From positions 2,944,001 through 3,008,000 of the forward strand of contig OZ245033.1 in assembly GCA_965224025.1 (NCBI GenBank): 64,000 bases of DNA. The letters are read 5' to 3'. Of the stretch, positions 1 to 64,000 are shown piece after piece. Each line of letters opens with the position of its first letter. Within the stretch, counting starts at the first letter, position 1. The notes below the pieces were generated by a model. It saw only the letters and a program-made list of their open reading frames with translations. It was not told the origin of the DNA and searched no databases. Made by a program: the position numbers and the translations under genes. Origin of the DNA: Candidatus Multivorans sp. Its GTDB lineage: Bacteria; Acidobacteriota; Thermoanaerobaculia; Multivoradales; Multivoraceae.

Positions 1-945
1 TGGAACTCCGTGGACCCCAGCTTTGAGCGTCTTCGCGGGCAGGTCGAGCGGGCTTCCCGTGTGTCCCGGATAGGCGCGGGCGCCCGGCTGAAGCCGGTGG
101 AACAATGCGTCTGGTTGTTCGCCGGACGGCCTGGGCCTCGGCAGGTCCGATATCGAGTCGCGAAGCGTGGTCCATGGCTTCCGCGGCGGCGGGAACAGCC
201 GGCTGACCGTTCCCGCCAGTCTCGCGGGAGGGTCGGGTTGGTCAAGACCGCGCGCCTCCCAGTACTCGCCCGACACCCATTGGTCGTACTGGAGCCTCTC
301 GCGAGAGTGAGTCGCCTCGGGGAAGTGCCACTCCGTGTCGAGGTCGTGCCGAAAGCCGACTACGAACACCCGTTCGCGAGTTTGCGGAACGCCGTAGTCC
401 GCCGCGTTGATCAGGCGACGGACGATCCGGTAGTGAAGCCCCTCCCGACTTCCCCGAGTATGAACGTCCTCCAGTCGGGCAAGATGATCCTCCCAGGTGT
501 CACCCGATCGCCGGGGAACGTCGGGATGCCGCAGCCGCAACTCCACGTAAGAGAGGTAGTTCTTGAAGGTCTTGCGCGTCAGCCCCTTGACGTTCTCGAA
601 CAGGAACGCGGCGGGCCGCACTTCACGAATGGCGCGGATGAACTCGGGGATCATGTCTCGCCCGTCGTCCATCCCTCGGTGTTTTCCGCCAATGCTGAAC
701 GGCTGGCATGGAGGCCCGCCCGCCACCAGTTGAGCGGAGCCGAATGATGCGTAGTCGCGTGTACGCACGTCCCCTTCGACAATGGTCCAGTCAGAGACTC
801 CCGGAACGGTGTCGTGGCGGACGTTCTCCCGAAGTGTCCTGCAGGCATCGCGGTTCCAGTCCAGGAGGGCGACGTGCTTGAAGCCGGCGGCGTGCGTTCC
901 GAGTGCGAGTCCGCCCGCTCCCGTGAACAACTCCAATGACTGCAC
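1..945 (-). CDS. dcm: DNA (cytosine-5)-methyltransferase, 3' end outside window
   Basis: Not in the ORF track because it runs off the edge. Manual translation from GTG 945 (GGAAGGAG upstream): MQSLELFTGAGG (motif I), GGPPCQPFS (IV), FLFENVKG (VI), DYGVPQTRERVF (VIII), TGSPLDLPAKTLKAGVHGVP at the edge. Confidence 0.93.
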   Translation of the reverse strand, partial: MQSLELFTGAGGLALGTHAAGFKHVALLDWNRDACRTLRENVRHDTVPGVSDWTIVEGDVRTRDYASFGSAQLVAGGPPCQPFSIGGKHRGMDDGRDMIPEFIRAIREVRPAAFLFENVKGLTRKTFKNYLSYVELRLRHPDVPRRSGDTWEDHLARLEDVHTRGSREGLHYRIVRRLINAADYGVPQTRERVFVVGFRHDLDTEWHFPEATHSRERLQYDQWVSGEYWEARGLDQPDPPARLAGTVSRLFPPPRKPWTTLRDSISDLPRPRPSGEQPDALFHRLQPGARAYPGHTGSPLDLPAKTLKAGVHGVP

Positions 946-1006
946 CTCGCGTCTCCTTCCCCGTTCCGTGGAATCTTACCCGGCCTTGGCCCGATGCCGC
1001 CCGTCC

Positions 1007-2272
1007 TCACGCCTCCCGCACCCACCGGATCAACTCCCGCAGGTTGGGGCGGTTGCCCTGACTGAGGATGCCGACCTTGTAGATCCTGCCCGCCACCCAG
1101 GCGGCGCCCCAGACGGTCACCGCCATCAGCACGATCGAGAGGGCGACCATCCAGGCGGGTACTTCGCCCATGACGGCTCGCGGGTACATCATGATTGGGC
1201 TGAAGAAGGGGAACAGGGCGACCCAGTTCATCCAGGGCATGTTGTTTCCCTGAAACGTCATCATCTGCATCATGAACGGGACGATGATCACGATGATGAG
1301 CGGCGTCTGCGCCTGACCGGCCTCCTGCAGGTTCTTGCACATGGCGCCGACCGCGGCGAACAGGCTCGAGTAGAGGAAGTAACCGAGCAGGAAGAAGATA
1401 ACGAGCAGGGCGATGGCGCCAGGGTCCGGCAGGTACTGCCGGACCTGCCCCAGCTCTTCGAGATCCGGCGCCGCGGCGATCAGGCCGGGAAGCGCCAGGC
1501 CGGCCAGCAGGGCCACGCAGCCGATCCAGATGGCTACTTGGGTGAGGCCGACGGCGCCGACCCCCACGATCTTGCCCAGCATGAGCTGCCACGGCCGCAG
1601 CGACGAGATCACCAGCTCGACGACCCGGCTCTGCTTCTCCTCGAGCACGGATTGCAGCGTCTGTGCGCCGTAGGCGAGCATCATGATGTAGAGGATGAGG
1701 CCGCCGGCGATGCCGGTGATCATCCCGGAGATGCGTTCGGCTTCGGCTTCCTCCGCTTCGGCCTCGTCGAGGCCCACGGGCTCGTACTCCAGCGAGCCGC
1801 CCTCGAACAGCCTTCGGACCGCTTCGCCGTCCTCGATCTGACTTAGACGCAGGTCGACGATTTCCTCGACGATCGCCGAACGCATCAACTGGGAACGCAC
1901 GCTTCCCGGCGGTTCCTTCGCCCGGTAGTGGAAGACGGCTTCGCTGGCCGTCGTGTCGTCGAGAAGGATGTAGGCCTCGAGTTCGTCGTCGAGCACCTTC
2001 TGGTCCAGCTCCTCGGTGCCGGTCCCGGGCGCCGCGAGTTCCACGTCGTATCCCGCCTGATCGAGGGCTTGCTGGACGCGTTCGCCGAGTTGTCCGCTCT
2101 GGTCGACGAGGGCGATCTGCCGCTCCGACTGCTCGGAGAGGAACGCCACGAAGCCAACCACCGCCATGATGCCGATCATGAGCAGCGGCATGCCCAGTGT
2201 CGAGAGGATGAACGCCCTGGTCTTCACCCGCTCCACGTACTCCCGCCGGATCACCGACCAGACCTGCTTCAC
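1007..2272 (-). CDS. ABC-2 type transporter permease (NatB/YhaP-like)
   Basis: N-terminal REYVERVKTRAF, EEKQSRVVELVISS, LMLGKIVG, multiple hydrophobic helices; overlaps the ATPase stop. Confidence 0.9.
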   Translation of the reverse strand: MKQVWSVIRREYVERVKTRAFILSTLGMPLLMIGIMAVVGFVAFLSEQSERQIALVDQSGQLGERVQQALDQAGYDVELAAPGTGTEELDQKVLDDELEAYILLDDTTASEAVFHYRAKEPPGSVRSQLMRSAIVEEIVDLRLSQIEDGEAVRRLFEGGSLEYEPVGLDEAEAEEAEAERISGMITGIAGGLILYIMMLAYGAQTLQSVLEEKQSRVVELVISSLRPWQLMLGKIVGVGAVGLTQVAIWIGCVALLAGLALPGLIAAAPDLEELGQVRQYLPDPGAIALLVIFFLLGYFLYSSLFAAVGAMCKNLQEAGQAQTPLIIVIIVPFMMQMMTFQGNNMPWMNWVALFPFFSPIMMYPRAVMGEVPAWMVALSIVLMAVTVWGAAWVAGRIYKVGILSQGNRPNLRELIRWVREA

Positions 2273-3216
2273 GACGCACCTCCCGCCGGCTGGGCCGTGT
2301 CGTCGTCGCCGGGGTCTCCGGCATGGCGCACGAAGATCTCGTGCAGCCGCGGCTCGAGCAGTTCGAACCGGCGCAGGCTGACACCTTCCGCGAGCACCGC
2401 CCCCAGAATCTCCTCCGGGCGCACACCGTCGTGCAGGGACAGGTGGAACGCGTCACCGACCTGCTCGACTTCCAGGACTTCCGGCCACGCGATCCGGGGC
2501 GCCTCGCCGTCGAACTCGACGGCCACGACACCCGTTCGCTCGCGGCGCTTCAACTCCTTGAGGTCGTCGTCGAGCACCTTGCGGGCCCGCGAGATGAGGC
2601 AGACGCGTTCGCAGAGCCGCTCCGCCTGCTCCATGAGATGAGTGGAGAAGAGGATCGTCTTGCCGCGCTCCTTCTCCTCGAGGACGATCTCTTCCAGCAC
2701 GTCCTGGTTGATCGGGTCGAGGCCGCTGAAGGGCTCATCGAGAATCAGCAGCTCCGGGTCGTGGAGCACCGTCGAAATGAACTGGACCTTCTGCTGCATC
2801 CCCTTCGACAGCGTCTGGACCTTCTTGGAGGCCCATTCGGTCAGGCCCAGGCGCTCCAGCCACTCCTCGGCCCGGGTGCGTGCCAGGGATCGTGCGACGC
2901 CGCGGATCTCACCGAAGAAGACGAGCTGATCCAGGACCTTCATCTTCTCGTAGACGCCGCGCTCCTCGGGCAGGTAGCCGACCCGGCTGCGTCTCTTGAA
3001 GTCGGGGGCGCCGCCAAAGAGCTCCACCCGGCCGCTGTCGGGCAGAAGGATGCCCATCATCATGCGGATCGTGGTCGTCTTGCCGGAGCCGTTGGGGCCC
3101 AGCAGGCCGTAGATCGTGCCGGGCTCGATCACGAGGTCCAGGTCGTCGACGGCCGTGTGGGCGCCGAACGTCTTGCGCACGCCGGTCAGGCGCACTGCCG
3201 TTCCGTTTTGAGTCAT
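2269..3216 (-). CDS. ABC transporter ATP-binding protein (NatA/YhaQ-like)
   Basis: Walker A GPNGSGKTT, LSKGMQQ signature, LILDEPFSGLD, H-loop; start reassigned to ATG 3216. Confidence 0.92.
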   Translation of the reverse strand: MTQNGTAVRLTGVRKTFGAHTAVDDLDLVIEPGTIYGLLGPNGSGKTTTIRMMMGILLPDSGRVELFGGAPDFKRRSRVGYLPEERGVYEKMKVLDQLVFFGEIRGVARSLARTRAEEWLERLGLTEWASKKVQTLSKGMQQKVQFISTVLHDPELLILDEPFSGLDPINQDVLEEIVLEEKERGKTILFSTHLMEQAERLCERVCLISRARKVLDDDLKELKRRERTGVVAVEFDGEAPRIAWPEVLEVEQVGDAFHLSLHDGVRPEEILGAVLAEGVSLRRFELLEPRLHEIFVRHAGDPGDDDTAQPAGGAS

Positions 3217-3314
3217 GAGGTCCTGCTTCCGTCCGTGGGGCGCAGAGAGGATAGCGCCCGATAGGCTGCCACGACACTCCCATAGCCTGCACAGGACAGA
3301 ACGGAGGACGCGAG

Positions 3315-4334
3315 ATGAAGAGATCACGGCGAGATCTGGTCGCGACGGCGAGCCTGGGCGTCATCGCCCTGGCCTTCGCGACGATGGCGGCGCCAGCCCT
3401 TGGCGAGGAGATCCGGCCCGGCGTCTACCGCACGCCCGACGCCCGGTTCGAGAACCTGCCCGACTTCGACTTCGAGCCCCACTACCTGGAGGTCGACGGC
3501 TACCGAGTCGCCTACCTCGACGAGGGGCCGGCCGACGGCGAACCGATTCTGCTGATCCACGGAGAGCCGACCTGGTCGTTCCTGTACCGGAAGATGATCC
3601 CGGTCCTGGTCGAAGCGGGCCATCGCTGCATCGTGCCCGACCTGATCGGCTTCGGGCGCTCCGACAAACCGGCGAGCATGGACACCCACACCTACAAGTT
3701 CCATGTCGACGCGATGACCGAACTGGTCGAGGCCCTCGACCTCCGGCAGGCGACCTTCTTCGGCCAGGACTGGGGAGGACTGATCGGCCTGCGGGTGGTG
3801 GCGGAGAACGAGGAGCGCTTCGCGCGAGTCGTCGTGTCGAACACCGGCCTGCCGGTCGGCGGGGCGGCCGGCCCGGAGGACTTCCCGAAAAACAGCGCCT
3901 TCATTCAATGGAAGCGCAGGAACCAGGCGATGATCGATCGCGGCGACATTCCCACCGGCCGCATGCTGGCGACCAACACCGGCGACCCGTCGATCGAGGC
4001 CGCCTACGATGCGCCGTTCCCCGAGCCGGCCTACAAGGCAGGCCCGCTGATCATGCCTCAGCGGGTGCCGGTCTTCGCCGACGATCCGGCGAACGAGGCG
4101 AATCGCAAGGCCTGGGAGGTGTTCGAACGCTGGGAGAAGCCCTTCCTGACCGCCTACGGCGACAGCGACCGGGTAACGCGCGGCGGCGAGAGACCGTTCC
4201 AGAGACGGGTTCCCGGCGCGCAGGGACAGCCCCACGTGACGGTCGAGGCCGCGGGCCACTTCATCCAGGAGACCCACGGCGAGGAACTCGCCCGCATCAT
4301 CAACGAGTTCATCGCCGCGAATCCTGTGGAATAG
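3315..4334 (+). CDS. Haloalkane dehalogenase with N-terminal twin-arginine-like signal
   Basis: RTPDARF start of core, HGEPTWS, GQDWGG nucleophile elbow, AGHFIQE; leader SRRDLV followed by hydrophobic stretch. Confidence 0.9.
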   Translation: MKRSRRDLVATASLGVIALAFATMAAPALGEEIRPGVYRTPDARFENLPDFDFEPHYLEVDGYRVAYLDEGPADGEPILLIHGEPTWSFLYRKMIPVLVEAGHRCIVPDLIGFGRSDKPASMDTHTYKFHVDAMTELVEALDLRQATFFGQDWGGLIGLRVVAENEERFARVVVSNTGLPVGGAAGPEDFPKNSAFIQWKRRNQAMIDRGDIPTGRMLATNTGDPSIEAAYDAPFPEPAYKAGPLIMPQRVPVFADDPANEANRKAWEVFERWEKPFLTAYGDSDRVTRGGERPFQRRVPGAQGQPHVTVEAAGHFIQETHGEELARIINEFIAANPVE

Positions 4335-4895
4335 ATGACTCCGGACCGCCGTCGTCAGATCAACGTTGCCCTGCTCCGGGGCATCAACGTCGGCGGCAAG
4401 AACAAGCTGCTGATGAGGGACCTGTCCACGATGTTCTCGGAGGCGGGGTGTGACGGCGTGCGGACGTACATCCAGAGCGGCAACGTGGTCTTTCGGGCGG
4501 GTCCGGCGTTGGCCCGCCGCGTGCCCGACCTCATCCGTGAAGCGATCGCCGCCCGGTTCGGCTACCGAGTTCCTGTGGTGACTCGAAGCGCCCGTGAGCT
4601 TGCCGCGATCCTTCGAGTGAACCCCTTTCTGGGACGCGGAGCGGATGCCGGCCAACTGCTTGTCGGATTCCTGGCGGACCTTCCGCAAGCTGCGGACGTC
4701 GACGGACTCGACCCCGACCGCTCGCCTCCCGACGAGTTCGCCGTGGTCGGTCGAGAAGTGTACTCGTACTGTCCGCAGGGGCTTGCGAGCACGAAACTCA
4801 CCACCCGGTACTTCGAGTCGAAGCTCTCTACGACCATGACCGCGCGGAACTGGAAGACGGTGATGAGGCTCCACGAGCTGGCCGGCGGTCTTTGA
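4335..4895 (+). CDS. DUF1697 family protein
   Basis: ALLRGINVGGKN, TYIQSGNVVF, TARNWKTV. Confidence 0.85.
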   Translation: MTPDRRRQINVALLRGINVGGKNKLLMRDLSTMFSEAGCDGVRTYIQSGNVVFRAGPALARRVPDLIREAIAARFGYRVPVVTRSARELAAILRVNPFLGRGADAGQLLVGFLADLPQAADVDGLDPDRSPPDEFAVVGREVYSYCPQGLASTKLTTRYFESKLSTTMTARNWKTVMRLHELAGGL

Positions 4896-5043
4896 AGCAC
4901 CGCGGACGGGACGCGGTATGCTCGCGCCCTTCTTTTTCGGTTACCTCAGCCACTACGCGGCACGATCGTGCCAGACGGCGTCGGCGTCGCCCGAGATCGG
5001 GGGCGCCGCCGGCGGAAACGGGGGCGACCTACCGGTTGGGGCC

Positions 5044-5073
5044 TTGACGAAAGCAGCTACTAGTAGCTACTTT
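5044..5073 (+). promoter_or_regulatory. Putative sigma70 promoter and operator of the TA module
   Basis: TTGACG-N18-TACTTT with palindrome AGCTACTAGTAGCT (5055-5068) in the spacer; ATG at 5081 has no SD. Confidence 0.55.
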
Positions 5074-5080
5074 CGTGGCC

Positions 5081-5380
5081 ATGAGATCCGTAGGCCTAAA
5101 GACGCTCAACAGCAAGCTCAGCGAGTACGTCCGCATCGCTGCCGCCGGCGAGACCGTGCTGGTCACGAACCGCGACCGGGTTGTTGCCGAACTCGGCCCG
5201 CCGCGTCCTGACCGGAGCCCGAGGCTGGCCGACGCGGAGTTCGCCGAGATGGTGCGGGAGGGCATCCTGACTCCACGCGCGATCGAGCCGGGGTCGCGGC
5301 CGCTGCCGAAGCCGAAGCCGATCATGAGCTTCGAGGAGCTGATGGAACTTCTCGACGACGTGAGAAGCGATCGGTTGTGA
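5081..5380 (+). CDS. Phd/YefM family antitoxin
   Basis: MRSVGLKTLNSKLSEYVRIAAAGETVLVTNRDRVVAEL; overlaps the PIN gene start. Confidence 0.82.
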   Translation: MRSVGLKTLNSKLSEYVRIAAAGETVLVTNRDRVVAELGPPRPDRSPRLADAEFAEMVREGILTPRAIEPGSRPLPKPKPIMSFEELMELLDDVRSDRL

Positions 5381-5790
5381 TCTATGTCGACAGCTCGGTG
5401 GTGCTCGCGCACCTCCTTGCCGAGGTTCGGCGGCCACCGGATCGGGTCTGGGATGCCTCGCTCGTCTCGAGCCGCCTGCTGGAGTACGAGGTCTGGAACG
5501 TCCTGCACAGGCGCTTCTGCGCGGAATCCCATGGCGAGCGGGCCAGGGACCTCCTGGAGCGCATCGATCTGCTGAGGCTTTCGCCGCCGATGCTCGAACG
5601 GGCCCTGGAGCCGTTCGACGCTCCGCTTCGCACGCTCGACGCGCTCCATCTCGCGTCGCTCGACTACCTGAGGAAGGAGCGAGGATGGCGAATCGAACTC
5701 GCAACCTACGACCGGCGGATGGCGGATGCCGCGGAAGCCATGGGCGTCGTCCTCTTCGACCTTCAGGTGGAGCCAGCCAACGGCGCCTAG
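5377..5790 (+). CDS. vapC: PIN-domain (VapC-type) toxin
   Basis: IYVDSS and LRTLDALHLAS acidic PIN motifs; follows the antitoxin. Confidence 0.85.
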   Translation: MIYVDSSVVLAHLLAEVRRPPDRVWDASLVSSRLLEYEVWNVLHRRFCAESHGERARDLLERIDLLRLSPPMLERALEPFDAPLRTLDALHLASLDYLRKERGWRIELATYDRRMADAAEAMGVVLFDLQVEPANGA

Positions 5791-5866
5791 GGCCAAGGCG
5801 CCAAGCGGTCGGCCCTGGCTGGAAGTTGCCGTGTCCCGCTTGCGCGCTACGCGCCGGTCGGACAGT

Positions 5867-6136
5867 TCAGGGGATCAGCCGCTGAAGGGCGACCACTGTT
5901 CCGACGATCACGCCGCCCTGAATCCAGAGGGCGCGGTACAGGTCGGCGCGCAAGGCGGCCATGTCGGCGCGAAGGTCGGCACGAGTCGCCAGCAGGTCGG
6001 CGCGAGTCGCCAGATCGCCGACCGCTTCGGCCATCGCTTCGTCGATCGCGCGGGCATGGGCAGCCGCCTGGCGTTCGGGGACACCGGCCTCGGTCAGGGT
6101 CTCGGCAGTGCGGAGCGTGTCGGTCGCCGCGCTCAT
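5867..6136 (-). CDS. Small coiled-coil protein with C-terminal TM helix (DUF1640/CCDC90-like)
   Basis: LTEAGVPERQAAA, repeated LATRADL, hydrophobic C-terminus. Confidence 0.6.
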   Translation of the reverse strand: MSAATDTLRTAETLTEAGVPERQAAAHARAIDEAMAEAVGDLATRADLLATRADLRADMAALRADLYRALWIQGGVIVGTVVALQRLIP

Positions 6137-6270
6137 CGCGGGACCTCGCTCTCCGAAGTCGTCGGTCGGGAGTGGTTGACGGGCATTTCTCCTCCGTCGG
6201 GGGGCGCGCGGCTACGCTAACGCGGCCCTCGGTCTCGCGCAAGCCTGACGGGCCCGGTCCCGAGGACTGA

Positions 6271-7692
6271 TCATCTCTCCGCCTGCAGTTCCCTGCCGAT
6301 CTCCAGAACGCGGTCCAGTACCTGCATGACGTCGTCCTCGGTGGTGCGGGTGTTCAGCACGCAGAACCTCAGTGAGAACCGGTCGCCGAGCCGCGTGGAG
6401 GCGATCATCGCGAATCCCGACTGGACGATTCGGTCCTGGATCTGGCGGTTCAGTTCGTCGAGGCGTTCACCCGAAACGGCTGGTTCCGCGTTGAGGCCCC
6501 GGTAGCGGAAACAGACCACGCCCAGACTCGGCGGCGCGAGAAGTTCCAGTTCGTCCTCGCGTGCAATCCTGTCCGCTGCCTCTGCGGCGATGCCGATCGC
6601 CCCGGCGATGGCTTGCCGGTGCGCGGCCAGGCCGTAGCGCTGGACCGACAGCCATACGCGGAGCGCGCGAAACGCGCGGGTGAGCTGGAGCCCGCGGTTG
6701 CAGAAGTTCACGTGCTGGGTGCCGAGATCGGTGTCCTGCATGTAGTCGGGCAGGATGCGAAAGGCGGACTCCAGGCGGGTGACGTCGCGGGCCATGAGGC
6801 AACCTGTCTCGTAGGGCTGCATGAGCCACTTGTGCGGGTCGAGCGTCACGCTGTCGGCCAGTTCAAGGCCTCGGAGCAGAGGTCGGGCTTCCGGATCGAG
6901 AACGGCGAAGCCGCCGTACGCGGCGTCGATGTGGTTCCAGAGCCCTTCCGTCCGAGCGATCTCCGCCAGCTCCACCAGGGGATCGATGGCGCCGGTGTTC
7001 GTCGTGCCGGCATTCGCCACGAGGCAGAACGGTTCCAGACCCGCCTCGCGGTCTCGGCGTACGGCTTCCAGGAGGGTCGCTGGGAGGATTCGGAATTCAC
7101 CGTCGGTGGCCAGGACCCGTATCCGGGCGGGATCGACTCCGGCAATCCGGGCGGCGCGTCCCACCGAGCCGTGGGCCTGGTCGGAGACGTAGACCGCGCC
7201 GCGCTGAGGGTTTCCGGCGGCCTCGCGCGCCGCAACGACGGCCAGCAGATTGGCGGCCGAGCCGCCGCTCGTAAACAGGCCGCCCGCGCCTTTCGGGTAG
7301 CCCAGCCAATCGCGAAACCAGTCGGTGACCGTGAGCTCGATCTGGGATGGTCCCGCGGACGCGAGCCAGGTCCCCTGGAAGACGTTGTACCCGCTGATCA
7401 GGAATCAGGCCAGCACGGAGGCCCAGGAGGGGCTGGCGGGGACGAAGGCGAGAAAGCGCGGGTGGTCGATCCGGGCCGCGAGCGGCATCACATCGCGAAC
7501 CACGGTCTCGAGCAGCGGATCGAGATCCCGCCCCTCCTCGGGAGGAGGTCCATGGAGCAACGCCTCGGTGACATCCCGCGGCGCAGTCTGGAACGCCTTG
7601 TCGTGCCCAAGTTCGCTCAAGCGCTCGACAATCGCGTCGACCACCCGGTAGCCGGACCGGCGCATTTCCTCCGGATCTTCAAGGATCGACAC
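6271..7692 (-). pseudogene. Group II PLP-dependent (aromatic amino acid-type) decarboxylase with one in-frame TGA at 7405-7407
   Basis: ORFs 7405-7692 and 6271-7164 share a frame; read-through gives HPRFLAFVP..SVLA*FLISGYN..FTSGGSAANL..HIDAAYGG..DSVTLDPHKW. Confidence 0.85.
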
Positions 7693-7811
7693 GTCTTGTC
7701 AGACCTTCCTGGCCGCACCGGTTCTGGACCGACTCGCGGCGCGGCAGCTATCGTACAGCCCTGAGAACCACTGCCCTCCGCTTCCGCCCAGGGAGACGCC
7801 TTCTCCTTCTG

Positions 7812-8387
7812 GTGTTCGGCCTCTCCATGTTCTCCTCCCTCGTTTACGAGGTGGCCTGGTCGCGCTCGCTGTCTCTGGTTTTCGGGACGACGATCTACGC
7901 CTTCACCGCGGTCCTCACGGCGTTCATGGCGGGCCTGGCCCTCGGAGCGTACTGCTTCGGAAGAGTCGCCGATCAGACGAAGACACCCGTCCTGCTCTTC
8001 GCGAAGCTCGAGTTCGCCCTTGCCGCCTACGGTGTTCTTCTCATACCTCTTTTCGACCTCACGTACCGAGTCCGGTTGGCTCTGTTCAGCCAGCTCCAGG
8101 GATCTTCCGCGATGTTGTTCATCATGTTCAGCATCGTCTTCCTTCTTCTCATCGTGCCGGCGGGAATCATGGGCGCCACGTTCCCGCTGATGACGAAGAT
8201 CTACTCCAGAAACTTCGGCCGCGACATCTCGGACGTGTATGCGGTGGACACGATCTTCGCCGGCGCCGGCGCCCTGTGCGGCGGATTCCTCTTCCTGCCG
8301 TACCTGGGCCTGTCTCAAACGATCGTGCTGGCCGCGGCACTCAACCTGATGGCCGGCTTCGTGCTCTACCAGGGGCGTGAACGATGA
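7812..8387 (+). CDS. Membrane half-module of the fused MFS/spermidine-synthase family
   Basis: LVYEVAWSRSLSLVFGTTIYA, MGATFPL; all hydrophobic; frame is open upstream to about 7761. Confidence 0.8.
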   Translation: MFGLSMFSSLVYEVAWSRSLSLVFGTTIYAFTAVLTAFMAGLALGAYCFGRVADQTKTPVLLFAKLEFALAAYGVLLIPLFDLTYRVRLALFSQLQGSSAMLFIMFSIVFLLLIVPAGIMGATFPLMTKIYSRNFGRDISDVYAVDTIFAGAGALCGGFLFLPYLGLSQTIVLAAALNLMAGFVLYQGRER

Positions 8388-10240
8388 AGCTGAGGGCGCT
8401 GCTTCTCGTTGCCTTCTTCTTCTCGGGCTTCGCCGCACTGGTGTACGAAGTCATGTTCACCAAGGGCTTGATTCTGTTTGTGGGCGGGACGGTCTACGCC
8501 TACAGCTTGATCCTGACGGCTTTCCTCACGGGAATGGGCTTCGGCAGCCTGTTGGCGAAGCGCTTCCAGAAGACGGATCTCGCCACGCTGTTCGCGTACG
8601 TTCAGCTCGGGATCGGCGCCTACGGTCTTCTGTTCGTGCCGATCCTGAACAACCTGGATGTCGCGTACCTCGAGATCTACAACATCTCGCGCGGCAGCTT
8701 CGGTGTCTTTCACTCGCTCCTGCTTCTCCTCGCCTACTTGGTCCTCCTCGTGCCGACCCTGCTCATGGGGATGACCTTTCCGGTCGTGAGTCGGTTGATC
8801 ACCCGGTCCCAGAAGATCGGCACGGATGTCGGGAAGCTGTTCTGCGTCAATACTCTGGGAGGAGTGGCCGGCGCCTTTGTGGGAGGTTTCGTGCTGCTGC
8901 CGGGGATCGGCCTGGAGAGGGCGATCCTCGTCGCCGTCGCGCTGAACTTTCTCATCTCAGCCGTGGTCTTTCTTGCTGCCGGGAAGGGCGGCAGGGTCGC
9001 CTACGGCGGCGCCTGCGCCGTTGTGTTTGTTCTTGCCGCGTCCCTGTTCGACGCGAAAGTCGATCCCTACCGCTTTGGCGTCTACCACCAGCATGGGAGG
9101 TTCGAGGCCGCGAGCGACTATCGACAGGCCCTCGCACGAGAGAGAGGAGCCGCCGGAATAGCGTTTTCCGATTTTGGGCTGTACGGCTCCGTCGTGGTGA
9201 AAGAAGAGGGCTCCGTGAAGGTACTCATGATCGACGGGAAAGTCGACGCCGGAACGGGCCTGGACGTTCCTACCCAGCTCCTCCTGGGGTACATCCCCAG
9301 CCTCATGCACGCCGATCCGAAAGAGGTGGCGATCATCGGCCTCGGCAGCGGGATCACCTTGTCCGCGGTCCAGAGTTTCCCGTCGGTGGAGAGGATCGAC
9401 GTGCTCGAGCTGAACCCGACGGTCGTCGAGGCGGCCGGGTTCTTCGAGCTGGAGAACCGGAACGCCCTCGGCGATGAACGGGTGGAACTGACCGTAGGCG
9501 ATGCGAGGGACTATCTCTCCACGACCGAGCGGACCTACGACGTCGTCATTTCGGAGCCTTCCAACCCGTGGATCGATGGTGAGGTCTTTCTCTTCACGCG
9601 AGAGTTCTACTCCGTCGTCGCCGAGCGCCTCAACGAGGGAGGACTGTTCCTGCAGTGGATCGGCGCCTACGACTTCAATCCAGAGGATCTCAAGATCTCC
9701 CTCCGAACTCTCGAGACCGCATTCCCCTACGTGCAGGCCTGGGCCGACGCCAGAGGCGTGGATTTCTTCCTGCTGGCATCGAAAGAGCCCATCGTCAGAG
9801 ACTACGAGGGAATCGCGGCCGCCATGCGGGAACCGGTCATCCGTTCCGACATGGAGGCGATCTCCGCCCTGTCGAACCGGGCGCCGTTCACGGGTCCGGA
9901 CGTCTTCTTTTCGTTCTTCGTTGCCGGCGATGAGGCTCTCGACTCCTACGCCACGGGCGCGCCGGTCAACACGGACAACCGTCCGATCATCGAGTTCAGG
10001 ACCGCAAGGAACAGAGTGGGGCGCACAACGAGCAGCCTGGGCGCCATCCTCGACCATACGAGCGACGGCGGCCCCTCGACGGCGATCTCACCTCCCGTGA
10101 CCGATCCCGTCTCGGGTGACGCTCTGTCCTTCCTGGGCTTCGCGCGAGCCTCGACATGCCTCTGGCGGAGATCGAGTACGCCTACGAATACACCACTCGC
10201 GGTGAGGACCCCACGAGCCTCCGTCTGGCGCTCGAGCTGA
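8384..10240 (+). CDS. Membrane module plus spermidine-synthase-like SAM-binding domain; probable frameshift near 10135
   Basis: LVYEVMF..MGMTFP repeat, IIGLGSGIT, GDARDYL, YDVVISEPSNPW, NTDNRPIIEF. Confidence 0.85.
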   Translation: MKLRALLLVAFFFSGFAALVYEVMFTKGLILFVGGTVYAYSLILTAFLTGMGFGSLLAKRFQKTDLATLFAYVQLGIGAYGLLFVPILNNLDVAYLEIYNISRGSFGVFHSLLLLLAYLVLLVPTLLMGMTFPVVSRLITRSQKIGTDVGKLFCVNTLGGVAGAFVGGFVLLPGIGLERAILVAVALNFLISAVVFLAAGKGGRVAYGGACAVVFVLAASLFDAKVDPYRFGVYHQHGRFEAASDYRQALARERGAAGIAFSDFGLYGSVVVKEEGSVKVLMIDGKVDAGTGLDVPTQLLLGYIPSLMHADPKEVAIIGLGSGITLSAVQSFPSVERIDVLELNPTVVEAAGFFELENRNALGDERVELTVGDARDYLSTTERTYDVVISEPSNPWIDGEVFLFTREFYSVVAERLNEGGLFLQWIGAYDFNPEDLKISLRTLETAFPYVQAWADARGVDFFLLASKEPIVRDYEGIAAAMREPVIRSDMEAISALSNRAPFTGPDVFFSFFVAGDEALDSYATGAPVNTDNRPIIEFRTARNRVGRTTSSLGAILDHTSDGGPSTAISPPVTDPVSGDALSFLGFARASTCLWRRSSTPTNTPLAVRTPRASVWRSS

Positions 10241-10542
10241 CGAAGCACGTCATCTTCACCGACGGACGGAAGCTGCTGGTCATCCGTGGACACCCTCGAG
10301 AAACGGCGCCACCGATCGAGGAGTTCGAGAGGATCGCTAGTTCCCTGGATTCGAATGTGCTGAGCACGATCGAAGTCGAGGGACAGACCAGGTACCTGAC
10401 CCGAGGCGAGACGATCTCGGCGATGCTGTGGCACTGCAACCGGCACCTGTACGTGACGTACTTCGAGCATCCGCCGGGAGCATCGCTGCCGTCGATGTTC
10501 GACACCCTGGCGGGTGTCAGTTGCGCTGTTCCTAGAAGGTGA
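10156..10542 (+). CDS. Hypothetical protein, probably the true C-terminus of the preceding gene
   Basis: One extra G in GGG 10135-10137 joins the frames (..LSFLGLRASLDMPLAEIEY..); no clear SD. Confidence 0.5.
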   Translation: MPLAEIEYAYEYTTRGEDPTSLRLALELTKHVIFTDGRKLLVIRGHPRETAPPIEEFERIASSLDSNVLSTIEVEGQTRYLTRGETISAMLWHCNRHLYVTYFEHPPGASLPSMFDTLAGVSCAVPRR

Positions 10543-13321
10543 ACCCGACGTTGAACCGGTACTCGGACGGCCTCTGGTAGGCAATGTCGCCGCCGCCCCT
10601 TCCCGTGGGCAGGCCCGACACGGGATTGACGAACAACTGGGCGTCGTCGTTCAGCGCGTTGGCAAGTTCCGCGCCTACCTTGATCTCGTACTTGCCCTTG
10701 ATCGGCGGGAAGATCCAGCTCGCGTTGAGGTTGAGCTCCGTCGCGGTATCGAGCTGTCGGGAGCCTTGGGGATCGAGAAACTCCACGACTCTTTCCCTCT
10801 GGCCCGTCAGCGGGTGGGTTACGAAGACGTTCCGTTGGCTCTCCCATAGACGTCCCGTCCGAAAGCGGTAGTGGGCGCCCGTGGTCAGCGTGTGTTCGCC
10901 GATCGACCAGCGCTTGGCAGCGAGGACATTGAAGATCTCCGGGAACTCCGAGTTGTTGCCGATAGGACGGTTCCCTCTGTTGCGGGAGTTCACATCGCTA
11001 CTCCCGTCGGAGCCGAGGCCGCCGATGGCTTCGATGGCATCTTCGAAATCCTCGGTGCCTCTTGCCTCGCCCACGTACAGGTTGGCGCGCAGCGTCCAGT
11101 TGTTCCGGAAGTTGCGGTTGAGCTCGAGGATGATGCCCTCGTGCTCGCGAGTCAGGCCCAGGCGCGAAGGGACTCCGTGCAAGGCCGACAGCCTGTTGAC
11201 CTCGGCCTGGGTCCAGTTGGCGAGGGCGAAGCCCCGTCTTCCGTTTTCGTCGAACTGGATGCTCGTATCCCAGATGTTGTCGTTCTCGCTCACGGTGTAC
11301 ATGGCCTTGGCGACCCAGTTCCGGTTGAACTGCCAGTCGACACCGAGCGTGTACGCGTCGGAGTACTCGGGTTCCAGGTTTCTCGTTGCCTCCCTGCCGG
11401 CGCTGGCCACGATGGAGCTGCCCAGGATGTCGTAGTCCTGGGTCAGGGGATTCCAATCGAACACCATGCGCGTGTTCGTGCCGTTCGAGCCCTGGTCGAA
11501 GTTCTGCGTGAGACTCATGTTGAAGAGATTGAGATAACGCCCGGCCGTACCGCGGACCAGCAGCCTGCCGTCGCCATTGACGTCGTAGACGACACTCAAC
11601 CTGGGCGCCAGCTCGTCGTAGTCGTTGACCTGTTCCCCGGCGTTGTTCTCCATCGACTGGCCCTCGAGCCGCAGGCCCGCGGTAAGAACCCACTTGTCTC
11701 CGATGTCGATGCGGTCCTGGATGAAGAGGGTGTTCAACTCGCTCTCCCGGCGGAACAGGCCTCCATCCGGCGGCGCATAGACCGTAAAGGTCTCGGGAGT
11801 CGCGAAACCGCCGGGGAGGTCGTAGCCGAAACCGCGACCGCTGTACTCCTTCTCGGGCCAGTTGCGCGTATCGAGGCCCATGACGTGGCGCTCGGCGCCG
11901 AGCCTGAGCTCGTGGTTGTCGCCCGCGAAGATCGTCGCATAGGCGTTGATCTGCCGGCGGGGACCGTCCGTAAACCGGCCGGACAAGCCGCCAACGGTGC
12001 AACCGTTGTAGAAGAGGCGGCGGTCGAGGTCGTAGTAGCGGAAGTTGTTGCTACTCGGGGTGTTCGGGTTCCCGCCGGAGAGACTCCCCTTGCGATTGAG
12101 GCAGTTGTCGATGCGAATGTCCTCGCTGTCGCCAACCTTGAGTTCCGTGAAGACCTTCGGGGTGGCGGCCCAGTTCCACAACGCCGTGTTCAACTCGGCC
12201 GTCTCCTGGCGCCCGTTGAGGGTGAAGAGGTCCCCCGTCCGGTTGCCCCCGCCCTCGCGGTAGCCCGGGGTGCGCACATAGGTCGCGGCGAGCTGATGGT
12301 CGTCGCCAGGCTGGAAGTTGACCTTGGCGACCGTCGAACTCCCCTTGTAGCTCCAGTCGAAGACCGGATCCGCGATGACGTCCGGGTTGGAGTTGGTGCT
12401 GGCGCCCCGGATCCTGTTGTCGGACAGTTCGGCGTGGGCCGCGAAGAACCAGGCACGATCACGGTAGATCGGGCCGCCGAGAGCGGTCTCGTAGTTGTTG
12501 ATGATCTTGTCGGGACCCTCAAGATCGGGGTAGTCCCGGAATTCGCCGACCCACGCCTGGTTCTGAGCGACGTAGTGGAAGTCGCCATGGAACACATTGG
12601 TGCCCGACTTGACCACCGTGTTGATCGTTGCCGTCTGGGTGCGCCCGTACTCGGCGCCGCGGCCCTGGGTATGAACCTCCGTCGCGGCAACCTGCGTGGT
12701 CGCCATCCTGAACTTGAACACTCCGTAGTTGCCCGTGACCTGGCTGACATCGACGCCGTCGATGTTCACCGTGCCTCCGTCTCGGGGGCCGCCCATGAAG
12801 CTGTTGAGCCAATCCTGCTGCTTGGAGCCGGAATTGGCCGGCAGAACCGCCAGGCTGTTGACGTGGTGACGGGTGATGAAGGTCGTCAACTCCGCGGTTT
12901 CGGCGTCGATCCTCGCCGTCGCCCCGGGCTCGTACTTGTTGATCATGGGCGCTTCCGCGACGACCTGGATCTCCTCGGCTTCGCCTCCCCGCAAAGTGAG
13001 GTCGACGGCGCGGCGCTCACCCGGATCGAGAGTGACCGCGACCTGGTCGCTGGAGCCCAGGCCTTCGAGCTCGGCGCTGACCGTAAAGAGTCCGTCGAGC
13101 AGCAGACTGAAGCGAAACTCCCCGGCCGCGTCGCTGATCGCGTCCTTGGTGTTCTGCTGTCCGACGAGTTCCACACTGGCGCCCGGCAGTGGGTCTCCTT
13201 GGGCGTCGAGCACGCGGCCTTCGATGATTCCGGTCCCCGGACCGTCGGCCCACAGCGGCAAGGCCGCGCAGGCGACGATGGGGAGCATCCAGATGCTGCG
13301 CTTGAGGACGGCGATCTTCAT
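10532..13321 (-). CDS. TonB-dependent receptor with N-terminal carboxypeptidase-regulatory-like domain (Oar-like)
   Basis: Signal peptide, IEGRVLDAQGDPLPGASV, AEYGR, VKSGTNVFHG, LGGPIYRDRAWFF, terminal Phe; GGAGG SD. Confidence 0.9.
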   Translation of the reverse strand: MKIAVLKRSIWMLPIVACAALPLWADGPGTGIIEGRVLDAQGDPLPGASVELVGQQNTKDAISDAAGEFRFSLLLDGLFTVSAELEGLGSSDQVAVTLDPGERRAVDLTLRGGEAEEIQVVAEAPMINKYEPGATARIDAETAELTTFITRHHVNSLAVLPANSGSKQQDWLNSFMGGPRDGGTVNIDGVDVSQVTGNYGVFKFRMATTQVAATEVHTQGRGAEYGRTQTATINTVVKSGTNVFHGDFHYVAQNQAWVGEFRDYPDLEGPDKIINNYETALGGPIYRDRAWFFAAHAELSDNRIRGASTNSNPDVIADPVFDWSYKGSSTVAKVNFQPGDDHQLAATYVRTPGYREGGGNRTGDLFTLNGRQETAELNTALWNWAATPKVFTELKVGDSEDIRIDNCLNRKGSLSGGNPNTPSSNNFRYYDLDRRLFYNGCTVGGLSGRFTDGPRRQINAYATIFAGDNHELRLGAERHVMGLDTRNWPEKEYSGRGFGYDLPGGFATPETFTVYAPPDGGLFRRESELNTLFIQDRIDIGDKWVLTAGLRLEGQSMENNAGEQVNDYDELAPRLSVVYDVNGDGRLLVRGTAGRYLNLFNMSLTQNFDQGSNGTNTRMVFDWNPLTQDYDILGSSIVASAGREATRNLEPEYSDAYTLGVDWQFNRNWVAKAMYTVSENDNIWDTSIQFDENGRRGFALANWTQAEVNRLSALHGVPSRLGLTREHEGIILELNRNFRNNWTLRANLYVGEARGTEDFEDAIEAIGGLGSDGSSDVNSRNRGNRPIGNNSEFPEIFNVLAAKRWSIGEHTLTTGAHYRFRTGRLWESQRNVFVTHPLTGQRERVVEFLDPQGSRQLDTATELNLNASWIFPPIKGKYEIKVGAELANALNDDAQLFVNPVSGLPTGRGGGDIAYQRPSEYRFNVGFTF

Positions 13322-13561
13322 AGCTCCACCTCCATGAGTGTCCGACCCCGGGGTGGGAAGGGTCTAGCCCTCTTTGAAGGCCGGCTCAGCCCTGGTTTCC
13401 GCCATCATTAGCAGATGGTTGGTCGGGCGGCCGGCCGTTCGTCCTCGGGGCGGCTCCAACGTGGTTGGAAAGTTCTTCCGAGTGTAGCGGACGAATTGCG
13501 CCGCGTCTATCACCGATTTGACGTGCTCGCTGTAAATCGGGCTAACATCGTTGGTCCCACG

Positions 13562-15667
13562 ATGCAGGCTTCCATTCGCCTCGCGCTGCGCCTCGTCTTC
13601 GTCTGTGGGTTCGCGTCCGCCTCCGGCTCGGCGCAGCCGGGCGCGACCGGCGGCGACTGGCGCACCTACGCCGGCGACACCTGGGCGAGCAAGTACTCGT
13701 CCCTGGACGAGATCGACGCCGACAACTTCGGCGACCTGGAGATTGCCTGGCGCTGGAAGACGGCGGACACGCATCTTGTCGTGGCGGGCGATGGCGGCGC
13801 GTCGCTCGTGCCGTCGCAGGTCGTGTTCGACCGGGTGGCGGAGCAGCAGCCCGACCTGTGGCTGCGCGGTCCGGGGATCGGCGCGATGTCCTCGACGCCG
13901 CTCGCGGTCGACGGTGTGCTCTATCTGACCACGAGCGTCGAGCAGGCTGCGGCGATCGACGCGGGCACCGGCGAGACGCTCTGGGTTCATGACCCGCGCA
14001 CCTATGAAAGCTCCGCGCTTCCGACCAGCAGAGGCCATCGGGGGGCGGCGTACTGGGAAGGCGACGGCGAGGCCCGGATCGTCTGGGGAACCGGCGCCGG
14101 CTACCTGATCGCGGTCGACGCCAGGACCGGCGTACCGGCCGCGGAGTTCGGAGACAACGGACGGGTCGACTTCATCGCCGACCTGCCGCGCTCGCCCCGC
14201 GGGCAGCCCTTCCAGTTGCCGGTCGGCTCGCGGTCGGCGGCGCCGCTCATCGTCGGCGACGCGATCGTCGTCGGAACCAACCACACCGACTTCACCATTG
14301 CGAAGGAGGGGCCGCCCGGCTTCATCTTCGCCCACGACGTGCGCACCGGAGAGCGGCTGTGGGAGTTCCACATCGTGCCGCAGAGCGCCGACGAGTTCGG
14401 CGCCGACACCTGGGAAGACGAATCGTGGCGCTACACCGGCAACGGCAACGCCTGGGGCAATCTGAGCGCCGACCCGGAACTCGGCTACGTCTACGTGCCG
14501 ACCTCCGCGGTGGCCCCGGACCACTACGGCGGCCATCGCCCGGGCGACAATCTGTTCGCCAACAGCATCGTCTGTCTCGACGTCGAGACGGGGGCGCGCG
14601 TGTGGCACTACCAGCTCATCCATCACGAGGTCTGGGACTACGACAGCCCGACGGCGCCGAATCTGCTCGACATCACCGTCGATGGACGTCGTGTGAAGGC
14701 TGTAGCGCAGGTCACCAAGCAGGGGTTCGTCTACACCTTCGACCGGGTGACCGGCGAGCCGGTCTGGCCGATCGAGGAGCGCCCGGTGCCGACCGACACC
14801 GACCTGGAAGGGGAGGTCATGTCTCCCACCCAGCCGTTCCCGACCAGGCCGCCGCCGTTCGCGGTGCAGGGCGCCCGGATCGAGGACCTGGCGGACTTCA
14901 CGCCCGAGATCCGGCAGATGGCGCTCGAGGCCGTCGGCGAGTTCAGGCTCGGCCCGCTCTACACGCCGCTGTCGCTGCGCGGCACGGTCTTCCGACCGGC
15001 GGCGGGGGGCGGCGCCAACTGGTCGGGCGCCGCCGTCGATCCCGAAACCGGCGTGCTGTACGTCCCGTCCACCAATGGCCACTCGGTGATCCGCTTCCGC
15101 GACGGAGGGCCCAGCACCGACTTGCGCTACCTCGCCGACCGCACCGATCCCGTCGGCGGGATCATGCGCGGCCGCTCGACTCCCTGGGGACCGTTCGAGA
15201 CTGTCGCTCGGGGCGCCTCGTTTCTCGACGGAGGCAACCCGACCCGGCAGCCGGCGATGCCGCGGGGGCTGCCGCTGTGGAAGCCGCCCTCCTCGGCGAT
15301 GGTCGCCATCGACATGAGTCGGGGCGAGCATCTGTGGACGACCCCGCTCGGCAGGGGCGCCCGGTACCAGGACCACCCTCTGCTGCGCGATCTCGATCTG
15401 CCGCCGTTGGGTGGCGATCACAGCCGGGCCGGTTCGCTGCTGACGAGGACGTTGCTGATCCACGCGCTGAGCGGTGGGACCGACGACGGTCCGCAATTGG
15501 TGGCCTACGACAAGGACACCGGTGAGGAGCTGGCGGGGGTCGATCTGCCCGGCCGCGGTCTCGGTTCGCCGATGACCTACCTGCTCGACGGACGGCAGTA
15601 CGTCGCACTCACGGTCAGCGGCAGGGTGCCCGAGTTGATCGCCTACCGGCTGTCGGAGAGTCGATGA
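13562..15667 (+). CDS. PQQ-binding beta-propeller dehydrogenase (glucose/quinate DH-like, no TM domain)
   Basis: DWRTYAGD..YSSLDEID, TPLAVDGVLY, YGGHRPGDNLF, HHEVWDYD, SPTQPFPT, PMTYLLDGRQY; start at ATG 13562. Confidence 0.9.
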   Translation: MQASIRLALRLVFVCGFASASGSAQPGATGGDWRTYAGDTWASKYSSLDEIDADNFGDLEIAWRWKTADTHLVVAGDGGASLVPSQVVFDRVAEQQPDLWLRGPGIGAMSSTPLAVDGVLYLTTSVEQAAAIDAGTGETLWVHDPRTYESSALPTSRGHRGAAYWEGDGEARIVWGTGAGYLIAVDARTGVPAAEFGDNGRVDFIADLPRSPRGQPFQLPVGSRSAAPLIVGDAIVVGTNHTDFTIAKEGPPGFIFAHDVRTGERLWEFHIVPQSADEFGADTWEDESWRYTGNGNAWGNLSADPELGYVYVPTSAVAPDHYGGHRPGDNLFANSIVCLDVETGARVWHYQLIHHEVWDYDSPTAPNLLDITVDGRRVKAVAQVTKQGFVYTFDRVTGEPVWPIEERPVPTDTDLEGEVMSPTQPFPTRPPPFAVQGARIEDLADFTPEIRQMALEAVGEFRLGPLYTPLSLRGTVFRPAAGGGANWSGAAVDPETGVLYVPSTNGHSVIRFRDGGPSTDLRYLADRTDPVGGIMRGRSTPWGPFETVARGASFLDGGNPTRQPAMPRGLPLWKPPSSAMVAIDMSRGEHLWTTPLGRGARYQDHPLLRDLDLPPLGGDHSRAGSLLTRTLLIHALSGGTDDGPQLVAYDKDTGEELAGVDLPGRGLGSPMTYLLDGRQYVALTVSGRVPELIAYRLSESR

Positions 15668-15729
15668 TGATGACGCGGTGCTCACGGAGCGTTCGTCGAC
15701 GCCGCGGCGTTCGGCTACGCCGCGGAGGC

Positions 15730-18264
15730 ATGACTGCGGGCACCCTGGCGCTCGTCGCGGTGCTCTGCCTCCTTCCCGGTGCGGCTCCCGCGCGTTCGCT
15801 CGAGGCCGACGTCGAGCGTCTACTGGAGGTTTCGTGCCTTCGCTGTCACGACGTCGAGACCGAGACGCCGCTCGATCTCGAGAACCTCGACTACGACCTG
15901 GAGGATCGAGGGACCTTCCGGAAGTGGGTGCGGGTCTTCGAGCGTCTCGAGGCGGGCGAGATGCCTCCGCGCGGGACGAGGCGACCCCCGAGGCCGGTCG
16001 TCGAAGCGGCGCTCGGCGCGCTGGAGAGAGATCTGGAGACGGCGGACGTGGCGGCTCGCGCCTCCGAGCAGGCAGCGCCGCGCCGTCTGACGGGGCTCGA
16101 GTACGAGTACACCGTCGAGGATCTGCTCCTGATCGAGGAGACCCTGGCGCGCCTGCTGCCGGCCGAGAGCGCATCCGCCGGGTTCGACACGCTGGCGGCC
16201 GAGCAGGGGATCTCGGCGCTTCACCTGCGCAGCTACCTCGAGGCGGCCGATCGTGCGCTCGATGCGGCGATCCGGCTGGGCGGGCGTCCGGCGAGCGCGG
16301 CGTACCTGATCGACTACCCGAATCGCCCGTCGTCGTACCGCATGGTCCGCCAGAGCGTCAGCAAGAAGCTCGACGATGCCGTCGCGATGTTCGTCGATGA
16401 AGACCATCACAACACCAGCGGGTCCTTCTCGGCCAGAAACCTGAGGAGCGACAGCCACGGCTTCTCGGCCGCGCATCCGGGGCTGTACAGGCTGACCGTT
16501 GACGCCTATCCCTACCAGGCATCGACGCCGGTGACGCTCCTTCTCGTTCGTGCCAACCCGGACGGCGACAGGAAGTTGCTGGGCGCCTTCGACCTGGTGA
16601 ACGGGGAGTCCGGCACCTTCGAAGTTGTGACCTTCCTCCACCCGACCGACTACGTCTTTCCCGAAGTGGCCGACCTCGACTGGCACACGGAGGTCGAGGG
16701 CTTCTACGCGCCCGTCGAAGACTGGTCGGCAGCGGCCCAGGTCGTGGCTGCGGGGAAGGGCCTGGGCCGGCGGCTGCTCAACAACCGGCTCTATCATCCG
16801 ATCTTCTACCACCCCACCGAGATCCTTGTGGACGGGGCCGCCACCTACAAGGGCGAGGGCGTGGCGGTCAAGTCGCTCGCAATCGTTGGACCGCTCCTCG
16901 ATGCGTGGCCGCCGCCGTCGACGCGCCGGCTCTTCGACGGCATCGAGTTCGACTCGGCCGGCGATCTGAAGCTCACGAAGGATCCGTACGAGCACGTCGT
17001 GGATTTCGTCTCGCACTTCGTGCCGCTGGCGTTTCGACGGCCGGCCGAAGCGGGTGAGGTGGATGCGTTCGCGAGCCTGGCGAAGCCCGCGATCGCCGCC
17101 GGACGGGAGTTCGTCGACGCCGTCCGACTTCCGCTGCGCGCTGTCCTGAGCGCGCCGCAGTTTCTCTACCACGACGACCGGCCGGGCGAGCTGGACGACT
17201 TCGCGCTGGCGACCCGCCTTTCGTACTTCCTGTGGAAGAGCCTGCCGGACGAGGAACTTCTCGCGTCGGCACGGGAAGGCACGCTGTCGGAGCCGGAGGT
17301 GCTGGCCCGGCAGGTCGAGAGAATGCTCGATGACGACAAGGCGCAGCGCTTTGTCGCGGACTTCGTGGGTCAGTGGCTACGGCTTTACGAGATCGAGCTC
17401 ACGAGTCCCGACGAGCGGCTCTATCCCGAGTACGACGACCTGCTGCATCACGCACTCCAGGAGGAAACCAGGCTCTTCTTCGCCGAGCTCGTGAAGAGCG
17501 ACCTCGGAGTCCGGAACCTGATCGACTCCGACTTCACCTTTCTCAATCGCCGCCTGGCGGAGCACTACGGCATCCCCGGGGTCGAGGGGCAGCACATGCG
17601 CAAGGTGTCGCTGCCCGACGACAGTTTGCGCGGCGGCGTCCTGACGCAGGCCAGCGTGCTCAAGGTGACCGCCAACGGCACGACGACGTCGCCGGTCTTC
17701 CGGGGCAGCTTCGTCCTCTCGAACCTGCTCGGCCGGCCGCCGAATCCGCCGCCGGCGAACGCCGGTTCGGTCGAGCCCGACATCCGGGGTGCCACGACGA
17801 TCCGCGAGATCCTCGCCAAACATCGCCGGGATCCGACGTGCAACGTCTGTCACCGGGCCATCGACCCGCCGGGCTTCGCCCTGGAGGCCTTCGATCCCAC
17901 CGGCGGCTACCGGACGCGCTACCGCTCCAGCGGCGAAGGCGAACTGCCCACGGGGACCCTTCACGGTCGCCCGATTCTCGAGTACAAGGACGGACCGCCC
18001 GTGGATGCGGGTGGCGTCACCCCGGACGGAAGGCCCTTCTCGGGCATCGCCGAGTACAAGCGCCTCCTGCTCGCTGAAGAGGACCAAGTGGCTCGCCACT
18101 TCATCTCCCAGCTCGTCGTCTATGCGACCGGCACGGAGATCGGCTTTGCGGACCGCGACGAGCTGTCGCGGCTCGTCGCGCAGAGCCGCGAGGGCGGTTA
18201 TGGCGTGCGCACGATCATCCACAACGTCACCCAAAGCCCACTCTTCAGGGAGCGGCAACGATGA
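15730..18264 (+). CDS. DUF1592/DUF1588/DUF1587-type planctomycete cytochrome c-like protein
   Basis: CLRCH and CNVCH, GEMPP, RRLTGLEY, LATRLSYFLWKSLPD, TSPVFRG, IDPPGFALE; GGAGG before ATG 15730 (ATG 15664 is an alternative). Confidence 0.88.
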   Translation: MTAGTLALVAVLCLLPGAAPARSLEADVERLLEVSCLRCHDVETETPLDLENLDYDLEDRGTFRKWVRVFERLEAGEMPPRGTRRPPRPVVEAALGALERDLETADVAARASEQAAPRRLTGLEYEYTVEDLLLIEETLARLLPAESASAGFDTLAAEQGISALHLRSYLEAADRALDAAIRLGGRPASAAYLIDYPNRPSSYRMVRQSVSKKLDDAVAMFVDEDHHNTSGSFSARNLRSDSHGFSAAHPGLYRLTVDAYPYQASTPVTLLLVRANPDGDRKLLGAFDLVNGESGTFEVVTFLHPTDYVFPEVADLDWHTEVEGFYAPVEDWSAAAQVVAAGKGLGRRLLNNRLYHPIFYHPTEILVDGAATYKGEGVAVKSLAIVGPLLDAWPPPSTRRLFDGIEFDSAGDLKLTKDPYEHVVDFVSHFVPLAFRRPAEAGEVDAFASLAKPAIAAGREFVDAVRLPLRAVLSAPQFLYHDDRPGELDDFALATRLSYFLWKSLPDEELLASAREGTLSEPEVLARQVERMLDDDKAQRFVADFVGQWLRLYEIELTSPDERLYPEYDDLLHHALQEETRLFFAELVKSDLGVRNLIDSDFTFLNRRLAEHYGIPGVEGQHMRKVSLPDDSLRGGVLTQASVLKVTANGTTTSPVFRGSFVLSNLLGRPPNPPPANAGSVEPDIRGATTIREILAKHRRDPTCNVCHRAIDPPGFALEAFDPTGGYRTRYRSSGEGELPTGTLHGRPILEYKDGPPVDAGGVTPDGRPFSGIAEYKRLLLAEEDQVARHFISQLVVYATGTEIGFADRDELSRLVAQSREGGYGVRTIIHNVTQSPLFRERQR

Positions 18265-19544
18265 ACCGACCCCTCGACCGACGCACCTTCCTCAGGACCT
18301 CCGGGGTCGCCTTGGCGCTGCCTCTCCTCGAAGCGATGAGCCCGGCCCTGGCCCGAGCGGCGATCCCGGCGCCCCGGCGGATGGTGACCGTCTGCAACGC
18401 ACTCGGCCTGCACCCGCCGTCGCTCTTTCCGGCCACACCGGGTCGGGACTACGAGACGACCGAGTACCTGGAGCTGCTTCAGGACCACCGGCGCGACTAC
18501 ACCCTGTTTTCGGGGCTCTCCCACCACGACCAGAACGGCCGCCAGGCCCACAGTAGCGAGGTCTCCTGGTTGACCGCGGCCCGCCACCCGGAGCTCGCCG
18601 GTTTTCGCAACACGATCTCCGTCGACCAGGTTGCCGCCGGGGAGCTCGGCTACGTGACTCGCTTTCCCTCACTCGTGCTGGGTACCGACACCACGGTTCA
18701 GCGCAGCGCCAAGGGCACGCAGAGCCAATCCTTCACGAGGCGGGGCGTCATGGTGCCCTCAGAAACCAGTCCCGCCAACCTCTTCGCCCGGATGTTCCTC
18801 ACGGGGGATGCCGACGAGGTCGAGCGGCAGAAACGGGATCTCGGCGACGGAAGCAGCATCCTCGACGGCCTGAGCTCGCAGCGAAAGACGCTCGACCGGC
18901 GCGCCAGCGCCGTCGATCGGGGTCGGCTGGACTCGTACTTCGAGGCCGTGCGCGCGGCCGAGAAGGGCATCACCGAGGCCCGGGCCTGGCTCGACCGGCC
19001 CAAGCCGCGGGTGGACCGCGAGCCTCCCGTCGATGTCCGGGAACGCCGCGACCTCATTGGTCGCGTCCAGTTGCTGATGGACCTCATTCCGCTGATTCTG
19101 CAGACCGATTCGACCCGCGTCGTCGCCGTGATGATCCAGGAGCTGCGGGAAGTACCGAAGATTCCGGGTGTCTCGGGGACGCATCACAACCTCTCGCACC
19201 ACGGTCAGGATCCGGACAAGATCGCGCAACTGCGGAAGGTCGAGAGGGAGATCGTCAAGTGCTTCGGCAGCCTTCTCGAACAGCTCAAGGGCGCCAGCGA
19301 GGGAGACGGCACGCTGCTCGACCTGACCGCGGTCCTCTTCGGCAGCAACCTCGGCAACGGGAACTCTCACGACACCCGCAACCTGCCGATCTTCCTCGCC
19401 GGCGGCGGCTTCGAGCACGGTCGCTACGTCGCTTTCGACAACGACGACAACGCGCCGCTCTCCAACCTTTACGTCTCCATGCTGAATCACATGGAGCTGG
19501 AAAGCGCGTCGTTCGGCCAGAGCACCGGCGAGCTGAGCTGGTAG
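18261..19544 (+). CDS. DUF1552 family protein with Tat-like signal
   Basis: DRRTFLR..LALPLLEAM, ISVDQVAA, HHNLSHH, NSHDTRNLP; usual partner of DUF1592. Confidence 0.88.
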   Translation: MNRPLDRRTFLRTSGVALALPLLEAMSPALARAAIPAPRRMVTVCNALGLHPPSLFPATPGRDYETTEYLELLQDHRRDYTLFSGLSHHDQNGRQAHSSEVSWLTAARHPELAGFRNTISVDQVAAGELGYVTRFPSLVLGTDTTVQRSAKGTQSQSFTRRGVMVPSETSPANLFARMFLTGDADEVERQKRDLGDGSSILDGLSSQRKTLDRRASAVDRGRLDSYFEAVRAAEKGITEARAWLDRPKPRVDREPPVDVRERRDLIGRVQLLMDLIPLILQTDSTRVVAVMIQELREVPKIPGVSGTHHNLSHHGQDPDKIAQLRKVEREIVKCFGSLLEQLKGASEGDGTLLDLTAVLFGSNLGNGNSHDTRNLPIFLAGGGFEHGRYVAFDNDDNAPLSNLYVSMLNHMELESASFGQSTGELSW

Positions 19545-19557
19545 GACGCTGGGAGTA

Positions 19558-20113
19558 AGGGTCGCCGGCCTGCGGCCGGCGGCAGTCTTTCTTCGGGCTT
19601 CGCCGCTCCGCGGCTTCGCCCGTGAGCGGACCAGAAGGTCCGCGCACCCAGAGATACACCCCGGTGCGGCGGAGTTCTCTACATGCGGGTGACCTGGCGC
19701 CGCTGCAAGCGTTACCAACTGCAGCAGGGCATCCCGCGGAACCCCACGCACGTTCTCTGGGTGCGCGGACCTTCTGGTCCGCTGCCGCCGGAGGCGGCCA
19801 AGTAAACGCGCCGCGAAGCGGCGACAAAGGTCGCCGGCCTTTGGCCGGCGGCTGCTTTCTTCGGGCTTCGCCGCTTTGCGGCTTCGCCCATGAGCGGACC
19901 AGAAGGTCCGCGCACACAGAGATACACCCCGGTGCGGCGGAGTTCTCTACATGCGGATGACATGACGCCGCTGTGGGCCCAGCCCAACTGCAGCAGGGCA
20001 TCCCGCGGAACCCCACGCCCGTTCTCTGGGTGCGCGGACCTTCCGGTCCGCTGCCGCCGCAGGCGGCCAGGTAACGCGCCGCGAAGCGGCGACAAAGGTC
20101 GCCGGCCTTTGGC
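19558..20113. repeat. Tandem 268-bp units, each holding a REP-ended element of about 160 bp (19625-19783, 19893-20052)
   Basis: 30-bp terminal inverted repeats AGCGGACCAGAAGGTCCGCGCACCCAGAGA (perfect in copy 1) around a conserved interior; lies between convergent genes. Confidence 0.9.
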
Positions 20114-20119
20114 TGACCC

Positions 20120-21268
20120 CTACCGACCTTCGGCCCACTCCTTCTCCAACTGCCGCGCCCCGCGCATCGTCATTCCCATCGAGTAGTTGCCTTCGTGGCA
20201 GGCGTACTCGTAGATGCGCTGGTCCGTGCGCAGCCACGGGAACGAACCGCCCCAGGTCGCCTCGTAGTCGGGATCGTCGACGCTGAACTCGTAGAACAGG
20301 TTGCCGTCTCCTTGGGGAGTCAGACGCTCGACGATGTGGAGCCCCTCGTGAGGCACGCCTGAGGAGCTCCCGGAGTTCTTCCGTCGCTCGCTCGCGGCCC
20401 TTGCCACGCCCTGGCGGCGGAAGTTCGTCGTGTCGACGACCAGCGTGTCGCCATCCCACCGGCCGATCGAGTCGCCGGCGTAGGAGAGCACTTCTTCCGG
20501 TTCGTGCTCCGAGTCGAAGCGGACGATGCGCGCCTCGTGCATCAGTTCCGCCAGGAACACGACATGGGTCGCGGTCTGGGTTATGCGGTAGTAGGCGCCG
20601 TAACCCCTTCGCAGGGTAGGGATGGTCGCCCGGTCGGAGTAGATGCAGCGCTCCCAGAGGCCGATCAGCTCCGGGTCGTCGAAGAGCCGGTGTTCCCCAT
20701 TCGTCGTCGGGATGACCCGGCCTCGCACGCCGGCGACTTCGTCCGCCTCCAGCCACTAGGCTCCGTCGGGATTCGGGGGGCCCATGCGATCGGCTGTCGT
20801 GAAAGCCGGCCGCCGTTTCTTTCCGGCCTCGGTGACCGCCGGCATGCGGCCGTTCGGCGGGTCGGTGAGGACCGAGTTCCGGTGCCTGCCGTCGACGGTA
20901 AAGACGATCGTGCCCATGTCGAGAAGCGCGAGGGCATTGCCGCCGGTGACCCGGCCGCTGCTGTAGCCGCCGGCCGGCGGGGGAGAACGATCCGGGTCGC
21001 CGGGGATGCCCTGCTGGGCGACCCTCGCGGCCATCGCCTCTTCGATTCTCCTCGCCTCGTCGGCGCCCATGTAGGGGTCGTTCCCGTACTTCGGATTGCG
21101 CGCGAAAGGCGTCAGCGTGTTGATGGTGTAGGTGCCGGAGAGATCCGGCTCGCCGCCCGGCATCCGTGGAATGTCGCCCGGCGCGGCCGGCGCGGCCGCT
21201 GCCACGAGGCTTGCGGCGAGCACTAACACCGCCTTCTTCGCCAGCCAGCGATTTCGGCTTCCCTTCAT
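20120..21268 (-). pseudogene. Exported 'ACHEGN'-family protein with in-frame TAG at 20756-20758
   Basis: ORFs 20756-21268 and 20120-20728 share a frame; PDLSGTY, DPPNGRMP, GDSIGRWDGDTLVVDTTNF, YEYACHEGNY; paralog at 44840 has WW where this gene has *W. Confidence 0.85.
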
Positions 21269-23403
21269 CCCTCGAGCTCGATGCGCTGCAGCGCGGCTTG
21301 GGTGAGGATCCGCAACTGATCCACGCCCTCGGCGCCGGCGTCGACGTCGATGACGATCGTGGTCCCGTCGGCGAGGATCTCCCAGGCGTCGGAGTCCGTC
21401 TCGCCGACGAGCGAGCCGCGATCGGCCGGGGTGCCGAACTCGGGGTCGGCGAAGGCGAGGAAGTCGCTGGCGGCGAGGCTCGCCGAACTCGCGGCGACGC
21501 CCAGGATGGGGTCGTCGAACGTGATTCCGACGCCGCCTGAGCCGGCCGCGGCGGTGGGGGCGAAGTGGAGGAGGAAGCTGTGAACGACGGTGCCCGCGGG
21601 TACGGTCGCTCCGTGCGGCGGGTTGCCGCCATCATAGGAGGCGGGGGCTCCGTCGGACTCGACTGCCAGGTCCTCGCCGAGGGTGGCGAACTGCCGCTCG
21701 ACGATCAGCTCCGGACGATCGACGGCGGTCCGGCGAGCGGCCGACAGATCGTCGGGAACGGTTTCGTGGCCGATGTCGCCGAGAACGTCGACGCCGTCCG
21801 CCGAGGCGATGCGCGCGTCGTAGTCGGCCCCTTCGCGGCTTCGGGCCGCTTCGACTTCGAACCAGTTGGTGAGGTCGTCCCGCAAGGACTGGAAGATGTT
21901 CTGGATCTCCGGCGTCTTCGAGCCGATGTCGGCGCTGGTGGCGACCGGCGTCTCTTCGCGCGGGTCCTCGATCAGGTCGTAGAGTTCCCACTCCCTGCCG
22001 CTGGTTTCGGAGATCAGCTTGTATTGGTCGTCGATGATCGACCGCTCGCCGCCGACCCTCTGCAGCATTCGGGTACGCCGGCTGTCGCAGTCGGTGTCTT
22101 CATCGTCGCCGCGCTCGGGAGTCGGGTCGCCGCAGTCCTCCCACCGGATGGGCCCCCTGCGCGGCGCCGAACGATCGCCGAAGAGGACCTCGGTCATCGA
22201 CTCGCCGTCGAGGGGCCGCGCGTCCGGCATCCCGATTCCCCAGATGTCCAGGAGCGTCGGCAGGTAGTCGCTGGTCGTCATCGGTGTCGAGGTCTCGCCG
22301 GGGGCGATCCGCCCCGGCCACTCGACGATTCCCGGCACCCGGACTCCGCCTTCCCAGAGGTTGCTCTTGGAACCTCGCAGGCCACCCTTGCCCTTGCTCT
22401 CGAACTCCATCCTCACCGAGCCCGACTGGCCGTTGTCGGACGTGAAGGCCAGGAGCGTTTCGCCCTCGACGCCGAGCTCCCGAAGGTGCGTCCGCAGGCG
22501 GCCGATCTCCGTATCCATCGCCGTGATGCTGGAGTAGTAGCGCGCCTCGTACTCACTCCACTCCGCCTGCTCCTCCGGCGTGTAGAACTCGTCGAGCGTC
22601 GCCTGGTTGAGACGGTGCGGGCCATGGGGTGCATGAAGCCAGACGACGGCGAGGAAGGGACGCTGGGCCGCGACCGCGTCGTCGATGAACCGCAGCGTCT
22701 CGCGGATGATGATCGCCGAGGCGTCGCCGCGCAGCTCCGGCAAGTCGGGGTCGACGTGCTCTCCGGGGCCGGTGTAGTAGCGGCCGCCGTGGAAGTTGCC
22801 CTCGCTGGGGAGCGGTCCCAGGGGGTCCTCCTTCATCGGCTCGAAGGTGGGCAGTGCCTGCTCGCTCGCCCAGACGCGGTCGTAGCCGTGGCTCCAGGGC
22901 GGGGAGTAGAACTCGCCGCCGTTCCTGTCTCGCAGCGTCCTGGTGAGATCGCCGAGGTGCCACTTGCCGAAGTGTCCGGTCGTGTAGCCCTGGGTCGCGG
23001 CGAGTTCAGCCAGCGTCAGCTCGAGGTTGCGGAGGGCGTCGTTGTATGCCCAGTCCACGCCGTTGCGGCGCGGCGCCCGGCCGGTGACGAAGGAGGCCCG
23101 CGTGGGGCTGCAGACCGAGCCGCCCGAGTACATGCGATGGAACTGGAGCCCTTCCTCCGCCATCGCTCGCAGGTTGGGCGTCCTGAGCTCGGGATGGCCC
23201 GGGAAGACGTGTCCGGGTGCGAGTTGCTGTGAGTACTCGACGGCGCCCCATCCCTGATCGTCGCTCATCATCAGAATGACGTTGGGCCGCGACGGAAACG
23301 GCAGAGGCGCTGCCGCTTCGTCCGCCACCGGCGTCGCGCAGCCACAGGCCGCGACGCCCGCGAAGAGCATCGCCCATCGAAGCGATTCGGGTGTTCTACT
23401 CAT
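21265..23403 (-). CDS. Formylglycine-type sulfatase, putative lipoprotein, with extra C-terminal domain
   Basis: PNVILMMSDDQG, CSPTRASFVTG, GHFGKWHLG, FTSDNG, WEGGVRVP; VAACGC lipobox-like. Confidence 0.92.
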   Translation of the reverse strand: MSRTPESLRWAMLFAGVAACGCATPVADEAAAPLPFPSRPNVILMMSDDQGWGAVEYSQQLAPGHVFPGHPELRTPNLRAMAEEGLQFHRMYSGGSVCSPTRASFVTGRAPRRNGVDWAYNDALRNLELTLAELAATQGYTTGHFGKWHLGDLTRTLRDRNGGEFYSPPWSHGYDRVWASEQALPTFEPMKEDPLGPLPSEGNFHGGRYYTGPGEHVDPDLPELRGDASAIIIRETLRFIDDAVAAQRPFLAVVWLHAPHGPHRLNQATLDEFYTPEEQAEWSEYEARYYSSITAMDTEIGRLRTHLRELGVEGETLLAFTSDNGQSGSVRMEFESKGKGGLRGSKSNLWEGGVRVPGIVEWPGRIAPGETSTPMTTSDYLPTLLDIWGIGMPDARPLDGESMTEVLFGDRSAPRRGPIRWEDCGDPTPERGDDEDTDCDSRRTRMLQRVGGERSIIDDQYKLISETSGREWELYDLIEDPREETPVATSADIGSKTPEIQNIFQSLRDDLTNWFEVEAARSREGADYDARIASADGVDVLGDIGHETVPDDLSAARRTAVDRPELIVERQFATLGEDLAVESDGAPASYDGGNPPHGATVPAGTVVHSFLLHFAPTAAAGSGGVGITFDDPILGVAASSASLAASDFLAFADPEFGTPADRGSLVGETDSDAWEILADGTTIVIDVDAGAEGVDQLRILTQAALQRIELEG

Positions 23404-23410
23404 GTCGAGG

Positions 23411-25411
23411 TCACGGCGCAGCCGGCAGGGCGAAGGCCACGAGCTGAGCCGTCTCCGGGCCGCCGCGCGCGGTTCTCGAGACCACCTTGCCGCCGGCGGG
23501 CACGACGATGTACTGGCGGCCCTGGTGCAGGTAGGTCATCGGTACTCCGTGCAGGGTGGCCTCGGTCTCCACCTCCGCCAGGAGCTTGCCGGTCGCCTTG
23601 TCGTAGGCCTGCAGGTAGCTGCCCCTGGCGGCTCGGGCGTCCCAGCTCGGCCAGTTCGGCACGTAGGTGATCAGCAGGGTCCTGGTGATGAGAAGCCCGC
23701 CCTCGCGGTTGCCGCTCGAGGGGCGGCTGCCGAGCGGGCCGAGTTCGAGATGCCGGATGGCGGGGTGGTCGGTCGGTCCCTCGCCGAACGGCGCCATCCA
23801 GGCGTGCTCGCCGGTGCGCAGATCGATGGCCGTGATGCGCTGATACGGAGGCTTGAGGAGCGGCAGTCCCTGGGGACTTCCGACACGACCGCCGCGGCTT
23901 ACCCATCTCCACTCGCTGCGCGCCGGGTCCGGGGGCGCGACCGCCACCCCGGTCGGCTGCGTTCGCGACTGGACGTAGAGGACGCCGGTCAAGGGATCGA
24001 GCGAGGCGCCGGGATGATTGGCTCCACCCGCCATCCCGGGCACCGCGAGCGTCGCCTGCTTTCCTCCCTCACCGCCGACGATGGGAGGCGTGAACATCGG
24101 TCCCAGGAGGAACTCCCCGGCGATCTCGAGCGCCTCCTTTCGCAGCTCGGGCGTGAAGTCGATCAGATCGTCGATCGTCACGCCCTGGAGATCGAAGGCC
24201 GCCGGTCTGGTCGGAAAGGGCTGGGTCGGCGCCGTCCTCTCCCCGGGCACCGTGGTCTGCGGCACCGGGCGTTCTTCGATCGGCCAGATGGGCTCGCCCG
24301 TGACCCGGTCGAAGACATAGGCGAAGGCCGTCTTGGACACCTGGGCGACGATCTTCCGCAACCGGCCGTCGATCACGACGTCGGCGAGAACGGGCGCGGA
24401 GGCGATGTCCCAGTCCCAGATGCCGTGATGAACGGCCTGGAAGTGCCAGACGCGCTCGCCGGTTTCGGCGTTGACGCAGAGCAGGCTCTCGGCGTAGACG
24501 TTGTTGCCGGGCCGGTGACCGCCCCAGAGGTTGCCGGTCGGCGTCGTGGTGGGGATGTAGACATAGCCGAGCTCCTCGTCGCCGGCCATCGCTCCCCAGA
24601 CGTTGGCGCCGCCAACCCACTTCCAGGAGTCGTTGTGCCACGTGTCGGTGAACTCCTCGCCCTCCTGCGGGATGGTGTGGAAGCGCCACTTCGGCTCGCC
24701 GGTACGGACATCGTAGGCCCGCACGTGGCCCGGCGGAAGACCCTGCTTCGTCGCCGGTGCGTCGGCGATTCGCGAGCCCACGACGAACGTGTCTCGAATC
24801 ACGATTCCGGGCGAGCCGGCGCTGATGTCCCGCTGGAAGATCTCCTCGCGGCCCAGCCGGTCGTCCGACAGGTCGACGATGCCGTCTGCTCCGAAGGCGG
24901 GGTCGGGGCGTCCCGTCGCGAGGTCCAGCGAGATCAGTTGCTTGCCGCTGGTGATGAAGATGATGCGCTCGTCCTCGCCGTCGGTCCAGTACTCGAGGCC
25001 TCGGGGAGTGGCGCCGTAGGCTCGCGGGAACTCGTAGCTCTTCGGGTCGTAGACCCAGAGCTCCGCACCGGTCGCGGCGTCGAGGGCCGCGATCTGCCAG
25101 AGGCTGGTCGCCATGTAGACCCGGCCGCCGATGTTGAGCGCCGAGCCGCGGAAGGTCCCGGGCTCCTCCCTCAGCTCGTGATCGGCCGACCGCCAGCGCC
25201 AGGCGACCTCGAGCCGCTCGAAGTTCGACGCATCGATCTGGTCGAGGGGCGAGTAGCGGGTGAAGGCGTGGTCGTGGCCATGGTGGCGCCACTCGGCGTC
25301 CGCTTCGCGTGACTCAGCGAGGGCCGCTGTTGCCATCGAGGCGGCCGCCAGCAGCGCCACGACAAGGCGGGCCTGCCAGATGGTCGAGCGCTGGCGAGCG
25401 TTCTTGTTCAC
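23411..25411 (-). CDS. PQQ-binding beta-propeller dehydrogenase
   Basis: RYSPLDQID, GGHRPGNNVYAES, HHGIWDWD, PTQPFPT, PMTYLHQGRQY. Confidence 0.9.
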   Translation of the reverse strand: MNKNARQRSTIWQARLVVALLAAASMATAALAESREADAEWRHHGHDHAFTRYSPLDQIDASNFERLEVAWRWRSADHELREEPGTFRGSALNIGGRVYMATSLWQIAALDAATGAELWVYDPKSYEFPRAYGATPRGLEYWTDGEDERIIFITSGKQLISLDLATGRPDPAFGADGIVDLSDDRLGREEIFQRDISAGSPGIVIRDTFVVGSRIADAPATKQGLPPGHVRAYDVRTGEPKWRFHTIPQEGEEFTDTWHNDSWKWVGGANVWGAMAGDEELGYVYIPTTTPTGNLWGGHRPGNNVYAESLLCVNAETGERVWHFQAVHHGIWDWDIASAPVLADVVIDGRLRKIVAQVSKTAFAYVFDRVTGEPIWPIEERPVPQTTVPGERTAPTQPFPTRPAAFDLQGVTIDDLIDFTPELRKEALEIAGEFLLGPMFTPPIVGGEGGKQATLAVPGMAGGANHPGASLDPLTGVLYVQSRTQPTGVAVAPPDPARSEWRWVSRGGRVGSPQGLPLLKPPYQRITAIDLRTGEHAWMAPFGEGPTDHPAIRHLELGPLGSRPSSGNREGGLLITRTLLITYVPNWPSWDARAARGSYLQAYDKATGKLLAEVETEATLHGVPMTYLHQGRQYIVVPAGGKVVSRTARGGPETAQLVAFALPAAP

Positions 25412-27597
25412 TGTGCTCGCTGCAACGCCGCTTGGGTGAGGATCCGCAACTGATCCACGCCTTCGGCGCTGGCGTCCACGTCAACGACGATCGTGGTCCC
25501 GCCGGCGAGGATCTCCCAGGCGTCGGAGTCGGTCTCGCCGACCAGCGTGCCGCGATCGGCCGCGGCGCCGAACTCGGGGTTGGCGAAGGCGAGGGAGTCG
25601 CTGGCGGCGAGGCTCGCGGAGCTTGCGGCGACGCCGAGGATGGGGTCGTCGAAGGTGATCTCGACGCCGCCCAGGCTGGCCGCGGCGGTGGGTGCGAAGT
25701 GCAGCAGGAAGCTGTGGACGACCGCGCCCGCGGGTACGGTCGCTCCGGGCGGCAGGTTGCCGGCGTCGTAGGAGGCGGGGGCGCCGTCGCTGTCGACCGC
25801 CAGGTCCTCGCCGAGGGTAGCGAACTGCCGTTCGACGACCAGCTCGGGACGATCGACGGAGGTCCGGCGAGCGGCCGACAGGTCGTCGGGAACGGTCTCG
25901 TCGCCGACGTCGCCGAGAAGATCGACGCTGCCGGCGGCGGCGATGCGCGTGTCGTAGTCGGCGCCCTCGCGGCTGGCCGCCGATTCAACTTCGTACCAGG
26001 TGGTGATCTCGTCGAGGAGCGACGTGAAGACCGCCTCAACCTCCGGCGGCTTCGAGTCGATGTCGGCGCTGGTGGCGACCGGGGTCTGTTCGCGAGGGTC
26101 TTCGAGCAGGTCGTAGAGTTCCCACTCCCGGCCGCTGGTCAGGGAGATCAGCTTGTAGCGGTCGTCGAGGATGGAGCGCCCGCCGCCCACCCTCGTCAAC
26201 CCCCGGCCGCCGCGGCCACGGCCGGCGCTGTCGCAGTCCTCGGGCTCGCCGACTGCGCGTTCGGGAACGGGGTCGCCACAGTCGTCGAACCGGAGGCGTC
26301 CCAGGCGCGGCGCCGAGCGATCGCCGAAGAGAACCCCGCTCATCGACTCGCCGTCGAGCGGCCGCGAGTCGGGCAGGTCGAGTTCCCAGATGTCCAGGAG
26401 CGTCGGCAGGTAGTCGCTCGTGATCATCGGTGTAGCGGTCTCTCCGCGAGCGATTTGCCCGGGCCACTCGACGATGCCCGGCACCCGGACCCCGCCCTCC
26501 CAGATGGTGCCCTTGAATCCGCGCAGGCCGCCCTTCGCCTCCTCCCGATCGTCGAGCCTCACGGATTGCGAAAGCCCGTTGTCGGAGGTGAAGGTCACGA
26601 GCGTGTCGTCTTCGATGCCGAGCGTGCGCAGGTGCCCTCGCAGGCGGCCGATCTCCTTGTCCATCGCCGTGATGCCGGAGTAGTAGGCCTTTTCGTAGTC
26701 GTTCATCTGGCTCTGCTCCTCAGCCGAGTAGAACTCGTCGAGGGTCGCCTGGTCGAGGCGGTGGGGGCTGTGCGGCGGATGGAACCAGACGACGGCGAAG
26801 AAGGGCCGCTCGGCGGCGACGGCATCGTCGATGAACCGCATCGTCTCCCTGACGATGATCGCGGAGGCGTCGCCGGCGAGAGTGGGGGAGTCGATGTCGA
26901 CGTGCTGCTCGTGACCGGTCCAGTAGTGCGCGCCGATGTGATTCCCTTCGCTGGGTAACGGCCCGGCGGGGTCGATGCGCATCGGTTCGAAGGTCGGCAG
27001 CGCCTGCGGGGACGCCCAGGTGCGCTCGTAGCCGTGATGCCACGGCGCCGAATAGAAGTCGCCGCCGCTCCGGCCGAAGCAGCGGCCGCCGCATCGCGCA
27101 AGATCGTCCGCGTCGGGTTCGGGTGTCTTGTTCAGGTTGCCGAGGTGCCACTTGCCGAAGTGTCCGGTCATGTAGCCCTGGGTCTGGGCCAGTTCGGCGA
27201 TCGTCAGCTCCAGGTTGCGCAGACCGTCGTTGTACGCCCTGTCGATGTGGTTGCGGCGTGGAGAACGGCCGGTGACGAACGACGACCGGGTCGGACTGCA
27301 GTTCGAACCGTGCGAGTACATGCGGTGGAACTGGAGGCCGGCCGCCGCCATCTCGCGCAGGTTGGGCGTCTTGACCTCGCTGTGGCCCGGAAAGACGTCG
27401 CCGGGGGCGAGTTGCTGGGGGTACTCGACGTCGCCCCAGCCCTGATCGTCGCTCATCATGAGGATGATGTTCGGCCGCGGCGGAATCGATGCCGGCCCGG
27501 CCTCGTCGCCTGAAGGAGCCGCGCAGCCGCAGGCTGCGAGGCCGAGGATCAGCGCGCCCGGCCGGTGGAAGGCGGTACGTGAGACTCTGCTGATCAT
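25408..27597 (-). CDS. Formylglycine-type sulfatase, paralog of 21265-23403
   Basis: PNIILMMSDDQG, CSPTRSSFVTG, GKWHLG, SDNG; LAACGC lipobox-like; same C-terminal domain. Confidence 0.92.
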   Translation of the reverse strand: MISRVSRTAFHRPGALILGLAACGCAAPSGDEAGPASIPPRPNIILMMSDDQGWGDVEYPQQLAPGDVFPGHSEVKTPNLREMAAAGLQFHRMYSHGSNCSPTRSSFVTGRSPRRNHIDRAYNDGLRNLELTIAELAQTQGYMTGHFGKWHLGNLNKTPEPDADDLARCGGRCFGRSGGDFYSAPWHHGYERTWASPQALPTFEPMRIDPAGPLPSEGNHIGAHYWTGHEQHVDIDSPTLAGDASAIIVRETMRFIDDAVAAERPFFAVVWFHPPHSPHRLDQATLDEFYSAEEQSQMNDYEKAYYSGITAMDKEIGRLRGHLRTLGIEDDTLVTFTSDNGLSQSVRLDDREEAKGGLRGFKGTIWEGGVRVPGIVEWPGQIARGETATPMITSDYLPTLLDIWELDLPDSRPLDGESMSGVLFGDRSAPRLGRLRFDDCGDPVPERAVGEPEDCDSAGRGRGGRGLTRVGGGRSILDDRYKLISLTSGREWELYDLLEDPREQTPVATSADIDSKPPEVEAVFTSLLDEITTWYEVESAASREGADYDTRIAAAGSVDLLGDVGDETVPDDLSAARRTSVDRPELVVERQFATLGEDLAVDSDGAPASYDAGNLPPGATVPAGAVVHSFLLHFAPTAAASLGGVEITFDDPILGVAASSASLAASDSLAFANPEFGAAADRGTLVGETDSDAWEILAGGTTIVVDVDASAEGVDQLRILTQAALQRAQ

Positions 27598-27631
27598 CTT
27601 GTGTACCTCCTCATCCCGTCGAGCGAAGTTG

Positions 27632-29626
27632 TCAGCGCTCCCTCGGCAGGGCGAAAGCCAACAGCTCGGCCTTCGCCGCCTCGATGCTCGCGTTCCTGCC
27701 CACGGCCCTGCCGCCCGGCTTGCCGCCAGCCGGGACCACGATGTACTGGCGCCCCTGATAGCGGTACGTGATCGGCACGCCGTGGAGCGCGGTGTCGGTC
27801 TCCACCTGCGCCAGCACCTTGCCGGTGGCCTTGTCGTAGGCGGTGAGGTAGCTGGCGGTCGCCGTCGGCGCGTCCCAGCCCTTCCGTTTGGGCGAGTGGC
27901 TGATGAGGAGGGTCCTGGTGACCAGAAGCCCGCCCTCGCGGGTGCCGCTCGAAGGGCGACTGCCCAGCGGCCCGAGGTCGAGGTGACGGAGCGCGGGGTG
28001 ATCGGTCGGGCCTTCTCCCAGCGGCGCCTGCCAGGCGTGCTCGCCGGTCTTCAGATCGATCGCCGTGATGCGCCGGTAGGGAGGCTTTGTCAGCGGCAGC
28101 CCCTGCGGGATCTTGAGCCCTCCGCCTCCTCCCGTCGACTTCTTCACGTAGCGAAACTCGCTGCGCGCGGGGTCCGGCTTCGCCAGCCCCCAGGCACCGA
28201 GCTGGGTCGTCGACTGGACGTAGACGATCCCGGTCAGGGGATCGAACGAGGCGCCGGGATGGTTCGCTCCGCCGCCTGCGCCGGGCGAAACGATCGTGCC
28301 GAGCTTGCCTTCCTCGCCGACGACGATGGAGGGCGTGAAGATCGGTCCGGTGACAAACGACTCGATGTAGTCGAGCGCCTCCTGGCGCAGCTCCGGCGTG
28401 AAGTCCATCAGATCGTCGACGGTCAGGCCCTGCAGATCGAACGCCGGCGGCTTGGTGGGAAACGGCTGGGTCGGCGAGAGCTTCTCGCCGGGCACCGTGG
28501 ACGGGGGAACCGGCCGCTCCTCGATCGGCCACAGAGGCTCGCCGGTGACCCGATCGAAGACGTAGAGGAAGGCGGTCTTCGCCGCCATGGCCACGGCCTT
28601 GCGCAGCCGGCCTTCGACGACCACGTCGACGAGGTTGGGGGCCGAGGCGTTGTCGTAGTCCCAGATGCCGTGATGCACGGTCTGGAAGTGCCAGACGCGC
28701 TCGCCGGTCTCCGCGTCGACGCATACCAGGCTCTCGCCGTACACGTTGTCGCCGTGTCGGTCGCCGCCGTAGTAGTCGCTCGACGGTGTCGAGGTGGCGA
28801 AGTAGACGTAGCCGAGCTCTTCGTCGGCGGCGAGCGGCGCCCACACGTTCGTGTTGCCCATCCACTTCCAGGAGTCGTTCTCCCAGGTCTCGGTGAAGTC
28901 GTCGCCTTCCTGCGGGATCGTGTGGAAGCGCCACTTCTGCTCGCCGGTGCGCACGTCGTAGGCGCGCACGTGGCCCGGCGGGATGCCTGTCTTTTTCGAC
29001 GGCACGTCGAAGATCCTCGAGCCGACGATGTAGGTGTCGCCGACCACGATGCCGGGCGAGCCGGCGCTGATGTCGCGCAGCCGGATACCGGGGCGTCCGA
29101 GGTCGTCGAGCGACATGTGGACGAAGCCCTCCTCGCCGAAGTCGGGATCGGGTTGCCCTGTCTCGAGGTCGATCGAGATCAGCAGCTTGCCGGAGGTGGC
29201 GAAGAGGATGCGCTCCTCCTCGCCGTCGGTCCAGTACTCGATGCCCCGTGGATTCGAGTACGCGGCCCTCGGCGCCTCGTGCGCCTTGGAGTCGAACGCC
29301 CAGAGCTCTTCGCCGGTTGCGGCATCGAGGGCCGCGAGTTGCCACAGCGTGGTCATCATGTAGACCCGGCCGCCGATCATGAGCGCCGAGCCGGTGAAGG
29401 CGCCCGGCTCCTCCCTCACGCGGTGGTCGGCCGATTTCCAGCGCCATGCCACCTCGAGCCGGGAGAAGTTCTCCCCGTCGATGTCCTCGAGCGGCGAGTA
29501 GCGGCTGAAGGCGTGGTCGCGGCCATGGTGCGGCCACTCGACGTCGGGGGCGCCGGATTCGGCGAAGGCGGCGGGACCAGACGATGCGGCCGCCAGAGCC
29601 GTCAGTACCGCGCAGGCAGCCCTCAC
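27632..29626 (-). CDS. PQQ-binding beta-propeller dehydrogenase, paralog of 23411-25411
   Basis: Same motifs (HHGIWDYD, SPTQPFPT); start reassigned to GTG 29626, which overlaps the upstream TGA and gives a signal peptide. Confidence 0.88.
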   Translation of the reverse strand: MRAACAVLTALAAASSGPAAFAESGAPDVEWPHHGRDHAFSRYSPLEDIDGENFSRLEVAWRWKSADHRVREEPGAFTGSALMIGGRVYMMTTLWQLAALDAATGEELWAFDSKAHEAPRAAYSNPRGIEYWTDGEEERILFATSGKLLISIDLETGQPDPDFGEEGFVHMSLDDLGRPGIRLRDISAGSPGIVVGDTYIVGSRIFDVPSKKTGIPPGHVRAYDVRTGEQKWRFHTIPQEGDDFTETWENDSWKWMGNTNVWAPLAADEELGYVYFATSTPSSDYYGGDRHGDNVYGESLVCVDAETGERVWHFQTVHHGIWDYDNASAPNLVDVVVEGRLRKAVAMAAKTAFLYVFDRVTGEPLWPIEERPVPPSTVPGEKLSPTQPFPTKPPAFDLQGLTVDDLMDFTPELRQEALDYIESFVTGPIFTPSIVVGEEGKLGTIVSPGAGGGANHPGASFDPLTGIVYVQSTTQLGAWGLAKPDPARSEFRYVKKSTGGGGGLKIPQGLPLTKPPYRRITAIDLKTGEHAWQAPLGEGPTDHPALRHLDLGPLGSRPSSGTREGGLLVTRTLLISHSPKRKGWDAPTATASYLTAYDKATGKVLAQVETDTALHGVPITYRYQGRQYIVVPAGGKPGGRAVGRNASIEAAKAELLAFALPRER

Positions 29627-30056
29627 CGGTTCGGTGGCTCCGACGGGTCGGCTGAGTCTCTCGGCGCGCCGGTGCCGGACGAGCCCAGGAACAGCCTCTC
29701 CCCGTTCGTGTAGGTCACGGTGCGTCCCGCGCACTTGTTCGAGCGGTCCTTGGCCTGGAAACCGTCGACCACGATCTCGGTTCCCGGCAGCAGCGACTCC
29801 TTGGTGAAACCGCGACGGAACAGGCTGGGGGGCTGCCGCTCTCGACCATCCAGATCTCTGTCGAGCCGTCTTCTTTCGCCACCTCCATGTGGATCCACGC
29901 ATGCGGGTTGATCCACTCCATCCGGGTCACCTTCCCGGTGAGCTTGACCGGGCTGTCGGCATCGAACTCGGCCGCGAAGGCGTGGTGCGCCATCGCCGGC
30001 ACGGCGCCCACGAAGACGAAAGCGGTTGCGGCCAGAAGGGCCTTGGTGGGCACCAT
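29623..30056 (-). pseudogene. DUF6152-like small exported protein, frameshifted at the homopolymer 29827-29832
   Basis: AAGGAGG SD, signal ending AMA then HHAFAAEFD, WINPHAWIH; adding one C gives ESGSPPSLFRRGFTKESLLPGTEIVVDGFQAKD. Confidence 0.8.
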
Positions 30057-30073
30057 GTTGACCTCCTTTCGGG

Positions 30074-30919
30074 TCATTCGGGTTCTCCGCCCTTCCAGAC
30101 GCCCTTGCTCAAGTGGCGGTACATCAGCTCTTCCGCGAACACCACGCACTTGAAGTCGAGGAGCTGCATGTTCTCCTCGATGCGTCGATAGAGCGGAAAA
30201 CTCACCTTCCACGGGCGCGTGTAGGTCTTGGGATCGGTAATCGTCGCCTCGTAGTGGAGATGGTCCGACCCGGTCGCCGTGTAGCGCTCGAGGACGTGGA
30301 TCTCCTCGCTGTGGTGATTGCCGGAGCTGTCGAGCCAGGTGTCGCCTACCTGGGCGGAGACATCGATCACCAGGGTCTCTCCCTCCCAGTGACCGCGCGA
30401 GTGCCCCATCCAGTTGTCGCCGGGGCTCTCGAAGTCGGGCCGGTTCATGTAGACGATGCGGCTGGCGCTGGCGAACTCGTAGGCGAAAATGACGTTCTCG
30501 GGGCTCTGGATGATCTGGAAGGGGAAGGGCATGTAGTTGGCGCGGGGGATGCCGGGCATGAAGCACTTGATCGCCGGGTCCAGCTTCCACCACTGGGCGA
30601 GGTTCTCCTGCTGCTTCGCCCTCGCCGCCGTGGTGTAGGGGATCCCGCCGCCCTCGACGATGCCCAGGCCCCCGGGGACGGCGCCGAGCGCCCCCAGCTC
30701 GACGATCGGACCGTTGCGGGCGGCGTGGGCCTCGATGTCCCAGTGCGCCGTGGTCAAGGCCTGCCATATTCCGTTCAGGTCCGGCTCGCCGTCGCTCGTT
30801 CGCGGGGCTCGGTAGTCCTGCGCCTGGATCGCCGCCGCTGCCGTCACCGCAAGACCGACTGCGACCGTGGCAAGGAGTCTCGCGCCCCGCTTTCGGATTC
30901 GCACGTTCCCGCCTCTCAT
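30074..30919 (-). CDS. Exported hypothetical protein of the 'ACHEGN' superfamily (variant C-terminus LDFKC)
   Basis: GEPDLNGIW, DPAIKCFMPGIPR, WMGHSRGHWEGETLVID, LERYT, DPKTYTRPW. Confidence 0.8.
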   Translation of the reverse strand: MRGGNVRIRKRGARLLATVAVGLAVTAAAAIQAQDYRAPRTSDGEPDLNGIWQALTTAHWDIEAHAARNGPIVELGALGAVPGGLGIVEGGGIPYTTAARAKQQENLAQWWKLDPAIKCFMPGIPRANYMPFPFQIIQSPENVIFAYEFASASRIVYMNRPDFESPGDNWMGHSRGHWEGETLVIDVSAQVGDTWLDSSGNHHSEEIHVLERYTATGSDHLHYEATITDPKTYTRPWKVSFPLYRRIEENMQLLDFKCVVFAEELMYRHLSKGVWKGGEPE

Positions 30920-31797
30920 TCGGGGTCGGCTTCGGAGGCCGCGGCGGCCTCCCGCTCGGAGACACGAGCGCCGCGCAGGATGTTTGCCATGTTGTAGTTA
31001 CCCTCGTGGCATGCGAACTCGAAGAGCGGCTCGTTCCGCTTGCCCATCGGCGTCCTCACGGTCCACGGCCTGACCCAGATCGGCGGATCGTCGATCGTCA
31101 CTTCGTAGAGCATCGTTTCGGGGCCGACTCGGGTGAACCGCTCGGTCACCACCAGCTCTTCCGAGTTGAGGGAGTGGAACCAGGTCTGCGGGGTCCCTCG
31201 CTGGTGGCTGCCGGCATACCCCTTGGGCAGGTAGTTCGTCGTCTCGACGACCAGCGAATCGCCTTCCCAGCGACCCCGGGAGTCACCGAGCCATAGCCCG
31301 ATCCTGCGATCGGGGTGAGGCGAACCATCGAGGGGGATGACACGCGCCTCGTGATACCACTCCATGACGATGACGACATGGTCCCTGTTCTGGACGAACT
31401 TGTAGTACTGGTTGAAGTTCGCCCGCACGGGCGCCCCCAGGGTCACGCAGCGCTCGCCCAGGGAGCGGTCCTTCCAGGTGTCGGCCGGATGCTCCTCCAG
31501 GTACTGCTGGAGCGCGTCCCAGTCCTTCTGCGCCTGCTCGGTCAGAGCCGGAATGCCGCCTTCGGGCGGGTCGATGACCAGATCGGAGAGTCTGGCGCCG
31601 CCGCGCGTGCCGCCGATCTCCACCCACACGCCACGCAGGTCGGAGTGGCCGTCCACGGTGCGGGGTGCCGTCCAGCCCGCTGGCGGTTCGGGAACCTCGA
31701 CGGGTCCGCGAGCCCTTCTCTGGGCCGCACCGACGCCGGGCAGCAGCAGTAGCAACGCGATCCCCGCCGCCAGGCGTCGCGAAGACGATCGGCACAT
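30916..31797 (-). CDS. Exported hypothetical 'ACHEGN'-family protein
   Basis: DPPEGGIP, LGERC, WLGDSRGRWEGDSLVVETTNY, FEFACHEGNY. Confidence 0.82.
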   Translation of the reverse strand: MCRSSSRRLAAGIALLLLLPGVGAAQRRARGPVEVPEPPAGWTAPRTVDGHSDLRGVWVEIGGTRGGARLSDLVIDPPEGGIPALTEQAQKDWDALQQYLEEHPADTWKDRSLGERCVTLGAPVRANFNQYYKFVQNRDHVVIVMEWYHEARVIPLDGSPHPDRRIGLWLGDSRGRWEGDSLVVETTNYLPKGYAGSHQRGTPQTWFHSLNSEELVVTERFTRVGPETMLYEVTIDDPPIWVRPWTVRTPMGKRNEPLFEFACHEGNYNMANILRGARVSEREAAAASEADPE

Positions 31798-32095
31798 CGG
31801 CAGCCTCCTGCGGGTTCTCGGCCGGTGCTCCCCGTCAGAGGCGCACTCGAAGAACGGCAGTTCGGTTTCCGCGGAGCTGCGCCCTGGGAGTGCGCCTTTG
31901 GTGCAGCCGACCAGCTATTGGATGGCAGTGGGTCGGCCTTTGAGACTATTGGACCTCCCGGCTTCGGTCAAACGCCGTGTGGAGAACGTCATGACCGGCG
32001 TCAACCCTTGATGCGAAGATGCAGTGTCGTTATGCCGGCCTGCAGCGCAGAGTCCCGGAGGCAGCGGGACTTCGCGCGGTTCAGCCATCCTGAAA

Positions 32096-33529
32096 TCAGG
32101 TTTCGTGCTGCGACCGCAGTTCGATCTGCTTGTAGCCGCCGGTTCGCCGGAAGTGGAGGATCAGGAAGAGGAACCCGAGCGCCATGAACGCCGGGACGAG
32201 TGCGGTGGCCTTCAGAGCGCTCTGGCCGCCGTGGAAGGACGCGTCGCGCACGGCCTGTTCGTCGGGGGGCAGGGTGATACTGAAGTCCTTGGCCTTCTCC
32301 ATGACCGGACCGGCCTTGGAGCCGTCGAGGCCCTGGACGGGGGCGAAGAACAGGAAGCTGTTCGTGCCATCAGCCTTGTACTCTTCGTAGACGGCGGGGG
32401 CGTTCGCCTGCAGGTTGTTCGAGGCGTGCCGGTCCTGGAGGTAGCCGATGCCCGGGCCGCCGAGGAGGCCCGCGGAGAGCATGCCGACGCCGCCGACGGC
32501 GCCGAGCGTCAGGGCGCCGCCCTTGGGGAAGCGCTCGGAGACGACGGCCAGCATCGTGGGCCAGAAGAAGGCCTTGCCGGCGCCGTAGATCGTGGCGGCG
32601 ATCATCACGGTGACCGCGCCGGCCAGAGAGCCAAGCGAGTAGAGGCCGATGGCGGCGACGCAGGCGCTCACGAAGAGCAGGCCCAGCGGGTTGATCCGGT
32701 GGACGATCGGCCCGGCGAAGAAGCGCAGCACGAACATCAGGATGGAGGTGTAGAGCAGGATGAAGAGCCCCTTGCCGCCGAGCACCGTGTCCATGATGTT
32801 GACGATCCAACTGTCCGTTCCGAGCTCGACGTAGCCGATGCAGACGTGGAGCACGAGCAGGAAGAGCAGCATGGGCGCCGCGAACTCCTTGACCATGTCG
32901 AGGAACTTGACGCCGGCGGCCGCCGCCTCGGACTTGGGGAACTTCTCCTTGGCCATCATCAGGACGTAGACGAGGGTCGGAACGAGATAGAGCGCGAGGA
33001 CGATCTCCCAGCGCACGCGGCCGATCAGGCCGATGCCCAGGAGAGAGCCGGCGATCAGGCCGGCGGGCCAGCCGGCGTGCAGGATGTTCAGGTAGTGGGT
33101 CTTCTCCTTGGGGTACAGGGTCGCGACCAGCGGGTTGATCACCGCTTCGCAGATGCCGTTCGCGACCGCGAAGATGAAGACGCCCCAGAACAGGCAGAAG
33201 TAGGCCCCGGCGCGGGCGAGTTCCGGGTCGGTGTCGATCGCTCCGTTGTAGACGAAGGTGGCCGCAAGGGCCACGATGACGGACAGCACGTGCAGAACGC
33301 CCGCGCCCATCAGGAACGGCTTGTAGCCGTAGCGGTCGAGGAAGGCGCTGGCCAGGAGAATGACGAGTCCGAAGCCGACGAAACCGCCGCCAGTGATCTG
33401 CCCGAGTTCCGTCTGCGTGAAGCCGAACTCCGTGCCCCACTCCAGGAGGAGGCCGCCCCGGACCGCCGTCCCAAGTCCGGCAACCAGGATGGTGAGGAAG
33501 CTCGCGATCAGTAGCTTGGTTTTGTTCAT
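32096..33529 (-). CDS. MFS transporter
   Basis: Many TM helices, EAVINPLVATLYP, GKAFFWPTML; GGAGG before ATG 33529. Confidence 0.88.
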   Translation of the reverse strand: MNKTKLLIASFLTILVAGLGTAVRGGLLLEWGTEFGFTQTELGQITGGGFVGFGLVILLASAFLDRYGYKPFLMGAGVLHVLSVIVALAATFVYNGAIDTDPELARAGAYFCLFWGVFIFAVANGICEAVINPLVATLYPKEKTHYLNILHAGWPAGLIAGSLLGIGLIGRVRWEIVLALYLVPTLVYVLMMAKEKFPKSEAAAAGVKFLDMVKEFAAPMLLFLLVLHVCIGYVELGTDSWIVNIMDTVLGGKGLFILLYTSILMFVLRFFAGPIVHRINPLGLLFVSACVAAIGLYSLGSLAGAVTVMIAATIYGAGKAFFWPTMLAVVSERFPKGGALTLGAVGGVGMLSAGLLGGPGIGYLQDRHASNNLQANAPAVYEEYKADGTNSFLFFAPVQGLDGSKAGPVMEKAKDFSITLPPDEQAVRDASFHGGQSALKATALVPAFMALGFLFLILHFRRTGGYKQIELRSQHET

Positions 33530-33563
33530 TGGCCCTCCTGAAGCCGGTCCGTTGGTTTGGGTC

Positions 33564-34682
33564 TTACGTTCCGAGCGTGAAGCGGGGTAGCCGGACGATC
33601 TCTCCGCCCTTCGTGGCGGATTCGTGGGCGCAGATGCCGACGCAGGTCCAGTTGGCGCTTGTTGTCGCGTTCGGCCAGGGATCGCGGTCGTCACGAAGCG
33701 CGCTCAGGAACTCGTGGACGAGGTGCGGGTGCGAGCCGCCGTGGCCGCCGCCCTGGATGAAGGAGAGATGCTCCGCGTCGTGGATCTCCTGCGGCAGGGT
33801 GAAGTGGCGGAGCTCCTCTGGCAGCAGGTGCGCGTAGTCCGGCACCTCGATCTTCTCGGGGATCTCGTGCTCGGGCTTCTTCGCCGTGTGCAGGACGTGT
33901 GGCTCGTCCTCGATCAGCGTCCACTCGAAGCTCTTCTTCGTGCCGTAGACGTCGAAGCTCTCGCGGTACTGCCGGGCGACGTCGTAGAGGAAGCGCCAGA
34001 TGTGCGCGGTGAGCTCGCGGTCCTTGACCTTGATGTGGCAGGTCTCGACGGCGAAGCGGTTGCCCGACTTCTCTGCGATGTCAGAGCGGACCGAGCCGGA
34101 ACCGAAGCAGCTCACGTACTCGGCCAATCCCTCGACGAGGCCCAGGCACGGGCTGACGACGTGGGTCGCGTAGTGCATCGGGATCATCCGCTCCCAGTAG
34201 GACGGCCAGCCGTCCATGTCCTGCGGATGCGAGGCGGCGAGATGCTGGATGTCGCCCAGCTCGCCCTTCTCGTACAGCTCCTTGATGAACAGGAACTCCC
34301 GGCTGTAGACGACCGTCTCGGCCATCATGTACCTGAGGCCCGTCTCCTCGACCTTCTCGACGATCTTGCGGCAGTCGTCGACGGTGGTCGCCATCGGCAC
34401 GGTGCACATGACGTGCTTGCCGGCGTCGAGCGCGGCGAGCGACATCCAGGCGTGGTCGGGGATCGGCGTGTTGATGTGGACGTAGTCGACGGCCGGGTCG
34501 GCGAGCACGTCGTCGTAGTCCGTGTAGCGCCGCTCGATGCCGAACTGGTCGCCGACCTTGTTCAGTTCCGATTCGTCGCGGCGGCAGATCGCGTGGACGT
34601 TGGCGCCGGGGTACGCCTGGTAGATGGGGATGAACTCGGCGCCGAAGCCGAGTCCGATCATCGCGACGTTCGTCATGTCCAC
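33564..34682 (-). CDS. Gfo/Idh/MocA family oxidoreductase
   Basis: IGLGFG Rossmann motif, AGKHVMCTVPMA, GGGHGGSHPHL. Confidence 0.88.
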   Translation of the reverse strand: MDMTNVAMIGLGFGAEFIPIYQAYPGANVHAICRRDESELNKVGDQFGIERRYTDYDDVLADPAVDYVHINTPIPDHAWMSLAALDAGKHVMCTVPMATTVDDCRKIVEKVEETGLRYMMAETVVYSREFLFIKELYEKGELGDIQHLAASHPQDMDGWPSYWERMIPMHYATHVVSPCLGLVEGLAEYVSCFGSGSVRSDIAEKSGNRFAVETCHIKVKDRELTAHIWRFLYDVARQYRESFDVYGTKKSFEWTLIEDEPHVLHTAKKPEHEIPEKIEVPDYAHLLPEELRHFTLPQEIHDAEHLSFIQGGGHGGSHPHLVHEFLSALRDDRDPWPNATTSANWTCVGICAHESATKGGEIVRLPRFTLGT

Positions 34683-34699
34683 TTCCTGGGGAACCTGGC

Positions 34700-37600
34700 T
34701 CAGGGCTGCCTCAGGGGCCCCTGAGGGTTCGTCTCTTCCTGAGCGGTCATCAGGTACGCGACGAGGTTCGTCACCTCATCGTCGGTGTACCCATCGAGCA
34801 GTCCCTCCGGCATCATCGAGAGCGGGAAGTAATCGTGCGACTGGATGTCCGAATGCGGGATGACGACCTCGTCCTGGCCGACGACCCGGAGCGTCATGGC
34901 GCGGGCGTCCTTGGTGGCCACGGTGCCCGAGTAGGTGCGGCCGTCCCGGGTGGTCACCATCAGGGTCTGGTAGGCGTCCTGCATGTCGCCGCTCGGGTCG
35001 ATGATGTTCGTCAGCAGGTAGTCCAGCTCCGTGCGGTTGGAACCGGTGAGGTCGGGACCGATGAGGCCGCCCTCGCCGAATATCTGGTGGCAGACGCCGC
35101 AGATCTCGCTGAACATCTGTTCGCCGTGCGCCGTGTCGGCGGCCGCGACCGACTCGTCGTTCAGGATCGTCGTGTACTTCGCGATGGCGGCGGTCTTCTC
35201 GCTGGAGACCCGGGTGATCGGCCCCCAGACCTCGAGGAAGCCGCTGCCGACGACCCGGTGGAGCTGGCGGGCGACGTAGGCCGGCACGTCGCGCCGGGGG
35301 ATGGCCTCGCCCTTGAGCGCGCCCATCAGCACCCGGCCGTAGATGGGGCGGGACGACAGCGTCTGCACCGTGGCGAGCTTTTCGTCCGCGTTGAAGGAGT
35401 CGTAGTGGCCCAGCAGCAGGAACCCGGCCTCCCAGCGGCCGTCGAACGCGGCGTAGGCGCGAATCGCGGCGAGCCGCAACTCGGGTACTTCCAGCAGGGC
35501 CGGGAGCCGCTCGAAGAGCTCGGAGTGCTGCTGGTCGGCGAGGCCCCGGATGGCCCGCCGCCGGTCTTCGGCCGGCGCGCCCTCGTCGTCGAGCGTGGCG
35601 AGGAATCGGCGCGAGACCTCGACGCCGCCGAACTGCTGGTCGACTTCCTCGGCGAGGTCGGCGAGTGCCCGATTCCGCTGCAACTTCCGGTAGGTGGAAG
35701 CCCAGTTCTCCGGCCGGTCGATCTCGAACTGGCCTTCCAGCCCGTCCCGCATGCCCCGCAGAAGGGCCGGCCGGGCCTCGGACCGGTCGTCAAGGGAGGT
35801 GACGAGGAACTCGAGCTGGTTCGCGGCGATGGCGCGGCGCGCGATGTTCTCGGAGAGCATCGGGATCCGGGAGGTTCTGGCGAGCCGGAGCGCGCGCTGC
35901 GGGTCTTCCGGGACCAGGGGTTCGAGGCCGAACCAGATCATCTTGGGGATGTTGTGGTCGTCCGCGTCGTCGCCCTTCATCGCCAGGTGCTCGGCGATCG
36001 GCCAGCGCACGTCGTGCTCGACGCGCTGGAGAGCGGCCGCCAGGTACAGGCGCACGATGGGGGAAGCGTCGCGCTCCGCCAGCTCGACGAACTTCTCGGT
36101 GGCCGCGACAGATGCGTCGTGGTCCTCGGTCAGGAGCTGGATCGCCCAGGCGCGGACGTGCTGATCTTGGTCGTCGAGGGCGGCGGTCAACTGGTCGGAC
36201 GTGAAGCCGCCGGTGACGTGGAGGGCCCACATGGCCCGCAGACGCAGGTCGCCGTCCGGGTTCGACGCGAAGCTCTCGTCCAGCGCGTCGTGAACCGAGG
36301 CGTCGACCTCGCCCTTGGCCGCCCGGCCCTGCAGGACGACTCGCGCCCGGCGCGCGTGCCAGGAACTCTTCGAGAGTTGCAGTTCGACCAGCTTCTCGTT
36401 CGACATCGCCTTGATGTCGTCGAAACGCCCCTCCCAGTTGTCCGCGCGTGACTGCTCGGGAGTGATGCGGAAGATGCGCCCGGTCTCCTTGTGCTGGACG
36501 TCGTTGCCGCAGATGTCCGCGTCGTGCCAGTCGAGGACGTAGACGTCGCCGCCAGGCCCGATCTCCATGCTGAAGCCGATCCACTGCTTGTTGTTGGCGA
36601 GCAGGAAGTCCTCGCCGTGGCGGGCGACGAAGCCGGACCCCTGGGGCTCGAGTTCGTCGGAAAGCACCGCGTGCTCGTGGATGTTCGCCATGAACAGCCG
36701 GCCGTATTGCTCCTCTGGGAAGGCGTCCGACAGGTAGACGCGGGCGCCGCCGTGCGCGGAGCGGTGCCGGTGGTCGACGATCGTGCGGATGTCGCCGTAG
36801 ACGTACGGGTTGAAGTGGCTGCCTCCCTGGCGGTGGTAGATGCCGCCGGGGACGACGTGGAACAGGTGGGGAATCACGCAGGCGGTGATGAAGATCTGGC
36901 CCTTCGCGTCGTAGTCGATGCCCCAGGGGTTGCTGAAGCCGTGGGCGACAACCTCGAACCGGTCCTTCGTCGGGTGGTAGCGCCAGACGCCGCCGTTGAT
37001 GTCAACCCCGTCGGCTTCGAAGAGGTCGGCCGGGAAGGGATCGTTGTGGCCGTAGATCGTCTCCTCGGGACCCGGCTTGCGGATCCTGGAGGGCGTCGCG
37101 AACCCTTCCAGGCCATAGAGCCAGCCATCGGGCCCCCAGTGGAAGCTGTTGATCGTCTCGTGGCGGTCCCGGATGCCCCAGCCGGTCAGCAGGATCTCGG
37201 CGTCGTCCATGTCGGCCACGTCGTCGCCGTCGCGGTCGGGAAGGTAGAGCAGGTGGGGCGGCGCGCCGACGAAGACGCCGTCGAAGCCGACCGCGAGCGC
37301 CGCCGGGAACGGGATGCCCTCCGCGAAGACCTTCTTACTATCGGCCTCGCCGTCCCGATCGGTGTCCTCCAGGATAAGAATGCGGCTGTCGCCCGAGCCG
37401 GAGAAGCCTCTGCCGCGGGTTTCGTAGTCGCGGTTCTCGGCGATCCACATGCGGCCGCGGTCGTCCCAGGCGAAGGCCATCGGCTGTGTGATCATCGGCT
37501 CCGAGGCCCAGGCGTTGACCTGGAAGCCGTCGCGCGCCGTCATCGCATCGACCGCCTCTTCCGGGGTCAGGAACTTCTCCTGCTTCGCCTCCTGCTGGGC

Positions 37601-38653
37601 AATGCCCCAGAGCGACGCCGTGGAGTAGGCGTCTTCGGCCGCGCCCGTGTACTCGTGCCAGTCCTCCGTGAGTTCGAGATCGTTGAGTTCGCCCGTGTAG
37701 ACGATGAGCCGGTGGCGGATGACCTCGGTCGCACCCTCGGGGATGTGCCAGTCGCCCATCCGCGCCCGCGTCGGGCCGACGCCGAGCTGGCCGTCAACGC
37801 GCCAGGTCTGGGGGTAGCCGGCGTTCATCGGGTGGTCGAAGATGGCGACGTGGAGGAAGTCGTCGCGGCCTTCGACCTGCATGCCGACGTCGACCCACAT
37901 CGCGCGCTGACCTTCGGCCTGCCTGTTGCGCTGGCGGGCCGCGTTGACCGCCTCGCCGGGGATGTCCTTGTGCCAAGGCATGCGCAGGAACATTCCGCCG
38001 TAGGACATCTCGTTGATCGAGGCGTCGGTGTGCGCTTCGCCGGCCCATTCGAGATCGAGGATGAAGCGGTCCTCCTCGGCCCTCATCGTCCAGTTCTGGG
38101 TCTCCGTCATGAAGGCGTTGCCGTCGGCGTCGAGCATCCCGTAGACCGTCTGCCACTGCACCTCGGACCCGGACTCGGTGACCACGGTGGCCGAATCGCG
38201 GCGCCAGTAGTCGCCGCCCGGGTTGTGAAAGTAGTCGCGGCCGACCGCCCTGGCGATGTCCTCGGACTTGTCACGACGGTAGAACCACTGCCTGAGAGTG
38301 TCCTCGTCCATCGGCTCGCCGTTGACCCGGGTGAAGCCCCAGTAGAGCCCCGTCTGGTGGGGGTGGTGCCCCGGGCTGTACTGCGTCGCCAGCCCCTTGC
38401 CGTCGGGTGCTGTGATCGGATGCAGGAACGGCCGGTGCTCGGCGGCGGCGTTCTGGGTGACGATGGGTTCGTCTTCGCCCGCGCGGTAGATGGCGATCGA
38501 GCCGGTCTCCTCGTTCTGGACCGCGCGGAGCGGTACCGCGCTCTCGGACTCCTGGGCTTCCGCTCCGTCGGCGCCGGTGCTCTGAGTACAGCTTGCGCTG
38601 AGCGCCGCGAGGACTAGTGCCAATACGAATGCCGACTTGGCCGGAAAGCTCAT
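34700..38653 (-). CDS. PVC-type haem-binding protein: PmoA-like/DUF6807 N-domain, beta-propeller, HEAT repeats, cytochrome c
   Basis: RPFLHPI..HHPHQTGLYWG..YGGMFLR; FAWDDRGRMW, WGPDGWLY, NPWG; CGVCH..GPDLTG..SMMPEGL; LSASC lipobox-like. Confidence 0.85.
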   Translation of the reverse strand: MSFPAKSAFVLALVLAALSASCTQSTGADGAEAQESESAVPLRAVQNEETGSIAIYRAGEDEPIVTQNAAAEHRPFLHPITAPDGKGLATQYSPGHHPHQTGLYWGFTRVNGEPMDEDTLRQWFYRRDKSEDIARAVGRDYFHNPGGDYWRRDSATVVTESGSEVQWQTVYGMLDADGNAFMTETQNWTMRAEEDRFILDLEWAGEAHTDASINEMSYGGMFLRMPWHKDIPGEAVNAARQRNRQAEGQRAMWVDVGMQVEGRDDFLHVAIFDHPMNAGYPQTWRVDGQLGVGPTRARMGDWHIPEGATEVIRHRLIVYTGELNDLELTEDWHEYTGAAEDAYSTASLWGIAQQEAKQEKFLTPEEAVDAMTARDGFQVNAWASEPMITQPMAFAWDDRGRMWIAENRDYETRGRGFSGSGDSRILILEDTDRDGEADSKKVFAEGIPFPAALAVGFDGVFVGAPPHLLYLPDRDGDDVADMDDAEILLTGWGIRDRHETINSFHWGPDGWLYGLEGFATPSRIRKPGPEETIYGHNDPFPADLFEADGVDINGGVWRYHPTKDRFEVVAHGFSNPWGIDYDAKGQIFITACVIPHLFHVVPGGIYHRQGGSHFNPYVYGDIRTIVDHRHRSAHGGARVYLSDAFPEEQYGRLFMANIHEHAVLSDELEPQGSGFVARHGEDFLLANNKQWIGFSMEIGPGGDVYVLDWHDADICGNDVQHKETGRIFRITPEQSRADNWEGRFDDIKAMSNEKLVELQLSKSSWHARRARVVLQGRAAKGEVDASVHDALDESFASNPDGDLRLRAMWALHVTGGFTSDQLTAALDDQDQHVRAWAIQLLTEDHDASVAATEKFVELAERDASPIVRLYLAAALQRVEHDVRWPIAEHLAMKGDDADDHNIPKMIWFGLEPLVPEDPQRALRLARTSRIPMLSENIARRAIAANQLEFLVTSLDDRSEARPALLRGMRDGLEGQFEIDRPENWASTYRKLQRNRALADLAEEVDQQFGGVEVSRRFLATLDDEGAPAEDRRRAIRGLADQQHSELFERLPALLEVPELRLAAIRAYAAFDGRWEAGFLLLGHYDSFNADEKLATVQTLSSRPIYGRVLMGALKGEAIPRRDVPAYVARQLHRVVGSGFLEVWGPITRVSSEKTAAIAKYTTILNDESVAAADTAHGEQMFSEICGVCHQIFGEGGLIGPDLTGSNRTELDYLLTNIIDPSGDMQDAYQTLMVTTRDGRTYSGTVATKDARAMTLRVVGQDEVVIPHSDIQSHDYFPLSMMPEGLLDGYTDDEVTNLVAYLMTAQEETNPQGPLRQP

Positions 38654-38793
38654 GCCGGACTTCCTCCCTGGAACGCGAAGGCCTGTGGTTGAGACAGGCG
38701 GGCATCCTATCGTCCCGACAAATCGCAAGATTGGTCAGGTCTTCGCGCGGCTTCGGTCAGGCGCGGACGGTCTCCGCGCTACAGACTTCCGGC

Positions 38794-40552
38794 ATGGGGA
38801 AGGCTCTCGAGCTGGCCACCCGACTGCTTCGGCACGAGCGGTTGCCGGTGGCAGCGGGGCTGCTGGCCGCGTTGCTGCTGCTTCCGGCACTGTGGGGTGG
38901 CTTTCAGCTCGACGACCACCTCCAGCGCCACCACCTGTTGGGGGCTCGGCGACGATCCCTTGCAGCTCTTCGTCTTCTACGACGGCGACACGGACAGCAA
39001 TCGAGCCGAGATGGAGGCGGGCACGCTGCCGTGGTGGGCGAGCCCGGATCTGCGGCACGCCAACTTCCGCTACCTCAGCGTGCTGTCGATGCAACTCGAC
39101 TATCTGTTGTGGCCCGACTCTCCGGTGCTGATGCATCTGCACAGCCTGGTGTGGTTGGGGCTCTGCGTAGGTGTCGCGGGTGTGCTGTACCGCCGCCTGT
39201 TCGGTCGGGAGGCTCGTGGGGCCCCGTGGGCGGCCGGATTGGCGGCGCTTCTCTACGCGGTGGACGACGCCCACTCCTTGCCGGCGGCGTATCTCGCGAA
39301 TCGCAACGCTCTTCTGGCGACGTTCTTCGGTCTCCTGAGTCTCCACTGTCACGTGAAGTGGCGCGACGACGGGTGGCGTGCCGGCGGCGTGCTGGCGCCG
39401 GCGTGTCTCGCCCTCGCGCTGCTTTCCGCCGAGCTGGGTGTTTCGACGTTTACGCTGCTCGGGGCGTGGGCGCTGGTCCTCGACCGCGGCGCTTGGCGGG
39501 CACGACTCCTGTCACTGGCGCCGCATGCTGGCGTGGCGGTCGGCTGGTTTCTGGCCTATCGACTGGGTGGCTTCGGCGCGCAGGGGTCCGGCGTGTACGT
39601 TGATCCTCTCGGCGACCCCGGCGGCTTCATTGCCCTGCTTGTCGATCGATCGGCGGCCCTGATCCTGGGCCAGTGGACTCCTTACCCCGCGGACTGGGCG
39701 TTTGTCCTCGATCTCGGGACGAGTGAAGCTTGGGGCCTGCGTGTCGCGGCTCTGGTCCTGGTGGTCGTCCTTGCCTGGCTCTTCGTTCAAGTCCCGCGCC
39801 GGAACTCCCTCGCCCGGTTCTTCCTCCTGGGGACCGCCCTGTCGCTGGTTCCGATCAGCGCGGTCGGTCCGCAGAACCGACTCCTGTTCTTTGTCGGGTT
39901 CTGTTCGATGGGGCTCATCGGATGTCTTGCGGCGGGTCGTCTCGGTACAGCACGACGAGTGGCGCTCGCCGCGCTCCTCGTGATGCACCTCGTTGTGGCA
40001 CCCGCGGTGGCCTACGTGTTCCTGGACACTCAGGATCGGGCGGCGCGGCGGATGGAGGTCGCGTCGGAGAGCGTGCCCGATGACGCCCAACTGGAACGCC
40101 GCGACGTGATCCTGGTGAACCCGACGGACTCCGTCTATCTGACGACCTCGATCTTCACGATGCGCTGGGCTGACGGACGCACCGTGCCGCGCCGGGTCCG
40201 GGTGCTGTCGCACGGGTCGACGGATGTTCGGGTGGCGCGAGTTGACGAGGCCGTCCTCCTCGTCGAGCCGGACGAGGGCCTGTTTCCCGACCCCTTCAGC
40301 CGCTACCACCGATCGAAGGAGCGTCCATTCCAGATCGGCGATGTGGTCGATCTGGGCGACCTTCGAGTTGAGGTCCTCGGAGTGGACCAGGAAGGCGGAG
40401 GACCGTTGTCGATCCGCTACGAATTCAGCGAGCGCTTGGAGGCCGGGCGCTATCTGTGGATGGTCTGGAACGGCAACCGCTACGAAGAGTGGACCCCGCC
40501 GGCTGCTGGCGAGGAGGTGGTACTGCACTCGCGACCGGGTTCCTTCGAATGA
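38794..40552 (+). pseudogene. Multi-pass membrane protein (possibly GT-C-like), +1 frameshift in G-run 38940-38944
   Basis: MGKALE..LWGGFQLDD switches frame into GLGDDPLQLF..FRYLS..YLANRN; removing one G restores a single ORF. Confidence 0.7.
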
Positions 40553-40558
40553 CGCCGG

Positions 40559-41348
40559 ATGAGAGCCTCCACGGACAGCCGACATCGTCTCTATGTGCAA
40601 GCGGCGATCGACTACATCGCCGACCACAGCAACGAGCCGGTTCGACTCGAGGATCTGGCCCGCTACATCGGCCTGTCGCCCACCTACCTGCAGAGGATCT
40701 TCCGCGCGCAGGTCGGGGAGTCGCCCGCGGAGTACGGGCGGCGTGGCACCTGAGTCGAGCGGGAGCGACCGTCACGGACGTGGCCCTGGACTCCGGCTAC
40801 AAAGCGCCGGAAGCGTTCACCCGGGCCTTTCGTTCGCGGTTCGGCGTTCGCCGAGCGAGTATCGGCGAGGGGTTCGAGCCCGGCGTCGGGAGCGAACGGA
40901 GCCCTTCGAAATCGTGCGACGTCCGCCGTCCCGGGCTGCCTGCGTTCGCTTCGTCGGGCCCTACGACGAAGCGAACGATGCCTACGACCATCTCCGGCAC
41001 TGGGCGGAGCCCCTGGGTTTGCTCGAAGGCCGGAACACGCTCGGTATCTACTGGGACGATCAGACGATCACGGATTCCGAAAAGACGCGGTCGGACGCCG
41101 CGATCGAAGTGCCGGACGATCTGGAGCGGGTGGTCGGTCCGGGCATCCAGGAGCGCCATCTTCCGGGCGGCGCCTACGCCCTGGTGCGGCATTGCGGCCC
41201 GGCCTCGGTGCGTGAGACCTACGAGGCCTGGTTTCGCGACTGGTCTCCCCGCTACGGCTGGAAGCCGGACGCGCGGCCGATGATCGTGGAGTTCAGCCGC
41301 GGTGGTGATTGGTCCGAAGCGTCGTTGTATGTGGCCGTGACCCGATAG
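40559..41348 (+). pseudogene. AraC/GyrI-like regulator with a short deletion (~40740) and a frameshift (~40847)
   Basis: Three frames carry consecutive parts: LEDLARYIGLSPTYLQRIF..ESPAEYGRR / AAWHL..VTDVALDSGY..AFTRAF / SPSEYRR..GPY..LPGGAYA. Confidence 0.82.
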
Positions 41349-41396
41349 GCGCTGTTCGGCCGTGGGAGTTCGCGCCCGGGATGTACCATTGGGCCC

Positions 41397-41630
41397 ATGA
41401 CGCAACGCCGACTAGCCAGCCGAGGTTCCGCCTACACTGCCGTCGTAGAACGCTGTCCCGACACCGGTTCCTACGTTGGCTACGTACCGGGTCTGTCCGG
41501 CGCCCACAGCCAGGCCGAGACACTTGAGGAGCTCAACGCGAATCTCCGTGAGGTCATCGGTCTGATCCTCGAGGACGGACCGCCTCCCATTACGGGAGAG
41601 TTTGTCGGCACGCAGGTCGTCGTCGCGTAA
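41397..41630 (+). CDS. hicB: HicB family antitoxin
   Basis: YTAVVERCPDTGSYVGYVPGLSGAHSQAETLEELNANLREVI. Confidence 0.82.
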   Translation: MTQRRLASRGSAYTAVVERCPDTGSYVGYVPGLSGAHSQAETLEELNANLREVIGLILEDGPPPITGEFVGTQVVVA

Positions 41631-41637
41631 GGGGCGC

Positions 41638-41715
41638 GTGGCACCGATTCCCGTCCTGAAGGCGCGCGGGACCGTCCCCGTCCTACGAGTCGCCTTCACA
41701 GAGGAGCCGCAATGA
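41638..41715 (+). pseudogene. Possible truncated HicA toxin remnant
   Basis: GTG ORF right after hicB reads MAPIPVLKARG.., resembling HicA N-termini, but lacks the GSH motif and stops on the next ATG. Confidence 0.45.
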
Positions 41716-42311
41716 CCGATGTCGCCATAGCCGATCCGGAACTCCACACGGGCGATGAGGCGGTCCTTCGCCAGGCCACGTTCAGCCCGAAGGTACGCAC
41801 CTACTGGTTGCTGACGGGGGCGTTGATCCTGACGGTTTCCATCGTCGGGATCCCGTTCCTCATCTTCTGGTTCCCCATCGGATACGTGCTCACGGGCCGC
41901 TACATGGAGCGCCTCCGCTGTGTGCTGACCGAGAAGAACCTCCACGTCGCCCGCGGTGTGCTGGTCCGGCAGGAGAAGACGGTTCCCCTGGACAAGATCA
42001 CGGACCTGGCGATGTCCCACGGGCCGATCATGAGGTCCCTCGGCCTGCGCGGGCTGTCAGTCGAGACGGCCGGCCAGTCCGGCCCTGGCAGCCTGATCAA
42101 GCTGGTCGGCATCGAGGGAACCGAGGAGTTCCGGGCCGCGGTACTGGCCCAACGCGAGCGCGTCGGAGCATCGGGTGGGGCATTGTCCGCTCCGTCACCT
42201 GCGGCCGCGGCTGCGGGTGAAGCGGCGGTGGAGTCCGGCAAGCTGCTGACGGAGATCAGGGACGCGCTGTTGCGGATCGAACGGCGGCTGGACGGCAACT
42301 CCGGAGGATAG
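41712..42311 (+). CDS. Bacterial PH-domain membrane protein
   Basis: Two TM helices then RGVLVRQEKTVPLDKITD..GPIMRSLG..VETAG; GAGGAG SD. Confidence 0.8.
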   Translation: MTDVAIADPELHTGDEAVLRQATFSPKVRTYWLLTGALILTVSIVGIPFLIFWFPIGYVLTGRYMERLRCVLTEKNLHVARGVLVRQEKTVPLDKITDLAMSHGPIMRSLGLRGLSVETAGQSGPGSLIKLVGIEGTEEFRAAVLAQRERVGASGGALSAPSPAAAAAGEAAVESGKLLTEIRDALLRIERRLDGNSGG

Positions 42312-42363
42312 GGTGCCGCGGCCGGCGCGAGGCCGGTGCAGAAGCCACGACCCGGAGCCGACC

Positions 42364-43383
42364 ATGACCGAGAACCGCCAGATCATCATCGATTCGCTGC
42401 CCAAGGACCGGCTCGAACCGGGCAACTACGCGCTGCGGACGGTGGAGGCGCCTGCGCCGGGCGACGGCGAAGTGCTGTGCCGCACGCTGGCGATCACGAT
42501 CGGCGCCGGCCAGCGCGCCGGTCTCCAGGGCAGTGCGAGCTACGCCGGAGCGCCGCGCGCAGGAATCGTGATGGGCGGCACCGCGGTGGCTCGGGTCGAA
42601 CAGTCGAGAGACGACGCGGTGCCGGCCGGGGCGCTCGTCGTCTGTCCGGCCGGTTGGCAGGACTACTCGGTGCACGAGGCATCGAAGGTGCGCGTAGTCG
42701 ATGACGGCGGCGGCGACAGCGTCGGCGACCCGGCCCACCACCTCGGCGTCTACGGCACGAACGGGCTGACCGCCTACTTCGGGCTGTTCGATGTCGGCGA
42801 GCCGAAGGAGGGCCAGACGGTCCTGGTTTCGGCGGCCGCCGGTTCGGTCGGCCACCTGGTCGGCCAGATGGCGAAGATCGCCGGCTGCCGGGTCGTCGGC
42901 GTCGCCGGCGGCGAGGCGAAATGCCGCCTGCTCACCGAGGAGTTGGGCTTCGACGCCGCGGTGGACTACAAGAGCCCCAACTTCCGGCTCGAGTTCAAGG
43001 AAGCGCTGCCCGAGCGCATCGACATCTACTTCGACAACACCGGCGGCGAGGTGCTGGGCGGCGCGTTGCGGCGGATGAAGACCCACGGCCGCATCGTCTG
43101 CTGCGGCGTGGTCTCCCAGTACGACACCTCGAGCCCGTCGCCGGGGCCGCGGGGTGTGCCGGGTCTGCTGATCAACTTCCGCATCCGCATGGAGGGTTTC
43201 CTGGTCTTCGACTACGCGGACCGCTACGGCGATGGCCGGGCTCGGATGCGGGAATGGGTCGAAGCCGGGAAGCTGGTTCCGAAGCAGGACGTGTTCGAAG
43301 GGCTCGAACGGGCGCCGGAGGCGTTCGTCGACCTGCTGGCGGGCGGCAACGTCGGTACGCGGATCGTGCGGGTGGCCTCGTGA
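42364..43383 (+). CDS. NADP-dependent oxidoreductase (CurA/prostaglandin reductase-like MDR)
   Basis: GLTAYFGL, VSAAAGSVG, YFDNTGG, CGVVSQY. Confidence 0.9.
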   Translation: MTENRQIIIDSLPKDRLEPGNYALRTVEAPAPGDGEVLCRTLAITIGAGQRAGLQGSASYAGAPRAGIVMGGTAVARVEQSRDDAVPAGALVVCPAGWQDYSVHEASKVRVVDDGGGDSVGDPAHHLGVYGTNGLTAYFGLFDVGEPKEGQTVLVSAAAGSVGHLVGQMAKIAGCRVVGVAGGEAKCRLLTEELGFDAAVDYKSPNFRLEFKEALPERIDIYFDNTGGEVLGGALRRMKTHGRIVCCGVVSQYDTSSPSPGPRGVPGLLINFRIRMEGFLVFDYADRYGDGRARMREWVEAGKLVPKQDVFEGLERAPEAFVDLLAGGNVGTRIVRVAS

Positions 43384-43435
43384 TCGGGCCGTACTGGTCG
43401 CGGTCCACAATCGCAGTCTCGTCAGAGGGGAAGAC

Positions 43436-44719
43436 ATGAACCGAGCGGCATTCTGGACCCTGGCGCTCGTCGCCGTGATGGCATGGGCGTGCGCCGGCCC
43501 TGCGAGCGAAGATGTGTACGACGCCGACCCGTCGCCCGAGGCGCTACTCGAACAAGCTCGAGCCATCCATGAACGCGTGCTGGTCCTCGATGCCCACGCG
43601 GATACAGAGCTTCCGGACGCGCCGTCTCCCTACGTCGGCGACGACGGGCTGTCCCAGGTCGCGCCGGCGAAGCTGCACGCGGGCGGCGTCGATGCGGTCG
43701 TCATGTCCGTCGCGGTTGGCGCCGGACCGAGGACGCCGGAAGGCTACGCCGCAGCCCGCGCGAGGGCGGAGGCGGAGGTTGCGGCCGTTCTCGAGTTGGC
43801 GGCCGACCCCGCGAACAACGCGGTGGTCGCCCGTTCGGCGGACGAGCTGGTCGCGGCCCACGAGGAGGGGGAGGCGGCGCTCATTCTCGGATTCCAGAAT
43901 GCCATGATCCTCGGTACGGACGTCTCGGCGCTGGACGACTTCTACGCTGCCGGAGCACGGGTGTTCGCGCTCACACACCTGGGGCACAACGACTTCGCCG
44001 ATTCGTCCCGGCCCGTCTTCGATGCGGCCACGGGTACTCACGAAGCGGTCGAGCACGGCGGGCTGTCCGAACTGGGCGTCGCGGCCATCGAGCGGATCAA
44101 CGCACTTGGAGGGGTTGTCGACGTCACCCAATTGTCCCGGGACGCGGCCCGGCAGGTCCTTGAGATCTCGAAGGCGCCCGTGATCGCCAGCCACTCGAAC
44201 GTGAGACAGCTCACCGACGTCAGCCGCAACCTGAGCGACGAGGAGATCGACGGCATCGGCGCCATCGGCGGCGTCATCCACGTCTGCCCGTTCCGGGGCT
44301 ACCTCTACGACTCCAACGATGCGGCGCTGGATGCGGCGATCCGGGAGGCGCGGCGCGCCGCCGGCGTCCTGGAGGACTACCTCTATCCCTTCGAGCTGTA
44401 CTGGGAGATCGACGATCCCGGCGCTCGCTCAGCCTTCACGCAGTCGATCAGCGATCTCCTCGGCCCCGGCAGCGTGGACGCGATGCTCGACCACCTCGAC
44501 TACATCGTCGAACGGATCGGCGTCGACCACGTCGGCATCGGATCAGACTTCAACCATGGCGGCGGGGTCGAAGGCTTCGCGGACGCCAGCGAAGCTCTGG
44601 GAGTGACGGTGGGTCTGCTCGAGCGCGGCTACCGCGAGGAGGACATCGCGAAGATCTGGGGCGGCAACTTCCTCAGGGTGATGCGCGCGGCTGAAGGCGC
44701 GAGGAGTTCGGACGAGTAG
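43436..44719 (+). CDS. Membrane dipeptidase (peptidase M19), putative lipoprotein
   Basis: LDAHAD, ASHSN, RNLSDEE, HVGIGSDFNHGGG, KIWGGNFLRV; AWAC lipobox-like. Confidence 0.88.
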   Translation: MNRAAFWTLALVAVMAWACAGPASEDVYDADPSPEALLEQARAIHERVLVLDAHADTELPDAPSPYVGDDGLSQVAPAKLHAGGVDAVVMSVAVGAGPRTPEGYAAARARAEAEVAAVLELAADPANNAVVARSADELVAAHEEGEAALILGFQNAMILGTDVSALDDFYAAGARVFALTHLGHNDFADSSRPVFDAATGTHEAVEHGGLSELGVAAIERINALGGVVDVTQLSRDAARQVLEISKAPVIASHSNVRQLTDVSRNLSDEEIDGIGAIGGVIHVCPFRGYLYDSNDAALDAAIREARRAAGVLEDYLYPFELYWEIDDPGARSAFTQSISDLLGPGSVDAMLDHLDYIVERIGVDHVGIGSDFNHGGGVEGFADASEALGVTVGLLERGYREEDIAKIWGGNFLRVMRAAEGARSSDE

Positions 44720-44745
44720 CCCGGGAACGCGGGCGTCTCGCCCGC
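44720..44745. repeat. REP-like palindrome
   Basis: CCCGGGAACGCGGGCGTCTCGCCCGC right after a stop codon; related copies at 51957 and 60822. Confidence 0.65.
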
Positions 44746-44839
44746 CTCCGGGTGTGGAGTCCGCTGTAGCAGGTGGCGCCACGGAGTGAGGTGGCGTTAC
44801 ACTAGATCGACCAGTTCAGTTCCGATTTGGAGGTCCCGA

Positions 44840-45943
44840 ATGATGAAGCGCTTCGCAAGCCTGCTGTCGATAGCCGTCCTCGTTCTCGTCTGTGTCCCGG
44901 CCGTGGTTGCTCAGGACGACGGGATTCCGCGAACCGCGAGCGGCAGACCCGATCTGACTGGAAGCTACAACGCAGCCACCCTGACTCCTCTCGAACGGCC
45001 AGCGCAGTTCGGCGAGCGGGCCTACCTGACGCCCGAGGAGGCCCAGGCGATCGCCGACGAGGAGCGCGCGATCCAGGAAGGCGCGGTCGAGCCGTCGGAC
45101 GCGGCTCGCGAGGCGCCGCCCGAGGGAGGCGCCAAGGTGGTCGGCCTGGAGCACACCGCTGGCGGCGGCAACGAGTTCGGCGCCGGCAACGTGGGCGGCT
45201 ACAACCTGTTCTGGATCGATCGGGGAACCGACGCCTACCGCGTCGACGGCCAGATCCCGACCTCGATCATCCTCGATCCTCCGAATGGCCGCATGCCGCC
45301 AATGACTCCGGCGGCGCAGAAGAAGATGATGGACGCCTTCGCGAGTTTCCTGCGTCCCAACGATGGGACCGCTTGGTGGGTCGAACAGGACGGGCCCGGC
45401 CCGTACGAAGGGCCCGAGACGCTCCCGCTGAGCGAGCGGTGCCTTGCCGGCTTCACTGGCGCCGCGCCCACCCTTCCGAGTCTGTACAACAACTTCAAGA
45501 GGATCGTCCAGACCGACACGCATGTCGTCATCCTCCTGGAGATGATCCATGACGCCCGTGTCGTGCGCCTCGACTCCGAGCATGAGGCTCCCGAGGTCAC
45601 GAAGTGGCTGGGCGACTCGATCGGCTGGTGGGAGGGCGACACGCTTGTCGTCGATACAACGAACTTCCGTTCCGAACCGGCATTCCGTGGAGGCTCGGAG
45701 AACACGCACGTCGTCGAGCGCTTCGCCCTGCAGCACGACGGCAGCGTGATCTACAACTTCACGGTCGAGGACGACACGGTGTGGACTGCACCCTGGACCG
45801 GCGAGTACCTGTGGCAGGCGAGCGACGATCGTGTCTACGAGTACGCGTGCCACGAAGGCAACTACTCCATGGGCGGCACCCTGCGCGGCGCCCGGGTCCT
45901 CGAGGCGGACGCGCTGAGCGGAGAGAGCACCGGCGCCGAGTAA
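44840..45943 (+). CDS. Exported hypothetical 'ACHEGN'-family protein
   Basis: GGAGG SD, signal peptide, GRPDLTG, DPPNGRMPP, LSERC, WLGDSIGWWEGDTLVVDTTNF, YEYACHEGNY. Confidence 0.85.
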   Translation: MMKRFASLLSIAVLVLVCVPAVVAQDDGIPRTASGRPDLTGSYNAATLTPLERPAQFGERAYLTPEEAQAIADEERAIQEGAVEPSDAAREAPPEGGAKVVGLEHTAGGGNEFGAGNVGGYNLFWIDRGTDAYRVDGQIPTSIILDPPNGRMPPMTPAAQKKMMDAFASFLRPNDGTAWWVEQDGPGPYEGPETLPLSERCLAGFTGAAPTLPSLYNNFKRIVQTDTHVVILLEMIHDARVVRLDSEHEAPEVTKWLGDSIGWWEGDTLVVDTTNFRSEPAFRGGSENTHVVERFALQHDGSVIYNFTVEDDTVWTAPWTGEYLWQASDDRVYEYACHEGNYSMGGTLRGARVLEADALSGESTGAE

Positions 45944-46009
45944 GGCCGCGCCGGTACGGCGCCGACCAGGTACGGCGTCGGTACGGCGGCGGTAGCACCC
46001 GCCCGTCTT

Positions 46010-46170
46010 GGGTCAGGAGGGGTCAGCTCCCAGGTGGCGTGAGCGTTTGAGAGGAGATGGGAGGGGGCTACGCTCACTCCGCTTCACTCGCTCCGGTTCG
46101 GCGTCGGTTAGTTCAATGTCGTTGGGCGTCGCTCGTTCAGAGGCACCTGGGAGCTGACCCCTCCTGACCC
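46010..46170. repeat. Perfect 27-bp inverted repeat pair enclosing 107 bp
   Basis: GGGTCAGGAGGGGTCAGCTCCCAGGTG (46010-46036) and its exact reverse complement (46144-46170). Confidence 0.85.
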
Positions 46171-46294
46171 GACTGGGCTGGAAGTCGGTGCCGAGCGGGC
46201 TGATTACGACGGGGAGCACGCCGCCTTCAACCTGACGTGGCGCGAAGAGCCCAAGAGGAAGATCAAGAGCCACACGAAGCTGGGCACGCTAACG

Positions 46295-46600
46295 ATGCCT
46301 GGCTATTCCACCCACGCCGGCGACCACAGTCACGAGTACGGGAACTTCCCTGACCCTCGTAGTCAGACCGGGGGGTACGTGGAGAGGGCCATGAAAGCCA
46401 AGAGTAGGGAGGACGGGCGGTTCCGGGAGCGAGTTTCGGAGTGGCAAGGTGTGGCGCCCAAGACCGCCTATGACCAGTGGAGGCGGAACCGGGTTCAGAT
46501 CGTGAGGAATGCGTGGAAAAGGGAAGGTCGCAGCGAAGCTCCCCTGTTTGAGATGGAGGAGTGGTACGAGCAGAGACGCGGTGCTGCCGCCAGCTCCTGA
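46295..46600 (+). CDS. Hypothetical protein, probably a 5'-truncated remnant
   Basis: Frame stays open upstream to the inverted repeat without a good start; no family recognised. Confidence 0.4.
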   Translation: MPGYSTHAGDHSHEYGNFPDPRSQTGGYVERAMKAKSREDGRFRERVSEWQGVAPKTAYDQWRRNRVQIVRNAWKREGRSEAPLFEMEEWYEQRRGAAASS

Positions 46601-46648
46601 AGGAGTCGCCTGGTGTCCGGAGCCGTATCCGCGGGCAGAGAGGACATC

Positions 46649-46941
46649 GTGACGTCGGAGGCTCAAGACCGCTGCCGTGGCCTCATGGTCGGCCTCGGCA
46701 TCGGCAACGTCCTTGGCGTGCCACAGGAGGGTTGGCCACGTCGGACGGTCGAGGCTTGCTACCCAACGGAATCCGTGAGTTCGAACTAGGACTCGGTGAG
46801 CCCGACGACGACGATCTGGCCCAGGCGGTCATCCTGGCGGAGGCGGTCATCCTGGCGGAGGCGGTCATCCTGGCGGAGGCGGTCATCCTGGCGGAGGCGG
46901 CCATCGACGCACGCGCTGGCCGAGCGCTCGGCCGGTGCTAG
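46649..46941 (+). pseudogene. ADP-ribosylglycohydrolase N-terminal remnant
   Basis: GAGAGGA SD, DRCRGLMVGLGIGNVLGVPQEGW; frameshift at CCC 46762-46764 into GEPDDDDLAQAVILAEA; truncated. Confidence 0.65.
46823..46905. repeat. 18-bp tandem repeat, 4 exact copies plus a partial copy
   Basis: AGGCGGTCATCCTGGCGG x4 (AVILAE in frame). Confidence 0.95.
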
Positions 46942-47354
46942 CGGATGAGTTGCGCTGAACCGGTAAGTCCCGCGGCGGTCATGGCCTGAGCGAGGGTCTT
47001 GTCGGCGGTTGCGAGCGGGCAGTCGAGTTGTTGGGCCAGCGCCGCGTAGACGGCGTCGTACACGGTGAGGTCCAAGGCGAAAGCCAAGCTGCGGGCCGGT
47101 GGGATGAGTTCGGCCAGTGGCGTCAGCATCATCGGCACGGCGGCTAGCGTCTGAAACGCGACGTCGGCGTCGGGTCGTGACAGAGCGCCCCGGCGGACCT
47201 TCGTCCAGAGAACGTTCGCGGCTTCCAGCAGCAAGAAGTCCGGGGCGTGAAGGACATCCCGGTCCAGGAGTTCGAGGGCGTCAGGGCTGCCTTCCTCTTC
47301 GAGAACCCACTTCAAGGCGGCACTGGCGTCAACGACGACGCGTTGGAGCGGCAA
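46938..47354 (-). CDS. vapC: PIN-domain toxin (VapC/FitB-like)
   Basis: VVVDASAALKW, EAANVLW, TVYDAVYAALA, LATAD. Confidence 0.88.
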   Translation of the reverse strand: MPLQRVVVDASAALKWVLEEEGSPDALELLDRDVLHAPDFLLLEAANVLWTKVRRGALSRPDADVAFQTLAAVPMMLTPLAELIPPARSLAFALDLTVYDAVYAALAQQLDCPLATADKTLAQAMTAAGLTGSAQLIR

Positions 47355-47360
47355 GGCGGG

Positions 47361-47612
47361 TCAGCCCGAGAGGTCGTGGGCTCTTCCGTCCCGCAGTTTC
47401 CGAACCAGATGCTCGACGGGCTCGTCGTCGTCGTGGGCTATCGCCGCACGGACGGCGTTGAGCCGAGCCCGCGTTGCTTCCCGGTCGATGCCCACGGCCA
47501 TCGCCAGCGACCGGCGCGCTTCTTCCTCGGTTGACGTGCCTGCGGCCGCTGCGCGGCGCCGCAAGGCCTGCACTACTGCTTCGTCGACGTTGCGTATGGT
47601 GAGTTGGCCCAC
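47361..47612 (-). CDS. FitA-like ribbon-helix-helix antitoxin
   Basis: GTG start, GQLTIRNVDEAVVQALRRRAAAAGTSTEEEARRSL. Confidence 0.8.
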   Translation of the reverse strand: MGQLTIRNVDEAVVQALRRRAAAAGTSTEEEARRSLAMAVGIDREATRARLNAVRAAIAHDDDEPVEHLVRKLRDGRAHDLSG

Positions 47613-47621
47613 GGGCCGAGA

Positions 47622-47651
47622 GATTACAATGACAGCGCATTCATTGCAATC
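47622..47651 (-). promoter_or_regulatory. Putative operator and promoter of the FitAB-like module
   Basis: Inverted repeat GATTACAATGA-N8-TCATTGCAATC (1 mismatch) overlapping minus-strand TTGCAA-N17-TAATCT. Confidence 0.6.
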
Positions 47652-47664
47652 ATAGTTGTGGTTG

Positions 47665-48084
47665 CTACTTCGCCGACCCAACCAGCCCCAGCAGCTCGTC
47701 GACCTCCTTCGGCACCGCCGCACTCAGGACTTCCGGCTCGCCTTCGGTGATCAGCACCGTGTCCTCGATGCGGATGTGGATGTTCCGTTCGGGGATCTCG
47801 ATGATCGGCTCGACGGCGATGACCATGCCGGGTTCGAAGGGCAGGGAGCCGTCGCCGACGTCGTGGACGGAGAGGCCGACGAAGTGGCCGGCGCCGTGGG
47901 CCGGCTTGTCTTTGAAGCCCCAGTGGTCGTAGATCTCGCGGCGGATCGCGGTGGTCTCCCGGCGGGTGGCGCCGGGGCGCGTGGCGGCGATGATCGCCTT
48001 CTGGGCTTCGAGGACGGCGCGGTAGGCGCGTTCCTGGACCTCGTCGAACTTCCCGTTCACGGGCCAGGTGCGGGTGATGTCCAT
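47665..48084 (-). pseudogene. C-terminal fragment of Xaa-Pro aminopeptidase (M24)
   Basis: Begins at internal DITRTWPVNGKF; HGAGHFVGLSVHD, AVEP, IRIED; N-terminal part absent. Confidence 0.8.
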
Positions 48085-48292
48085 CGCAGGGATACGGATA
48101 TGTTCGGCCAGCGGTGCATGCCGAAATTCTTAACCGGCAGGTAAGAAGTGCTGCTTACAGGCCAGTATTTTCGGCTCTTGCGCGAAAACTGTTGCAAGAC
48201 GCCGGTTTCTTGGTCGATTGACAGGGCACAGACTAGGAATTGTGTGATCTCTTGAGTCGGGATCCGATTTTCCCGGTCCCGCCGCCGAAATT

Positions 48293-49945
<1,653 letters not shown>

Positions 49946-50007
49946 GGCGCGAGATTAGCCCGGATGAAGGTTGCCGGTGAAGTCCCGCTGGTAGTCTGCG
50001 GCGTGCC

Positions 50008-51168
50008 ATGCGCAGGTCTGTTCCCCTTCTCCTGCTTGCCGCGGCGCTCGCCGGCGGGTGTCTTGGCCCGGGGCTCTTCGTGGAGGTGACCCGGCGCCCC
50101 TGGGGAGAGGTCGACGGCAAGGAGGTCGAGCTGTTCCGCCTTGAATCGCGTTCCGGCGCCAGCGTGGAGATCTCCGAACTGGGCGGCGCGATCGTGTCCC
50201 TGACGGCCGCGGACCGGGACGGCGAGTTCGCCGATGTCGTGCTGGGTTTCAACGACCTCGAATCCTATCTGGCTGACTCGAACCCCTACTTCGGCACGAT
50301 CGTGGGCCGCTACGCGAACCGAATCGCTGGGGGTCGGTTCACGCTCGACGGAGAGACGTACACCTTGCCGCAGAACGACGGGAACAACAGCCTCCACGGC
50401 GGCGTCCGCGGGCTGACCCGGGTCGTCTGGGACGGCGAGCCGATCCGGACCGAACACGGCAGGGGGGTAGCGCTCCGCTACCGGAGTCCGGACGGCGAGG
50501 AGGGCTATCCGGGCAACGTCGACTTCGAAGTGCGCTACGTTTTGGGTTTCAATGCACTCCGCATCGAAGCGGAGGCAGTGACCGATCAACCCACTGTCGT
50601 CAACCTGTCTTTCCACTCCTACTTCAATCTGAAGGGCGAGGGCAAGGGTGACATCCTGGACCACGAAGTCCAGATTCTCGGTGTCGAATACACGCCGGTT
50701 GACGCCAACCTGATTCCCACCGGCGAGACTGCGTCCGTTCTTGGAACGCCGATGGATTTCGTACGCGGAGCGAGGATCGGCGAGCGGATCGACGACGATT
50801 TCGAGCAGCTACGGTTCGGCATGGGCTATGACCACAACTGGTCTATCGACCCCTGGTACAGAGAGGGCGAGCCTGCGCCGGTGGCGGTGCTCTCCGAACC
50901 GACGAGCGGTCGGGTGCTCCAGGTCACGAGCACGGCACCCGGCCTGCAGCTCTACACCGGGAACTTTCTGGACGGCACGCTGGTCGGTAAGAGCGGCCGA
51001 CCGTACGTCCATCGGGGCGGTCTCTGCCTGGAGACGCAGCACTTCCCCGACTCGCCGAACCAACCGGCGTTCCCCAGTACCGTCCTCCGGTCGGGCGAGA
51101 CATACCGCCAGGTAACAGAGTACGTGTTCATGACAGACGACTTTGTTCGCCAGGCCCGCGGGGAGTAG
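50008..51168 (+). CDS. galM: Aldose 1-epimerase (mutarotase), exported
   Basis: GRYANRI, LHGG, HSYFNL, GYDHNW, LQLYTGNFL, CLETQHFPDSPN. Confidence 0.93.
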   Translation: MRRSVPLLLLAAALAGGCLGPGLFVEVTRRPWGEVDGKEVELFRLESRSGASVEISELGGAIVSLTAADRDGEFADVVLGFNDLESYLADSNPYFGTIVGRYANRIAGGRFTLDGETYTLPQNDGNNSLHGGVRGLTRVVWDGEPIRTEHGRGVALRYRSPDGEEGYPGNVDFEVRYVLGFNALRIEAEAVTDQPTVVNLSFHSYFNLKGEGKGDILDHEVQILGVEYTPVDANLIPTGETASVLGTPMDFVRGARIGERIDDDFEQLRFGMGYDHNWSIDPWYREGEPAPVAVLSEPTSGRVLQVTSTAPGLQLYTGNFLDGTLVGKSGRPYVHRGGLCLETQHFPDSPNQPAFPSTVLRSGETYRQVTEYVFMTDDFVRQARGE

Positions 51169-51229
51169 CCTGCCAGGCCGCTGTTCCTCTGACTAAGGAG
51201 GATGAGGCGAGAGAGATTCCTTCGAGCGG

Positions 51230-51259
51230 TTGACGGAGATTCCGAATGGGGGCTATTGT
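51230..51259 (+). promoter_or_regulatory. Putative sigma70 promoter of a vapBC pair
   Basis: TTGACG-N18-TATTGT ending 6 nt before ATG 51266. Confidence 0.5.
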
Positions 51260-51265
51260 GGAGTC

Positions 51266-51469
51266 ATGAAGACCACCGTTGATATTCCTGAACGTGAACT
51301 CGAGGATGCGATCAGGTTCACGAACGCGAAGACGAAGCGCGAGGCGATCGTCGGAGCGATCGCGGACTTCAACCGACGCATGCGCATGGCGGAGCTGGTT
51401 CGATTCGCGGGAACCTGCGACGACCTGATGACGCCTGAAGAGCTCCAGGCGCTTCGCCGCCGTGGTTAG
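51266..51469 (+). CDS. vapB: VapB-type antitoxin
   Basis: MKTTVDIPERELEDAIRFTNAKTKREAI; upstream of a PIN gene. Confidence 0.8.
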   Translation: MKTTVDIPERELEDAIRFTNAKTKREAIVGAIADFNRRMRMAELVRFAGTCDDLMTPEELQALRRRG

Positions 51470-51474
51470 AACGG

Positions 51475-51858
51475 GTGATTCTCGTTGACACCTCGTCCTG
51501 GATCCACCTGCTGCGTCCGCATGGCGACCCGGCCGTTCGCGCTCGGGTCGAAGCCGCCCTGACGTCCGGACAGGCCTGCTGGTGTCCGGTGGTGCAGCTT
51601 GAACTCTGGAACGGCGCCCGCGGCGGTCGGGAGCGGAAGGTGCTGCGGCGCTTTGCCGATACGCTCCCGGAACTGCCAATCGAAGGCGATGTCTGGCAAA
51701 GGGCCTACGAGTTGGCGTCTCGCTCACGAGCCCGAGGGATCACGGTGCCGGTAACCGACATCCTCATCGCTGCGTGCGCGGCGCATCACGGCGCTGCCAT
51801 CGAGACCGCCGATTCAGACTTCGACCTCTTGTTGTCGGTGGATGAGGCGACGAGCTAG
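51475..51858 (+). CDS. vapC: PIN-domain toxin
   Basis: ILVDTSSWI, ELWNG, DILIAA, TADSDF. Confidence 0.88.
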   Translation: MILVDTSSWIHLLRPHGDPAVRARVEAALTSGQACWCPVVQLELWNGARGGRERKVLRRFADTLPELPIEGDVWQRAYELASRSRARGITVPVTDILIAACAAHHGAAIETADSDFDLLLSVDEATS

Positions 51859-51896
51859 CGAGCTTGCGCGGCAGAACGATCTGACCTGGGAACCCG

Positions 51897-51997
51897 TGTG
51901 GCGCGACCCGCGCCACACGCGAACCACTCCGTGCGCCCGTCATCGGAAGCACGGATGGCACGCGGGCGTCTCGCCCGCATCCGGCGCGAAGCGCCGG
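51897..51997. repeat. Cluster of GC hairpins including a REP-like copy
   Basis: GTGTGGCGCG-N3-CGCGCCACAC, GCGGGCGTCTCGCCCGC, CCGGCGC-GAA-GCGCCGG. Confidence 0.6.
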
Positions 51998-52155
51998 CTT
52001 CCGGGAGTTCTGTCGCGCTAGCGAGCGCCACTCCGCGAGTCGTCCCGGTGCGGCCCGAAACCCTCGCGCCGGCTCCGCGTAGGTTAGGACCATAGAATGC
52101 CCGCCATGAAACGACTGACCGGTGGAGTGCGTCCGCCGGTGCTACCGGTGCGCCG

Positions 52156-53385
52156 GTGAGCGCCCTGGCGAGTCCGGGCGGTGGCTCCGAGCCGCCGGCG
52201 CGACCGGATCTCTCCATCCTCCGCGCCGACGACGAGTACGAATACCGGCCTCGCCGGGGCCGCTACATCAAGTGGGGCATCTTCCTGGTGCTCGTCATAG
52301 CGGCGGTCTACGCATGGCGCACGGTGCCGTTCGACCAGTACGCGCCGTGGCTCATGCCCGAGGTGGAGACGGTGACCGTGCAGCGGCTGACGGCGGAGCA
52401 GGCGTCGGCGGTGCTCAACGCGACCGGCTACACGTACGCGCGGGTGCGGGCCGCCGTGGGAGCGAAGATCACGGGCCGGATCACGGAGCTCTACGTCGAC
52501 GAGGGGGACGCGGTGGCGGCCGGGGATCTGATCGCCGTACTGGACAGCAAGGATCTGGAGGCTGCGGTGCGTCGGGCCGAGGCGGCCCTGATCGAGTCGA
52601 CGGCGCGGCTTGCCGACGCGGTGCGCGAGGAGGGTCGTCAGCGCCGGGTCGTCGAGGCGGGCGTGGCCCCCAGTGCCGACCACGACGCGGCGATCACGAC
52701 GCTCCAGGTGGCGAAGGCCCAAGTCGGCACGGCGCGCGCCAACCTCGACTCGGTCCGGGCCCAGTTGGAGTACACGGTCATCCGCTCCCCGGTCGACGGC
52801 GTGGTCATCGAGCGCACGGTCGAAGTGGGCGAGATGGTGGCGCCGGGCGGGTTCACCAGCCAGCAGTCGACCGGGGCGCTGGTGCGGATCGCCGATCCGA
52901 CCTCCCTCGAGGTCGAGGCGGATATCAACGAGAGTTACATCGCCCGCATCGAACTCCGCCAGCCTGCCGCGATCCGGGTCGATGCCGTGCCCGACCACGA
53001 GTACAGCGGCAGTCTGCGCCAGATCGTGCCGACGGCCGATCGCCAGCGGGCCGTGGTCCAGGTCAAAGTGACGATCGACGACCGGGACGAACGCCTGGTG
53101 CCGGACATGAGCTGCACCGTGACCTTCCTGCAGGAGGGTACGGACCAGGCCGCGCTCGAGGCGGCGCCGAAGGTCTTGATTCCGGCGGTCGCGGTCGTGA
53201 CCGAAGGCGGCCGGAGCTACACCTGGGTTGTCCGGGATGGCGCCCTCGTCCGCTCGGCGATCGAGTTGGGCCTGGAGCAGGACACCGACTTCGAAGTGCT
53301 GTCGGGTTTGAGCGGCGGCGAAACGGTCGTGCGGCAACCGTCGGCGGATCTCGTCGACGGGATGCGGGTGCGCGAGGTCTCGTGA
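52156..53385 (+). CDS. Efflux periplasmic adaptor subunit (MacA/HlyD-like)
   Basis: TM anchor, GRITELYVDEGD, coiled coil, IRSPVDGVV, VEADINE, IVPTADRQRA. Confidence 0.9.
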   Translation: MSALASPGGGSEPPARPDLSILRADDEYEYRPRRGRYIKWGIFLVLVIAAVYAWRTVPFDQYAPWLMPEVETVTVQRLTAEQASAVLNATGYTYARVRAAVGAKITGRITELYVDEGDAVAAGDLIAVLDSKDLEAAVRRAEAALIESTARLADAVREEGRQRRVVEAGVAPSADHDAAITTLQVAKAQVGTARANLDSVRAQLEYTVIRSPVDGVVIERTVEVGEMVAPGGFTSQQSTGALVRIADPTSLEVEADINESYIARIELRQPAAIRVDAVPDHEYSGSLRQIVPTADRQRAVVQVKVTIDDRDERLVPDMSCTVTFLQEGTDQAALEAAPKVLIPAVAVVTEGGRSYTWVVRDGALVRSAIELGLEQDTDFEVLSGLSGGETVVRQPSADLVDGMRVREVS

Positions 53386-53398
53386 CCGCTTGGAGAGA

Positions 53399-53464
53399 AT
53401 GAGTGAAGCTGCACGAAGGGCGTCCGCTACAGAGGGCGCCATGGAGGATCTGATCGATGACTGA
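53399..53464 (+). CDS. Putative 21-aa peptide A (MSEAARRASATEGAMEDLIDD)
   Basis: GGAG upstream; first of two 58-bp units; stop overlaps the next ATG region. Confidence 0.45.
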   Translation: MSEAARRASATEGAMEDLIDD

Positions 53465-53522
53465 AGCGGTGCGAAGAGGCGCGCGTACACACGGTGCCAT
53501 GGAGGCTCTGATCCATGGCTGA
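53457..53522 (+). CDS. Putative 21-aa peptide B ([21 protein letters not shown])
   Basis: GGAGG 9 nt upstream; 12/21 residues identical to peptide A; stop overlaps the ATPase start. Confidence 0.45.
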   Translation: MTEAVRRGARTHGAMEALIHG

Positions 53523-54219
53523 GACCGTCGTCCAACTGCGGGACGTGACGAAGAACTACCGGCGTGACGCCTTCGAGCTGAAGGTGCTGCAGGGGATCAC
53601 TCTCGATGTCGAACAGGGCGACTTCGTTGCCCTGATGGGACCCTCGGGCTCAGGCAAGAGCACGCTGCTCAACCTGCTCGCGGGCATCGACCAGCCGAGC
53701 AGCGGCGAACTGGTCGTGGCCGGGCAACAGGTCAGCCGACTGGGCGAGAGCAAGCTCGCACTGTGGCGTCAGCGTCACATCGGCTTCATCTTCCAGTTCT
53801 ACAACCTGATTCCGGTGCTCACGGCGTACGAGAACGTGGAACTGCCGCTCACCCTGCGACGATCGTCGAGGGCGGCGCGCAGGAAGCGAGTCGAGACCGC
53901 GCTCTCCGTGGTCGGCTTGCAGAACCGAATGAAGCACTATCCGCGGCAGCTCTCCGGCGGCCAGGAGCAGCGGGTGGCGATCGCCCGCGCGATCGTCACC
54001 GACCCGACGCTGCTGCTCGCCGACGAGCCGACCGGCGATCTGGACGCCGAGTCCGGCCGGGAGGTGCTGGACCTGCTCGGTCAGTTGAACGAGCAGTTCA
54101 ACAAGACGATCCTGATGGTGACGCATGATCCGAACGCCGCGGCGAGGGCCAAGCGCCTGTTGCGACTGGACAAGGGCCGCCTGGTTTCGTCGGAGCAGGG
54201 AGGAGGAGCGGGAGCATGA
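53515..54219 (+). CDS. ABC ATP-binding protein (MacB/LolD-like)
   Basis: [42 protein letters not shown]. Confidence 0.93.
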
Positions 54220-55361
54220 TCAAGCTGATTCGCCGCAACCTGCTGCGCAACAAGCGCCGCACCTTCCTGACCATGGCGAGTCTGGCGATGGCGCTGTTCA
54301 TCCTGTCGCTGCTGGGCGTCGTCAACGACGCGATGAGCTTCGCCGACGAGTCGGCGATCCCCGACCGGCTGGTCGTGCGCAACGCGATTTCGCTGACGTT
54401 CCCGTTGCCCGAGGCGTACGAGCAGCGGCTTCGAACGATCGACAACGTGGTGTCGGTGACACCCCAGAACTGGTTCCAGGGCGTCTACAAGGACCAGAGA
54501 CCCGAGAACTTCTTCCCGCGCTTCACGATCGATCCGGACACGTTCCGGAGTGTTTTCTACGACCTGGAGTGGGACGAGGAGGAGTGGGAGGCATTCGCGG
54601 CGCAGCGCACCGCCTTCGCGGCCGGCCGCGAGCTGACCGAGATCCAGGGGTGGTCGCTCGGCGACGTGATCACGATCAAGGGGGACATCTACCCGATCGA
54701 CGTGGAACTCCAGTTGCGCGCGATCTACGACTTCGACGAGCCGGGCCAGGAGCGGCAGATCTTCTTCCACCGGCGTTACGTCGAGGAGGCGATGGGCAAT
54801 CCCGGCCAGAACGGTACCTACTGGTTGCTGCTCGACGACCCGGAGGCCGCGCCCGCGGTCATTGCCGCAGCCGAGGCCATGTTCGAGAACTCGGACAACC
54901 AGGTGCGGGCGGAGACGGCAGAGGCGTTCGCGGCCTCGTTCACGGAGATGCTGGGCAACATCCAGTTCTTCTTCTCGATGATCGGGCTGGCGATCGTCAT
55001 CTCGATCTTCCTCATCACGGCGAACACGATGGCGATGGCGGCGCGCGAGCGGACCACCGAGGTTTCCGTGCTCCGTACCCTGGGCTTCCGGCGCAACCAG
55101 GTGCTCGGCATGGTGATCGGCGAGTCGCTGGCGGTAGGCGTGCTGGGCTCCGCGCTCGGCCTCGGCTTCACAGCGGTCGCCATTCAGGGTGCGACGCCGT
55201 TCCTGGAGCAAATGGGCTTCGGGTTTGGCGGGTTCGCACTCGACACTCAGGTCCTGGCGACCGCGGTCGCGATCGGTATCTCGGTAGGCCTGCTGAGCGG
55301 CGTCTTCCCGGCGGTCGCGGCGGCACGGCTCAAGATCGTCGACGGATTGAGGCGGCTGTGA
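54216..55361 (+). CDS. ABC permease (MacB/FtsX-like)
   Basis: RNLLRNKRRT, RERTTEVSVLRTLGF, 1+3 TM layout. Confidence 0.9.
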   Translation: MIKLIRRNLLRNKRRTFLTMASLAMALFILSLLGVVNDAMSFADESAIPDRLVVRNAISLTFPLPEAYEQRLRTIDNVVSVTPQNWFQGVYKDQRPENFFPRFTIDPDTFRSVFYDLEWDEEEWEAFAAQRTAFAAGRELTEIQGWSLGDVITIKGDIYPIDVELQLRAIYDFDEPGQERQIFFHRRYVEEAMGNPGQNGTYWLLLDDPEAAPAVIAAAEAMFENSDNQVRAETAEAFAASFTEMLGNIQFFFSMIGLAIVISIFLITANTMAMAARERTTEVSVLRTLGFRRNQVLGMVIGESLAVGVLGSALGLGFTAVAIQGATPFLEQMGFGFGGFALDTQVLATAVAIGISVGLLSGVFPAVAAARLKIVDGLRRL

Positions 55362-55392
55362 CGATGGACGGCTGCGTGCGCAAGGAGACGGC

Positions 55393-56550
55393 ATGATCCC
55401 GATCAAGTACACCTACCGCAACTTGTTCGAGCGCCGAGGCGTGGCCTTCATGACACTGGCTTCGATCGGATTCGTCGTCCTCGTCTACATCGGCGTGCTC
55501 GCCCTCGCCGGCGGCCTGCGGGCCGCGTTCGCGGACACCGGGGACCCCTCGGTCGTCATCGTGATGCGGGACGGCACCCGCGCCGAGATGGAGAGTTCCT
55601 ACGCGCAGGAGAGCCACCGCCTCCTGACCGCGATGCCGGGCGTCGAGCGGACGGCCGGCGGCGACGTGGCGGCGTCCGGCGAGACGGTGACGATCCAGAT
55701 CTTCGAGCGGGTCGACGGTACCGAAACGAACGTGATGGTCCGTGGGGTGGAGCCCGGAGGGTTCGCCATCCGGCCTACTTTCGAGATCACGGAGGGCCGG
55801 CGCTTCGAGCCCGGCCGAGGTGAGATCATCGTCGGCCGCAGCCTGGCCGGCCGGCTTGGCCTGCGGGTCGGCGACGAGCGCGAGTTGGGGCGGAACACGT
55901 TCCGGGTCGTCGGCCTGTTCACCGGCGTGGGCGCCCACGGTTCCGAGATCTGGGGCGACTACCGCGACCTGGGCGACTCGTTCCGCCGCAGTGGCTACTA
56001 CTCCTCGACCCGGCTCCAGGCGGCGTCGCCGGCGGCCGCCCGGGACCTGATCGAGACGGTCAAGGCCGAGCAGCGGCTCCAGGTGCAGGCCCTTTCGGAA
56101 CCCGAGTACTACGAGCTCCAGTCGGAAACGTCATCGGGCCAGTTCATCATCCTCGGCAACGTGCTGGCCGTGCTGATGGCGGTCGGCGCCTGCTTCGCCG
56201 CCGCGAACACGATGTACGCTCAGGTCGCCGCGCGCGCCCGCGAGATCGGCACCCTGCGCGCCCTCGGTTTCAAGCGGCGCTCGATCATGGGCAGCTTCTT
56301 CCTGGAAGCGGTGCTGCTCGGAGTGGTCGCCGGCGGTTTCGGTGCCCTGCTGTCGCTGCCGCTCAACGCGATCCAGACCGGCACGATGAACCAGGTCACG
56401 TTCAGCGAGATCACGTTCCAGTTGCGAACGACGCCGTTCGCCCTCTTTTCGGGCATCTTCCTGGCCACCGTGACCGGCGTCCTCGGCGGCCTGCTGCCGG
56501 CCTTCGGCGCCTCGCGCCAGAAGATCACGGACCTCCTGCGAGAGGCGTAG
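55393..56550 (+). CDS. ABC permease (MacB/FtsX-like)
   Basis: RAREIGTLRALGF, GGLLPA; AAGGAG SD. Confidence 0.9.
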   Translation: MIPIKYTYRNLFERRGVAFMTLASIGFVVLVYIGVLALAGGLRAAFADTGDPSVVIVMRDGTRAEMESSYAQESHRLLTAMPGVERTAGGDVAASGETVTIQIFERVDGTETNVMVRGVEPGGFAIRPTFEITEGRRFEPGRGEIIVGRSLAGRLGLRVGDERELGRNTFRVVGLFTGVGAHGSEIWGDYRDLGDSFRRSGYYSSTRLQAASPAAARDLIETVKAEQRLQVQALSEPEYYELQSETSSGQFIILGNVLAVLMAVGACFAAANTMYAQVAARAREIGTLRALGFKRRSIMGSFFLEAVLLGVVAGGFGALLSLPLNAIQTGTMNQVTFSEITFQLRTTPFALFSGIFLATVTGVLGGLLPAFGASRQKITDLLREA

Positions 56551-56617
56551 GGGGGCGCCCGCCCCCCTCAGCGGAGCCGGCCTTCGGCCGGCGCGTTTCC
56601 TGGCCGCCTTCGGCGGC

Positions 56618-56776
56618 AGCGGACCAGAAGGTCCGCGCACCCAGAGAACGGGAGGAGATTCCGCGGGACGCTTTGCTGCAGTCTGGGAAGGCTCGCAGCG
56701 GCGTCATGTCATTTGCATGTAGAGAACCTCGCCACACCGGGGTGGTTCTCTGGGTGCGCGGACCCTCTGGTCCGCT
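56618..56776. repeat. Third copy of the REP-ended element, inverted relative to 19625 and 19893
   Basis: Same terminal repeats; interior reverse complement matches CACCCCGGTG..GTTCTCTACATGC..TGACATGACGCCGCTG..ACTGCAGCA..TCCCGCGGAA. Confidence 0.88.
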
Positions 56777-56958
56777 GCCGGGCGCCGCCACGAAGCGGCG
56801 GGCGATACACCGCGTGTAGTCTCTTTAGATGCCCATCAGCTCCGCGCTCAAGCGGTGCTCCGGCCAGCCACGGCCGGCCTCTCGCCACCTCTGCTCAACG
56901 CTCGTCGCAGTGGCTCTCGTGCTTGCAGGATGCGCCGACGCACCCGCGCCTCCACTAG

Positions 56959-58927
56959 CCCGAAGTTCTGAGCTTCAAGTCGTGAAATCGCCTGTAGTGG
57001 TGGGCGTTTTCAGTTGTTCGGCGGTGTCTTGTACTGGGTACGTCGGCTTCAGGGGCGGATGCCGAGTAGTTTGAAGGCTTCGTTCTGGAGTGGAGTGGGC
57101 CGTGCGAGGACGTCGGCTGTGGAGTCGGCGTCGCCGTGCATCCGCACCCGGTTTCGGGTCAGCGTGGCCAGGTCGGCGAGCAAGGTCTGGAAGCTGTGGA
57201 CGGGGAGTCCGTCGGGGGTCCTCCGGGAGTTGGCCTTGGCCATCGCCTCGGGCGACCTGCGCGCGGGATCGACGGGCGACTCGCGTTGGCCGTCGCGGCG
57301 TTGGTCGTCGAAGAGGATGGGCGCCAGGGTCCGGCGCATGTGCCACTCGACGTAGTAGGCGAGCATGCAGAGGAAGACGTGGGCGCGCACCCTCGAGGCC
57401 AGGCGATGGTGGACGGGGCGCACCTTGAGGTCGACGCTCTTGAAGGAGCGGAAGGCGCGTTCGACGCGGCTGAGGCTCTTGTAGGCGCGGACCGCATCGG
57501 CTGCCGGCAGTTCGTTTTCGGGGACGTTGGTGCGGATGACGTAGAAGCCGTCGAGAGCGGCTTCCTCGGCGATGCGCGCCTCGTTGCGGCGGTATTGGAA
57601 GCCGTCCTCTTCGATCTCGACCTCGAAGTGCTTGCCGACCTTGTAGGCGCCCCGGGCGCGGTCCGCGCGCACGGCGATGGCGTCCTTGCCGCGCAGGGGG
57701 TTCTTCTTGCGCCGCGTCGCCGCAACGACGGCGTCGAGCTTGCGCTCGGTGGATTCGAGAAGCTCCTGGCGCTTGCGGCCGCGTTCCTCCGCCAGAAGCG
57801 GGTTCCGGCACACCACGAGGCGCTCCTTCGGGTACAGCTCCGGAACCCTGATCTCGGCCATCTTCCGCTGGTCGAAGAGCGACAGTTGCAGGTGGCCTTC
57901 CTGGGCCAGCGTCCTGATCGCCGGCGCGCGCAGGGCGCTGATCCAGGACAGGCCCGCGGGGTCGAGGTCCTCGCGGATGCGCGCGTCGGTGATCAGGCCC
58001 CGGTCTGAGACCATCACGATCCTCTCCAGCGAGAAGCGGTCGCGGAGCTTCTGCACCTGGGCGTTCAGGGTCGTCGGATCGGCCGTGTTGCCCTCGAATA
58101 CCTCGACCGCGACCGGGCATCCGTCCCGGCTGCAGAGCAGGCCGAAGACGATCTGGACCTTGCCTCTCTTCTTGTCCCTGGAGTAGCCGTGCCTGGCCAG
58201 CGTGCACTTCCTGCCCTCAAAGTAGACCGAGGTCACGTCGCAGAGCACCAGCGAGCCGTCTTCCAGATGCCGCCGGGCAAGAGTCCGCTCGATGCGCGGC
58301 TGTCTTTCGAGCAGCCAGTCCATGGCGCCGTAGAGTTCGTCGGCCGAGGCCTCCTGCACGCCGAGTTCCTCGCCGAGGGTGTGGCTCATGGTCTCGCTTG
58401 CGAGTCCGCGGGCGGTGGCGAGCTTGGATCGCGGCTCGAGGATGCGGGCCGCGATCATGGCCAGCGCCAGCGCCCGCTCGCGCGAGGGCCGTCGATCGAG
58501 GAGCCGTTCGAGGCCGAGGCTTCGGGCCGCGCCGAGGACGGCGGCGACGTGGCCGTGCGGTCTGGCGCGCAGGATCTCGAAGGCGGCCTCGAGCGAAGGC
58601 AGGGCGACTCCTCCCTTGAGCAGGGTTCTGAGTCCTTCGACGAGTTGATCGGGCCACTTGGAGAGGTTGGCGAGAGTGCGTTTCTTGACCTTTCCGTCCT
58701 GTCGGTGGGACTCTCTCAGCAGGACGGCTGGTGGTGAGTTTCGGTTGGGTACCCGTTCGATGTACATGGCTTCTCATTGTAGACGAAACCATTCAGAATG
58801 TCTACATGCCACGAGATCATTACATGGCTACCAATGGCGGAAAACAGGGGCGGCCCAACACCCGAAAACCCAAGCACTGCAACGCCTCTCGACGACGAGG
58901 AGGCCCCAGGAGCCTCAGAACTTCGGA
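56959..58927 (-). mobile_element. IS1634-family insertion sequence, about 1.97 kb
   Basis: Ends CCCGAAGTTCTGAG / CTCAGAACTTCGGA, flanked by duplicated CTAG (56955-56958, 58928-58931). Confidence 0.9.
57049..58767 (-). CDS. IS1634-family DDE transposase
   Basis: MYIERVPNRNSPPAVLLRES, CDVTSVYFEG, GYSRD, SDRGL, YKSLSRVERAFR, RVRAHVFLCMLAY. Confidence 0.93.
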   Translation of the reverse strand: MYIERVPNRNSPPAVLLRESHRQDGKVKKRTLANLSKWPDQLVEGLRTLLKGGVALPSLEAAFEILRARPHGHVAAVLGAARSLGLERLLDRRPSRERALALAMIAARILEPRSKLATARGLASETMSHTLGEELGVQEASADELYGAMDWLLERQPRIERTLARRHLEDGSLVLCDVTSVYFEGRKCTLARHGYSRDKKRGKVQIVFGLLCSRDGCPVAVEVFEGNTADPTTLNAQVQKLRDRFSLERIVMVSDRGLITDARIREDLDPAGLSWISALRAPAIRTLAQEGHLQLSLFDQRKMAEIRVPELYPKERLVVCRNPLLAEERGRKRQELLESTERKLDAVVAATRRKKNPLRGKDAIAVRADRARGAYKVGKHFEVEIEEDGFQYRRNEARIAEEAALDGFYVIRTNVPENELPAADAVRAYKSLSRVERAFRSFKSVDLKVRPVHHRLASRVRAHVFLCMLAYYVEWHMRRTLAPILFDDQRRDGQRESPVDPARRSPEAMAKANSRRTPDGLPVHSFQTLLADLATLTRNRVRMHGDADSTADVLARPTPLQNEAFKLLGIRP

Positions 58928-60821
58928 CTAGAGCCGCCCCTCCCCAACATCGTCCTCATCGTCCCCGACGACCTCGGCCGCCACGACGTGAGCTTCCACG
59001 GCGGCGAGATCGCGACGCCGAACATCGACCGCATCGCGGCCGAGGGAGTGCTGATCGAGCGCTTCTACAGTGCGCCCGTCTGCTCGCCGACCCGGGCTGG
59101 CCTGATGACCGGCCGCTATCCGATCCGTTTCGGGCTGATGCGGGCGGTGATCGCGCCCTGGCGGGACTACGGTCTCGACACGTCGGAGGTCGCCCTGCCG
59201 GAAGTGTTGGCCCGTGCCGGTTACGAACACCGCGGCATCTTCGGCAAGTGGCACCTGGGCCACTTCGACCGCAAGTACCACCCGCTGCGCCGGGGCTTCA
59301 CGGAGTTCGTGGGCCACAACACGGCGGTCGACTACTTCACGAAGGAGCGGGAGGGCGAGCGGGACTGGAGCCACGACTACGAGTCGGTGGACGAGGAGGG
59401 GTACGTCACGGACCTGCTGACCGAGCACGCGGTGGGGTTCATCGATCGCCATGCCGGCAGTGAGGCGCCGTTCTTCCTCTACGTCCCGTTCAGCGCTCCG
59501 CATTATGAGGACCTGGACGCGCTCGAGCCGCCGCGCGGCTGGGAGGAATCGACGGCTGGCCGGCCGCTTGCCGCCGATGACCGGCGGCGCGACGGCAGCC
59601 GCATTCACGCCGCGATGGTCCACGCGCTAGATCAGTGCGTCGGCCGCGTCCTCGACGCGCTCGACGATCACGGAATCGCCGACAACACGCTCGTGCTCTT
59701 CTTCAGCGACAACGGCGGCTCCGTCGGCATCGGTGACACCGGCCCGTACCGGGGCGCCAAGGGCAGCGTCTTCGAAGGAGGCACCCGGGTCGCGGCTGCG
59801 GCGCGCTGGCCGGCGGGGAACATCTCGGGTGGCGGCCGGATCGAGGCGCCGGTGTCGTACATCGACGTGCTACCGACGCTGATGGGCATTGCCGGCCTCG
59901 ACGATCACGGCGGTAAGCCGTTGGACGGCCGGGATGTTGGTGACGTGCTGACGGGAGAGGCCGAGGCCGGACCGGAGCGCGATCTCTACTCCTTCATCGC
60001 CCAGCTCGACCCGGAGCGCGAGCAGGTCTCGGTGACGGAGGCCGAGTGGAAGCTCGTTGTGGTCGGGCCGCCGCTGGTTCGTGAGGGCGCGGTGGACGCG
60101 TCGCGGACGATGCTGTTCCGGCTTGCAGGGGATCCTCTGGAAGAACTGGACGTGGCGGCTGACCATCCCGATCTGGTGGCTCGGCTGGTCGAGAAGGCGG
60201 CCGACTTCCGGGCATTGCAGCCGCCGAATCCGGTGGCGCCGTTCTTCGCAGGCCGCGACGACTACCTGGTCTGGCACTACCACGAGAAGGGTAAGCGGTA
60301 CGCCGATCCGCTGCTGTGGGGTCCTGGCGGGGAGGGCGGGACCCACGAGGGGCAGTACGGCCCCGATCTGTTTGTGGACTTCCTGCTCGACCGGATCGAG
60401 CGGAGGGACGACGCCGGAGAAGCAGTGCCGGTCGAGCGGACGTGGGTGCACGGGTTCATCATCTACACGGCGTCCGGGCACATGGCCGTTCACCTGGTGC
60501 GGCCTGACCGCCAGGCCTTCGCCGGCCCTCGCCCGACCGCCGAGGAGGCGGCCTCCGCGATGCGGACGTACATCAGCTACTTCGGGCCGTACACGATCCA
60601 CGCGGACGACGGCTACATCGTTCACCACCGGTCCGGCTGCTGGTTCCCGAATTGCATGGACACGGATGCTCAGCGCTTCTACGAGTTCGGAGAGCGAACG
60701 CTGACGCTCCAGCCTCCGGCTCGGGAGGTGGATGGGAACATGGTTCAGGACTCGTTCGTGTGGGAGCAGATCGGGGAGTAGCGGCGGTCATTGCGCTTGG
60801 CCCGGACCAAACTGGCGCACG

Positions 60822-60856
60822 GCGCCGGATGCGGGCAGGATGCCCGCGTTCCCAGG
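60822..60856. repeat. REP-like palindrome
   Basis: Reverse complement CCTGGGAACGCGGGCATCCTGCCCGCATCCGGCGC matches copies at 44720 and 51957; between convergent genes. Confidence 0.65.
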
Positions 60857-60889
60857 ACCGGAGGGAACGCCGTCTAGCGGTAGTAGTCG

Positions 60890-61978
60890 CTACGCGGTCT
60901 TCGCGATCTTCCGGCGCAGCCAGTCGATCAGCACGCGGTTCGTCTCCTCCGGCTTCTCCTGCGGCGTCCAGTGGCCGCAGTCCGCGACCGTGTACTTCTC
61001 GAAGTCGTCGATGAAGTCCTCCATGCCGTCGGCGGAGGAGGGTCGCAGGATGACGTCGTTCTCGGCGCCGATGTAGAGGCACGGCACTTCGATCTCCCAC
61101 TTCGCGTTTTCGATCTCCGGGAAGGGACGGCCGGCCATGCGGTACCAGTTCAGGCCGCCGGTGAAGCCGGTGATCTCGAAGGTCTCGGTGAAGTAGTCCA
61201 GCGCCTCCTCCGACAGGAACACCTCGCCGGGGTAGTCCTCGCGGTCGAGCATCCGGAGCAGGTCCATCTGCCGTTCCGGGGAGTCCGCCGGCATCGCCTT
61301 GAACGCCTCGACGTCCCAGATGTAGCCGCGACGGAGAAGCATCTCGAAGGACTTGCGCACGTCGGCGGATAGTGCCTTCTCCGCCCGGCCGGGCTCCTGG
61401 AACTGGACCGTGTAGTAGTTCTCGGACCGGACGATGAGCGGTTCCTCGGAAGGCTCCGGGCGGGCCATTCCCGGCGGCCGCCCGCCAGGCGTGTTCACGC
61501 CGACGATGCCGAGGCAGCGGTCCGGGTGCAGCCGCGCCATCATCCACACGACGCCGCCGCCCCAGTCGTGGCCGACGAAGACGGCCTTGTCGATCTTGAG
61601 CGCGTCGAGCATGCCGGCCATGTCGTCGCACAGGTGCCTGAGGCTGTAGCCGTCTACGTCGTCCGGCCGGTCGGTCAGACCGTAGCCGCGCTGATCGGGG
61701 GCGATGGCTCGGAACCCGGCCTCTGCGAGCGCGGGGAGCTGGAAGCGCCAGGAGAAGGCGAGTTCGGGGAACCCGTGGCAGAGCACGACGGGGACGCCCG
61801 ATCCCTGCTCGTAGACGGCCATGCGGATGCCGTTCGTCTCGACGAAGCGGGGTGACGGCATGCCGGGCGCCGGTCGGACCTCGGCGCCAAGGGACATTCG
61901 GGGCAGGGCCAGCGCGCCGGCCAAACCGGTTGTCGTTTGTAGAAAGCTGCGGCGGGAGATAGTAGGGAATCGGATCAT
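60890..61978 (-). CDS. Epoxide hydrolase-like alpha/beta hydrolase with Tat signal
   Basis: SRRSFLQ leader, HGFPE, PDQRGYG, GHDWGG, GGLNWYR, CGHWT. Confidence 0.9.
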   Translation of the reverse strand: MIRFPTISRRSFLQTTTGLAGALALPRMSLGAEVRPAPGMPSPRFVETNGIRMAVYEQGSGVPVVLCHGFPELAFSWRFQLPALAEAGFRAIAPDQRGYGLTDRPDDVDGYSLRHLCDDMAGMLDALKIDKAVFVGHDWGGGVVWMMARLHPDRCLGIVGVNTPGGRPPGMARPEPSEEPLIVRSENYYTVQFQEPGRAEKALSADVRKSFEMLLRRGYIWDVEAFKAMPADSPERQMDLLRMLDREDYPGEVFLSEEALDYFTETFEITGFTGGLNWYRMAGRPFPEIENAKWEIEVPCLYIGAENDVILRPSSADGMEDFIDDFEKYTVADCGHWTPQEKPEETNRVLIDWLRRKIAKTA

Positions 61979-62064
61979 CGGGCCTCCGGCACTGGCTTGG
62001 GGACGGGCTGGGTTGGAGCGGACTGCCGGAGTATTTCAGGCTGCGGAGGGGTTGCGGGTGTAGA

Positions 62065-62439
62065 GTGATATCGATGCACAGCGCTTTCCGGCTCATCTCG
62101 GCGTTCCTGGCACTGGCGGTCCTGGCCGCCCCGGTGGTTGGAATGTGCGTCTCGTTCGCCGCACCGGACGCCCCGTGCGAGATGCTGCAAGCGCCCGAGA
62201 TGGCGTCCTGCGGCCACGGCGAGATGGTGATGTCGGGGTGTTGCAGCGTCGAGTCGGCGGCGCCGTCTGCGGACGCGATCCTGTCCGGCTCTGCCGGCGA
62301 CATCGATCCGCCCGCACTCAGCCAGGGCGGGTTCGACGCGTTCGCCGCCGGTGGAAACGGGGCCGCGGTCCTCGCCTGCGACGCTGATCCGCCGCCGACC
62401 GTTCCGCGCTACACGCTCTTCTCGGCGCTGTTGCTCTGA
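62065..62439 (+). CDS. Small Cys/Met/His-rich protein upstream of the efflux operon
   Basis: Hydrophobic N-terminus, CEM..SCGHGEMVMSGCC, C-terminal DPPPTVPRYTLFSALLL. Confidence 0.6.
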   Translation: MISMHSAFRLISAFLALAVLAAPVVGMCVSFAAPDAPCEMLQAPEMASCGHGEMVMSGCCSVESAAPSADAILSGSAGDIDPPALSQGGFDAFAAGGNGAAVLACDADPPPTVPRYTLFSALLL

Positions 62440-62518
62440 TCCTCCGCTGAAGCGAGTCAAGCGGTCGTCTTCCGAGGGAAGGTGGCCGCAGGAAACACGT
62501 TTCTGCGGAGGAGTTCAG

Positions 62519-63955
62519 ATGCATCAGTTGCGCAAGCGTCACTACAGAGGCAACGCCGGCAGGCACAAACGCCTGCTCGATCGATCAACGCCTTGCCTGC
62601 TTGCCGTCGTTCTGGTCGCGGCGGCGGCCGCGCGACCATTGACGGCCGAAACCGATCAGCAGCCTCGGCTGGCCGAGGGCCCCGTGCCGGCAGGGGCCGA
62701 TCTGGTCGCGGAGGGCATCCGGGAGCCGGAACTGCGCGCCCTGGTCGAGGAGTCGCTGGACCGGTATCCGGCTATTCGAGCCGGTTTCGCGCGCGCCCGC
62801 GCCGCCGCGCAGAAGGCGCCCCAGGTTGCCTCCCTGCCTGACCCGACGGCGGAAGCGACGGCCTTCCTCCTGCCGCCGGAAACCCGCGTCGGCCCTCAGC
62901 GCCTCATGCTCGGCTTCAGCCAGGCCGTGCCGTGGTTGGCCAAGCTCGATCTGAAGGAAGCCGCCGCGCTCCAGGAGGCTGTCGCCGTGGAACACGAGGT
63001 ACAGGCGGATCGCCTGCGGCTGGTCACCGACGTTCGGCGGCTGTACCACGAACTCCTCTTTCTGGATCGTTCGCGGGTAACCGTGACGACCCTGCTGGAA
63101 GACCTGGACCAGCACGAGGAAGTAGCCCAGGCCCGCTACGCGACCGGCGTCGGTTCGACGCAGGCGGTGCTCAAGCTGCAGGCGGAGATGACGCGGGCCC
63201 GACAGGAGCTGCTGGACCTCGACTCCAGGGAAGCGGCTTTTCGCGCGCGGCTGAACGCCCTGAGGGATCGGCCGCCAGCGACGCCGGTGACGAGAGGGGC
63301 GTTGCCGGAGGGCATCGGGGAGGTCGGCCTGAAGCCGGAGCAGCTACTCGACCAGGCGCGAAGTGCGCGGCCGGAGCTGCAGGCCGCCGATGCACGGCTG
63401 GCGCGTGCCGACCTGGTGGAGCGTCTGGCCCGGATGGCTCGCCGGCCGGACTTCAAGGTTGGCGTCACCTACACGCTGGTGACATCGCGCGACGACGATG
63501 CCGCGCGCCTTCTGGCGATTCAGGGTGACGGCAACGACGTGTTCGGCCTGCGCGGTGGCGTCACGCTGCCGGTCCGGAAACGGAGCCGCGCCGCCGCGAT
63601 CCAGGAGGCGCTCGACCTGCGGTCGCACGCCGTGGACGAGAGACGGCACGCGGAACTGTCGATCGAAACGGAAGTAGGCGATCTGACCGAGAGGCTGCCG
63701 TTGGCCTGGCGCCGATTGCGGTTGCTCGAGGACCTGCTGGTCGTCCAGGCCGACGAGGCGCTCGAGTCGGCCGAGGCGGGGTACATCGCGGGCGCCCTGA
63801 ACACCCTCGACCTCGTCGACGCCGAGGAGGTGCTGTTCGAGGCGCGGACGGCGGTCGACAAGGCGCGGGTGGACTATCTGATCGGCTTGGCGGAACTGGA
63901 GGGTGCTGTCGGCAGACCGTTGCCGGCGCCTGCGAGTGGAGGAACGGAGCAATGA
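62519..63955 (+). CDS. TolC-family outer membrane factor (heavy-metal efflux type)
   Basis: SLPDP, GFSQAVPWLAKL, ARYATG, ARPEL, RRPDF, GYIAG; GGAGGAG before ATG 62519. Confidence 0.87.
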   Translation: MHQLRKRHYRGNAGRHKRLLDRSTPCLLAVVLVAAAAARPLTAETDQQPRLAEGPVPAGADLVAEGIREPELRALVEESLDRYPAIRAGFARARAAAQKAPQVASLPDPTAEATAFLLPPETRVGPQRLMLGFSQAVPWLAKLDLKEAAALQEAVAVEHEVQADRLRLVTDVRRLYHELLFLDRSRVTVTTLLEDLDQHEEVAQARYATGVGSTQAVLKLQAEMTRARQELLDLDSREAAFRARLNALRDRPPATPVTRGALPEGIGEVGLKPEQLLDQARSARPELQAADARLARADLVERLARMARRPDFKVGVTYTLVTSRDDDAARLLAIQGDGNDVFGLRGGVTLPVRKRSRAAAIQEALDLRSHAVDERRHAELSIETEVGDLTERLPLAWRRLRLLEDLLVVQADEALESAEAGYIAGALNTLDLVDAEEVLFEARTAVDKARVDYLIGLAELEGAVGRPLPAPASGGTEQ

Positions 63956-64000
63956 CGAACCAGACGAACGGTGCCGGGCATGCGGTCCGAACCTGGCTGC
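63952..64000 (+). CDS. Start of the next operon gene (adaptor subunit expected), truncated by window
   Basis: ATGA overlap with the TolC stop and GGAG SD; only 16 codons visible. Confidence 0.5.
   Translation, partial: MTNQTNGAGHAVRTWL

Follow-up and report, generated by a model that had tools for sequence, protein, structure and literature searches.

Mycobacterial interspersed repetitive units (MIRUs) were reportedly described by Supply et al. in 1997. Excerpts of three papers present MIRUs as tandem units of ~40-100 bp that are located between the genes of operons, are co-transcribed and differ in copy number among strains (PMC3184786, PMC12548453, PMC3635867). According to the same excerpts, each unit carries a small ORF that overlaps the neighbouring genes at both ends and hands the ribosome downstream, and MIRUs constitute one sequence family that occupies some 40-50 loci and is thought to insert as mobile units (PMC12548453, PMC3184786, PMC3635867). 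Translational coupling, as outlined in parts of PMC12548453 and of Huber et al. 2019 (PMC6728339), proceeds by termination-reinitiation or by RNA unfolding where a stop and the next start overlap or lie close together. Bicistronic designs (BCDs) are presented, again in excerpts, as the expression cassettes of synthetic biology (PMC5995908, PMC12548453).

Here, we analyzed an exporter operon of 'Candidatus Multivorans' in a stretch of 64 kb (hereafter, the window), where the gap between the adaptor and ATPase genes contains two tandem 58-nt units that resemble these systems in several respects. The whole explanation that we favor, with a probability of roughly three in four, is that the units are tandem copies of the ATPase start region, that the encoded peptides are functionless and that the array is a near-neutral relay comparable to a MIRU or a bicistronic coupler. 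The lineage is uncultured, and a word search of open-access texts retrieved no literature under the name 'Candidatus Multivorans'.

Architecture of the adaptor-ATPase gap

The gene neighborhood was as the preliminary description had given it, with an HlyD-type adaptor, an ABC ATPase and two FtsX/MacB_PCD permeases (Table 1). The adaptor matched the Pfam families HlyD_D23 (5.5e-25), HlyD_3 and Biotin_lipoyl_2 as well as the NCBIfam model RND_mfp, for which it showed a score of 199.5 bits against a cut-off of 94.9. The best NCBIfam matches of the ATPase were LolD, DarD, YbbA and MacB, all of which fell below their equivalog cut-offs. No promoter-like or terminator-like site was found in the gap between the adaptor and ATPase genes, and two antisense frames on the minus strand (52084-53535 and 53063-53500) gave no Pfam match.

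Table 1. Features of the exporter operon and of its adaptor-ATPase gap, with positions counted in the window
Feature	Positions	Strand	Content or basis
HlyD/RND_mfp-type periplasmic adaptor gene, first gene of the exporter operon	52156..53385	+	stop TGA 53383-53385
6-codon frame MTAWRE	53382..53402	+	GTG..TGA, overlaps the adaptor stop and the unit-1 ATG; sequence
13-nt purine-rich leader before the first unit ATG	53386..53398	+	ends ..GGAGAGA; sequence
Unit 1, 58 nt	53399..53456	+	ATG, ~40 nt of drifted sequence, GGAGG 53443-53447 serving the unit-2 ATG
Unit-1 ORF, 21 codons	53399-53464	+	MSEAARRASATEGAMEDLIDD, then stop
Unit 2, 58 nt	53457..53514	+	ATG, drifted middle, GGAGG 53501-53505 serving the ATPase ATG
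Unit-2 ORF, 21 codons	53457-53522	+	next start is the ATPase ATG 53515
Predicted RNA hairpin	53496..53519	+	GCCAUGGA / UCCAUGGC, 8 pairs, 8-nt loop; MFE fold
ABC ATPase gene (MacB/LolD/DevA-like nucleotide-binding subunit)	53515..54219	+	Pfam ABC_tran 1.3e-36
FtsX/MacB_PCD permease 1	54216..55361	+	Pfam FtsX 5.3e-14, MacB_PCD; ATGA-type overlap with the ATPase stop
FtsX/MacB_PCD permease 2	55393..56550	+	Pfam FtsX 1.5e-17, MacB_PCD 2.8e-14

A direct-repeat search confirmed the two tandem units, which were identical at 42 of 58 positions (72%) with a spacing of 58 nt. The reported layout was likewise found in both: each unit contained an ATG, a GGAGG located 9 nt before the next ATG and a 21-codon ORF, the TGA of which overlapped the next start. 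This overlap spanned 8 nt (ATGNNTGA) in each case. When adjacent 58-mers were compared across the 64-kb window, they shared 15.2 matches on average (sd 3.5), and the maximum of 42 was observed only at the units. The register with at least 38 matches covered start positions 53394 to 53417, indicating that the first ~15 nt of the ATPase gene still belong to the repeat. In 53000-54000, Tandem Repeats Finder reported no repeat at a minimum score of 30 because the real repeat is too diverged for its scoring. The 3' end of the 16S rRNA, whose gene was located with the Rfam model, reads ..GGATCACCTCCTTTCT and contains the anti-Shine-Dalgarno sequence CCUCC. The overall layout is that expected of translational coupling, with a stop at the next start and an upstream Shine-Dalgarno sequence (8-nt overlaps, GGAGG).

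The preliminary description had also stated that the 6-codon frame MTAWRE links the adaptor stop to the first ATG. This frame exists in the sequence, but it is a chance frame in a hypervariable leader; its GTG was found in 2 of the 9 two-unit relatives (L009 and L014), and the others have TCC TGA. It constitutes the tail of a 426-codon shadow frame that had no Pfam match. Among 7 two-unit loci, the 13-nt leader was the most variable stretch, with indels and a pairwise difference of 0.42.

Local duplication of gene starts

The 45 orthologous loci compared here represent 38 distinct gap sequences, of which 9 had two units, 6 had one and 23 had none. The unit DNA had no second place in its own genome at E < 0.1. 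Upon searching the 41 other genomes of the genus, we found that 10 matched, each at one place; nine of these places were the orthologous locus, and the tenth was a 22-nt stray (E 0.005). A dispersed mobile element was rejected, as the unit was confined to its own locus apart from this stray.

The loci of the far clade all contained a plain 27-60-nt spacer ending ..GAGGGAGCTGATAG ATG GCT GAA, except for L020, in which the gap of 130 nt was an unrelated insert. Among the relatives, L017 also had an insert in this gap, of 194 nt. When aligned in register with 12 far-clade spacers, the 3' 38 nt of both units were identical to them at 14-22 positions. Nine of these spacers reached 18-22 matches, a level attained by 0.002-0.3% of the 38-mers in the window. 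The first 15 nt after the unit ATG showed a weak resemblance to the 5' end of the ATPase gene (7/15 for unit 2, P=0.11; 5/15 for unit 1), so the exact duplication boundaries are those that we infer. In the adaptor tree, the 0-unit locus L046 was basal to the unit-bearing clade, and the 0-unit locus L012 was nested within it. The ATPase start of L012, ATGGCTGAAGCGGTC, resembles a hybrid of unit and ATPase, and its 0-unit state is, on these sequence data, a secondary loss. As judged from the gaps and their flanks, the comparison shows that the units are a local tandem duplication of the ATPase translation-initiation region that arose in one subclade of the genus, and that copies were gained, lost and recombined after their origin.

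Sequence-run matches were Logan contigs throughout, the uncovered parts of which are uninformative. One run contained the form seen in the window and also another two-unit form, which was diverged. Three RNA libraries yielded contigs that each showed 85-95% similarity to the window and hence stem from relatives; they covered unit 1 (X23), unit 2 with the ATPase start (X20) and a 0-unit junction like that of L012 (X21). These contigs were not counted for transcription, since such libraries can hold DNA and the contigs show no transcript ends.

Similar duplications were present elsewhere in the genome. Tandem repeats whose period was between 40 and 300 nt and was not a multiple of three numbered 30, and 15 of them had a period of 56, 58 or 59. 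Thirteen of these 15 were copies of local sequence, and each of the 13 was found at a locus of its own. Seven of the 13 span gene starts and create decoy ORFs of 17-21 codons that end at the true start. Among the 13 are also three repeats at convergent 3' ends and three at further non-coding sites. The architecture seen in the exporter operon recurred at clpP, hisIE, a ManC-like gene, a Glyoxalase_3 gene, a Sir2 gene and a tolA/tolB-like junction. At the tig/clpP junction, the 58-nt unit consists of the clpP head and the tig tail. Over 29 loci, the unit number at this junction was 0 in 14, 1 in 14 and 2 in 1; the 30th examined locus, L244, lacked a placement between the anchors and was left out of the count. 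Some of the duplications look young, with copies 98-100% identical, such as the second clpP unit, and GGAGA was noted on visual inspection at both clpP breakpoints. In all 14 one-unit clpP genomes, the decoy ATG was retained and a stop preceded the clpP ATG by 2-4 nt, although the stop codon itself differed (TAA in two, TGA in four and TAG in eight). Retention of the decoy stop through three different codons points to selection on termination and hence to translation, which suggests that selection at clpP may act on ribosome hand-over rather than on a peptide. We rejected a genus-wide hisIE duplication, as the similar length in distant relatives stems from a REP-like insert.

It is possible, although we consider it rather doubtful, that a length-ruled (~56-59 nt) duplication process acts across the genome, in which case the start-spanning copies would persist because they form self-terminating relay ORFs of 17-21 codons. 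The convergent 3' ends and non-coding sites among the 56-59-nt repeats indicate that translation alone cannot set the length. Speculative candidates for such a ruler are slippage across one SSB-wrapped single-stranded DNA stretch or some enzyme. The footprint of an excised IS or a 58-bp target-site duplication was rejected, since none of the resident elements examined makes direct repeats of ~58 bp. In particular, the 8 full copies of an IS1634-family element had no long flanking repeat, the IS3-type insert in L041 had a flanking repeat of about 5 bp, and the dispersed 50-66-nt direct repeats were REP-like elements rather than the flanks of one element. Word searches of open-access texts found no account of junction duplications produced locally, nor of a preference for 56-59 nt.

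The proposal that the array is a putative coupling relay formed from a duplicated gene junction, which had been one of two readings in the preliminary description, was strengthened by these comparisons: the unit number was 0, 1 or 2, units were missing from basal and distant relatives, the units matched the ancestral spacer in register, and the same architecture occurred elsewhere in the genome. The copies would derive from the former adaptor-ATPase spacer, including its Shine-Dalgarno sequence, together with the ATG and the opening codons of the ATPase gene. Each copy brings a GGAGG and an ATG, and ATPase codons 2-3 (GCT GAG) provide a TGA in the +2 frame. With a unit length of 58 nt (3n+1), this automatically creates a decoy ORF of 21 codons whose end falls on the following start. 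Ribosomes likely initiate at the decoy ATGs and finish at or next to the following ATG, where they may re-initiate or, at the ATPase start, may open the hairpin that covers it. By this hand-over, ATPase expression would survive the insertion and the 130-nt gap would stay translated. The array would then be a tolerated, near-neutral, home-made minisatellite that acts like a MIRU or a bicistronic coupler, and its units probably only hand ribosomes to the real ATPase start.

Coding potential, RNA structure and alternative explanations

The other reading in the preliminary description, peptide cargo or regulators of the exporter, did not hold up against the pattern of variation in relatives. The sequences compared are relatives, and the following site counts are not independent events. 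Over 7 two-unit loci, the flanking genes varied at 23 of 400 sites at codon positions 1+2 and at 77 of 200 sites at position 3. The corresponding counts in the units were 25 of 78 and 15 of 38, with no codon periodicity (P=0.53). Unit variation was similar to that at position 3 of the genes (P=0.55) and different from that at positions 1+2 (P=1e-9). The pairwise difference of unit 1 at these loci was 0.15 and equal over the three codon positions, and that of unit 2 was 0.085, close to the value of 0.087 for third positions in the initial 90 nt of the ATPase coding sequence. Since they drift like synonymous sites, the 21-mers have no sequence-level function. The 26-nt middle of unit 2 (CGAAGAGGCGCGCGTACACACGGCGC) showed a pairwise difference of 0.044, lower than the rest; the GGAGG and ATG of unit 2 were invariant in 8 two-unit loci, and the ATGGAGG..ATG motifs were invariant as well. 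This low variation and these invariant motifs could reflect a function at the nucleotide level beyond simple tolerance.

Frame-changing indels in relatives, which the preliminary description had named as evidence against peptides, were observed together with one lost ATG. Two of the unit indels were in frame (+6 and +3) and three were out of frame (-1, -5 and +1); the +1 indel destroys an ATG, and the unit-1 ATG is lost in L083. The overlap geometry was kept in 20 of the 24 units of relatives, and among the other four, two stop 3 nt before the next ATG, one extends into the ATPase gene by 34 nt and one lacks an ATG. The two features expected of a small protein, purifying selection on the amino acids and a reading frame kept in orthologues, were both absent from the units, in which no codon-level conservation was found.

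These data make it very improbable that the two ORFs encode functional 21-residue peptides, whether exporter cargo, immunity peptides or regulatory peptides. Both frames are open, start with an ATG, carry a GGAGG and are located inside an exporter operon, and most units in relatives stay open and end on the next start. However, a stop arises from only 4 of the 180 single-base changes in each unit, so an open frame is expected by chance, and the stop/start overlap is a consequence of the ATPase codons GCT GAG. Against peptides stand also the synonymous-like rate, the lack of codon periodicity, the frame-shifting indels with the lost ATG, and the fact that 23 of the 38 distinct orthologous gaps, some of them in close relatives, lack units. 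Searches of Pfam and NCBIfam with both 21-mers gave no match, although models for 21-mers are few, and clpP, hisIE and other genes share this architecture, although cargo makes no sense for them. A cis-acting RNA or DNA element (a binding site, a processing or stabilizing hairpin, or an attenuator) in which the ORFs are incidental is somewhat less implausible than peptides but still improbable. Such an element would fit the low variation in the middle of unit 2 and the small G+C hairpins into which the middle of each unit can be folded; however, the low variation of unit 2 matches that of third positions in the adjacent initial 90 nt of the ATPase coding sequence, and the gap lacks promoter-like and terminator-like sites. 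The predicted hairpin, in which part of the Shine-Dalgarno sequence and the AUG of the ATPase gene are sequestered, would also fit, and freeing -16..+5 at this AUG would require 13.8 kcal/mol here and 13.6 in L014, but the requirement in 20 other orthologues was 4.9-10.4, and the strong start hairpin is thus lineage-specific (2 of 22 orthologues). The predicted fold of the 170-nt region was no better than that of shuffles (z = -1.1), as 23 of 200 shuffles folded as well. An Rfam 15 search at a permissive threshold returned only sub-threshold matches, of which the best and the only one with a low E-value, malK-III, scored 26.3 bits against a gathering score of 50 and was located mostly in the coding end of the adaptor gene. 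This match was absent from 14 orthologous loci, and an Rfam RNA family was ruled out on both grounds.

A further explanation is that the units are an inert spacer, with unused decoy ATGs and an ATPase translated solely from its own Shine-Dalgarno sequence. The duplication leaves the GGAGG-N9-ATG of the ATPase intact, the gap tolerates untranslated inserts (L017 and L020), and L083 has lost its unit-1 ATG, all of which agree with a spacer. We nevertheless consider it unlikely, because the decoy ATGs share the GGAGG-N9 context of the real start and there is no reason for ribosomes to skip them. The invariant GGAGG and ATG of unit 2, the decoy stop kept in all one-unit clpP genomes by three different stop codons, and the predicted burial of the ATPase start in a hairpin that costs 13.8 kcal/mol to open likewise speak against an inert spacer.

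Implications and comparison with known systems

For annotation, the locus indicates that perfectly coupled micro-ORF chains with good ribosome sites can arise free from the duplication of a junction. Such chains should not be called small proteins without a codon-level test, for which the units of the ABC exporter serve as a worked negative. This acidobacterial lineage appears to build MIRU-like, copy-number-variable repeats from its own gene starts, and housekeeping junctions, tig/clpP and hisIE, are affected too. The natural alleles with 0, 1 or 2 units are ready-made constructs for studying how far re-initiation and RNA unfolding reach across an inserted cistron. If a molecular ruler of ~58 nt proves true, it could also shape MIRU-like minisatellites in high-G+C bacteria.

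When compared with MIRUs, the array was similar in its main features. The two 58-nt units are located in an operon intergenic region and fall within the ~40-100 bp range given in excerpts of PMC3184786, their 21-codon ORFs overlap the adjacent ORFs (by 8 nt), and the copy number varies, with 0, 1 or 2 units over the 45 orthologous loci. In contrast to MIRUs, the units do not belong to a dispersed family and are found at their own locus, where they derive from the local spacer and start; the 8-nt overlap differs from the -4 spacing described for MIRUs in the excerpts, and the phylum is Acidobacteriota rather than Actinomycetota. The locus also resembles translationally coupled genes, in that each upstream ORF contains a Shine-Dalgarno sequence and stops at the following start or a few nt from it, and in that the ribosome on the upstream ORF could open a predicted hairpin that covers the downstream start. 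Whereas the known cases, as far as the cited excerpts present them, pair two real genes, the ORFs here are decoys without a conserved product and are chained twice. The similarity to the BCD, as described in parts of its literature, concerns the short leader cistron, the 3' coding part of which has a second Shine-Dalgarno sequence and the end of which overlaps the gene start; unlike the BCD, the units are natural, were made by duplication, occur as two tandem copies and are located inside an operon rather than behind a promoter.

Layout of the gap and number of units among relatives

In a four-gene exporter operon, 129 nt lay between the stop codon of the adaptor gene and the ATG of the ATPase gene. 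They comprised a purine-rich leader of 13 nt and a pair of 58-nt units that a repeat search found to be identical at 42 of 58 positions. Adjacent 58-mers across the entire window shared a mean of 15.2 matches (sd 3.5), the maximum of 42 was reached only at these two units, and the repeat register extended approximately 15 nt into the ATPase gene. Each unit opened with ATG, carried GGAGG 9 nt upstream of the following ATG and held 21 open codons that closed at TGA, giving an 8-nt overlap with the next start; the 3' end of the 16S rRNA in this genome reads ..CACCUCCUUUCU. As evident from the sequence reading, the repeat search and the ORFs, the tandem units, ATGs, GGAGG motifs and overlapping stops had been correctly reported in the preliminary description. 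The 6-codon frame MTAWRE that it placed ahead of unit 1 also exists in the window, with its GTG kept in just 2 of 9 two-unit relatives; the leader was the most variable stretch of the gap (pairwise difference 0.42, plus indels).

Positions of the features, in the window unless contig C1 or C2 of the same genome is named
Feature	Position	Strand	Remark
HlyD-type adaptor	52156-53385	+	exporter operon gene
Unit 1	53399-53456	+	58 nt, direct sequence reading
Unit 2	53457-53514	+	58 nt, direct sequence reading
ABC ATPase	53515-54219	+	exporter operon gene
FtsX/MacB_PCD permease	54216-55361	+	exporter operon gene
FtsX/MacB_PCD permease, second	55393-56550	+	exporter operon gene
Inverted repeat, 36 nt	56614-56649 / 56745-56780		directly past second permease gene
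IS1634-family insertion sequence	56955-58931		just 3' of operon
IS1634-family transposase	57049-58767	-	NCBIfam 345 bits
tig/clpP repeat	C1:1530599-1530714
hisIE start duplication	C1:2392220-2392337
Second hisIE-region copy	C2:46649-47170		84% identical

Orthologous operons were compared for unit number at 45 non-redundant junctions from genomes and metagenome contigs (38 distinct gap sequences; 42 species genomes of the genus in the collection), which revealed zero, one or two units. Two units were present in nine distinct gaps (the window, L010, L107, L117=L118, L119, L083, L016, L049 and L014), one in six (L011, L045, L013, L015, L017 and L120) and none in 23 of the 38. All distant members of the genus (adaptor ~78% identical) had a plain spacer of 27-60 nt ending in ..GAGGGAGCTGATAG ATG GCT GAA, except for L020, whose 130-nt gap contained an unrelated insert of ~90 nt. 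The 194-nt gap of L017 had ~120 extra nt before its single unit, among them three occurrences of CTGGAGAC spaced by about 20 nt. Both gaps are thus filled in another way; the adaptor-ATPase junction is an insertion hot spot. The L041 gap equalled that of L014, and its ATPase gene held an IS3-type element; this ~1.6-kb element of L041/L208 (genome G065), with OrfA/OrfB and an integrase-like part, split the gene behind roughly its 18th codon and was accompanied by a ~5-bp direct repeat; the exporter in G065 is probably dead.

The unit DNA had no match in its own genome outside its own locus. Among the 41 other genus genomes, 10 matched in one place each, nine at the same locus and the tenth as a 22-nt stray (E 0.005). 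In the adaptor tree, zero-unit L046 was basal to the clade carrying units, and zero-unit L012/L110 were nested inside it, a state that on this topology is a secondary loss; the ATPase start of L012 resembled a hybrid of unit start and ATPase start. In comparisons with L010-L046, the window's adaptor clustered with L014/L011/L045 and its ATPase with L010/L016/L012 (synonymous differences of 0.24 versus 0.35-0.37, reversed for the other gene). This conflict between the trees points to recombination with a breakpoint close to the junction.

Origin of the units and the peptide and relay readings

When the 3'-terminal 38 nt of the units were anchored at the ATG and compared with whole spacers of distant relatives, 14-22 of 38 positions matched; nine of 12 spacers matched unit 3' ends at 18-22/38, a level attained by 0.002-0.3% of window 38-mers. 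The units began with ATG RCT GAR and the ATPase gene with ATG GCT GAG. Past the first codons, the units resembled the ATPase 5' end weakly (unit 2, 7/15, P=0.11; unit 1, 5/15), and the exact boundaries of the duplication are therefore placed by inference. As GCT GAG reads TGA in the +2 frame, a start-copying unit of 3n+1 nt brings its reading frame to a stop at the following start; selection is unnecessary for this overlap geometry. In the 3n units (L015 and L014 unit 1), the stop fell at the TGA of CTGATC, 3 nt short of the next ATG, and in the 3n+2 unit of L013 the frame continued 34 nt into the ATPase gene.

The preliminary description had offered the 21-codon peptides as small cargo or regulators of the exporter. 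The overlap was retained in 20 of 24 units, although these loci are relatives and hence not independent events, and open frames are expected in the units because a stop would arise from just 4 of the 180 single-base changes in a unit. Across seven two-unit loci, variable sites in the flanking 300 nt of each gene numbered 23/400 at codon positions 1+2 and 77/200 at position 3, against 25/78 and 15/38 in the units. Thus no codon-level conservation was found: periodicity was absent from the units (P=0.53), their variability was comparable to gene third positions (P=0.55), and their positions 1+2 were far more variable than those of real genes (P=1e-9). Pairwise diversity was 0.15 for unit 1; for unit 2 it was 0.085, the level of third positions in the 90 nt that open the adjacent ATPase gene (0.087). 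Indels in relatives' units included in-frame changes of +6 and +3, as well as -1, -5 and a +1 that abolished an ATG. Neither 21-mer matched a protein family in Pfam or NCBIfam. On these patterns of variation, the peptides are not under selection, and we reject the reading of the units as peptide genes. Across eight two-unit loci, unit 2 showed no variation in its GGAGG or ATG, hinting weakly that the gap is kept translated.

In the gap region, the RNA fold was not better than shuffles (z = -1.1), Rfam gave nothing reaching threshold, and neither promoter-like nor terminator-like sites were found; antisense frames had no Pfam match. A malK-III match at the adaptor 3' end (window 53319-53405; 26.3 bits versus a gathering score of 50) was absent from 14 orthologous loci and was judged to be chance. 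A palindrome, GCCAUGGA..UCCAUGGC, was predicted to bury the ATPase AUG in this genome and L014, where opening the start would cost 13.8 and 13.6 kcal/mol, respectively, versus 4.9-10.4 kcal/mol in 20 other orthologues. It would be unfolded by a ribosome moving along the unit-2 ORF. This predicted start-burying structure is lineage-specific rather than a conserved feature.

Duplications of similar length at other gene starts

The whole genome was scanned for adjacent tandem copies. Thirty repeats had a period within 40-300 nt that was not a multiple of three, and in 15 of them it was 56 (three), 58 (seven) or 59 nt (five); 13 of these 15 were locus-specific. Examples on contig C1 lie at 469340, 1182898, 1530619, 2392220, 2849454 and 3474797, in addition to the window's unit at C1:2997398. 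Seven of the 13 spanned a gene start or junction: those of the Glyoxalase_3 gene, a ManC-like nucleotidyl transferase, tig/clpP, hisIE, a Sir2 gene, the TonB_2/PD40 (tolA/tolB-like) junction and the window's adaptor-ATPase junction. Each yields a decoy ORF of 17-21 codons whose stop overlaps the true start (as ATGA or GTGA) or lies at most 4 nt from it. The others lay at convergent 3' ends (three) and other non-coding sites (three).

At tig/clpP, 29 of 30 loci examined were placed (L215-L243), L244 not lying between the anchors; 14 had no unit, 14 had one and the window's genome had two. The 58-nt unit comprised the first 12 clpP codons, fused in frame to the last five tig codons and the tig stop. 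The second copy, at 98% identity, is by that measure recent. In all 14 one-unit genomes the decoy frame still had its ATG, and its stop codon lay 2-4 nt ahead of the ATG of clpP. Since this stop was kept as TAA, TGA or TAG, it looks like selection acts on termination rather than on the peptide. The 59-nt hisIE copy was private to the window's genome, the four closest relatives being 59 nt shorter. Two genomes (G062 and G024) had an independent 75-nt duplication at this start (two extra copies), and many distant relatives among L245-L274 had a REP-like insert instead. A second hisIE-region copy was present on C2, and in assembled run X1 another contig, carrying 63 differences, covered the junction seen in the window. 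A related strain seems to be present as well, perhaps partly in the same bin (contamination given as 5.66).

A transposon footprint was tested as the source of the 56-59-nt length and found no support. The IS1634-family element beside the operon had 18-nt terminal inverted repeats, and a long flanking direct repeat was found at none of the eight full-length copies in the genome (seven 99-100% identical, one 80%). The 36-nt inverted repeat (97% complementary, arms 95 nt apart) held GGACC..GGTCC hairpin motifs, as in REP-like elements elsewhere in the genome.

Comparison with known systems

The second proposal of the preliminary description, a translational-coupling relay formed by duplication of a gene junction, is supported by the unit number among relatives, the spacer match in register and the like architecture elsewhere in the genome; the units would probably hand ribosomes on to the ATPase start. 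Most interesting is the preference for 56-59 nt; M. tuberculosis has many VNTR units of 51-59 bp, a size that would echo this length peak. The array has the same layout as a synthetic bicistronic coupler. Mycobacterial MIRUs are described as co-transcribed units of 40-100 bp in operon intergenic regions, whose ORFs overlap the neighbouring genes such that the downstream gene remains coupled (PMC12548453, PMC3184786, PMC3635867). MIRUs are the closest described system. However, they form a dispersed sequence family and the window's array does not; it would thus work like a MIRU without being one.
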